Assembly (NCBI GenBank): GCA_002104905.1 | Contig: MCFE01000576.1 | Location: forward strand, 1-56,657 | DNA: 56,657 nucleotides | Direction: 5' to 3' | Source: Basidiobolus meristosporus CBS 931.73 | Taxonomy: Eukaryota > Fungi > Basidiobolomycota | In this document: piece after piece, positions 1 to 56,657 of the stretch | Position numbering within the stretch: position 1 is the first letter of the stretch | How the letters are laid out: each line of letters begins with the position of its first letter | The notes under the pieces: generated by a model | The model's database searches: none | The model's input: only the letters and a program-made list of their open reading frames with translations | Told to the model about the DNA's origin: nothing | Made by a program: the position numbers and the translations under genes

Positions 1-805
1 TATGATTATTTTGTGTAGAATCCTTCTGTACTCTTTGCAACCATCTAGGCTCTACTTACATTGCAGTTGCATCTAATTTTATACCAAGCTAAATTAACAA
101 TCTGGACTGATAATTATCAAGTTATTTAGCAAGTTTATAACATTCTGCTCTTTGCATCATATTGATTCCTTCACATTGCTATATTTGGCATGGGAAGTGA
201 TTTTGTTTACCTGGGTCACTTACCATGAACCATATAGATAAGCTCTCCACCTACCTATGTATTCAGCAAATTAGCCCCTTCACACTGCATACTATACTAG
301 ATATCACAATAATCATGCTGTTTTGCATTGGCATAACAAAAATCTATTAATCGACCTAACTTAATAGTGTGACTTTGGGTTGAAATGCTACACTACATTC
401 TAGAATCAAATCTGAAGCAGTAAGGCCTTGTATTACGTACAATATGCAGCTTAGTACGCCGTCCAAATATTTCGGGAAGTCAGTTTGAAATCCTCGCGGA
501 GGAATACTCCCCTCCGTGTGTATTCAAGTTTGGTTTCACGTTTTTAGGATCCACAGTCTGCAATTGATTCCACAAATGTACTGATTATCTTCGGTATTTG
601 CAATCCAAGTTGCTTTGGATACATAAGTGGAACAGTCCAAGCCATGCCTACTAATCGAGAGACGATAGGAACCAAATGGACTTCCTTTGGCTACCAAACC
701 AACGGAGATATCTAAGAGCATGGGTAAAAAGAGATTAATAAGCGGTGACAAATCAGACGCGATATAAATACAAATGCCCATCAGTTACCTTTCATAACTT
801 CGAAA

Positions 806-1462
806 ATGTTTGCAGGCCATTTTGCTCCAGCTCTTGTCTTACATCAGTATTATCCGAACGTTTCGCCATATGTTTTTACAATTGGTGTTGGCTTCCTTGA
901 CGTATGCTTTGGAATGCTAACATATCTTGGACTTGAAGGATTTGTGCCCAACCTACAAGCCGGTCCCTTGGGCGTCGACATACATTGTAACTATAGCCAT
1001 AGCTTAGCCGGATCTGTTATATTATCACTGACCTACGGTGCCGCAACTGGCTTTTTTACACCTGGATTTTTGGCTTCCTTCTCACATTTCATTCAAGACA
1101 TGTTGGTACATAATCAAGATATGCTCTTAGACCCTGTTACAAACATTACCATTGGCGGGACGAACATGTGGAGTGCCTTACCAGCCTTTTCGTTTTATTT
1201 TGAGTTAGGTTTCTGTTTAGTTTGTGCTGCCTTCACTTCGAAAGATCAAATCACCCTTGTGGCCAATGGATTCATTCTATTCTTTCATATTGGTTCAAAG
1301 TCCAGTACACCTCAATTACTTGCCGCCGTCTTACAACTTCCTGAACCGTTACAGAGAAACTACATTGCTATTGTTATTCTCGCATCATTTATTGTACCTG
1401 GACTCATTATCGGCTACATCTTGAATTTCAGAAAAAATCAGCCCAAAAATAAGCTGAACTGA
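806..1462 (+). CDS. Intronless membrane-bound metal-dependent hydrolase-like protein (YdjM/DUF457-like, bacterial type)
   Basis: 218-aa hydrophobic ORF with the family-typical pattern MFAGHF, ..LD.., YSHSL, FSHFIQDMLVH (conserved His/Asp) and several TM-like segments; no introns. Confidence 0.65.
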   Translation: MFAGHFAPALVLHQYYPNVSPYVFTIGVGFLDVCFGMLTYLGLEGFVPNLQAGPLGVDIHCNYSHSLAGSVILSLTYGAATGFFTPGFLASFSHFIQDMLVHNQDMLLDPVTNITIGGTNMWSALPAFSFYFELGFCLVCAAFTSKDQITLVANGFILFFHIGSKSSTPQLLAAVLQLPEPLQRNYIAIVILASFIVPGLIIGYILNFRKNQPKNKLN

Positions 1463-3578
1463 ATAAAGAGTGAATTAGGCGCGTATCCAAAGAGGAGTCT
1501 TAATTGATGGCCGAAGAACGCTGCTTCCGTGTACATTCGTTAATTGCCAGTTTTTTCAAAAAACAATATGGCTTTTGTGTATCTTACTACCGGATGCACG
1601 TATTTTTATGAGGATATTTTCAAGGTAGGCAACATAATTTTTTTACCATTTCGGAGTGGATACTCGAAGGAATGATAGTGCTATTTGCCAACGTTCTTGC
1701 TCCTGATATCTGGATTCCTTCATTTCCTAGATGATGACATCATAACCTCTTCGTTGCTACGTTGTTTCATCTCTTGAATTTGCTCTCTAGACCAACGGAT
1801 TTATATACCAGGTGTGCAGGGTATGAGAACCCTGAGATCAGCTAACACTTCCTTGATAGTGCCAGAAGCCAAAGCACCATACACCAGTTGCAGAATTGAG
1901 GAAGTGCCCTCACTTGGTAATGGTGAGGCTACGCAATATGTGGATTGCCCATACTGGTGCCAGATGGCTTCTTTGTAGCAACCAAGGCACCTATTAATGC
2001 TAGATTAACCTCAGTCCCTGGGCTGGAAGCTCGAAGCATGTCCCTATTAAAAGCAGAGGACATTGGCTGGGGAGATCCTACAGGCATCTTGACTTTCATT
2101 TTCAACAGCATAAAGCAAGCGCCGGCTCTCACAGTTGGTCTCACCACTCGAACTGATTCTTGCTGCTAACACGAACAAATCAAATTGCTAAACTTCGATT
2201 TGTACATACAGCATTCATAGGGATATTGAATTGTTGGCACTTCAGGCTTATATGTTTAGGAAAATGCCAGAACAGGCTGTGCTTACTCAACACTGGCTAT
2301 ACAGAATGTAAAGCCTGCTCCAAAAGGGACCGGGGCATATACATAATGTATGATTGATGGTGTAAACCCGAATAAAAATGGAAAGTCCGCACTGCAGAGA
2401 CGAAAATCTTATATTACGGCCAAAGACCCAATTGTTATACAAAAACTGGTCGGGATCCAGGTTTCAATACCAGCTCTAACGGTTTAGATGTAATAATAAG
2501 CATATTGGCTAATACTGGGTATCATCCAGAAGACGCTATAATGTTTAACAAATCATCTATGGAATTGGTTCGCTTTAGTGGTGCGAGATGGGATACTTCA
2601 GAAGTAGTTAAATACAAGGGCATGACCAGGCCTTAGATTAAATTTCCATAGTTTGAGTCAAAGAATCCTACTATATTGTTGTATACAAGTCTCTTGAGCT
2701 AGCACTAATTTGTTGAGTATCAGTGCATAACAATGAAAATCATATTTAATGTTGCCTCCTCAATACCTTGGCATATACACTCCGATTGAGTATACCCATT
2801 CCAAGTCCGTCTATTTGGTGGGCAGAAGCAGTGTATCAAGTATACAAACGCAAACCTGAATCTCCAGTCACTATGCAAATCCCGTGTGATTTTGGGATTG
2901 TTATTGTGGCATTCTCCGTCTTAGAAATATGACCAAGTTATCACCAGCTCAAATGGCCCAGTAATCACTTACATCTTGATGTGAGAAGTTGGCGTACCGA
3001 AACCTGCATGTACACTTTGAAATGAGGCTGCTAATGAATAACTTGATACTAACCCCTCCCTCTGTTACAAATTGGAATTGACAACAATCTAATCAGGATG
3101 CTCATCAGCAAAATTGATCTTCACCGGTCATATTATGACCACTTCCCAGAGTATAAAAATAGACCTGGGGTTAGTATAATAACCAACCAGTCTGCCAATA
3201 TTGCCTAACCAAAATACACGCGTGAACCATAGCAGATAACTCCGAAATACACTACATAGTAGCCAGGCGTGATAATGAAGCCTATTATATCACAGCTAAT
3301 TAGTAAAGACTTGTACGTAATATCCCAGCGAAAATATTGACATTGACAATAGCTGTCTAGGCGAATCTACGCTGGATTACTAAGGTGATCTAATCTTCAA
3401 CTATGTCAGATATCTCCTTGTCAAGTGCTAGTGTGTAGGCTATATATGATTTAGCTGCTTTCCAGACAACTGCTACATTTTGACATTTAAAAAGATGAAC
3501 TGATAACTAAGACTCAAGCTCACAAAATGTAGAATGCTTTTCAAGTGGCGTGCTGTTCAAAAGTGTGCCAAAATCTAG

Positions 3579-3650
3579 GGGCTCAACCGGGAATTGAACC
3601 CGGGACCTCCTCGACCCGAACGAGGAATCATACTACTAGACCATTGAGCC
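3579..3650 (-). tRNA. tRNA-Pro, anticodon CGG
   Basis: Minus strand GGCTCAATGGTCTAGTAGTATGATTCCTCGTTCGGGTCGAGGAGGTCCCGGGTTCAATTCCCGGTTGAGCCC: acceptor stem GGCTCAA/TTGAGCC, anticodon stem CCTCG/CGAGG with loop TT-CGG-GT, T arm CCGGG-TTCAATT-CCCGG. Confidence 0.93.
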
Positions 3651-4393
3651 GAACATATGTACATTTTGTTGACATCAAATCACTGGAAATCTCCTGATCG
3701 AACACTTCTTGGATCTAGTGTAGATAAATTCCAAGTTCTAATTTTGTTCTTGGTTAATTTATGCTGTGTGCTTGGTGTTGGTGATGATTCTTAGATGTGG
3801 ATGGCTCAACAACAACATTCTGATTGTATTTTGGCTGCGATCGTGTAAATTATATACTCATGTTGACTATTTCTTTACAAGGCACGCATAACGTTATCAA
3901 GCCTTTTTACCTGAAATCTTCACTATAAAAGCCCAGTAACATTTACACGGAAGAGCAACACACTTCGATATCACTTGAAACCCTTTTGCTTCCAATCCAC
4001 CACTGCTTCAATTCACAACCTTCTGCTATAGGCCTTCTTATAGCCATAGTGCTAAAGAATGGGGCGATTGTGATTAGATTATTCTTTTTCTTGGTAGTAT
4101 GTCTTCGATGGCTGAAATGTGACATCCGAAATGGACGGATTCATAGACACCCTACTTTAGTTCGGGTTTGGTGCCTATGCCTTGTATTTTCCTTTTGCTC
4201 GGAGTTTGGCAAGCCAGCAATCTCAGGCATCACAAAGTTGAAATATAGGCTTTCATCGAGCTATCACTAACTCTCACACTAATATACGAGACCAAAAAAA
4301 TTAAACATTCGTAACCAAGTTTGGTTTACTGGCTATTTATTAACAATATATAATAAAGTATCGTACAAGGCAAAAAGAAAAACGCTGAATAAC

Positions 4394-4735
4394 TTATTTG
4401 GCGGAAGTGTATTTGGTAACAGCCTTGGTACCTTCGGACACGGCATGCTTAGCCAATTCACCAGGAAGAAGCAATCTAACTGCAGTTTGGATTTCGCGGG
4501 ATGAAATAGTGCTCTTCTTGTTATATGCAGCAAGCTTGGAAGCCTCTTCAGCAACTCTCTCAAAGATATCGACCACGAAGGAGTTCATGATAGACATAGC
4601 CTTGTTGGAAATTCCAGTATCGGGATGGACTTGCTTCAAAACCTTATAGATGTAGGAAGCGTACGACTCCTTACGAGAAGTCTTCTTGCTCTTCACTTCC
4701 TTCTTGTCAGTGGTGGGTGCGTCTTTGGGGGCCAT
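4394..4735 (-). CDS. HTB: Histone H2B
   Basis: [33 protein letters not shown]...[32 protein letters not shown]; intronless; upstream TATA-like element near 4785. Confidence 0.98.
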
Positions 4736-4801
4736 TGTTGGATAAACTTGAAGCTTGATGCTGGATGAATAAGCTGCAACCGCCTTATATATCTATCCGT
4801 T

Positions 4802-4844
4802 TCACGCGCTTGTGCGTAAATTAGAACGCGTCGAAAGCGCGTGA
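4802..4844. promoter_or_regulatory. Symmetric CGCG-element cluster in the H2B/neurochondrin bidirectional promoter (MCB-like)
   Basis: 10-bp inverted repeat TCACGCGCTT (4802-4811) / AAGCGCGTGA (4835-4844) flanking a perfect ACGCGT (4826-4831). Confidence 0.5.
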
Positions 4845-5102
4845 TTTTGATTCCAAATCGAATTTAGATTAAGATTATGGAAAGAATGGATTTGGATTTC
4901 GTGAAATTTCGACTATTTCTTTTTTTTGGTGTGGATGTCTAATTGTCTTGATCATGATTCACTCAAGGTTGTCGTCCTATTGAGGTTAGGCCACTCTTGA
5001 TTAAATGATTCTTGATTGAGAGAAAAAAAATTCTTTTTCACTTCACTAGTATTAACTAATGTCAACAGCGGAAACGTTCCGTGTTTGAAGGTTTCAAGTA
5101 TT

Positions 5103-7247
5103 ATGAATGCTACCATCTCCCAACAACTCGAGCAATGCTTAGAATTAATAAAGCCACATACAAGTGATGAATCAAAATTTGCAGGTTTACTGCTCATACC
5201 TCGTATCTTGAAACCTGACGATGTAGCTGCCTTGGAGGCAGTATTTGACGCGATCGATTTCAAATTCTTAGAGCGTCTTTTGAGAACAAGTAGGGAATTC
5301 CCACCTTGCTTATGCTTGGGTTCCACGTCACGTATTGACCTTATGTATTCTACCTGCAGAAAAGAATGCACCCGAGGAAACAGAGGCCATGGCTTCAATT
5401 GCTGTAAACATCTTATCCAGCTTTACAATCAGTAGCGATCTCACTTGTAGAAGAGAATTTGTGAATTGTATTCCAGCTTTGATGAAGACACTCTTATCAA
5501 GGTATGGTCTGCTCTACGATCGATTCTGCCGAACATGGTTTCGCCGCATTCCAATCAACACTGACCGTTCTTTTGATTAGCCGAGCTATCGAAACAAGGA
5601 TGGAAATCCTCAAGATATTATTTAAATTGTCAGAAGGGTTTGAAGGTCTTGAGGTGATACTGGACAAGTACAACTTCGACTGCATACTTCAACTTTACGA
5701 GTTGTCGGAGGATGAGGAGAATGGTAAATGCCCCCTTGAGCAGGTGTATTTCTGTCTGGACTTGACATCTAAGGTGCCTCATTGTTAATTGTAGCGAGTA
5801 TCCAGGCGCTTGGGCTCAAATTGATCAATTTTTGTATTGCACAATGGACCGAGTTTGTGTACTACCAGAAGGTTGCCAATGACATACAGCTGAAGAACAC
5901 TCTTCTGGAGACGCTGCCACTTGTTCTTCAGACACTAAGTGAGAAGTATCAGAAGCGCCATGACAAAACCAAGTTCGAGATTTTAGATGCGCTCATTCAG
6001 TTGCTCGAGGTGGCTCCTCAGGAGGTAAGTTCAACAGAGTTCTCGCCTTAATTGAGTTGGAGGCAAGCAGTACTGACCCGTATGGATTAGTTCACTAGGT
6101 CTATCAGTAGAAGCACTACCAGCTTTCGCACTTGGACGAGCTCCATCTCACTCGCCACTAAAGATGTTCTTAGTCATAAACATGGTCAGCACCTTAAAGC
6201 CTACCTACGAATTGACCGAATTCCTAACGCCTAATTTATAGCATCCAAATCAAAGGAGAATGGGTTGAAGCTGATAGCGCTGATGTTACGCCACTTTGGG
6301 TGGGATTGGCTATTCTGTGAATTCCAGGACGACCATATCAAGAGGCAAGAAAAAGAAAAATTCGCCGCATTGGTGGTTGAGCTAGCCTGCATCGAAATCA
6401 ACGTGCGTCTTGATGAGCTCTCGCAGGAATCGGTCACTCTAAAGGATCTCGAAGGAGAGGAGCATGGAGCTGTCATCGACTCGTACGAGATACTCGAGAA
6501 AGTCATCTCCTTTCTATCAAGCTACATCCAGAATGAGGAGGAAAACGATACCCAACACATCCCTATATTCTCGAACGAGTCCATTCTAAAGCTGCACACT
6601 TCTTTGAAATCAACCTTCTCGACTATTCTCGAATTTGTCCTGTTGAAGCAGGTACGGATATTGTTACTCATACGTATCCCGCGCTATACTAATGGTTCAT
6701 CCAGGCCGATTTCCCATCTTCGAAATTCTTGGAGAACACTTTTTTGTTGGCAACTATCCGTGTGTACGCCTCATGGCTAGCTGAAGATGATTCGCTGCAC
6801 AAGGATACAGCAGAAATGCTAGGCTTGCTAATTGACGTTGCACGTTTAAGGTTAGTTCGGTCTGTTTGGCTTCGCCTAACCATGAGAAACCCCTCTGATC
6901 CTTGTTTGAAATCTCCTTGTTACAGCGACTCTAGCAAAGAAATTGTACCGCTGTTGTTCCTTTGTCCGGCATTTTTATATATGACCGAGTCCCCGGAGAT
7001 TAATGAGAAGTTTGTCTCGCTAGGAGGGCCTCGCATGGTTGTTGAGAATCTAATTCACACCTTTGACGAGCAGAAAAATAGCATGTCGAAGAACCACCTA
7101 GCGAATTTACTTTATCCATATGTACAACTACTGTATAATATTGAGTCCCCAAATAGTTTCCCCTTCTATAGCGACACCGAGAAAGAGACGTTCTCTCGCA
7201 TCATGGAATTCACCAAAGAGAAGTTTGGTGACGGCGCTTTCCATTGA
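5103..7247 (+). CDS. Neurochondrin-family (NCDN) ARM-repeat protein, multi-exon; 3' end uncertain (a further intron could extend it to about 7330)
   Basis: N-terminal DESKFAGLLLIPRIL...VFDAIDFKFLERLL motif typical of neurochondrin; later exons LRHFGWDW and LLATIRVYASWLAED; GT-AG introns, e.g. donors at about 5291, 5501, 6024, 6185, 6652, 6851. Confidence 0.75.
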
Positions 7248-7454
7248 ACCACTTCGCATCTCTCAACTATTTTCGCAGGACGGATCGACTGTCCCCAATT
7301 TATTGTGACATGTAGATGGGTAGGCTTATAAATTTACGAGTAGTTGCTGAAATCCACGAAGGTCTAGCGCGTGAGAGGAAATTAAAAAACCTGATTAAGC
7401 CAGAGGGTGCTCTATGATGCTTGTAACTGTACGTAAGGTGAACCAAGAAATAAA

Positions 7455-10400
7455 TCACATGCTACCAATCATATCCATTAGCCAAGGATTGCTGTCGACT
7501 TGGGCTTGATACTGTTGCTTCAGGCGATCCACTTGTTTTTTGATCTCATCAGCACCGAGATTTTGAAGTTCGGTTATCTTTCCGAAGTCTGTCATTATCT
7601 GTTCAATCAGTTTGGATCCTTTCTGTACGTCTTCTTTGCGATGCTTCGTCTTGGGTGCTTCCGTATTTTCCTCTTCAAAGTCTTCCAACTCGATAGCTTT
7701 GCGTTTGGCAAGCTATGGGCAGCAAAATACAAGTGGTGTGAACATTGGCTGACATAAAAGACAAATATGCTCTCCCAAAATCTTACGTTAACTACAGTGC
7801 TTGGGAAGTTCGCCAGCTCGGCCACGTGAATACCAAAGCTTTGATCACACACTCCTGGATTAACTTTGTAGAGTAACGTGATCTCACGCGTTCCATTGAT
7901 CTTTCCTAAATGAGCGGTGACATGGAGGTTTTTCACGCTCTCCACTTGATTGGAGAGCGCGGTTAGTTCGTGGAAATGTGTAGCGAACAAACAGAAGCAG
8001 CGGATTTGAGTTGCAATGAACCTAGCAACACGAGTTAGCAGATGGCTATTGGTTATACCTGAGATGTGACCTTACTCAGAGATGGACCATGCCAAACCAA
8101 AGCCATCATAGGTGCTTGTACCGCGTCCAAGCTCATCAACAATGATCAAGGAATCGCGAGTTGCTGATTTTAGAATGGATGCCGTTTCAAGCATCTCGGC
8201 CATAAACGTTGAAACACCCTGTTTGTGAAGACATCTAAGGTTAACAGCAATTCAGAAGTCAATCATGTATCATGTAGCCAACCTTAAGTTGACTATCGCC
8301 TGCACCAACGCGAGCCAATATGCAGTCAAATATGGGGACTTCCGCTTCATCGCATGGTACAAAGCAGCCAATCTGAGCCATCAAAACTACCACCCCGATC
8401 TAGATGGGAATCCATAATGAGTATCATTGCTTTTCGAACAAAAGATCCATTTACTCACTTGTCTAATATATGTAGATTTACCACCCATGTTGGGTCCAGT
8501 GATAATTTGGAATTCACTCTGTTTCCGAATAATTTCCACATCGTTAGGGATGAACGAAACGTCATCCTGCATTTCAAGGCATGGGTGACGTGCACTTCTT
8601 AAAACAAGGTTTCCTTGGCCTTTGCATGAATTGTTAGTGCTAGTAGGATACTAGATGCATAGGCTATAATCAAACCTTTAGGGAATAGTTTGGGCTTGAT
8701 ATATGGAATTGGCGCATGGGCGGAGACATGGGCAAAGCTAGACAGAGGAATGATTCAATACCGATTAAATAAAGGATTGGCAGGATTAACATAGATACCT
8801 AACAAGAACATCTAGATGTGCAAGTAAACCATTGAGAACCTCGAGAATAGGGAAGTAGGATGCTTAAACCGAAAGCAGTTAATAACAGGGATTAGTGTTG
8901 TTGTAGGTACAATGTCTTCACTTACCAACAATTCCGATAACCTCCTTCACCAAAGCAGATTGAGTCCGATCGTATTCTTCTGAAAGATCGCGAATCTTTT
9001 CGCTCATTTCTCGCATCTTGGGAGTAGTAAATAGAACTCCGCTACGTTGTGTGGAGAGTTCAATGCATTGTGACGATTTGTTCCGCAAGACGGACGCTTC
9101 CTGATAACCGAGTTATAAATTAATTTAAGAAAGAGGACCCGTATGCCGTGGTGGCACTTACTGTACGAGTAATCCGGAAGCAGTAGCCGTACAATGTGCT
9201 TTTCTCTAATTTTAATTTTTTCTCAATTTCCAACCCGAGATTGGCGCCCACCTATAACTCACGGATTAGAATTGCAACCTAGTGTCCAAACTAAATGAAT
9301 ACATACTCGTTCGTGCTCTATTGGCAACCCAGCCATAACTTTGTCGAGCTTCTCTCGTAGATCTAATTTGCATATGTAAGGTAGGTTAGTATATGTTCAC
9401 ATGACAGATCTCCATTGTGGAAACAACCTTTGAGAGTATCGTCGAAATCCGGCTTGATGACATATTCATGATAGTCAACACGGTCCAAATCAATAGTAGT
9501 CTCGATCATTTCCTGCAGTTTGGAAAGATCCTCAACATATCCCTTTCATAATGGGCTTAATATATGCCTAGGGATGCATGAAGAATCAATGATTTGAATA
9601 CCCTTAGCTTGGTTGTGTAGATTTTGTTGACCAATTCTGCATGGCTTTCCTCAGCGAATTCGGTATTTTCAATCAAATCCAGTAGGCTCGGTAGTCGAAT
9701 CAACACCTGGTAGATACGAACAACATCCTAATATCGGAGATTCAATTATAGGCTCGAAATTTATATTGATTGGTAGCTATCAAATTACCTGCAGATGTGC
9801 ACTTCCTCTTTGGAATCTTTTTGCCAATCGATGCAAGTCCGGAACTTTGCACAGATGCTCTTCCTGTTAAAGTGGACAGGTTAATTAAGCTGTATGGTAT
9901 TTCATAATAAATAGGCCTACTTGAAGTGACTGTCGAAATTCATTGCTCTCGGTCAAAACCTCAACCAACTGTTGCCGTTGCTCTGTGTAATAGAATTTTC
10001 CGTTAGCTTATGTCGTAGAGTGACTTCAAGTAAGCAGCTTTGCCTATTTCTTTGATTTCCAACAGCGGTTGTTTGAGCCATTGTGCCAACAGTCGAGCTC
10101 CTTGAGCAGTTTTACATTTGTTTAAAACACCGAAAACGCTCATAGTTTTGTTGTAACCTAAAGCCAGTCAAATTAAGAGGATGTCACGTAAAGGCATTGA
10201 TGTGGTATGAAATATACCATCTTGCACTCCTGGCATCAAGTTCAATGCTCTCAAGGCTGAAGCGTCAAGCTTCATGTATTGAGAAAGATCATGTTGGCGC
10301 AGAGTATAGTTGCCGAAATTTGTATCGTCATTCAAAAGCTAGCAATAGAGAGTAATGGGTCAACCATTGAACAAAAGTATTGTGTAGAAGAGGCAACTTA

Positions 10401-11591
10401 CTGATAAGTATTTAATGATACAAGCGACCGCTCCCATGGCTTGCTTGAGTTCGAATTCGGCTGCAGATAAAATAATTAGATGAAATATAGTCAACAATTA
10501 TATGCTAAACAACTAACGCATAGAAGTAAGTGGGGTCTCTTCATCCAACAATCTATTCAAGTCTTGCTCAACATCCTTGGTTTGATAATACGCTAATGGA
10601 AGATATATAAGCTGGGTGTCCGAAAATGGCATTGCATGCTTTGACTTCACCTTTTTTACACTCAGTGATTACAATTCCACATCTATTTAGCACTGATGTG
10701 AGCTTTCCGATTTCATAAGCATTTGCCTTATCGGTTTCCGGGATCAAACACTCTTTGACACCTATTTGTATGACCAAGGACTTCACCGAAATTTAACCTA
10801 CACTTGCTTTATGGTTGGAACTCATTGAATATTAGACGTATACAAACCTCAAAATTTGAGAACAATTCGTTGTCAATAAATTCAGACACACCAAGTTCAC
10901 GAACGGTGGTGTCAGCAAAGGCGACGCCAACAAACTATGAAATAATGAATAAAATGGCTGTGAAAATTGAAGCTGCTGTCAGAAACTTACCTTCTGCCCA
11001 TCCTTTTGGGTGACTTTAACCGCCAAAACGACCGGTGAAGCTGATATTTCGTTATTTACAAACAATAAATCTTCCACATCTTGTAAATTTCCGGGAGAGG
11101 CCTGAATCATGTGCATATAAGTAACGAGTGTAACTGAAAGATACCACTCCCATCCAGTACTTGCCTTTTTCCCCAGTTTCCAGCCGAAGGTAGACTTTTT
11201 ATCAGGGACCCAAATTTCGAATCGAAGTTGTTTTGTCATGAGGCCATCTCTTAAAAAGGTCTCGGTGTTGAGTTTGGATAATGTACAACTGGGAAGGCCC
11301 TCCCCAGAACCAAGATACTTTATGACCGATGAAGTTTTGTAAATTTCTCGAGAGACGTAAAGCGCATCTTCACCGTGAACGCTATAGAAATCACCACCGT
11401 TTCGTTCAAAGATACGGATCACCCCAGAATTTGCATCACCTAAACTACGATAAAACTGGCAAAAGCCAGTCTCGGATTTGTTGTCTATGAAAAAGGAAGA
11501 GTGAGAATGATATAAATCTATGTGGCCGGATGCTAGAACTAGTTCAAATACCAAGTTCCAGTGCAGGTCTATCTTTTGTAGAAGCAGCCAT
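7455..11591 (-). CDS. MSH2: DNA mismatch repair MutS homolog 2, multi-exon
   Basis: ATG 11591 ([13 protein letters not shown], then intron); [33 protein letters not shown] (Walker A), [40 protein letters not shown]. Confidence 0.96.
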
Positions 11592-12005
11592 TTTCTTAAC
11601 TTGTGTGAGTACAAAGCGGATCAGTACAAGAGAAAGCTATTAAAACTGTCAGCCTAGGGCAATCGCCCGAAAGTAGCTACCAATTTGTTTATTACCGATT
11701 CATTTTTTGTTATGATTTTGAATATTGTTTATGAAATATTAGCATGATCAAAATATTGAAAATGCCGCAGCCGAAACCACACCGTAATCTCCTTACATCT
11801 AGTATTTCCAACCAGCCAATACCAATTCAATCGAGAAGACAGCTCTGCGGCTTTGATTAACCACCATATGGATACATGCTTAACTCTAACATTGAGGTGC
11901 TGAGCAGTGGGAATGTTAACAATGCTTGTGAATGAATTTTGATTATTTATTTGAATGATGACACATTGGAACCAGGAACACCTCAAGTCCATACATGGAG
12001 ATGCT

Positions 12006-12724
12006 TTAGTTCTTGTAGCCACGGCTAGCACGACGACCTCTAGCACGCTCGAACTTGCGGCCCTTAGAGCGAACATAGGGCTTGGCATGGCTCTTGGGAA
12101 CACCAGCAGCACCGAAGTGCTTAACGGCCTCACGAGAGTTCTTGGGGCCTCTCAAAAGGACGGTATTGGCACCAGTAGGAGCACGGAGAGCCAATTGGTC
12201 GAAGGTGATAATTTCACCACCAGCCTTCAAAATTCTAGCACGAGCAGTCTTGGTAACACGAAGAGCGCAGACAGAGAGCTTGGGGACTTCCAAAAGACGC
12301 TCATCATCGGTGACAGTGCCAACAATAACGGCAATCTTGCCCTCTTTACCCTTGACGTAACGGGCCAAACGAGAGATAGAAAGAGGAGGTCTGTTAACGC
12401 GGGACATAAAAAGACGCTTGAGGATAACCTTGTTGAACTTGGCATCAGTACGACGAGCAAGGAATCTATACAGCTTCACCAACAATCTAAGGTAGACATC
12501 TTGGCTGCGGGGCTCAGTTCTGTTGCCATTCTTAACGTGGTGCTTCTTAATATCGATACCCTGAGGGAGAAGAAAGGAATAAGCATGTGGTTTATATGTT
12601 TACGATGAGTAGGCGTAGAATCTAGAGCTAAATCGGTCTGTTATTTGCATCCATCCATTGTGGAGTTTTCACAGATTTGAACTAAGCCTGCCTCCTACTA
12701 TACAACTATATCAATACCAACCAT
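12006..12724 (-). CDS. RPL18: 60S ribosomal protein L18 (eL18); probable ATG-only exon 1 at 12722-12724, intron 12561-12721
   Basis: [10 protein letters not shown]...[33 protein letters not shown]...[16 protein letters not shown]; acceptor CAG at 12563-12561; exon 1 placement inferred from ATG|GTTGGT. Confidence 0.95.
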
Positions 12725-13227
12725 GTCGAAAAATGTCCCTAGGGAAAATGGAAAGAGAAAGAATACTCATGTCATTTCGAGAATCTTTTATTATTCTGAA
12801 AAATATTTCCTATACTGAGAGCCCGAGTCAGATATTTTCCTGAAAAAATCTTCCAAAATCAGTGACAATCCCTACGGTAAACTCCCCCCATTCGAGACAC
12901 ACCGCAGGCTGATTCAGATGGTCCATTGGAACCTCAGCTGGTTGATGTTGCCAACTACCAACGCCAATCACACTCCACCTCTCCCACATTGGATGATTTA
13001 CTCAACCAGCATCCATATGTTGAAACCGAAATCCCAAATGTAATATTTCGATCCACTGGAATGACTACTTTTTCGTTCAGGAATGGTTCGACCAGCTAAA
13101 TGTGTGACTACCGAATGCCAAAGAACACCTGTGGAAACAGCTTGCAAATGATGGATATATATATTTATTTACAGGTGCACCAAGAAAAGCGTAAACCAGT
13201 CCTTGAAACCAGAAGTAATCGCATGAA

Positions 13228-14160
13228 TTACATGGTTTTGACCTTGCCACGGAAGTCCTTCAAGCTATTGTATCCTTTTCTCTGCATGATTTCCTGGAAT
13301 TCCTTTGTAACGCGCTCAAAGAGCTCTGGTCCCTCTTCGTATAAGGCGGTACCAATTTGGACGATTGAGGCCCCGCAGAGGATATGCTGGAACACTTCAT
13401 TACCAGATTTTACTCCCCCACAACCGATCACCTTCTTCTTAGGGCAGCGGCGGTAAAAAGCGTTGACGTTGGCGAGAGCGGTGGGGAGGACGTAGTCGCC
13501 GCCAATTCCACCAAACCCGTTCTTGGGCTTGATTACTACACTCTCACTCTCGGTGTCAACTACCAGGGCATTGCCGATGGAGTTGATGCAGGTCACAAAC
13601 TCAACCAGCTCTACACCATTGAGCACTTCAGCAACCTGGTCGAAGTGAGCAATATCAAAATAAGGCGGGAGTTTAACGCCGAATGGCTTTCCGTACGCCT
13701 CCGCAATTTTGTGAAGTGCGCGCTCCATCGCCTCAATATCATACCCAAGCTGTGGTTTCCCGGGGACATTAGGGCAGGAGAAGTTCACTTCGAGTATGCA
13801 TGGCAGTCCTGTCTCTTTGAAGGCTAAGACCATTTTGAGGTTATCTTCCAAGGAGAGGCCAGCAAGGGAAACAAAGAGTGGCTTTTTCTTGTAGTCATGT
13901 TTTTTGGCATACTCTAGGTAGTATTCATAGCCTTCATTAGGCAATCCCATGGAGTTGATGCTTCCTAAAGGAGTGGCTGAGTACCGTGGCTCAGGGTTGC
14001 CCATTCTACGTTCGATGGTAGCACTCTTGGTCACGAGAGAACCCGCAGCACTGGACATAAGCTCTTCAAGTTCCTTGTACGAGCGACAGTGAACTCCAGA
14101 AGCGTTCATCAAAGGGTTGTCCAAGTTCTGACCGAGAAGCTCAGTGGAAATATCCATCAT
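13228..14160 (-). CDS. URA1: Class 1A (soluble, fumarate-type) dihydroorotate dehydrogenase, intronless, about 310 aa
   Basis: NASG, VTKS, GSINSMGLPN, catalytic SCPNVPGKPQ loop, KLPPYFD, GGIGGDYVLPTALANV, GCGG; no N-terminal mitochondrial or TM extension; likely start at ATG ATG 14160. Confidence 0.92.
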   Translation of the reverse strand: MMDISTELLGQNLDNPLMNASGVHCRSYKELEELMSSAAGSLVTKSATIERRMGNPEPRYSATPLGSINSMGLPNEGYEYYLEYAKKHDYKKKPLFVSLAGLSLEDNLKMVLAFKETGLPCILEVNFSCPNVPGKPQLGYDIEAMERALHKIAEAYGKPFGVKLPPYFDIAHFDQVAEVLNGVELVEFVTCINSIGNALVVDTESESVVIKPKNGFGGIGGDYVLPTALANVNAFYRRCPKKKVIGCGGVKSGNEVFQHILCGASIVQIGTALYEEGPELFERVTKEFQEIMQRKGYNSLKDFRGKVKTM

Positions 14161-15249
14161 ATTGTATGTACGACTGGTGAAAGTGTGACCCAACAGTTGC
14201 ATTTCTCGATTGACATGAAGGTATTTATATTTAATTTACTCGCAAAGATTTGGTAATGTATCCTGGGATTGTATATCTGGATATCTAATGAACAAATGAT
14301 TGGCTAAGCTCAGAAGCCTGGAAGAGCCAAGTGGCATTCTGTATTTACCAAGCTATCAGTGCAAATATATTTGCTTCCAACATCAAATTGATTACTATAT
14401 AGGACGGAAATCATTGTCTAGAATCAAACTCTAGATAGATAGGCAATGCATCGATTGATCATCATTAATCGAATCTTACCAGAGCTCCGGAGCAAATATT
14501 CGATGCAAAATTGCACAGTGTCGATTTATGAATCAGGACGTACGTGTCCATGCACGCCAACCCAACGCAATTAGAGTGATAGTGAATGTTGCATCTGGCC
14601 TCCAAATTACGATTTGTGATGTTGACGTGAGGTAGAATTGTTGGTAGTTGCTGAATCCTTGGACAATTGCAGCGGTAGCAGATTGCCGCCAGAAAAGCAA
14701 GAATTTTGGGCTAAGTATCGGGTGCCCGGAATAGCACGAACCTCTCTTCCTAGATCTAGTACAGGGCGTGTCAAGATTTGCATAACATTGTTGCTCTGCT
14801 GGATCAATGATTATTAGATACTCACGCGCCCAGGGTGCTAATTGATTCCAAATAGATCAGATTGGAAATTATACCTATATACTCCATGCTAAAGTTAGAG
14901 GCGGGGTGATTCAATTGAACTGATGGTAAATCATCACTGCTATTGGCTTGTAAAACTAGTCATCAGGGTCATCAGTTATTCAATTGAAGGCTATTCAAGT
15001 ACAGAAAATATAGCATTTCGGCTAGTCAGCGGTTTGATGGAATCCTGAAATGATGATCCCTCTAGAATGCAACCAATAATAGAGCTTTGGGTTGGTGCAG
15101 ATGCGTTACAGGGTGGAACAGCTGTTCTAATTTATCACGAATTACGAGTATTATATAGATTCAAACTTTGAATTATCAGGCCGTTGAACCTTGGTCTGTT
15201 GCTTCAAATCGCTTGTGTGAACTATCTTGGAGTTGTTTGAATTTGCTCG

Positions 15250-16818
15250 ATGCAAGCACTTTCATTCTTTCGTTTAGCTAAACGAAATGCTCTGGTTTCA
15301 TTTCCTCTTCGGTCTAACCTTACCAGAAACTACACCTTGTCTCGACCTCTAACCACTGCATTTAAGAATCATTTTTCATTACCGAGCACGAAGACTACAC
15401 CATATTTAAAGGCACCGCATGTTATTACCCGTACGCATAACTTATCCCGAAATTTTCACTCCTCGTCTGTGACGCAAGCTCCAATTCCGGTCATTCCCAT
15501 ACTTGCTGCGCTATTCAAGTCTCCGGTTACCGCAAATGTAATTCGTATCTTATCACGGCTGTCATTGAGCCTATTGCCTTGGATAAAATACAGCGGAAAA
15601 GGCAGAAGAATGACTCGCGTTTTATTGCTGATACCCGTATTGGGAGTTGGATTAAGCGCCGTCGCGGGAATTGAGCGAGCCCCACATACAAACAGGCTCA
15701 GATTCTTGTTTGTAAGCGAGGAAGATGAACGTCAGCTAACCGAGGAGCTAGTCAATGAGACTTTGTCAGGCGTTACGATACTAGAGGATTCAGACCCTCA
15801 AGTCCAGTTAGTAAGACATGTTTGTAAGAACCTGTGCCGCGGACTCAGTCCAGACCATCAACACCTTAGAACGTATACTCCAGACGGCAATGGGATTAAA
15901 CTAATGATAGATCCTGGGCATATTTCACAAGATGCTTTAAAAGAGGCTGGTAGCTTAATCGATAGCAATGCTGATAGAGGGACGCTGCCGGAAAAGGGAG
16001 AGGAGTCGAGTGAGAACCCCTTCCACGTCTATGTAGTCAAGGATTCGGACGTTAATGCTGCTTCTTTCGGAAGATCCTACGTCATTGTTGTCAATACAGG
16101 CTACTTGGAATACATACAAAACCAGGAAGGATACTTGGCAGCTACACTTGCTCACGAGATTGCACACATTTTACAAAGACACACATGTGAGGGTCATGGT
16201 TTAAGCCATCTAGCATATATGGTTACAGGTATTTTTCTCGCTACATGTTTATCTTAGCTTGTCACTGACCATTGCGTAGACATCGTCAGGACCCTGCTAT
16301 GGATCCCAATGGCAGCACTGGGTCCATTCTTCACTGATTTGGTGTCTAGCTTCACCGAGAATGTGATATCCACCACGGTCAACAACCGGTACAATCAACC
16401 TCTGGAGCATGAGGCGGACGCACTGGGCTTGGAATTGATGGCGCTTGCTGGCTACGACCCTGAATACGCCGTTGAATTTTGGAGGCAATGTGCCCAGGTG
16501 CCAACCACTTATATCCTATACGATCCGGACAACGACCCGAAATCAATTCAGCAGATCGAGGAAAATTGGTTCCGCACCCATCCAACCGATTCCTCAAGAG
16601 CCGAAAGATTGGAGGCTCAATTGCCGATGGCATTGACTCTGTTCGAGGAAACCTTGAAGAAAAATGGCCCCGCCCCGTTGTTTTCTACTGACGCAGAGAA
16701 CATGGCATCCTCGGATCTTCCTGCGTCCAATGACCAACATCTCCTGGCCAGGGTTATAAAGAAGGTGATGGAGCTATGGTATGGGCCCGTAGTGGAGCCA
16801 AAAACTGAGAGTAAATAG
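15250..16818 (+). CDS. OMA1: Peptidase M48 (OMA1-like mitochondrial metalloprotease); intron 16229-16279
   Basis: Basic/Ser-rich presequence-like N-terminus, ERAPHTNRLRFL, NAASF, LAHEIAH (HExxH), EHEADALGLELMALAGYDP, WFRTHP; splicing GT16229..AG16279 restores frame (MVTDIVRTLLWIPM). Confidence 0.85.
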
Positions 16819-18226
16819 CGATTTTGATCATCCCTAATAGCCTCACTATTCTCCTTTACACGTGCTACAAGATGCTCCTTGAATTCCCAACGAGCGTCGA
16901 CATAGGATTAATGAATTCCAAAACTAAGTAAACCCCATGTATCCCTAGCCCCATATTAGAGCTAGGTTGTTCCTGTTGTACTTGGCTGATTTCTGCCGAG
17001 ACAAGCTTTTAGGCCTATTTGGCGAGGTAAAGGGCTAGAATATCATTTCCCACGTGGCTGCTCAAACATTGTTCGCCTTCTCGGTATTCATAGATGGTGG
17101 AATGGTAAGAATTCTCCAGCATAGATCTAAGCCAGTGATAAATGCCGAAAACAAATCGGACTATTCCGCGCGATCTCTATTTAGAAGTCATTCTGGAAAT
17201 CCACTGCACCAGTCAATGACTCCCGCCCTTTGTCGGAAGGGCCAGGGTGGTGGGGGGGGGGGTTGCAAGGTTGACTTTGACAGCCTTGACCAGCTTTGGA
17301 GAGATCTAAATGTTGGCGAAGATCTGAGGAGCCCGTGACCATATATAGAAATGCCAGGAATGCCGTTGGTGGAAACATCCATGAGTCATAGGGGGACAGA
17401 AGCCATCTGAGAAGCTTTGGCTGGTTGAATCCATTCCATGGAATATGCGGATAATTTGTTATTCAACAAAGCCGCGTGCTTTGGAAGACCTTTGTGCCGC
17501 TGAGTGTTTCAACAGAGCAGGAGCCCAGCACCGAAATCGGCCTGCAGAGTGATACCAACGGATTTCTCGACTGTTCTCAATCCCAACCAGAGTTGTTATT
17601 AACTGGCCGTTGGTTGCGGGATGGGTCATCAACTAGGTTATCATCGCACCAGCGATCTCCTGATCGAATTTCCTAATAGGGGATGTTGATGGAAAATCGC
17701 CAAATTGAACAAAATCGTGTTGGATGGAAGTCGTAGCGGTTTGATCGAAGACAATCGGATATATTGCGGATATGGCCAGCTTGAAGGTACATATAGGAAT
17801 CGGCTTGCAGGCCAGCTCACTAGCTGGGCTGCCGAAACTCTAATACACCCCTGATCTGGCTCATCATACAACGGATTATCTGTGATTAGATTACTGCCAT
17901 TATGGGACATGGTGTGGTGGGTGGAGTTTCAGTCCGATACGGCGGTTGCCAATGGTTGGTGTAAACATCGCTAGTCCATACATCCACCCTACTCTCGAAT
18001 AATCTTCCATTTTCCCCAATCAGTTCGGGACGAGGCTTATTGGTTCTTGGTCTGCGATACACGCGCCACACTGAATCGTGGTCTGTAAAGGGATGTACGT
18101 ATGAATACGATACGGGTGCAACGGTGGTCGGGAGAAAGATCAACCAGCAGTTGGTGTTTTCATATAGCTTTATTACAGAATTAACATGATTTCATTGTAT
18201 CTTGGCACTCGAGCCGTGGTTGCAAT

Positions 18227-19594
18227 TCAGAAGTGTTCCAGGACTGACTGCTCGGTAGTGGTGTATAGTACGTTGCTCTTCTGGAAGCCGTTGAATTGTG
18301 AGGCCGCGCACATGGTGTACGCCCCCATGTTCTCGAAGTAGACCCAGTCGCCGATATTCAATTCGGGGAGCGAGTCGCTCTTGACAATGCAGTCGATTGA
18401 GTCGCATGTAGGGCCCCACATGGAATAATCATACCTGACATCATTGACCTTCTCTCCATATGCATATACTCCTCGTCGTTTCAAAATCAATGGTTCCACT
18501 GATTGGTGGTCGAACATGATGCAGTTGAACGAACCGTAGACTCCGTCATTAATATAATACATGAAAGCAGGGTGGTCGTCCATGGTTGGTGCTGAATCAT
18601 TGACTATTTCTCCGTCAGTGTTGATTGCCGTGGTGCCCGAGTCGCGAATCACCATTCTTCTGGCCATCACATTGCAAGCAAGAGTAAAGGCAGAGCTGAC
18701 AAAGTAACGTCCTGGCTCGGCGATAATGCGCACTCCACAGCCGGGAGGGAACAGTTGGGCCAGGGTGGTGCGCAGGATTGCCGCTATCTCGGGGAAGGTT
18801 GGCCCGTTTTTAATCATTGGACTAGGAAAGCCTCCGCCAATGTCGAGAAAGTTGAGGTTGAACCCAAGGGACATTCCTTGATCGAATACAAAGCGAGCAC
18901 GATGAACAGCGTCCGCAAAAGCTCCGGCGTCGTAGCAGCCGCTGCCTACATGGAAACTCACCCCAATGACATCTAGATCCAGGTCCTTGGCGGTTTGGAG
19001 AAGTGTGCCGGTAACGTCCAGTGACGCGCCAAACTTCAGGCCCAACTTGCACAGGGCCTTGGAGTCGTCGGTCAACACGCGTAGCACCAGCTGTGCGGTA
19101 GGGTGGATGCGCTTGATCTTGTGAAGCTCATCGGCGTTGTCAAATGTCATCATCGTGATTCCGTTTTCGTATGCGAAACGGATGTGAGAGGCCTGCTTGC
19201 ATGGGTTGGCAAAGATAATCCTGCAAGGATCAACGCCTAGGCTCAAAACCATCTCAATCTCCTTCAGACTGGCGCAGTCGAAATTAACCCCCAGCTTGGC
19301 CAAGAAGTGCAGGATCATGGGATCGGGGTTGCATTTGACTGCGTAGAATGGCTCAACGGAGGGAAGCAAGGCGTGCCACTGGACGTACTGGCGGTAAACC
19401 TCGCCAAGATCAGCCACAAAGAAGGCTTCTTCGGAAGCATCCTCTGGCATAACCTGCTGCGCCATGAGTTCGGCGACAGAGCCGAATTCTATAGGCTCGC
19501 GGGTTTCCTCGGCAGTCAGCCTTGATTTCAAGTCGGATCTGGCCGAGGCGGAGGTTAGCTCGTTGGCAGAAACGGTTTCTAGGATGTTCTTCAT
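18227..19594 (-). CDS. SPE1: Ornithine decarboxylase, intronless, 455 aa, catalytic residues intact
   Basis: PFYAVKCN (PLP lysine), FHVGSG, DIGGGF, AEPGRYF, YINDGVYGSFN, WGPTCDSID (catalytic Cys), GAYT. Confidence 0.96.
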   Translation of the reverse strand: MKNILETVSANELTSASARSDLKSRLTAEETREPIEFGSVAELMAQQVMPEDASEEAFFVADLGEVYRQYVQWHALLPSVEPFYAVKCNPDPMILHFLAKLGVNFDCASLKEIEMVLSLGVDPCRIIFANPCKQASHIRFAYENGITMMTFDNADELHKIKRIHPTAQLVLRVLTDDSKALCKLGLKFGASLDVTGTLLQTAKDLDLDVIGVSFHVGSGCYDAGAFADAVHRARFVFDQGMSLGFNLNFLDIGGGFPSPMIKNGPTFPEIAAILRTTLAQLFPPGCGVRIIAEPGRYFVSSAFTLACNVMARRMVIRDSGTTAINTDGEIVNDSAPTMDDHPAFMYYINDGVYGSFNCIMFDHQSVEPLILKRRGVYAYGEKVNDVRYDYSMWGPTCDSIDCIVKSDSLPELNIGDWVYFENMGAYTMCAASQFNGFQKSNVLYTTTEQSVLEHF

Positions 19595-19714
19595 GATATG
19601 GTCGGTATTAGTCTAATAGAAAAGGTTGATGGGATTTTCTCTCTGGAGTTAAGCAGGTATCGAGGACAGCAGAGGCGGTAGAAAAGGAAGACCGCGATAA
19701 ATAGTTATACGATG

Positions 19715-19798
19715 TTAGGCGAGGCCGAGAGAGTAGGGCAACCAAGGAGGTGGCACTGGGAAATCCTTAACCGCAGTTAGTGAAGATTGTGCGAGAAT
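19715..19798 (-). promoter_or_regulatory. Non-AUG upstream ORF (uCC-like) ending ...FPVPPPWLPYSLGLA* in the ODC 5' leader
   Basis: Manual translation: ACC-ATT(19798) ILAQSSLTAVKDFPVPPPWLPYSLGLA-TAA(19717-19715); PPW at 19750-19742; stop 120 nt upstream of the ODC ATG; no ATG on this strand between 19594 and about 20080. Confidence 0.75.
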
Positions 19799-22170
19799 GG
19801 TCGCGATAATGAAAGCACTTCTCCAGGGATGGGAAAAGTGCGGAGGCAAAGGTTCTGATCACGGAGCAAAGAGGCTTTTCAGAGGCGAAGAAAAGTCAAC
19901 AGGCTGCAGCGCTTGGGGGTTACTGCGTCAGATTAGGATCGGTGGTGAAGGTTGATAGATGGCCACCGAGGTGTGTAAAGGGCAAATGCGTTGATCAGTG
20001 AGCTTGGAAGATAAATAATATGACTTCGAATCCAAGCGAGATTGGTTTCTTTTATTGCCAAAAGCCCGTGACAAATTCGTCTTACCCATCACGCTCCAAT
20101 CAATGGGCCAAGTGTACATTACATTTATGGATATTTGGAAAGAAATCCATGTCCAGGAGGCCGAATAAAAACACCTGCCGACATACAATATAGTCTTGCT
20201 TATAAATATTAGCACCATGGATGCCAGTATGGGTGATCCGATGAATTGTGGAAGTGAGGCCTGCAATCAACTGGCGATTTGATGAATTAGGGTCGAGGCT
20301 GGAGGCAAGGTTGTTAATAGGTTGCACCCATATGACCGAATGGCCCATTGGTGGTTGAGAGATGCTAACATGGTTGACTGATGGATATCCCTGATCGGCC
20401 ATATGGTGGGTCGTGGTGTACCGCTCACCAGATGCTGTATATCAGGAGGAAATTGTGAATTGGAACAATGTCGTTATCAACGGCATCTAGCGCATGCGTG
20501 TCGACGAGCACGCTCAACTCATCGCACGAGAGGCAGTCAGCAAATGATTGTCAAGGTGCTGGACACCTTTCAGACACCCCAGCTAGTAACCGTATTACAC
20601 AGAATTCATTCTAATTTTATCGTCTCGTCATATGACAGGCCTTTGTGCCTCATGATATCCTGGTGCCATGGATACATATGGGCCTCATGCATTCCTTTTG
20701 GTCTAGTAGGGCGGCATGACGAGCAGTGTGCCCTGCCATCCATGACTCAAGCCATATTAAGGATAGCTCTTGAGACACAGGAGTGGTACTGCGACTGAGG
20801 GAGCATTTCCCGGCCATGCTAAATCAATTTACTAATTTAAGCAATCAAACTAGCTCGCTTTATGGACATACTATACATTTTGCCAGTCATGCGTAACGGA
20901 CTGTTCTAGTGAATGTTATTTATCGCCACACTGCCGAGCGAATAATTACCTCCTAATGAGCGGTGATTATCGTGGGCTCTTCCATCGGCCCGAGGTCATA
21001 TGCTGGGCCATCCATACTGGATAAATGTTGCTCCTGATGTTCAGCTATCTGATTTCTGCCATATGGCCTCCAGTCACGATCTTCCATGCTGATGGCCAGG
21101 AAACTCCATGTGCACAGTTTGGTTTCAATCATGAATCAACGTCCACACTGCTTGACTTGCTCCAAGAAGTTGCCTTCGTTTTCATGTGGTGATGGTACGG
21201 CAATCCGGAGCTGTGCAGTAGCCAATCTCATAGCGACCACACCGCAATCATGATCTATTCGGTGTCCAATCACTGCTACAGCTAAATATACATTTGAATT
21301 TGGAGCTTGCAGCCAGGCCAGCGCTGGATCTCTTGCCGATGCTCTGCCTTTCTTGTGGATCAATAGCGATATTACGCACGCCCTCCGCAGGCTGATATTA
21401 GGGAATGGTGATGAGCGAAGCATGGTACGGGGCATGAGGACGCAGTCGGGATTTACGTGAGCAGGATGGCTGGAGTGGGCCAGTGTCCGGGAGTTAGCTG
21501 TTCATTGACTGGACCTTCTGTTTCTTCCCAATCTTAGGACTCGTCAGCATTGGATCACCCCAGAATTGTTCTTCCACCAGGTGCTGGGCTTACATCATTT
21601 CTGACGGAACTTGCTGGATCTGGTGAACGTATGGTGAGTGTGTTCTAGTGGTACCAAGAGTATTGCATTTCCCTGGTCAATCTTGTCTTTCTTTTCCTCA
21701 GCGGTGCAAAGCCAATGACGGTGTAGTTTGTGCAATATCCATTGGCTACAAGGGGTAATTACTGTGGAAGCCAATGAGATCAGTGGTTTGGTAAAATCAA
21801 TCTCGACAGCACCGACCTTCCAGTCCAGCTGCATCTGCAATAAATATGCCCTTTGCCAAACTGTAACGGGTATGAAAGCCCTGCCAGCGCTGCATGCATT
21901 AGACTAGCCAAACTCTAACCAGCTTTCCGTTGGTTTTAACCAATTGACCTCGGGTTGGTGCTCGATTTTCTATTCAAAGAATTCTGGCTACGAAGTGATG
22001 CTTATTGGCAATTATCGAAGCTATAGATGCCTAAAGTGTATCTATTTCTCCAAATAGATCAATTAATCCGCCGGTGTATCAGAAAATTAAAGCATGGTTT
22101 TTTCCTACTTTTCTAGCACCTTATAACGATATCCTGCTGCCATCGTTTGTAGTTCACGACTTCCCCGCTA

Positions 22171-24066
22171 ATGAACGTTCCCACGAAGTTCAACCTTCCC
22201 GAACTCCCCATTCATCCCCAGGTGGGTAGGAGTCGCACCTTTCCCGATCTCCGGCAAAAGGCCCTTTTTGCTACTTTCTCTCGCCTGGTTACCTGCTTGG
22301 TTAACGAGAAACTAGTACATTCCAGACTTGTGCCTGGCGGTCTTTTTGATGATTTTAAGCATCAATGGTGGTGTATCGTCACTACTTCAGAACACCATAC
22401 CTCGGATACAGAATACATATTGCAGCAAAAAGGAGTGTTTCTTCTACCTCTGTTACACCGACCGATCACCTCTTTGGTTGGTAACGTTGAAGAAATACGT
22501 TTGCTTGATCCGATGGATTGTGACTATCCTTGCTATGTTGTTGGAGACTGCTCCGACGCTGATACGGTAAATAATAGCCCGTTGATTCGCGCTTTTTCTC
22601 TTTGTTTACATTTTATTTGTTAGAATTCTGTTGTCCAATTGAGTTCACAAGTTGATCCTTGTAACTTGTTGAAGCAACTTGGCGAATGGCGTGGGCTTGA
22701 GCAAAAGATTGTTAGTTCCGTTTGTGGAGAACTTAGTAGTGCTGTGGAGCATGTCGAACAGGCGTACATCTCACGGAAGCCAACTCCTACACTCAAGTCC
22801 AGTAGTGTTGACTGGGAACAGAGTATTGTGGAGGGGCACGCAACTCATCCGATGCACAAAACCAGATACGCTGTTGCACCTATACCCCCCCTCTCGAGTA
22901 AGACTGATTTAAGTCATCCAAACCTTCATTTTGTTGTAGTTCCAAAAGACCAGGTCGTCATCCGCGGGGAATTCCAACAGTTACTGAAGCCGCTTATCTC
23001 CGACTTACAGAAGGAGGAGCTTGAAGGTTTCGATCCCGAGAACCATGTCATCATTCCTGTGCATGAGCTGCAGTTACCCAACGTCACTTCGAGGTTTCCG
23101 TTTGCAAAACTTCTTTCGATTACACAACCTGCCGAGGCGCTTGCTGCACTTCGTACGGTTGCACCAGTGAATCTTCCCGAATACAATTTGAAGTTACCAA
23201 TAGGCATCAAAATCAGCTCAGCAATGCGTACTGTTAGTCCATGGGCAACATACATGGGTCCGGCTATGCGGCCTGTTGTTGAACGCGTAATCGAAGATAA
23301 GAGGATTCTTAAGACAGCAATCGAACTGGCTAGCGTTGTTGTTAAAGATGATGATACTGATGTTGCCAAACATCTAAGCTGTATCATCCGCCAGGATGTA
23401 GATAATGTTATCAAAGGCTTGAACGAGAAGGCGATAATTTGTTGCGCTCTTGTGGAACGTGACGAGAACGGTGACAGTTTTGTTGTAAAAACGTTCGGCC
23501 TGGACAGTCACGAAAAGCGTGTGGACTTCTTTAAAAGATATGCGGCCGTTTACTTGAAGGCCTTTGTCACCCCCGTTGTTACCCATGGATTGACATTTGA
23601 AGCACATGGCCAGAACACATTGTCTAGATTTGATGCGGACACTGGGTTGCTCCAGGGCTTCGTCATCAGAGACTTTGGGGGTATTAAAGTACACCAAGAC
23701 AGTCTTGAAAAATCCACCGGTATGCGAGTAGATGTCTTACCTGATGGTTCTTGCGAAGCCGAAACCCTGGAAGAAGTCTACCAAGTAGCCTACCACACCA
23801 TGTTCAACTGCCATCTCTACCGGTTGATCCATGCGCTCGACCTTCATTATTCCGGCGAAGGCTGGAAGATTGTTAGAGAAAACCTGTGTTCACTCATTCC
23901 CAAGGACTCATTTTTGTACGACTTGTGGCTAAGGAAACCAGAGGTGGATCTGAAAAGCTTCATTCTAATGAAGCTTGGCGGTCTCTACCGCGACTACGTT
24001 TATTGTAAAGTACCTAATATTTTGCTGTATCAGAACGAAGAACAAACCAGACTACCCCTTAATTAA
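22171..24066 (+). CDS. rfs: NRPS-independent siderophore (IucA/IucC) synthetase, rhizoferrin synthetase-like, about 612 aa; intron 22567-22623
   Basis: EQSIVEGHATHPMHK, IPVHELQ, ALRTV, KLPIGIKISSAMRTVSP, FEAHGQN, IRDFGG; phase-0 intron GTAAAT...TTAG joins the two track ORFs in frame. Confidence 0.9.
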
Positions 24067-26204
24067 TCTACACCGAATTCGGCCCCCTCACCCTTCTACC
24101 TCACCAACCTCTGCCGCTATCATTGTAGTGCAAGCAGCAGCCTCCATCGCTACTGCCACAAGGTGTGGCCACCAAAACCGGTTACTGTTATTACCCATAG
24201 AGTATGGAGCAATATATAAAGCGGAATATGTTCTCGTATCAATACCTGAGGTGTTTCCACCATCTGATTAGCCAGACGGCAAATGAGTATTTTAGGTGTG
24301 TTTCACAGTGATGCATACTTAGCCAATGTTTATGTAAGGGCGCACACAATACTTGTGTACTCACTATCGCCCAAACGCAGCAAATGAGCGATGGGTTCGT
24401 CGCATGGCTGTGCCCTTGACTCTACACAAGGTGGATGGCCCTGAGAAGGCACACCCTCGTGAGTCCCCAGCACCCTGGAGCCAAGTGTGCATGCTCCAGC
24501 AGGGCGTAGTGAGGCCCGCCTATGGAGCTGCCGGCCGTGGAGTTTCTGGTGCATCGTAGACGGGTGCCCTCACCACACAGAGCGAGCTGATTTGCCAGAT
24601 TCGGTCTAGGCACCCAGTACCCGTGCCGTGAGGAATGATGAATAGAGTGCACTTAAGCTTTATATTGGTGTAACCCAGGGAAACTATAGGTTAGGAAGGG
24701 CTGGTGGGTTCTGGCTCATCCCAAACGCACGATGCTCGCAGCTTATCATGTACGACGTGCTCGGCCACTCACCATTCGAGGAGCATTTGCTTGATCTAGA
24801 TGAATGTCCCGTAGAATACACGATCGGAAGGTGGGACAGGCCGACAACCTCGGCCATGGCCATTGGCTCCGTAAAAATAGGCGACTTGGCACTTGGCTTG
24901 GATGGCTCAACAGCACAGGCGGTGGAAAATGAATGGGATCACGCAGCGGGAAGGCACAAGCCTTTGTTGGCGCGAGTAGGCGCTGCAGGCAAGGAGGAGC
25001 CGGTCATCCGATCCAGAATACGCACACCAGTGGAGCATGTATCGACCAGCCCAATGCAGAGCCACTTCCTATTCAAGCATCATGTACTGCGTACGTGTCC
25101 CAAATAATCCCCTGCTGGGCTGAGCGTGTTTGGGTCAGTAATCGGTTTGTCTGATCAAGCGTCGCTCGACCTGAGCCGCCATCGCAGTCTTAGGCAGCGG
25201 GCCAATATCCCTGTGCCACCGAAGGGAAAGGCAATTAATTTGGGGTGTCTAGATACGTGCGGGATTTCGAGGTGCTTTCCTAACTCTGGCCTGGCTCCGT
25301 TGATTTGTTTCTGAAATCACGGCGATTTCTTGGCTAGATGCACCACTGGATGATCGGGGAAGCGGTTCTTTTCAGCCAGGGCTGGTTTGCCGCTTCCTAT
25401 CTAGGTAAGTCCATTGAATTGGTGAAATAGGGTTAATGATGCATGCCTTATTTGGCAGAAACCATAAATGCCGTTGCATCCGGTTTGGGAATGAATTGCT
25501 CATGGATTGTAACAACAATAATTAGCGGTATGGACCGAGTTTCATAATCTACTGAGCAGGCTCACATAGTCATACATACACTGCTGCCACAATTGTGACG
25601 GACTCGTGCAGTGATCATACAACAAGCATCGCCTAAATCGGCAGGTGAGGTTTCCTTTCTATTGCTTCCCCGTAAATAAGATGTTTAGGGTTATGTACGT
25701 TTGAGGAATCTTGAATTTATTGTATCGGATATTATTGCCCTATTTCATCTACTATTTTGGGCTGCTCAGTGGGCAAACAGAAACTCTTGTCCTATTATTC
25801 ACTGATCCCGCTGCTTCATCTACACTTATACCGTGAAATCATCGCTCTTCCTCCTTTTCCATTTCCTTTTCCCCTTTCAATTAGGTTTGAGGAACTTTTG
25901 TCTTCCCTAGTGTCCCCTTCCTTCCTCTTTCTCAACCATACACAGCCCTCCCTCGTGGAAAGCAGCGGCCCCAATTCCGCATCGTCCCCAGCATTGCAGC
26001 GTGGAAATTTCCTTCTTCAACGGCTTATTTAAAGTTGTTGGCTCGACCAGGCAACACTTGAGTAGATTCGTTCAGTAGCTCTGGTGTAGGTTTCAGTGGT
26101 TCGTGCTTACATACTATCCTCTGCAAGGCATTCTTCAAGCCACACCTCCTAACACTTCTCGTCTGAAAGGTCAGACTTCTAGAGCCTATACTAAAAGCAT
26201 CACC

Positions 26205-29200
26205 ATGAGTTTGAGCCCTCAGACTCAGAGCGGGGAGTTTCGTCTGGTTTATCTTAATTCCTCTTCGCGAAACAGCCAATTCAAATACCTCCATAATCGG
26301 ATATCAACTGCAAAATACAATTTTGTGACGTTCCTGCCAAAATTCCTCTTCGAACAGTTCTCTAAATATGCGAACATATTCTTCTTGTTCATATCTTGTA
26401 TCCAAGTGAGTGCTTTCCACATGTTGCCATGCTCCTTGTCAAATAGTAACCATGCTTCCGATCGTTCCTATCTTCAGCAAATCAAAGATATCTCCCCCAC
26501 GTCAAGGTTCTCCACCTTAGTACCATTGATTGTAGTGTTGATTGCTACTTCATTCAAGGAGATCTTTGAAGACTACGTACGTATTTTGCCGCCCTACCCA
26601 GTGTGGATGGATCGCACTGCTTGGCCAGCCTTATTCATTGAGATTACTTGATTCCAGAAACGCCATCAGTCCGACGCCGAGGCCAACAATCGCCCATGTA
26701 AAGTATTAGTAGGAAGCGCCTTTGAGGAGAAGCCATGGAGGGACGTGGTTGTTGGGGATATAGTACGTGTGTCCGACAAGGAGTTTTTCCCTGCTGATTT
26801 GATTTTGCTTAGCAGCAGTGAGCCAGAGGCTCTTTGCTACATTGAAACCAGTAACCTCGACGGGTAACGCTTCGAGTATTTCTATCGTTCCCCAGAGACA
26901 TGTGTTCCTTACCGTACTCTTGAATGTAGCGAAACCAACCTGAAAATCAAACAAGGACTTCAAGTCACCAGCCATCTAACCACTCCTAACGACGTTAGTG
27001 AGCTCCAAGGTAAAAAAAGCATGCGTTTCCCACTCTTGGATTCGGTCTAAACGGGGAAATCGTTGGCAGGATACATCAAGTCCGAGCTCCCAAACAACAG
27101 CCTATACACATACGACGGGACCTTGGTTATCACAAATGGGATGGCCGAGAAGATCATACCGGTCGATCCGAACCAGATTCTGTTAAGAGTAATGCTAGAT
27201 GAGCACCATATTGGAAACCCCTTTGATGCTGACCCTATCTTTGCTCAGGGCGCCCAACTGCGAAACACCAACTGGGTCTACGGGGTGGTTGTCTTCACCG
27301 GACACGAGTCCAAGCTTATGAGAAACGCCAGGTACGTGTTTCCAGTATGTAACATGTGAGCCAAGCTGAAACTGAATCGCCGTATGTCGAACAGCGCAAC
27401 CCCCATCAAACGGACCAATGTCGAGAAGATGACCAACCATCAGATCCTCTTTTTGTTTGGCATTCTGGTGATATTGAGTCTCGCCTGTGCTGTTGGATCG
27501 CTGATCCGTCGGGTAGGTTTCCTTTCGATTGCTCGCCATCGCTGCATGCACTCACGGTCGTTCCATCCTCCAGATCTATTACACGCAGTACATGGGCTAT
27601 TTGCAGCTGAATAACACCAACATGTGGGCAGAGTTCGGAATGAACATCCTCACCTTCCTGATTCTATTCAACAATTTGATCCCAATCAGGTATGGGTCCA
27701 TATCACTCGCCTCGGGGTCACTCGAGTCCTAACATCATGCTAGTCTGATTGTCACAATGGAGGTCGTGAAGTATCAGCAAGCTGCTCTTATCAACTCGGA
27801 TCTTGACATCTACTACGCCAAGACCGACACGCCGGCCTTGGCTCGAACCAGCTCTCTGGTCGAGGAGCTTGGACAGGTAAGCACCCGTCATTAGCATCAG
27901 CGAGCCCGTGTGCCTGCACTGACACCTGTCCCCTCCACGAAGATCGAATACATCTTCTCTGACAAGACCGGCACACTCACATGCAACGAGATGGAGTTCC
28001 AACAATGCTCCATCGGTGGCATCGGCTATGCCGACAAGATCGACCCATCGAAGAAGAACCAACTCTCCGAGGGGAACTCGGCCGTCGGCCAGTACGATTT
28101 CAACAAGCTTCACGAGAACCTGCAGTCCCATTCCACCTCGTCTGTTATCCGCGAGTTCTTGACTTTACTGGCCACTTGCCACACCGTCATTCCGGAGCGC
28201 AATGAAAGCAACCCCGACGGTAAGTTGGATGATACACTGTCTAGCTAGATTCGTTCAGCCCGACTCAACCTAAATGCCTGTGTTCTAGATATCACGTATC
28301 AGGCCGCCTCCCCTGACGAGGGAGCACTGGTGAAAGGTGCATCCCAGCTACGCTATGTGTTCACCGTAAGTGTTTGGTTCGGATCTATCACATGGAGGAT
28401 CGATTCTCACATGCCACCCTAGACTCGTCGACCCAAGTCCATCACAGTCGAAATCTACGGCGAGGCCAAGGAGTTCGAGATCCTGAACATCTGCGAGTTT
28501 AACAGTACCAGAAAGCGCATGTCCGCTATTGTCCGCGGCCCTGATGGAAAAATCAAGTTGTATTGCAAAGGCGCCGATACCGTGATTCTGGAGAGGCTTG
28601 CGCCCAAGAACCCATTCGTGGATGAAACACTGGCTCATCTAGAGGTACAGCCACAATCCAGGGTACGCTCTGAGTCGAACGTACTGACCTTCTATCCATT
28701 TCTCCGTGTGTGTAGGAGTACGCGACCGAAGGCCTGCGTACCTTGTGTATCTCCATGCGCGAGATTCCGGAGGAAGAGTATCAGGCCTGGTCCGTCATCT
28801 ATGACAAAGCAGCCACTACATTGGTGAATCGACAAGGGGAGCTAGATAAGGCGGCTGAGATGATCGAGAAAAACCTTTTCTTGCTTGGAGCCACCGCTAT
28901 CGAGGACAAACTGCAGGACGGGGTGCCTTCGACCATCCATACGCTTGCTCAGGTATGTTCTAGAGGAGATCGTGTATGGGCGAGGGAGTGACTGACGTTT
29001 GGTGTTTCTGCAGGCTGGTATCAAGATCTGGATTCTAACTGGCGACCGTCAAGAGACGGCCATAAATATTGGCTACAGTTGCAAGCTTTTGTCGGAGGAC
29101 ATGCGGTTGCTGATCTTCGAACAGGAATCCCGCGAGGCGTTCGCTAAGGGATTGGACGAAAGATTGGCTGCGGTCCGGAATGCGAAGCAGAGCGTCCTGG

Positions 29201-30726
29201 AAAGCGAGCCACTCGCTCTGGTGATCAATGGATCGACCTTGGCCTTCGCCCTGGAGAAGGAGTATGAGGTTCAATTTCTGGAGCTGGCGACGAAGTGCAA
29301 AGCGGTTATATGCTGCCGTGTGTCGCCCCTGCAAAAAGCCTTGGTGGTCAAGTTGGTGAAAACACATCTGAAGGCGATCCTCCTGGCCATCGGGGATGGT
29401 GCCAACGATGTCAGCATGATCCAAGCTGCCCACGTGGGAGTGGGGATTAGCGGTATGGAGGGTTTACAGGCTGCACGTAGTGCCGACTTTGCCATCAGCC
29501 AATTCCGCTACTTGAAGAAGCTTTTACTCGTGCATGGTGCATGGAGTTACCAACGGTTGAGCAAATTGATTCTGTATTCTTTCTACAAGAATATCACCCT
29601 CTATATGACGCAGTTCTGGGTAAGGTTCAATGTTGCAACTCGTTTATTACGCCTAGTGGCTAATGCATCGCCTTTTAGTTCACTCTCTTCAATGGATTCT
29701 CAGGCCAGGTAAGATTCCCCCATTCCGCCAAGGTTGCTGGACATTATTCTAATGGGATTTCACTAGACGGTGTACGAATCGTGGACCATCACCTTGTATA
29801 ATGTGTTATTCACCGTAATGCCGCCAATGGTCATTGGTATCTTTGACCAATTCGTTAGCGCAAGAATGCTTGACCGTTACCCAGAGATGTACAAGTTCGG
29901 TCAGAACAAGGAATTCGTAAGTAGCAACATTGCAGCACCCCCGGAGCGCCACTTAACCATATCTTTTTCAGTTCAATGTGCGGATATTCTGGGGATGGAC
30001 GATCAATGCATTCTACCACTCGATGATCCTGTACTTTTTGGCGATGCTGTTCTTCCTTGATGATTCCATCCTAAAGGGTGGCACGATTGGAGGTCAATGG
30101 GTCTTTGGTACAACCCTCTACACCGCAGTGCTTGTAACTGTTCTGTTGAAGGCCGCACTGGTTACCGAGTAAATATGAGGTGTTCTACGCTGGTTATGCA
30201 TATCGTTTCTAATGGAGTTCTTGTTTAGCCTATGGACCAAATACACCTGGCTAGCAATTCCGGGCTCCTTCATCATTTGGCTCATATTCTTCCCGATCTA
30301 CGCCACGGTTGCGCCGTTACTCGGCATAGCGGAAGAGTACGACGGATTGTTGCCTGTACTCTACGGCAACCCTATCTTCTGGTTTACCATCCTGGTGATC
30401 CCCACTGTTTGCATTCTGCGAGATTACATTTGGAAATTGTGGGTAACTTCTTCAATCCTTAAGCTGACCCCTGACTAACCGTCAATTCCACCGCCAGCAT
30501 GAGGCGCATGTACTTCGCGAAGCCATATCATTGCGTCCAAGAGATCCAGAAGTTCAACATTCCTGACTATCGACCACGCATGGAAAGATTCCGCAAGGCG
30601 GTGAACAAAGTCCGAATCATCCAAAGAATGAAGCTGAGCCGTGGATACGCCTTTTCCCAGACTGAGTCTGGCCAGGCCGGACTAATCCGAGCATACGACA
30701 CAACCAGACGGAAACCCTCCGGCTAA
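26205..30726 (+). CDS. DRS2: P4-type ATPase phospholipid flippase (Drs2/ATP8A), many introns
   Basis: [102 protein letters not shown]-terminal GYAFSQ. Confidence 0.96.
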
Positions 30727-31571
30727 GCGATCGACCACTCATGGCTTATTCCTTCTTTTTGGACTCGTACCGCACTTTTTGTTTCCCCAACCCCCCCCCC
30801 ATCCTCCTACTTGGCCCACCTAATTGAAACCTTCCATCATCTTCATAGCACTCTTCATGCGGCTACTCGGAAGTCACTTGCTTCTATTAATTGTCGTTGA
30901 AAACAATAATTCTATTTCTCGAATATCTCTTGATTTTGTTGATCAACACAAGGGTTCGTCCACCCGAAGTGCCATCTGAACCCCCCCCCCCCTCACTCTA
31001 TCCTGGTGGTGCCGGACCGACCTAAACACTACCTTATTTTCTAATCACCTTACCCTTGCCGCGACGATTCCACCCACTAGAAGATTGCGCCCTTGTGTCC
31101 AACTTGGAGTCTACTCTTTGCTATGGGCATGCGTTAGTGTAAGCACCTCGGTCGATCAACCGTCGCCTAATTCTCAATAAACGAAAATTTTAATTGACAC
31201 GTCGGGTGGTCCTGGGGGCCAACGAGTGCCTGCCCAGGTGCTGCGTATCCATGGTGATTCCGGGGAATCCACGATCCAGCATTAAAGTCTCGTTCTAGCG
31301 CTCGCCGACCACTCATCTTGCTTTAATAACGAATATCGTTTGGTGTGGTGATGGCTGACTGTAGGAAATCTGGCCGATGGTGCTCATCGATCTAGCCCAC
31401 CTGATGTTGGTTGGCCCGTAGACCCCGGCTCTGGGTGACGGGAGTAGACTCCAGCGATGACAACAACGTCATTGCTGAGTGGAGTCGATGATTCACGGCT
31501 TGCATGACGTCATACGACTGATGTCCACTATATATTCCATGGGACTGGCTAAAGAATCCACAATCACAACC

Positions 31572-31938
31572 ATGTCAGACCGAAGCAACCAAGAACCAGG
31601 TAATTCTTCCACAGCCACATTTGACCCGAAGGCTTATTCACCCATTTCTAGCGCAGCATGATTACAATCTACGCGACTCCACCCAATCCACGCGGGACCA
31701 TCCGGGTGGCCTTGTAGACCCCTTGGCCGGAACGGACCCGATGGATCCGGCGCTAGCTAACCACGGCAAAGATGTCTCCCGCCAGGTCTCTGGCTTCGTC
31801 GCCGCCTCCCATCGATCGGGTCGCACATCGGAGCAGAAAGAGCAATCAGCCTTGAAAGCCAGTAATTTGTATGAGGAGGTTACCGGCGACCCGCTTGAGA
31901 TCAATGAGAAGGGTGAAGTGGTGACTGAAGAGACATGA
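31572..31938 (+). CDS. Small hydrophilic protein (about 104 aa), Con-6-like; intron 31600-31651
   Basis: ATG31572 MSDRSNQEP; GT31600..AG31651 restores frame into AQHDYNLRD...RQVSGFVAASHRSGRTSEQKEQSALKA...; AATAAA at about 31967. Confidence 0.6.
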
Positions 31939-32454
31939 GAATTCCCTCCCCCCCAGTTGCTGTACAATAAATAAACTGTTTGAGCAATCGATATCTTAAT
32001 CTCATTGTCTCCATCGCACTTGGTCTACGGCTGGAGTTGCATATGGGGACGGAGGATGTTATGGCTGGGAATAGTCACTCATGGCCGTCATTCATATTGA
32101 AAGTAAACGGCTTGAACTAAACAATACATCCACCACAGCAATGGAATTCAACCAAGACTAGGAAGCCAAGGGATCCAATTCATGAAATCCTGATAATAAA
32201 CCACAGCATTGGGGATACATAGCAGTACTATCGATTCAGGTATATCCGCAATTAATTTGGTTGACCGCCCCATCAAAGATCACCTGGGGTTCATTTGTGG
32301 TTCAAACATACAGCCGTTAGGTGGTTTCAGGGTTCAGGCGGGGTTGGGTTACAGGAATATATTGATAAGTTATATGGTCGTGCGGATATAAAGATTGCTA
32401 GACTGCCTAGACTAGAGATCGGTGCTACTTCCTAATGTTTGGGGTCGCTGCAAC

Positions 32455-34407
32455 TTAATCTTGGTCGTCGATCTCATGGATTTTTCCGGACTGCATCGCC
32501 TCGACCACGGGATTCTTGACCTTGACCACGCCAGTCTTGTTAAGTCGTTCAAACAAGACAAAAAGCCTCTCGGCTTCGCGCTCTTTTTCTTCGTCGGTCA
32601 TGGTTGAGAGATCCGGTGGTTCGTTGTCCAGGTACTGCCCCGTCACTGGATTGATCTCTGCTCCGTCTTCTCCCTGGGAATGTGAATTGGGGGGCGCGAA
32701 TGGAATCCCGTGGTTTGTCAAGAAACCTATGGCATTGCCGTACCCAACATGGGCTACAAACTTGGAGGAATCCTGGTCACAGAGTGTAAACAAGAATTCG
32801 CCAACTGTATCCTTCGTACGGCTCATGGCCCCTGCTGTCAAGAGTGAAATCAGGAAATCGGAGACACTTCGTCCCTTGCCTAGCGGCTTGGAACGATCGC
32901 TATATATTCAAATAATTTCAGCGGGACTGTAGTTGATGTCAATTTTGTGAACATAGCTTACATGTCGTCAGGTAGCAGTTGCTCTTTCATCAGATCGTGA
33001 GCCGCAGGGTTCTCTTTGGCAATGTTACTCATTAGAATCAAGAAGGGAGGGAAGAAGGTGTCCATGTCCTCTGAAGACCGAGACTCCTCGGTGGAGCGAA
33101 GGTTTGATACGCTCACCAATATCTCGATCAATTTGGTTACCAAAGCAAGGGGTTCGGCCGAATCCTCTGGGAACCACAGCGATTCGAAACCAATAATTGA
33201 AATGTTGAGCAGTACATGCATAGCATGAGAATGCGGTGGTGATATAGGGGCCGAGGGCTCACAGGGGATTTCGGTTATCACTCGAATGAGAGTCGGGATC
33301 AAACTAGCAAGCCAAAGTTAGAAAGATGCTATGTAGGAAGGGGTAGCCGTGGCAACAGATCACTACCTTGAATAATTTGCCGACAATTCTTGCTTGAGAG
33401 TTCGATCTGCATTCGCTGTGTCTTTGGATTCGACGGAAGAGGTGAAGTTTGTAACCATGTTGAACAGCATTTTCAGATATTCGCTGATGGTCATTTCAGG
33501 ACTGAATTGAGACGGGGAAGTACCCGGCTGAGTGTCAATACATTGGCAAATTATCTATATTCAACTAATAGATCAGACCACTAATGCATTAAATACGTGA
33601 GCACGTTTACCCACACTGCCGACTTTGTTTAAGAATTCGGGGTTGTTTGCCAAAACGCTTACGGATTTCGAGTTGGAGACTGTGGCAAGAAACAGAATTC
33701 TCCCAAACAGGAATTCCGAATCTCTGGAGAGGGGAGCGGACTAGAGGGGATTTCAATTTCAAAACTTGCGCTCTAGGGTGAGACAATTGAGCATAGTTAC
33801 GAGTAGTTTAGAAGCCAGGAGATCTGCTCCGTCTTGACTGTAGAAAAGTTCCCGTGTGCCTGGGTCGAGCAGTAGGCAGTTCGCCAAGCATCTCAGGCTT
33901 TCCTGTGTGACAGCTGAATCATCCAAACTGACGGTTGGTAGCAAGCCTGCATGTCTCATCAGAGCTCGGATCCCCTATTCATAGAGGTGTGTGAGCAAAA
34001 AATTTGCGAATAGCTATGAATGTTGAGACAGACTTCAGTTGTGTATAGATTCTTGGCTGTTTCGACCTCGCGGCATAGCATTTTCAGCCCTTGTAGCACA
34101 AATAACAAGGCTGTACGAGGACTAGTGAGTAAACTGAACAGAAACATACTTTTGGAAAAATAGAAGATAAACCTTGTGCATCCCAGTGGGAGAATATCTC
34201 CTCATTCGCTAAATCGGAGACCAAGGCAGCTACCAAGTTCTGTCGTGATTGTAAACTGCTTGCTAAAAGTAGAGAGATGAGCGGCCCTGTGAGAATTCGA
34301 AGGTATGATGAGTTTCGGCTACCTTGTGATCTAGCCAGATCGTTGCCCAAGGCCTCAGTTATTGATTTAGAGTTTCGTCTATCTTCCAAGGAGGTGTAGA
34401 ACTCCAT
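32455..34407 (-). CDS. RIC8: Synembryn/Ric-8 G-alpha chaperone/GEF, multi-exon
   Basis: ESLRCLANCLLL, VGEFLFTLCDQDSSKFVAHVGYGNAIGFL, INPVTGQ, MTDEEKEREAERLFVLFERLNKTGVV. Confidence 0.92.
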
Positions 34408-34753
34408 TGTGCTTCCAAAAGAGGCAAAGGGAGATTAGGCTCATTGCGCATTTACTGAAGATTATTTGATCAGCCCCCTTTAACCAAAATGAACTGGATG
34501 TTGATTTCTGAGTGGTGGCCGAAGTTTCCTCACCCTAGATTTCTCCATGATGCCGAATAATAGGGAGAATGCCAAATACTTCGTATGGCGATCTTGTATG
34601 GCAATCCATCCATCACACACATTAATTCCCAAACCATTGGTGACTCGCATCTTTTAATCACGTAGGAGTGCTATTAGCAATATCTTAAACAGTCACACTC
34701 TATTTTGGCCTATTTTAACGTTCCCTTCGGTTCCCTGCCCTCGAAACTCTTCA

Positions 34754-36739
34754 ATGGAGCAACTTCTTATAAATTTAACTGCCATTTCAAAGCGTAGTCT
34801 GTTGGTTGGCGAGAATCTATGCTCGGAAGCAAATGAGTTAGTCGAAGATTGCCGAGCTCATTTGGAACTCATTGAGATGCTCTATCCGAAGACAAAATTT
34901 CTCAGTGAGGAATTGACTTTTCAACTAAAGGTTGCCGCCCTTACTCACCCATATAAATAGTATTTCTTGAGTCTAATGATTTCTTCCATACCAAGATTCT
35001 AGAGAATTTTGCCACGTGCTATCAGAAGCAAACCTCCAATCTATCTACATTCGTATTGGTAAACTCTGCTCATATTTTCTTGCAATCGGCCTTCTTTTCC
35101 GCACAGAGCGAGTAAGCTTATGTTAACATGCTCTAGGATCAAGAAGAAAGAGTAAAAGATGCCACGTCCTGTCTAGAAGAAGTGTTTTTTCTGCTGAAAA
35201 ACATAACTGTGGATGACGGGATTATCAGAAACGCTATCGAATCTGGAATAGCTGTACACGGAGGAAAAGCGAAATCTCCCTTGAAAGAGAGTTCGGAAAA
35301 TATGACGCTTTACGATTACATCGATGAACAAAGCGTCGCTTCGCTGAAAAAAAATACCCAACTAGAGCTGGCGTACCTGAAGGTAATGACCCTTTCGCTC
35401 TTCCATATGGAGTGGCTTTAACATTTCCCAAGGATTTATTGAGGGACTCTCTAAATGACTGCAAGAAACTCAACAACTGGCTCGAAGACTTCAATAGCTT
35501 GAACAACTCGTCAATTACATTCGAAGAATCCGGGTTCACTTATTCTATTGAAACTCGACAAAGACAGGAGGACGAAACCAACCGAATGGCTGATGTGCTT
35601 TTATCTCTTGCAAGACACTACGACCAAGTTAGCTCTGTTCTGAAGTAAGACGGTGCATGTAGAGATCACACTGACCCGAGGCGGTTACTAATATTTGGTC
35701 TAGAGTCTGCCAGTCTCAGTCGGAGGATGAGTTCAATATAGATATATCAGGTTTGTAGCGCGGGGTTGCGTGTTTTACGATAAAAGCTGAGCAAGGCTCG
35801 ATTCGGATAGTTTTGGAGAAAGACACGGACGAAATCCCGTCAGTTCTTGAGGATTTAGAGGAATCGTTACAGATGATTGAGGCCATTAGGTAAAGGGCTT
35901 TGCGAATATTGGACTTTGTGGCTGTATCTCATGCACCATTCACAACAGCGAGGACGTTAAGATCCGGAACCAGCTTTACGCTTCAGTTCAAAACGAGCTT
36001 GTGAATCTACTGACCAAGATCGATGAATGCTCTTCGGAAATCAGCAAAATCGTGGAGAACATCAAATCAACAAAGGTAGCGCCTTTGTAATGAATGCTTG
36101 ATAACATGCAATCACCAGTAACGCGCATGTAGCTTGAATTCTCGCGTCGCCGGAGCTCATTAGAAGGATTTTCTGATGAGCTGTACAACTTGGTCGCATG
36201 GTACTAGGGCTTTCATCACGAATAAGCCATCGATGCCTACTTACAATACCCGGCTAGGTACCACGAGTTTTCATCCTCATATCATCATCTCGTCATCGAG
36301 ATCGACAGGCGACACCGTGTAGAGAAATACCACCAAGAGATCGCAGAAGACTACAGCAAAGCATTGCAGGAACTTCATTTGGGTATGGTGCCTGCGGCCT
36401 AGCATTCTAGTGCCTTTTAATTTATTGACCCGTATCTAGCTGAGGAGCGCGAGCGACATTTGTTTTTCGAACAATATGGGCCTTATCTCCCCATGGATCT
36501 TTGCCCCTCCATTGCCGTGAGTTATTCGCTGAGATTTTCCGTAGATATCGCTAATGCTAAGCTATTCAGGAACTTCCGGTGCTCTATGAGATACGGCCGG
36601 ATGCGTTGTCCAACCTGCCGGATATCTCTGCCAAATCTGTCAAAGAGGTAAGCCCGCTATTGCAGATTGGTTGATGGCTGAGCGTACTCAATCCTTCTCC
36701 AAGGCAATCACACGGCTCTCTAATGAGCAACAGTCATAA
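34754..36739 (+). CDS. ATG17: Autophagy scaffold Atg17, multi-exon, divergent from RIC8
   Basis: SKRSLLVGENLCSEANEL, MADVLLSLARHYDQ, HLVIEIDRRH, FFEQYGPYLPMDLCPSI; last exon 36704-36739 inferred from splice sites. Confidence 0.82.
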
Positions 36740-38134
36740 TATCCAGCACGATGTTTTGGGTCTTTTGCTTGGCTTGTATTCTTGGCAATGCACACTGCCC
36801 CGACATCGTCGTCAGGAAGATGATACGCTTCATCTGCTTTATTTACTAGCTGATTTTGTCAATAAAGCGATAGTCTACGAATGGGGTTGTTTGCCCGAGT
36901 CCATCTGAGGTTCAACCATGTTTGGGTTTCATCGGACTTGTAGCTTGGGGCAGACGACAGTATTCCTCATGGCCTTAGAATTGGAGTCATTTTCTCAACC
37001 AAAACACGTGACAGCTCGCCCTTAGCTTTGGTTTAGCCTAGGCGACTTGTAAGGGCTGCCCACTCAACTCTAAGCGATCTGCTCAGTGATAGCATGTTTG
37101 ATGATGCTTGTAGAATATGTCGCAACGTCATCCTACCCAATCGCCGAGCTACAAAATGAGCGCAGCTAGAAAAGAGTTTGTTCCGCGCAGACTCACAAAG
37201 GCTGATGAAGGTCATTAGTGATGCCCAGTATCATACATGCCTCGGGGTCGAAAGCTGGATGGTGCTACACAATTTGGCAGGTAGTCCCACGGAAGTCTTG
37301 GGGATGAGCCAAATGCACGATGAATATTGGATCCACCAACGATGAACAGTCTCAGCAGTCAAGCGGTTAAATTTACAAACAAACGATATAACCAGCAGAG
37401 TCAGGAGGCAACTTCTGAGTCAGTGATGGGAGTTGCTTGATGGCAACCCCCTAGCAGAGATGTATGATCACCCGACCGCAGAGCTCGTCATGCCAACACA
37501 TCCTCATCTTTCCAGCGAAATGTCGGCTGTGATCAGCTCTATCGTGTAACGTTCACAGAGTAGGAAGCTCCTAACACAGTGAAACATGGCACCACTGGTT
37601 TTCATTTCATAGGATTTCCAGTCTCCAAGCACTCCTTATTATCGAAACGTATCCAATGGCACCACTGATGCGTAGGCCAAATGCTAGGTAGCGTAGGTCG
37701 GATTGATGATGCAACATATCGTGCCCTGGGTAGGCATAGCCTGGCGAACGCTTGGTATTCTCGGCTGTCCATGTTTACTCCACCGTAGCATGTAGGGTGT
37801 TAACCCTCCTCCTGATGAGGTGGTAATATCCCACCCTCGTCATCCAGACCCAAGACGAGTAGACAAGTATCAAGTATCCGCCGCAAGTGCCTTACTTTCC
37901 CATCATTAGTTTATTCATTCGGATGCATATTACCACCATACGCCAGTTAATAATCAATTTCCCAAGAAAGGGTTGAATAAATAGCGATCACAGAATCTGA
38001 GCCAATCCCAGCTCACCAACGGGGCTGTGATAAAGTCACACTTCTACTGAATATAAACGACGTCAGAGGGAGCGATAGAAGGTGTTTGCGTTGGCGCAGT
38101 GACTCTCAAATCAGCCCTTCTACTATATTCTCAA

Positions 38135-39605
38135 ATGGTTCGTCTCACACTTCTAAGCTGTTTCGCAGCAGTAGCAACGACCTGGCTGACCACTTCTGCT
38201 GAAGAGGCCAAGGATGAGGGGAACAAGGTCTATTTGAGTTCTCACTCACTTCATATGCCGTATATTGGTATGGATTCGAATCTTCCCTCAAAGCCATGGT
38301 TAGAACGCTTTTAAAGGCTCCCACTAACATCTGCGCTCTATCCAGACGAAGAGATGCGCTCAAACTACTTCGAATTCGGTGGTGACACCGTTATCAACAC
38401 CTACAAGGGCATCCGGTTGACACCTGACATCCCCTCAAGAGCTGGCTGGCTGTGGAGTAAACATGTCGGTATTTTTAGCGCTTGCTTGCGACAGAAAGAG
38501 GTGTTGTATCAGGATACTCACCACCTATCTGACTCCAGGCCCTCCCAACCAACTCGTGGGAGATTGAATTCGAGTTCAAGATATCGGGCGCTGGCACGAA
38601 TCTCTTTGGAGACGGCTTTGCATTTTGGGCCACAACCAACGATCCAGCGCCAGGTCCGTAGTAGATAAATTTGACCTAATGCGAGCCGCACGGACTCAAC
38701 GCACCATTCTTCTATGCTAGGCCCTGTCTTTGGAAGCGTCAATGAGTTCGAAGGATTAGGGATTTTCTTTGATACATACGCCAATTCAAAGGCATCGGTA
38801 TGTCTGATACACTAACGAATAGATCTCCAGGTGGCTGAGTTATTAACCAGCGTTCTCCGTCTAAATCCAGCACAATTTCCCCTATGTGATGGCCATGATC
38901 GGTGATGGCAAAACTTCTTACGAAAATGACAAGGATGGATCCAACACCGAGGCCGCTGGGTGCGAGGTACTGTTTCCACTGACATGTCAACCCAAATGTC
39001 TCCTAACATCGAGGTGGTAGGCTGAAATACGGGATCGTTCATTCCCTACAAAAGCACTGGTCACATATTTCCGTGATGAATTCCTTGAGGTAATTGGCCT
39101 AGATTATGCTCGTTCCAGTCCAGTGCTAACAGCGCTACCGAACGAAATGTCCAGGTGAAGCTGCAATGGGAGGCCGAGAACAAGTGGACACCATGCTTCA
39201 CCGTTGACAAGGTGAGGCTGCCAAGCCTTGTGTTTCTAGGATTCAGTGCACATACCGGAGAGATATCAGGTACCTTCAGCGGGACATATGGTACACCCCA
39301 ATGCAAACGAACCCGCTAACCATCCGAGCGCTTGATTCTAGATTCACACGAGATCATCAGCATCACCTCTCACTCGGTTAAAAAGGTAAGCGCTTTGCTG
39401 GAACTCCCACTCGCTGCTGCTCCATCCTCAATGCACCTACCACTCTCAGCAGAGAAAGACCTCCCAGCCTATGTACACCGCAAAACCCGCTCAACGCAAG
39501 CAAGAGTCGTCCGGATGGCTCTGGAAGCTCTTGGCCCTTGGTGGTGTCGGAGGGGTGATCTATTATCTTTACAAGAACAACAACCAAAACAGCAAGCGGT
39601 TTTAG
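38135..39605 (+). CDS. L-type (legume-like) lectin cargo receptor, VIP36/LMAN2/Emp47-like, multi-exon
   Basis: Signal peptide MVRLTLLSCFAAVA; IRLTPDIPSRAGWLWS, WEIEFEFKISG, GDGFAFW, GPVFG, GLGIFFDTYAN, GFSAHTGE; TM WKLLALGGVGGVIYYLY; tail KRF*. Confidence 0.88.
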
Positions 39606-41413
39606 GGACTCCGCATGAGCTTTTCGCCGACAAACTGACTGGGCCTTCAAGACTATTGTTGAACAGAGATCATGTGAAAACATCTAAGCGTGAAACCGCG
39701 CTTCCAAATGCGCTCCATGCGGTTTCGAAGCGGCATTCTATCTATTTGAGGCCATCCAAGTATAAATAATTCGCAATTGGTAAACCGTCCATAATAAATA
39801 CCTATTCAACCAAAACTGGTCATCCACCAACCCATGGCTCGCCACACAAAACCACCCCTATCCCACCTCTGCCCTCCCCTTGATGGCATGCCCCTTGGAC
39901 ACCTGAAGCGCGGTGCTATGCTCACCACCAGCTGCTTGCAAGACAGACCCAAGGTGAATCGAGGATCCCCATCGGGATTGGCGGAGGTATGCGGATACCC
40001 AATACGACCCATCACTCTCCCATGGTGCGCATCAAGTTGGACACAGCTGCAACCCAAAATGTCCATAGGATTTCCGATGGATGCTTAAAAAAGTTATATG
40101 ATCTTCGGATCACGATGGGTGGATAGATTGTGGTCGGATGTTGCAGCCTGCATAGCAAATTTCTAGTCCTGGCTAGTGTATCTGGTAGCTGGCCACCCTT
40201 ACTGGGAACCACCCAAAAGGGGTGGGTGAGCTGAGTATAAACCCCCTGCCTGCCGCCACATTACCACATGACCATATATAGATACCCAATGTACCTAATG
40301 TATGATGGCACCTCGCATCTACAAATCGGCGCCCACTTAGGACATTAATGTTACCAGCGGCCGTGGGGTCAAGCCTTACGGCCAAGTTGCGGCTCCTTTT
40401 GGGGACGGATGAGGTAGGGGATGGCCACCTATGGATGCCTCTGAAGCACTCGATATCCCAGACCGGCAGATTTGGCAAACGTTCTACGCGGTGAAGGATT
40501 GCTCATGCGCATGATGCAATCCCTGTTTTGGCGAGAACCCAATGCGCGCCGATGGACCGCCGCCACTGGGGCTGGTGGGAAGCAGCGATATGCAATGGCG
40601 GCGTCAGCACCGCAATCGAAAGCTACCCAAAGTTACCACCCCGCTAACGGGCTTGGGGTGGAGAAAGGCATCTTGGAGGGGTTCAGGTGTGGCTGGACTT
40701 GGGATTTGTTTCGTGAAAGGCAGTGGTGGGCGCAACTCAATCGTGCCATCAGTAGCACAGCGGTTGATTGGCCCTCCCCACCCTAAAGTCCTCGTTCCTG
40801 ATCATCCGTATTCCAGATGGCCGGAATCTTCTGGCAGAGCGAGCCCCATGGCGGGCGAAATTTCTTCAGGCGCAACCTCGAATCTAACCATATCACGGTT
40901 TTCGACCCATGCGGGCGATTTCATGAGGTCTCCCTGTTGGTGAGATGGTACTCTCCACGGCGAATTGCGATTTAGGTTCTTGGCGTAGACTTCCTTTTCC
41001 ACCCTTCCCCCATCCTCGACACATCTTTTCCATCTGCGGTTAAGCACCTCGGATAAATGTGACCGGCTGTTGGCCATCTACCGTCACACTTTCCCTTGTT
41101 ATTGTGTCGTACGGGCTCCGGCAAATGTTATTAGGGTGATTGTCTAATGGCATGCCGCATATTGCGCGACGCTGATTTTATTGAGGGGCTTTCTGGAGAT
41201 TTTACATATATTACAGAGTGCATTTGATTCAGCAGTAAGGATTTGCCCTGCATGCGCTATGATCTTCTTCTAGGCACAATGGCGTCTGTAAGGGTAGTGT
41301 CAAGGGGAAGACAAGATATAGATGCGTGGATGATGGCGATGGTGATGCTGTTGATAGCGGCAATGGTGGTACGAATTGTGCTTGAAACCACGTCTCTGAC
41401 GGTGATGACTCGA

Positions 41414-42985
41414 CTATCCGCAGATACGTGGTGAGGATGAATAACCACCAAATGTGGGCTCGGCGTACAGTCCCGAATAAGATTGCTCATTTTCGCTCTT
41501 GTATCTCTCCTGTCGGCTGGATGAGTTGTCGGTCCCTGGAATGGGTACTGGGTTGGTAAAGGATGCGCTGTTGGGGCTGCTGATGGAGTGGTCGGCGGAT
41601 GAGTCGTATCCGTTCCATGAAACAGGCTGCTCGTCCCATGGAAGAATGCTTGAACCAAGTGGCTCGGATGGCTTTTGGGGAGGAGAGTGTGCGAAGAGGC
41701 TGGACAAGGAGGATTTGGGCTTAAGGTCATGGGCGGAATTATCGGAGTTAAATACAGGGTCTCGATCGAGCGATCCCCTTGTGGGGATCTTTTCAAACAA
41801 TTTGCAATCGCTCTCAGCCGGCGCCGACAGGGAGATTCCAAAATCATATCTAGATCCGAATTGGTTGTTCGAAAGATTCAGAAAGACCGGCGCCTCCGGA
41901 GATCCAATCTTGAAGAAAGGGTTGCTGGCGTTCGAGGAAAAGTCACCCGGGTCTGGTGATATGAGGGCGGCCGATTTTCCGATGTCAAAAGGCCAGGCTT
42001 GGAAGCGATAGGGCTTCGAGTAAACAAGGTCCACTTGGTAGTTCATTCCATCGTTGTTGTCCCAGAACTCCTGGTTGTTGACTTGGTATCTCACCGCGAA
42101 GAACATCGTCTTCTTGGGCGACGAAGGCGAGAAACTGACCCGATTCTCCAAGTTGATGGCGAAGGAGAAGCGATCGATGCCGACAAACTGTGGGCATGGC
42201 TTCACCGGGGACTCTTTGTAGTCGGCAACCACCTCCTCCACTGTTCGCCAAAAATCGAAGGTATACCGCACGGCAACAACCTTGCGAAATGCCAGGTTCT
42301 GCACCTGTAGAGTTCCAACCAGATCTCGCTTGTCCTCCGACAAGAAGACTTTGTCAACAGAAATGGTTTTGGAGTTGTAGATGGATCTGGAGAAGATCGG
42401 GGGCGGGAAGTTCGGAAGTCTGATGGTTAGTTCGTACTCGGTGTCTTCATCCGAGGAGCAGTCATCCTCGTCATCGGAGACTGGGTTGGAGATGGATTCG
42501 GGTTTCTGCTCCTTCTGAAACAGCTTGACCTGCTCCAGCTTCGCACCAAAGTGAACAAACTTCGTGGGCGTGGTTGGCATGGAGCGGGTTCTTCCCTTCA
42601 GCGCCGACTTCACGATCTCCCCGCTTTTCTTCCGAACCAGACACGAAGGAATGGGTATGGTGAGTGAGGGCTTTTTAGACTTGATCACTGGCTCTTTGAT
42701 TTGTCTCAACGAGTGCTGTTCAGTCGCCGCTGGGGTGGTTTGCGTATCATTCGGCTGGGCCACAATGATCCGAGGGCTTTCCTGTTGTCTCGCTGTTTCC
42801 GACGGCGATGGCGACGGCTCTTGCGCAGGGGCACTGATGATGCTGCTCGGCTCTTGGGCATATTTCGATAGTTCCGGCGACTTCGGGCTTTCCAAGAGGG
42901 GGTTGGGGCAGGAGGAACGCAGAAGCACCCTTCTCCTCGGCCAGGTCGAGGTCTGTGCCAGATCGGATTCGGAGGCTAGATGCAT
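41414..42985 (-). CDS. Glycogen-targeting PP1 regulatory subunit with CBM21 (Gac1/Pig1/Gip2-like)
   Basis: RVxF-type KFVHF followed by LEQVKLF; CBM21 GTLQVQNLAFRKVVAVRYTFDFW...DRFSF...FFAVRYQVNNQEFWDNNDGMNY. Confidence 0.88.
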   Translation of the reverse strand: MHLASESDLAQTSTWPRRRVLLRSSCPNPLLESPKSPELSKYAQEPSSIISAPAQEPSPSPSETARQQESPRIIVAQPNDTQTTPAATEQHSLRQIKEPVIKSKKPSLTIPIPSCLVRKKSGEIVKSALKGRTRSMPTTPTKFVHFGAKLEQVKLFQKEQKPESISNPVSDDEDDCSSDEDTEYELTIRLPNFPPPIFSRSIYNSKTISVDKVFLSEDKRDLVGTLQVQNLAFRKVVAVRYTFDFWRTVEEVVADYKESPVKPCPQFVGIDRFSFAINLENRVSFSPSSPKKTMFFAVRYQVNNQEFWDNNDGMNYQVDLVYSKPYRFQAWPFDIGKSAALISPDPGDFSSNASNPFFKIGSPEAPVFLNLSNNQFGSRYDFGISLSAPAESDCKLFEKIPTRGSLDRDPVFNSDNSAHDLKPKSSLSSLFAHSPPQKPSEPLGSSILPWDEQPVSWNGYDSSADHSISSPNSASFTNPVPIPGTDNSSSRQERYKSENEQSYSGLYAEPTFGGYSSSPRICG

Positions 42986-44717
42986 GGAAGAGAGGAATAT
43001 ACAACGTCAGGAGGGGAGGCAAGTATGATTACGATCGAACGAGTCAAATAAATGGTCTTAGGTCTAGGTGGCCTCGTTGACAAAGGCTTAATGGTGTGCA
43101 GGAAAACAAAGTCTCACAATGAACACAAATCCAAGGATTCAAAAACGCAGTACCGAAAATAACAAGCTTCATCAGCAGTAAGAACCCGTGGGTCTTTTAT
43201 AAGCGGTGGCAAGTCGAATCAGGATCCTAGGGATTTGCCAAAGTGGGGTGAGATTGTAGTATATTCTTCCGAAAGGCTGCCGACTCCATTGGACATCGTA
43301 TCTGGATCGTGTGATCAGTGATCTTTGGAGATTGTGGGATAAACTTGGTCTGGACTTGACTGTCGAGCGGCGGATAAGGAAAGTCAAGTGAGGAGAGAGA
43401 CAGCGTCATACCGTGGACGCTTGAGACCACCTTGGATCCCAAGTACACGTTGGAATGCCCCCACCCAAGTGCTAACCAGACCTTGGCACACCGGTGGATA
43501 GAGTTGAGGCAATGGCAGCGTTATCAGATAGTCTGTGATTGCGCTGATATGAATCAGCACCTCACTCGACGCACTAGCCTTCTATATATGGTGCAACTCC
43601 AACGTCATGCATCCAGTGAGTAGCACAAATAAATGCCTTGAGCAGTGGAGAAGCTGACGTCGAGTTGATTGAGAATCTCGATAAAGTAGTAGTGATACAA
43701 ATTAGATAAAGGAAACATCGCTGATGGGAAGATAGTCTGGACAGCTGCCACACAGGCGCTCCTTTGAGCTTGTTGCAATGTGAACCGCATTTGAAGGGGA
43801 GCTGGAGTTGAATCCACCTTTTCACCGTCACTTGATCCGGCCTTGCACGAGATCTACCATTTGCGCATCTAGCAGGATCCTAGGGAATCGCTGGAGCCCT
43901 CGTTTCTATAGGCGGGGGAGGGCAGAGGAAGGAGGAAGAGGTCGCGGAGATTGCGTCTGGGTGGTGCTGCCAGTGTCTGGGACCTATCAGTTCCGGTCTC
44001 AGGATACCAATCCCGCATTCGCCCTCCACATGAGCCGTACTTTGGGCCTGAGGGGCCACCAGCAAGCACGTCTTTCTTGATCACTTGGTGCCATTAGTCA
44101 GTGCTCGAATGGCGGATCCCGTATCTGCCATAGGCTTGCGACGTGGGTAGCTCTGGCTGATAGCTAAATGCTGTTTCATATCCTGGGCCCAGATTCACCT
44201 GAGACAGCCTGTCTGCTTATGAGGCTCAAGCAGGAAACCATGGATCAATAAGGTAAAAACTGTTTTACCGAATCAAGCCACACCCGAGTCAACTCTCTGG
44301 ACGATTGGGAGGGGGAGGGCGCGGCAGGATGTGCGAGTGATCACGGTGGGCCGGCTTCCGTCTGTCGCCATCCTTGCTCTTCTCCTTATTGGGAATGGTG
44401 CAATTCGGCTTAAGTACCGCGCCAGATCCCCCATCTTAATCACCAAGTTAGTCAGGAAGAACCCATCCGTAAGCGGCTGTGCCAGATTGGTGGTGATTCT
44501 CGTCTGGGGCTGGGAAAACAGCACCCCCTTAAATAGCCATCATCCATCAGCACTCGCTAAACTCCGGCCCGCAACACAGCAATCTTAAATCTAGTTAAAT
44601 TTGCACAAGATGTTTGGGGTGCATCATGGGATCCATCTACTTGAAGTGCCTATATGATTTCCTGGTTCATAGTCGATTGCTTTCCAGCGGTTAATTCTAC
44701 ACACCCCTAGTGCCTGC

Positions 44718-45669
44718 CATGAGCTTACCTCGGTTTCTACAGGAGGTTGTCACTGGTGATCTGAGGCTTGCTACTCGAGTAATAGCTGGAAGATACGCCA
44801 AGATAAATGAGATAGAGAACACGAATCTAAAAGGCTGGGAGACACCCGCGGATCCTTACTGCGTTCTGGATGCCTTGGAAGAATACAATCTTCCAAAAAA
44901 CAGATACTCTGACATAGTTCCCTATGATCGTAATCGTGTCAAACTGAAAGCAATCCCGTCCAACAGTTCAGATTACATCAACGCCAGTTACGTAGCAGTC
45001 CCTGGTAGCGAACGTAAGTACATCGCCACTCAAGGCCCCAAAGCCAGCACGATCGGGGACTTTTGGCAGATGGTGTGGGAACAGCGGTCCCGAGTGATTG
45101 TCATGCTAACCAAAGTGGAGGAATCTGGAAGAATCAAGTGCGAACCTTACTGGCCCACTGCTCCGCAAACCTCCCTCAACTTTCCCAAGTCCGGCCTAAG
45201 CGTGAGCGTAGTAAAGGAGCAGTACATCGCCAATGACAATTGCGTCGTTCGTGTTCTGCTACTCAAAAAGAGCACCCCTTCCGATGGAATCCAGGAATTC
45301 ACCGTTACCCAATATCACACCTTAGACTGGCCAGACCATGGCGTTCAGTCCCACCCACAGAGTATTCTGGATCTCATCAAACTGACCAACCAAGAGCAGC
45401 AGACCTATGAGTTGGATAGCCGAAGCAAGGGGTTTGTGTGTGGCCCGGTAATTGTCCACTGTAGTGCTGGATGCGGTAGAACAGGGACTTTCTGCACCAT
45501 CGACACCGTGTTGTCTCTTCTGCCAACCCTGGAGGACGATTCGGTGGACCTGATCTTTGAGGTGGTGAAGAAATTCCGGGAGCAACGTCGAATTATGGTT
45601 CAAACAGTGAAGCAATACGAGTTTTGTTACATGGCCATCATAACTGAACTTTTGTCCAGAAACCACTAG
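44718..45669 (+). CDS. Classical protein-tyrosine phosphatase (single domain, Ptp1-like), intronless
   Basis: KNRYSDIVPYD, DYINAS, YIATQGP, DFWQMVWEQ, WPDHGV, VHCSAGCGRTG, MVQTVKQY; ATG at 44718. Confidence 0.93.
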
Positions 45670-46399
45670 GCTTCTTGGTGTTCGAGCTTATATAAAATCC
45701 AACCGCACCTTCCATAAATCTCTCACTTTTCCTTATAACAATTTGGGCCCTGTTTTGAAGTGGCTGGTGTATCCCGGACCTGGAATGCACTACGTATAAA
45801 TATAAAATCATTCGCCTTTTAATCCTGGAGTCTTCCATGTACCACTGCATGTATCAAGTATATGTTTGGAAACTAATAAGGCATTATAAATGTCTCCCTA
45901 TGAAAAATCTCAGACTTGGAATTCATCTGATAATCTGCTGGCATTCCAATGGTATTTTGCTGGCATTCAGCTGGTGGTTTTCTTTCAATTTTTTGGTTGC
46001 AATTCTTTGTGGAAGTAGTAGTTAGCTGATTACCAAATTTGGCACAAGTGCTAGCAGGCCTGGTCTCCTCCTAGAAAATGCTTCTGCTTGTCTACCAAAT
46101 AGCTAGTACCTGAGATTTTGGGAGTTGCAAGTTTAGAGAAACTTGGAGTCCAGCTGATATTATGATGGCATTTGGCTGTCCTTTGGTTATTTTTTTCTTA
46201 TGGGTCATCTAACAAAATCCACCCCATCTATAAGGATCTCTCTTGCAAGTGATCAACTTTGTACCATATTGTTACTTGTCCATACTTACCATATTATTAA
46301 CTTCCTATAAATAAGTTCTTTATGTGTATCAGCTGACATTATTGGAGGATATGGAGCTAAGACTTCTACTGGAAGCTTATTGCTGTTATCCCAAAAGCA

Positions 46400-47760
46400 A
46401 CTTCCCTGCAGCATCATCTTCATCTTCACCTATCCAACTTGGCAGTTAGATCCATACTACTTTTCAGTAGAGGAGAAATTCCAGTAATGGTGGTAGTAAA
46501 CACTCCAGAGAGTGACAGCTTGGTGCTCATAATTTGCTGTAGGAGCTTGGAGATATTGGAAGTGATTAGGAGAAGTAGTAGATTATGTGGTTTTCACTCA
46601 ATGATTTATTCAATGTCAATGTAGTATTTTTACTTTTGCATGATCTTGGCATAGAAAACATGTAGAGTATGATCCAAAAGGTCCCAAAAACATATGTCTA
46701 AAGTTTGGGGCTGTTTGGACAACTCTGAGAAATTTCATGCTCTGGGTACCTGAAATTTTGGTGGCCATATTACAAGTATATCCCAACAAGGCATTTGGTG
46801 AGGATTCTCTGAGATTTGTGGATGATGATCTCAGTGACTAAGTTAGGTGAATATTTAGCTGGAATTACAAATTTTGCAACACTCCACTCAACTAAAGGCT
46901 CATACTGACTAATCCTAATTCTGACCAATCAAATTTGTCTCTAGCTAATGGTGTGGTGAATATGTTTGCAGTCATTTCATCTGTAGGAGGGTAAGCTAAG
47001 TTAACCAAATTATTCTCTATAGCTTGATGTATGTAATGATGTTGAATATCCATGTTCTTAGTTCTAGCATGAAAAGTTGGAATTCTACCTAATTGCATAC
47101 ATCCTTGACTATCTTGAAATAACATAATCAGCATTATTTGACATAAGCCTAAATCTATAAAAGCTTTCTTAGCCACATTTCCTTGTTTGTAGCTTCACAG
47201 GCTGCCATATACTCTGCCCCTGTGGTGGAAAGTGCTACAGTTGATTGCTTTCTTGAATTCCATAAAATTGTTCCTTTACAGTAAATAAAGGTGTATCCTA
47301 TGGTGGATCTTCTGTCTTCTGAATCTTGTCCCCACTTAGCATCAGAGTATCCATAAGATCTTGTTCTGAATTCTTATAGGAGTACCTTGATCAGATATCA
47401 GTAGTTCCATTTAGGTATCTAAAGTCCACTTGACTACTACAATATGGTCAGATTCATAGCTGTGATTATGCTGGCTGACAGCTCCCACTGAATATGAGAT
47501 ATCTGGATGTGCTCCAACCATGCTATCCATCAGACTGCCAACCATAGATTGGTAAAGAAATTCTGGGCTTTCAGATGGCACCAAGCTCTCTTGATTTAGT
47601 TGAGTTTTGACCAAGTTAAGGCTTGTCTCCATTGGGGTAGCTGCCAATTTACAGTCTTCCATTTGATACTGCTTTAGTATATCTTGAATATACTTGGACT
47701 GGCTAAGGTTTGATGGCCAGGGTACTTCTGTCTATCAAGAACTTTATCCCTAAGTAGTAA
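46400..47760 (-). mobile_element. Degenerate Ty1/copia relic: gag 5' fragment (46400-46530), LTR (46535-46881), PPT, RNase H/RT end (46892-47760)
   Basis: LTR homologous to 49730-50078; decayed PBS (ATTATGAGCACC) on its left; PPT on its right (46882-46890); frame-broken MEDCKLAATPME, HARTKNMDIQHH. Confidence 0.88.
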
Positions 47761-47861
47761 CTAGACTTCTTTCTTTGGATAGCACCTCATTGAGCAATGA
47801 GCGCCAAATAGTGTCATAGTGTGCCAAAGAGACCAAGTTCTTGTAATACTTTGTAATTACA

Positions 47862-48290
47862 GTCCAGAACTGAAGATTTGACCTTAAATGGCATAAATGG
47901 AAGGCTCCTGGAAGAATATTTAAGAAAATTAAGTGCCAACAGGAAGAAAGAAGAAAATGCTTTAAGAAGTAATGATAGTCATCAAAGGAGGTATCCAAAA
48001 CCATTTAAAGGCATTAGCAACCTGTTTAACAACTGCTGCAAAAGGAAAGGACATACATCAGACCAGTGCCTCAAAAAGAGAGATAGCAAGCAGAAAAAGC
48101 CAGAGTATGGAAATGCTGCAACAACTAAAGATAGACTATTCACATCCGCATTAAATATGAAAACAAACAAGGATTTTCAGAAATGGTATATTAGCTCTAG
48201 AGGATCTCAGCACTATATGCATCAGAAGGAACTTTTTATCCAATATCAAGAGATTCCAATTAAGATGGTTTTCATGGGTGACAATACCCT
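47862..48290 (+). mobile_element. Inverted copia gag/protease fragment
   Basis: RTEDLTLNGINGRLLEE...CCKRKGHTSDQC...KWYISSRG, homologous to 55530-55950. Confidence 0.85.
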
Positions 48291-48489
48291 AGGAAAAATA
48301 ATTTGGTCCTGCAGGTGGATCTGATCCAGATCAGCCATCAGGATCCCATTAAGAGACCATCAAAATACCAGCAGCTTGGAATTAGTGACCCTCTTAACAA
48401 TCTTATGACAGGATCACAATGGTGTTTTGCTAATTTTACTACCAAATAAAGTGATAAAACTTCACAGGATTTGATTGGTGCCGTGACAA

Positions 48490-49729
48490 TAATTGTATGG
48501 TATTGTTGTGGCCTTGTTGTGCTCTACAACTATTGTAAATGGATCCAACTGGCCAGGACATCTATTTGCCTTATATAGCAAGAAACTTGATGGTATTTCA
48601 GCAAGCTCACAGCAAGACTCTATGGCATTACATTTGCAGTATGACAGCCTACAGCTGGTTCTGTATTATGCTACCATACCAATTTACCAAATGGTATTTT
48701 CTTTTTCTACCTCCCCTTGTGCAATTCATATATTTCACTGTGGCATCACCCCTCTATATTTGCTGACCGACTACTAGCTTGGGTATTCCACATATTGTTT
48801 GAATAAAAAAAACAATGGCCTCCTGCTTACTAACCTCTACAAGCACACACACCTGCCGCAATTGTCATACTTCTATCACCTCAACTTTACAGCTTTTTAG
48901 TGTGATACTTGCAAAGTTGCCATATACCTTGTACTGCTGGTAACATATACATCTTGCAAACATATGCTTGGCTATTGCCACCTCTGCCATGAGTACCTCC
49001 TGAATATCTGCAAAGAACTTCTTGGTATTTAGCCAATATATTCCTTCTCCCTGCTGGATTCTAGTCCCCCTTATAGGTGTGCTCTGGCTCTTATTTGTGT
49101 GAATTGTGTATTGAATGGTGTAGAAGTTGGCTTGTGACCAAGAGAAATTGGGCATATCTTGGTAGAGTTTTCCTAATAAAAGTTAGTTGCTTGTTGCACC
49201 CAACTCAACTTTGCATTACTCAACTGATTACACATGCATTGGGGCTGCTTAGCCTCTTAATGCCATAAGCATAGGTGTCTCCATGTGCACATTTATCCGC
49301 AGTATTTTCCAACTCTTCCTGGCTGTCCTCCATGTGCCAACTCATCACATCCATGACAGACTTGAAGGTAATACTCTTGATGAGATTGGGATATGGTAGT
49401 ACCTGCAACTTGACTCTTCTTCCTATCTCCCCACACATTCACTCCATAGGAAACTCCCAAAAGGTGTAGCAAGGCCCAATATTCTCCACACATCATGCAA
49501 GATGGAGTAGAGAATAGATACAGTAGTGGCAGAGATCTACATGTTCAGCTTCATGTTTGTAGTACAGCTGCTCAAATTCTGCCACAAACTCCTTGCACAA
49601 CAGCTGTAGATGCATCAAGTTGGCATTTGTGATACACTTCTGGATACATATTCTTACAATGTCCAAAAATGACTCCTACTGCTTCCAATGTACTCTTGGT
49701 AGGAATGGCTTCAGAATGCCACTTGAATA
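48490..49729 (-). mobile_element. CACTA/EnSpm (CMC)-like DNA transposase relic, continuing at 54416-54515
   Basis: Manual minus-strand translation through stops: WICVYSSGILKPFLPRVHWK...YSLLHLA*CVENIGPCYTFWEFPME*MCGEIGRRVK..PYPNL, matching the H-x-L-x-H-L...GP...W-x-FPMER signature; frame is continuous across the copia insertion. Confidence 0.68.
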
Positions 49730-50078
49730 TGTTGTAAGAGTCTTGGAGATATTGGAAGTGATTGGGAGAACAAGTAGATTATGTGGTTTTCCCTTAATGA
49801 TTTATTGAATGTAAAAGTAGTATTTATACTTTTACCTGATCTTGGCATTACAAACACATACAATAGGTTGAGAAAGGTCCCAAGAACATGTGTGCAAAGT
49901 TTGGGGCTGTTTGGACAACTTTGAGAATTTTCATGTTCTGGGTACCTGGTGTTTTGGTGAAAATATTCTAAGTAAATCCCAACAAGGAATTTGGTCAGTA
50001 TTCTCTGGGATTTGAAGGTAATGATCTAAGTGACTAAGTTAGGTGAATATTTAGGTGGAATTACAAATTTTTACAACA
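49730..50078 (-). repeat. 3' LTR of the full-length copia
   Basis: 349 bp; preceded on the minus strand by PPT TGAGTGGGAG; about 24 substitutions versus the 5' LTR by manual alignment. Confidence 0.95.
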
Positions 50079-53000
50079 CTCCCACTCAGCTAAATGTTCA
50101 TACTGACTAGTCCTAATTTGGACCTAAGATATTCAAACTTGTCTCTAGCTAATGGTTTGGTAAATATGTCTGCAATCATTTCATCTGTGTGGACAGTAAA
50201 CTAAGCTAACTAAGCTATTCTCTATAGCTTCACGTATGAAATGATGTCTAATATCTATGTGCTTGGTTCTAGCATGAAAAGTTGGATTTCTACCTAATTG
50301 TATACATCCTTGATTATCTTGAAATAAAGTAATAGGCGTTTTTTGACATAGGCCTAAATCTGTAAACCGCTTTCTTAACCACATTGTTTGTTTTGTAGCT
50401 TCACAGGCTGCCATATACTCTGCCTCTGTGGTGGAGAGTGCTATGGTTGGTTGCTTTCTTGAATTCCATGAAATTGCTCCTTTACAGTAAAGAAAGGTGT
50501 ATCCTGTGGTGGATCTTCTGTCTTCTAAATTTCGTCCCCAATCTGCATCAGAGTATCCCACAAGATCTTGTTCTGAGTCCTTATAAGTGCATCTTAAGCA
50601 AATATCAGCAGTTCCTTTTAGGTATCTAAAAATCTGCTTAACTGCTGCAATATGATCAGATCCATAGTTCTGATTATGTTGGCTGACAACTCCCACTGAA
50701 TATGAGATATCTGGACATGTTCCAAGCATGATATACATCAGACTGCAAATCATAGATTGATAAGGAAAGTCAGGGCCTTCAGATGGCACCAAGCTCTCTT
50801 GATTTGGTTGAGTTTTGACCAAGTTAAGGTTTGTCTCCATTGGGGTAGCTGCCAGTTTACAGTCTTCCATTTTGTACTTCTTTAGTATATCTTGAATATA
50901 CTTGGATTGACTTAGGGTAATAGTCTGGGTACTTCTGTCTATGGAGAACTTAATCCCTTAGTAGTAACTAAGCTCTCCTAGATCAGACATCTTGAACTCC
51001 TTAGATAGGCTGGATTTAGTCTCTTCCAATGTTTCTAGGTTATTGGTGGCTATAATAAGATCATCCACATATAGTGCTAATAGAACTGGATTTGCTCTAT
51101 CTGGCTTATAGTATATACTATAGTCAGCATTACTTCTTTTGAAACTCAAAGATTCCAAATAAGAATCTATCTTGCAATTCCAGGCTCTTGGTGATTGTTT
51201 GAGACCATATAGTGACTTTTTAAGCTTACAGACCAAATGGGGGTTATCTTGGTCAACAAACCCATCAGGCTGGTCCATATACATGTCCTCATCAAGTTCT
51301 CCATTCAAAAATGCAGTTTTTACATCCATTTGATGAATAAAAAACTTATATTTTGCTGCAATAGCCAAAATTAATCTGATGGAATTAAACTTGGCTACCG
51401 GTGCAAAGGTCTCAGTATAGTCAAGTCCTTTTGTTTGAGAGTATCCCTTGGCTACAAGTCTTGCTTTGTATCTCTCAACTGTACCATCAGCCTTGTATTT
51501 TGTCTTGAAGACCCATCTGCATCCAATTGATTCTTGGTTGATTGGTAATTTGACTAAGTCCCAAGTTTGATTTTCTATCAGTGCCTGATATTCCTCAGTC
51601 ATTGCAGATCTCCAAAACTTTGTCTGAAGGCTATTTAGGGCCTCTTTTACAGTCTGGGGCTCATCAATATGGACTGAATAGGCATAGGCTACGTTTGTAC
51701 CCTCATTGATATAGTAATATGGGCTATTTCTTGTCTGATTTGATCTCCAGGCATTTGATACTGAAATGATTACTTCTGGGATATTCCTGGGCACTGATTC
51801 TGGCTGAACCACGGTTGTAGAGTCCTCTGGAGTGAAAAAAGTTTCATTGTTTTGCCCTGATTCAATCCTGACAACTTGTGGACTTGAGATCAAATTTTTG
51901 TCATCATCTGATGTCCTTTTTTGTGAAAATTTTGAATTTTCATCAAACAACACATCCCTGGACTTGATAAGCTTCTTTGCTTTGGTATTGTAGAGTCTGT
52001 TTGCCTTACTCTCATTGCAGTAGCCCAAAAATATGCATTTTACACTTTTTGGCTCAGATTTTGGCTGATTTCCGGCCAGTTTTTTGGCATATGCTGTATA
52101 CCCAAATATTCTTAGATGCTCTGCACTTGGTCTGTATCCATACCATGCTTCAAATGGAGTAGAATCACAAAGTATTCTGTTATAACTCCTATTTTTAAGA
52201 TATACAGCAGTGGCAACTGATTCCGCCCAAAAATCATAGGATAATTTTTGATCATGGATCATAGATCTTGCCATATCAATTATTGATCTGTTAGCTTGTT
52301 CTGCTACTCCATTTTGCTGTGGGGAGTATGGTACAGTAGTCTCTTGCTTTATCCCATGAATTTTGCAGAAGTGGTTGAAGAGTTTTGAGGTATATTCTCC
52401 ACCATTGTCAGAGCATATTTTCTTGATTTTTTCACCAGTTTCTCTCTCCACCATGGCTTTGAACTCCCTGAACTTAGACAGAGCTTCTTCCTTTCTCTCC
52501 ATTAAGTAGACCCATGTGTATCTTGTATAATCATCAATAAAAGTGATTAAATACTTCATCCTGCCTAAGGATAAATTTTGCGTAGGTCCACACAGATCTG
52601 AGTGAATTAGATCTAATTTTTTCTTAGTTTTGATTAACCCAGAGATCTTGAACAGTTGTCTGGCTTGTTTCCCATATATGCAGGCTTCACAGTGCTCTCA
52701 ATTAGCTGGGGGATCAATTTTCACTCCAGAAATTAGCTGATCTTTGATCATTTTACGCAAATAATCAAAATTGATGTGTCCAAATCTCCTGTTCTAAAGC
52801 ATTGGTGTTTATTCAATTAAGTTACTTATATTGGCTTCCAAATATGATGAAATATAAGTCAACTTGTATAGATTCTGATCTCTGATGCCCAAAGCAATAT
52901 GGGCGCCATTTTGATCAGTGATCCTGCATCCAGAATTGTCAAAACTGAAACTGAGTCCTTCTGCTGTGGCCTTGCTTACAGAGAGTAGGTTCCTGGCTAT

Positions 53001-54066
53001 TTCTGGTACATAGAGTACTTCTTTAAAGGTCAGTGTGTGGCTTCCTTCACTGCTTCTAAGGTTTACTTCAATAGTTCCTTCTCCCACTGCATCAAGTGTT
53101 CTATTGTCACCCATGAAAACCTTCTTAATTGGAATTTCTTGATATTGGGTAAAGGGTTCTTTTTGGTGTGTAAAGTGATGAAAAGCTCCAGACTCAATAT
53201 ACCACGTCTGAGAATCCTTATTTGTGGCCATATTTAGTGCAGATATGAACAGTCTATCTTCAGTTGTTGCAGCATTTCCATATTCAGGCTTCTTTTGCTG
53301 ATAATCTCTCTTTTTGAGACACCAGTCTGATGTGTGTCCTTTCCTTTTGCAGTAGTTGCAAAATAGGTTGCTGTTGCCTTTGTAGGGTCTTGGGTATCTC
53401 CTTTGTTGGCTATCATTGCTTACTAAAGCATTTTCTTCTTCCTTCTTATAGGTGCTTGATTTTCTTAATTCTTCATCCAGGAGCCTTCCATGTATGTAAT
53501 TTAAGCTCAAATCTTCAGTTCTTGACTCTAGGGCTGATACAAGGCCCTGAAACGTGTCTGTCAGGCTATTCCGGATGGTAACTATCACATCCTCATCAGT
53601 AGTTGGTACACCCACAGATTCCTTCTCATCTACCAGCAGGGTAATTCTGTTAATTAGATTTTTCATTTCTTCTCCTGGCAGCATCTTTGTAGTAAAGAAT
53701 TTTTGTCTCAGATACATTTTCTTGGCAGCTGAACATGACTTGTAGGTGTCTTCTAATGCCTTCCAGGCATTCTTTGCCGTTTTTGCTCTTGAGCATTGAA
53801 TTAGCAATTTGTCCTTAACATTAAGGCAAATGCAGTTAAAGGCACTTTGTTCTTTCTTCTGGTACTTTAATGCTTCCTCTCCCATGTTTTTAGGAGGGCA
53901 TTCCTCTCCCATTACAATATCCCAAAGGCCTCTTTCTTGTAGCAGCATCTTCATCTTCACCTTCCACACTTGGTAGTTAGATCCATCCAACTTTTCAGCA
54001 GAGGGAAAAATTCCAGTAATTGCAGTAGTAGACATTGCAGAGAGTGACAGCTTGGGGCTCATAACA

Positions 54067-54415
54067 TGTTGTAAGCGTCTTGGAGTTATTGGAAGTGATT
54101 GGGAGAACAAGTAGATTATGTGGTTTTCACTTGATGATTTATTGAATGTAAAAGTAGTATTTACACTTTTACCTGGTCTTGGCACTACAAGCATGTAGAA
54201 TAGGTTAAAGAAGGTCCCAAGAACATGTGTGCAAAGTTTGGGGCTGTTTGGACAACTTTGAGAATTTTCATATTCTGGGTACCTGGTATTTTGGTGAAAA
54301 TATTCAAAGTAAATCCCAACAAGGAATTTGGTTAGTATTTTCTAGGATTTGAAGGTGATGATCTAAGTGACTAAGTCAGGTGAATATTTAGATGGAAATA
54401 CAAATTTTTACAACA
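54067..54415 (-). repeat. 5' LTR of the full-length copia
   Basis: 349 bp; followed on the minus strand by PBS TGTTATGAGCCC overlapping the gag ATG (54062). Confidence 0.95.
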
Positions 54416-54515
54416 GAATAAACACATATCCAGTTCATCTAGTTGCTGCATTTGTGTTGTTGCAAATGTGTATGAATATCAATTGGAGCCCATGAGAAGT
54501 ACATAGGGTAGCAGA

Positions 54516-54641
54516 TGTTGTAAGAGTCTTGGAGATACTGGAAGTGATTTGGGAGGACAAGTAGATTATGTGGTTTTCACTTAATGATTTATTGAATGTA
54601 AAAGTAGTATTTATACTTTTACCTGGTCTTGGCATTACAAA
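54516..54641 (-). repeat. Partial LTR of the same family, interrupted by the next copia
   Basis: TGTTGTAAGAGTCTTGGAG... matches the first 126 bp of the 49730 LTR, then switches abruptly to the TGTTG of the opposite-strand LTR; no PBS on its flank. Confidence 0.9.
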
Positions 54642-56657
54642 TGTTGTAAAAATTTGTATTTCCACCTAAATATTCACCTAACTTAGTCACTTATATCACT
54701 ATCTTCAAATCCTAGAGAATACTGACCAAATTCCTTGTTGGGATTTACTTGGAATATTTTCACCAAAATACCAGGTACCCAGAACATGAAAATTCTCAAA
54801 GTTGTCCAAACAGCCCCAAACTTTGCACACATGTTCTTGGGACCTTCCTTAACCTATTGTACATGTTTGTAATGCCAAGACCAGGTAGAAGTGTAAATAC
54901 TACTTTTACATTCAATAAATCATTAAGCAAAAACCACATAATCTACTTGTTCTCCCAATCACTTCCAATATCTCCAAGACTCTTACAATAGGTTATGAGC
55001 CCTGAGCTGTCACTCTCTGTGATGTCTACTACTGCTATTACTGGAATTTTTCCCTCTGCTGAAAAGTTGGATGGATCTAACTACCAAGTGTGGAAGGTGA
55101 AGATGAAGATGCTGCTACAGGAAAGAGGACTTTGGGATATTGTAATGGGAGAGGAATGCCCTCCTAAAAACATGGGAGAGGAAGCCTTAAAGTACCAGAA
55201 GAAAGAACCAAGTGCCTTTAACTGCATTTGCCTTAATGTTAAGGACAAATTGCTAATTCAATGCTCAAGAGCAAAAATGGCAAAGAATTCCTGGAAGGCA
55301 TTAGAAGACACCTATCAGTCATGTTCAGCTGCCAAGAAAATTTATCTGAGACAAAAATTCTTTACTACAAAGATGCTGCCAGGAGAAGAAATGAAAAATC
55401 TAATTAACAGAATTACCCTGCTGGTAGATGAGATGGAATCTGTGGGTGTACCAACTACTGATGAGGATGTGATAGTTACCATCCTGAATAGCTTGACAGA
55501 CAAGTTTCAGGGCCTTGTATCAGCCCTAGAGTCAAGAACTGAAGATTTGACCTTAAATTACATATATGGAAGGCTCCTGAATGAAGAATTAAGAAAATCA
55601 AGCACCTATAAGAAGGAAGAAGAAAATGCTTTAGTAAGCAATGATAGCCAACAAAGGAGATACCCAAGACCCTACAAAGGCAACAGCAACCTATTTTGCA
55701 ACTACTGCAAAAGGAAAGGACACACATCAGACTGGTGTCTCAAAAAGAGAGATTATCAGCAAAAGAAGCCTGAATATGGAAATGCTGCAACAACTGAAGA
55801 TAGACTGTTCATATCTGCACTAAATATGACCACAAACAAGGATTCTCAGACGTGGTATATTGACTCTGGAGCTTCTCAACACTTTACACACCAAAAAGAA
55901 CTTTTTACCCAATATCAAGAAATTCCAATTAAGAAGGTTTTCATGGGTGACAATAGAACACTTGATGCAGTGGGAGAAAGAACTATCAGAGTAAACCTTA
56001 GAAGCAGTGAAGGAAGCCATACACTGACCTTTAAAGAAGTACTCTATGTACCAGAAATAGCCAGGAACCTACTCTCTGTAAGCAAGGCCACAGCAGAAGG
56101 ACTCAGTTTCAGTTTTGACAATTCTGGATGCAGGATCACTGATCAAAATGGTGCCCGTATTGCTTTAGGCATCAGAGATCAGACTCTATACAAGTTGACT
56201 TATATTCCATTGTATTTGGAAGCCCATATAAGTAACTTAAATGAAGAAACACCAATGCTTTGGCACAGGAGAGTTGGACACATCAATTTTGATTATTTGC
56301 GTAAAATGATCAAAGATCAGCTAATTTCTGGAGTGAAAATTGATCCCCCAGCTAATTGAGAGCACTGTGAGGCCTGCATATATGGGAAACAAGCCAGACA
56401 ACCGTTCAAGAGCTCTGGGTTAATCAAAACTAAGAAAAAATTAGATCTAATTCACTCAGATCTGTGTGGACCTATGCAAAATTTATCCTTAGGCAGGATG
56501 AAGTATTTAATCACTTTTATTGATGATTATACAAGATACACATGGGTCTACTTCATGGAGAGAAAGGAAGAAGCTCTGTCTAAGCTCAGGAAGTGCAAAG
56601 CCATGGTGGAGAGAGAAACTGGTGAAAAAATCAAGAAAATACGCTCTGACAATGGTG
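54642..56657 (+). mobile_element. Second Ty1/copia element (5' LTR 54642-54990, PBS 54991-55002, gag-PR-INT start), truncated by the window end
   Basis: TGTTG...CAATA LTR; PBS GGTTATGAGCCC; ORF 54995-56359 with KLDGSNYQVWK, CNYCKRKGHTSDWC, WYIDSGAS, LWHRRVGH; in-frame TGA at 56357, then EHCEAC, LDLIHSDLCGP, IRSDNG. Confidence 0.95.

Follow-up and report, generated by a model that had tools for sequence, protein, structure and literature searches.

A PPW-containing non-AUG upstream reading frame and a conserved RNA hairpin in the ODC leader of Basidiobolus

The leaders of mRNAs for ODC homologs, including those of Zygomycota, have been reported to carry an upstream conserved coding region (uCC) (Ivanov et al., PNAS 2008, as summarized in an NAR 2010 review, PMC2811004). 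The review describes uCCs of "as few as 22 codons in Zygomycota" with putative AUU, UUG or ACG starts, names AZI1 as the one member with a verified uCC start codon, and regards the uCCs of animals and zygomycetes as independent in origin (PMC2811004). For AZIN1, the portions of the literature considered here describe how polyamines inhibit eIF5A, leading to a stall at PPW, a queue of ribosomes and more initiation at the AUU (Ivanov et al., Mol Cell 2018, as given in PMC11058473 and PMC8705083). In the same portions, the polyamine and eIF5A response was demonstrated for vertebrate AZIN1 only (PMC11058473, PMC8705083, PMC2811004). The AZIN1-like family with a PPW mechanism, to which the original prediction had assigned a frame in a Basidiobolus ODC leader, is real and already included Zygomycota ODC (PMC2811004).

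The window, a stretch of 56,657 nt from a Basidiobolus species, contained an intronless ORF of 455 aa at 18227-19594 on the minus strand (Pfam PF02784 and PF00278; Orn_Arg_deC_N, E=2.8e-83; Orn_DAP_Arg_deC, E=1.6e-25). These matches and the 82 % protein identity to the Basidiobolus meristosporus homolog (P0002) bore out the proposed identity of this downstream ORF as ODC. The closest relatives of the protein were from Basidiobolus and other zygomycetes. PFYAVKCN and GPTCD, which we take to be the PLP-lysine motif and the cysteine motif of ODC, were both readable in the translation. This ODC copy adjoins a siderophore-type synthetase gene.

The ODC leader was free of ATG over 495 nt (19595-20089, minus strand), in agreement with the roughly 490 nt claimed before. 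The last ATG 5' of the ODC ATG (19594) was at 20089, and no other ATG-free gap on this strand of the window was as long, the average being 52 nt. Related ODC leaders showed 460-883 nt without ATG. No conventional AUG uORF accompanied the PPW uORF in the ODC leader.

Translation of the open frame at 19858-19715 on the minus strand reproduced the predicted peptide, followed by a stop, and the distance of 120 nt from this stop to the ODC AUG was also recovered. The near-cognate codons named for the frame were all present (ACC-ATT-C at 19798-19796, TTG at 19849 and ATT at 19810), as was PPW at 19750-19742, with a third proline codon at 19753-19751. The probable translated uCC occupies 19715-19798 (minus strand) and consists of AUU, 26 further codons and UAA, with the peptide ILAQSSLTAVKDFPVPPPWLPYSLGLA*; it is not fused to the ODC ORF, and both lie on the minus strand. 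The putative AUU initiation codon (19796-19798, minus strand; context ACC-AUU-C, identical in B. meristosporus) was the sole in-frame near-cognate codon both conserved and with A at -3. PPPW at 19742-19753 (minus strand) is the predicted eIF5A-dependent stall site. PPW was found in the sense strand, in an open frame near a stop, in 11 of the 13 ODC leaders examined, which is beyond chance given a background of about one CCNCCNTGG per 9,300 nt across the fungal loci examined.

Eleven zygomycete ODC leaders, including that of the window, shared a non-AUG uORF of 22-35 codons. The shared start was a near-cognate codon with A at -3, AUU in Basidiobolus and ACG elsewhere. AUU 19798 aligned with an A(U/C)C-ACG-G start in nine other zygomycete leaders, the form being ACC-ACG-G for Martensiomyces and AUC-ACG-G for Mucoromycota. 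Alignment of related leaders had been suggested as a check on both the motif and the AUU, and the original prediction stood up wherever sequence comparison could be applied to it. The AUU was kept in B. meristosporus, with ACG at the equivalent position in non-Basidiobolus taxa. PPW was invariant in all 11 taxa, with Pro codons that differed synonymously (CCA/CCT/CCC/CCG) and a prevalence of third-position changes. The W of PPW was codon 19-22 counted from the start (11/11 taxa), and the frame was open from start to stop in every taxon, with the stop 2-13 codons past the W.

The lineages carrying the element were Basidiobolus, Kickxellales, Glomeromycotina, Mortierellaceae, Mucorales and Umbelopsis. 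The uORF peptide aligned with those of Rhizopus, Phycomyces, Umbelopsis and Mortierella, and the eight residues after the W read LPYSLGLA here vs LPESQGLV in Mortierellaceae. A basic R-R/G before PPW was seen in Mucoromycota and was absent from Basidiobolus. Two leaders stood outside the 11-taxon count. Dimargaris had a 599-nt ATG-free ODC leader without any PPW frame, so the element is not universal, and in the chytrid Gaertneriomyces an apparent intron preceded a frame that reads EPPWAGALGP* and has an undefined start.

Comparison with B. meristosporus showed 92.6 % identity in a predicted hairpin 5' of the AUU, 87.5 % in the spacer between hairpin and AUU and 83.3 % in the uCC, with flanks 42-46 % identical; the two Basidiobolus species also agreed over about 12 nt past the uORF stop. 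Differences in the uCC fell at codon positions 1/2/3 as 2/3/8, and as 13/10/28 over four independent species pairs (chi-square p=0.004). In Rhizophagus and Geosiphon (Glomeromycotina) an intron interrupts the uORF frame and splicing restores it. The enrichment of third-position differences, the synonymous Pro codons and the frame restored across the Glomeromycotina intron together argue that conservation is at the peptide level, and not only at the nucleotide level.

From these alignments, the PPW uORF is a member of the already published uCC kind. The ACG-initiated, 22-codon form in Rhizopus, Phycomyces and Umbelopsis agrees with what has been published on the Zygomycota uCC. As far as the Zygomycota ODC uCC is outlined in the summary, the Basidiobolus element resembles it in lying in an ODC leader without AUG, in a near-cognate start in good Kozak context, in its shortness (22-27 codons) and in adjacent prolines near the C-terminus. 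It differs in the AUU, in place of ACG in the other ten taxa, in its 27 codons with an 8-residue post-W tail common with Mortierellaceae, and in having three prolines before the W with no preceding Arg-Arg/Gly. With the vertebrate AZIN1 uCC, the one member whose mechanism has been established by experiment in the parts of those reports considered here, it shares AUU initiation (putative here), a PPW pause motif and a place upstream of an ODC-family ORF. In contrast, the downstream ORF is a catalytic ODC here and the inactive antizyme inhibitor in AZIN1, and the AZIN1 uCC is called "relatively long" in the same material.

The hairpin at 19815-19841 (minus strand) has a 10-bp stem (GCACUUUUCC/GGAGAAGUGC) and a 7-nt loop, and is separated from the AUU by a 16-nt spacer (19799-19814, minus strand; 14/16 identical to B. 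meristosporus). Its MFE was -14.5 kcal/mol (z -4.87), with equally good folds in 0 of 200 shuffles. Both differences from B. meristosporus were in the loop. Martensiomyces, Rhizophagus and Geosiphon had the same stem, with only such changes as keep G.U pairing, and Mucorales, Umbelopsis and Mortierellaceae had different stems in the same place. In 10 of 11 taxa a hairpin preceded the start by 9-16 nt, and its stem had one of three unrelated sequences; stem place and stability were kept across lineages, and loops diverged while stems did not. A Fisher test of hairpin stability gave p 2e-8, a value inflated by the post hoc choice of a 45-nt window and by non-independent taxa. The hairpin was also predicted beforehand for Lobosporangium, Geosiphon and Bifiguratus, and was found in the first two but absent in Bifiguratus, where the uCC was present but nothing stable folded between -9 and -16 (z -1.07) and a longer stem lay further 5' of the uCC. 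On the alignments, the predicted hairpin, 16 nt before the AUU, belongs to the conserved unit.

When 19400-20300 was searched against Rfam at E<=10, the only matches were two at chance level, with 16 and 15 bits vs gathering scores of 60 and 35. The hairpin goes unmentioned in the uCC review (PMC2811004), on which the account of the Zygomycota uCC given here draws. A metagenome collection scanned for the Basidiobolus-type hairpin gave no match. The 13 metagenome matches to the Mucoromycota start-to-PPW pattern were rejected as chance: they lay on high-GC, bacterial-looking contigs, and in none was the match part of a short frame resembling a uCC or followed by an ORF resembling ODC. The collection thus yielded no fungal ODC leaders. 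The hairpin sequence shared by Basidiobolus, Kickxellales and Glomeromycotina, and the WLPxSxGL tail common to Basidiobolus and Mortierellaceae, would point to a single ancient zygomycete origin of the element.

We also compared the leader with contigs of run X1 (labelled "RNA?"), which comes from a close relative about 93 % identical. One 507-nt contig spans 19495-20002 (minus strand), includes the ODC start and is collinear with the window without joints; the library type is a guess, DNA is possibly present, and 20002 is a minimum extent rather than a mapped TSS. It differed from the window by 31 other letters and 7 gap letters, with 0 listed differences in the hairpin and spacer and two in the uCC, of which one is synonymous and the other changes L to V. 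The X1 contigs were fragmentary, and none covered the 2.5 kb upstream of this contig. It is probable that the uORF lies inside the ODC mRNA.

The hairpin bears on how much of the open frame is read. Codons 1-20 of the 19858-19715 frame (SEPLPPHFSHPWRSAFIIAT; 19799-19858, minus strand, closed by TGA at 19861-19859) are probably not translated, and their apparent conservation is explained by the RNA hairpin at 19841-19815; the frame of the original prediction would accordingly be coding only from AUU 19798 onwards, the start which that prediction had favoured. The opposing reading, that translation begins at UUG 19849 and that the full 44-codon frame including FSHPWRSA is a functional peptide, draws on a frame open from 19858, on a UUG kept in B. 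meristosporus, whose frame runs open over 71 codons, and on FS(R/H)xWRSA being in frame in Martensiomyces too. We rejected FS(R/H)xWRSA (Basidiobolus and Martensiomyces) as an N-terminal peptide motif: Rhizophagus and Geosiphon read these nucleotides in a different frame, and every stem substitution keeps base pairing, not amino acids. In Phycomyces a TAG stands between the hairpin and the uORF start. UUG 19849 is the only near-cognate codon before the hairpin and its context is poor (C at -3, C at +4). Enhancement of a weak start by a downstream hairpin, of the type described by Kozak, has its optimum at about 14 nt, and the 8 nt between the UUG and this hairpin are too few, so the hairpin was rejected as an enhancer for UUG 19849 as well. 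Together these points make a UUG start hardly credible. The RNA-level conservation of the hairpin, independent of reading frame, and the conserved 12 nt or so past the stop could also be taken to mean that the whole island works as RNA and is not translated, with the hairpin and downstream sequence protein-bound or structural and the PPW frame incidental. However, PPW is invariant in 11 taxa under synonymous Pro codon change, the frame is open in every taxon with its stop 2-13 codons after the W, third-position differences are enriched (p=0.004) and splicing restores the intron-interrupted frame in Rhizophagus and Geosiphon, and we regard an incidental frame as very improbable.

A translated uORF might also repress ODC constitutively, or in response to another signal such as eIF5A hypusination or proline supply. 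Polyproline stalls depend on eIF5A generally, the polyamine response was demonstrated for AZIN1 only, and an ODC copy beside a siderophore-type synthetase gene may follow a different physiology. The element is, on the other hand, tied to ODC genes in five or more zygomycete lineages, and in other phyla to ODC homologs; feedback by the pathway's own product would be expected to show such a distribution, and we consider constitutive or otherwise signalled repression unlikely. The element is, in our judgement, quite likely the Basidiobolus version of the non-AUG uCC of ODC homologs, sensing polyamines through an eIF5A-dependent stall at PPW. For Basidiobolus, we infer AUU initiation, the PPW stall and the polyamine response from the AZIN1 experiments.

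AUU is a weak initiator. Under polyamine sensing through the PPW stall, most scanning 40S subunits would bypass AUU 19798 and begin translation on the ODC AUG 201 nt on, and a few would start on the AUU itself and read through 27 codons. High polyamines would interfere with eIF5A, so that a ribosome stalls while making FPVPPPW (PPPW at 19753-19742). Trailing ribosomes would then queue over about 51-54 nt back to the AUU, and this queue would raise initiation at the AUU and block access to the ODC AUG, so that ODC synthesis falls.

A hairpin 9-16 nt 5' of the start lies about where, as seen in 48S structures, mRNA emerges from a 40S subunit with the start codon in its P site. The hairpin 16 nt 5' of the AUU might, as a guess, refold at this exit and hold the subunit at the start. 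It could be a backstop, with a scanning subunit caught between the hairpin and the queued ribosomes, or alternatively a polyamine-stabilised roadblock. We tentatively propose, at somewhat less than even chances, that the zygomycete ODC uCC is a two-part device, with a PPW peptide sensor and a structurally conserved hairpin that has its 3' base 9-16 nt ahead of the start. In the portion of the GCN4 work considered here, structured elements 5' of uORF1 promote reinitiation, as is thought via eIF3a at the mRNA exit channel of the 40S subunit (PMC3131280). These elements are likewise folded RNA that closely precedes a short regulatory uORF; they offer a precedent only, not homology. They differ in that they act in reinitiation after a 3-codon uORF, whereas the Basidiobolus hairpin would be about 100 nt behind the terminating ribosome.

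AUG-based gene finders miss the PPW uORF, and such ODC leaders are annotated as empty UTR. The published uCC observation is extended here to Basidiobolus, Kickxellales, Glomeromycotina, Mortierellaceae, Mucorales and Umbelopsis. The start-to-W distance of 19-22 codons is close to two ribosome lengths, which is a testable prediction of the queuing model in a system far shorter than AZIN1. Should the hairpin prove functional and not yet described, it would give new access to the selection of near-cognate start codons, and the two-part device, if true, would make RNA structure a further input to the choice of start site on ODC mRNA.

The ODC main ORF (455 aa, 18227-19594, minus strand) matched two ODC-family domains, PF02784 (E=2.8e-83) and PF00278 (E=1.6e-25). 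The top database match of the protein was a Basidiobolus meristosporus protein with 82 % identity (its locus is hereafter called B. meristosporus), followed at 53-62 % by ODCs of Glomeromycotina, Mortierellaceae, Mucorales, Kickxellomycotina and chytrids. These matches place the window in Basidiobolus. The original prediction had described an ATG-free ODC leader, and we measured 495 nt without ATG 5' of the ODC ATG, the longest such gap on the strand (mean gap 52 nt). The observation was correct in every detail: the open frame at 19858-19715 translates exactly to the predicted peptide and stop, the stop lies 120 nt from the ODC ATG, and the PPW motif is sited at 19750-19742, with a third proline directly before it.

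[quoted passage not shown] The longest uCCs have about 100 codons, the shortest "as few as 22 codons in Zygomycota", and a pair of adjacent prolines close to the C-terminus is near-universal. AUU is the apparent start of most, UUG and ACG are also putative starts, and that of AZI1 is the only one verified experimentally (PMC2811004). Judged by its sequence, the Basidiobolus element has every uCC feature that can be tested at that level and belongs to this published family, which bears out the assignment originally made from PPW and AUU.

ODC loci from 12 other fungi were found via their proteins, and the leaders were read in three frames. A short sense-strand frame ending shortly after PPW was present 20-304 nt 5' of the ODC ATG in 10 of the 12. 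The B. meristosporus peptide reads ILANLSVTAVKDFPEPPPWLPCSLGLA to its stop, those of Mortierella alpina and Lobosporangium end in FRRSPPWLPE(S/N)QGLV, and those of Rhizopus, Phycomyces and Umbelopsis end in RRGFPPW(LS/HA/LA); the last three, ACG-initiated and 22 codons long, fit the published description of Zygomycota uCCs. Martensiomyces and Bifiguratus also carry a PPW uORF, as do Rhizophagus and Geosiphon, where it is split by an intron (GTAAAT...AG; 2344-2453 and 2198-2275 of loci L005 and L011) at the same codon, immediately 5' of RSPPW, and the frame is rejoined by splicing. In each of the 11 leaders, window included, a near-cognate codon that has A at -3 puts the tryptophan at codon 19-22, and uORF lengths were 22-35 codons. 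The start context was ACC-AUU-C in both Basidiobolus, ACC-ACG-G in Martensiomyces and AUC-ACG-(G/U) in the remaining taxa. Since the examined loci contain CCNCCNTGG at a rate of only about one per 9,300 nt, its recurrence in ODC leaders is not chance. No PPW frame was found in the ODC leader of Dimargaris verticillata (L008, 1900-2500; 599 nt ATG-free), where the uCC may have been lost, replaced or masked by an unrecognised intron. A possible intron (GTATGT...TACTAAC...CAG) was seen immediately 5' of EPPW in the chytrid Gaertneriomyces (L009, about 2082-2149).

The window and B. meristosporus leaders were 42-46 % identical and essentially unalignable outside one island, within which identity was 92.6 % in a hairpin, 87.5 % in the spacer and 83.3 % in the uCC. 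The uCC differences between the two fell 2/3/8 at codon positions 1/2/3. The codon-level conservation that the original prediction had proposed checking across fungal ODC leaders was found: differences summed over four independent species pairs were 13/10/28 (chi-square p=0.004), and the PPW residues were invariant while both proline codons varied (CCA, CCT, CCC, CCG). This synonymous variation and codon-position bias are the hallmark of a peptide that is translated and under selection. A purely RNA-level, untranslated element is contradicted by both patterns, and also by the restoration of the frame through intron splicing. The 12 nt directly 3' of the uORF stop (19703-19714, minus strand, CAUCGU-UAACU) were near-identical in both Basidiobolus species, and the remaining stretch to the ODC ATG was unalignable; the 12 nt could be a termination context or a piece of a stalled-ribosome footprint.

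The frame of the original prediction is open throughout, but its first part (19858-19799) is conserved as an RNA hairpin and lies in another frame in Rhizophagus and Geosiphon. An apparent N-terminal peptide conservation, HFS(H/R)xWRSAFIIAT in Basidiobolus and FSRAWRSA in Martensiomyces, was rejected as coding: Rhizophagus and Geosiphon carry the same nucleotides in a different frame relative to ACG, and in Phycomyces a TAG that separates the corresponding region from the start also argues against it. The window hairpin (19841-19815, minus strand) is GCACUUUUCC-CAUCCCU-GGAGAAGUGC, with an MFE of -14.5 kcal/mol and z of -4.87; 0 of 200 dinucleotide shuffles folded as well. The hairpin differs from B. 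meristosporus at two positions, both of them in the loop. Hairpins with the same stem in five taxa paired in 50/50 cells, and the four variable pairs had one-sided changes that kept pairing via G.U or U.G, which therefore fit a sense-strand RNA structure and not a DNA palindrome.

A different stem, GGACUG/CAGUCC, occupies the same place in Mucorales and Umbelopsis, and a third, GGCAG(A/G)CCG/CGGUUUGCU, occurs in Mortierella and Lobosporangium, where the loop has diverged and the single stem difference (A to G) is paired as G.U. Across taxa the three stem sequences are unrelated, with stems maintained and loops diverging. A stable hairpin with its 3' base 9-16 nt 5' of the non-AUG start was present in 10 of 11 zygomycete taxa (z -2.3 to -5.0). 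Positions in the fungal ODC loci were L001 3772-3798, L006 2236-2262, L005 2251-2279, L011 2111-2137, L002 2260-2283, L003 2143-2166, L007 2272-2297, L004 2078-2103 and L025 about 1395-1420. Predicted and then checked, the hairpin was present in Geosiphon and Lobosporangium and absent at that position in Bifiguratus (z -1.07). Stability against all 45-nt windows per leader gave a combined p of 2e-8, which is inflated because the test window was picked after hairpins had been seen and the taxa are related. Rfam had nothing at the hairpin and the review (PMC2811004) does not mention one; it may be undescribed.

As the conserved nucleotides of 19858-19799 form this frame-independent hairpin, we think this segment is leader RNA and that translation of the uCC covers 19798-19715 (27 codons plus stop), beginning at the originally preferred AUU. 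Two observations contradict initiation at UUG 19849: the hairpin is conserved independently of frame, and the codon sits in a poor context.

In X1, a public run from a close relative, the library type is a guess ("RNA?") and the contigs are fragmentary. A 507-nt contig matched 19495-20002, apart from 31 differing letters and 7 gap letters, and a 1,206-nt contig matched the ODC CDS. The 507-nt contig joins the ODC start, uCC and hairpin on one molecule, has no intron within 19495-20002 and reaches 144 nt past the predicted frame; its end at 20002 is a minimum extent, not a TSS. Of the listed differences, none was in the hairpin or spacer. The uCC had 2, a synonymous change and an L to V replacement; the 120 nt from uCC stop to ATG had 7 substitutions and 3 indels, and 19842-19972 had 13. 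X1 had no contig matches across 2.5 kb upstream or the 3' flank of ODC, and no joints. The contig supports, without settling, the presence of the uCC in the ODC mRNA.

About 2.6 kb upstream of ODC and divergently transcribed is an IucA/IucC-family (NIS siderophore synthetase-type) ORF (22639-24066, possibly starting at 22171, plus strand; E=5.3e-29) with an FhuF-like C-terminal domain. The B. meristosporus ortholog has a P4-ATPase there instead, so the pairing differs between the two species. Two adjoining plus-strand ORFs with partial Peptidase_M48 matches (15250-16257, profile positions 21-89; 16309-16818, 129-184) are probably a single intron-split gene, and a dihydroorotate dehydrogenase ORF (13228-14202, minus strand; PF01180, E=7.7e-75) is an ordinary housekeeping neighbour.

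With the anatomy, conservation and fixed spacing of the uCC established, a likely mechanism can be proposed by analogy. In the AZIN1 work summarised in PMC11058473 and PMC8705083, polyamines interfere with eIF5A, ribosomes pause at PPW, and the resulting queue raises AUU initiation and suppresses the main ORF. If Basidiobolus behaved like AZIN1, the majority of 40S subunits would bypass AUU while scanning and a few would use it to translate the uCC. High polyamines would impair eIF5A and cause a stall at PPPW. Between AUU and this site lie about 51-54 nt (17-18 codons), or approximately two ribosome lengths, so a short queue of one or two ribosomes could position a scanning subunit near AUU, giving more uCC initiation and switching ODC off. 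The minimum hairpin-start spacing (9 nt) is approximately the length of the 40S exit channel in 48S structures. Speculatively, the hairpin might refold at the mRNA exit as the start codon enters the P site, and then restrict back-sliding or act as a polyamine-stabilised obstacle. Less probably, the uORF would be constitutive or under different regulation.

We conclude that the feature is real and its original interpretation right, with polyamine function predicted from AZIN1. The uCC family itself is published; the analysis shows the breadth of its conservation and adds a hairpin that is possibly undescribed.
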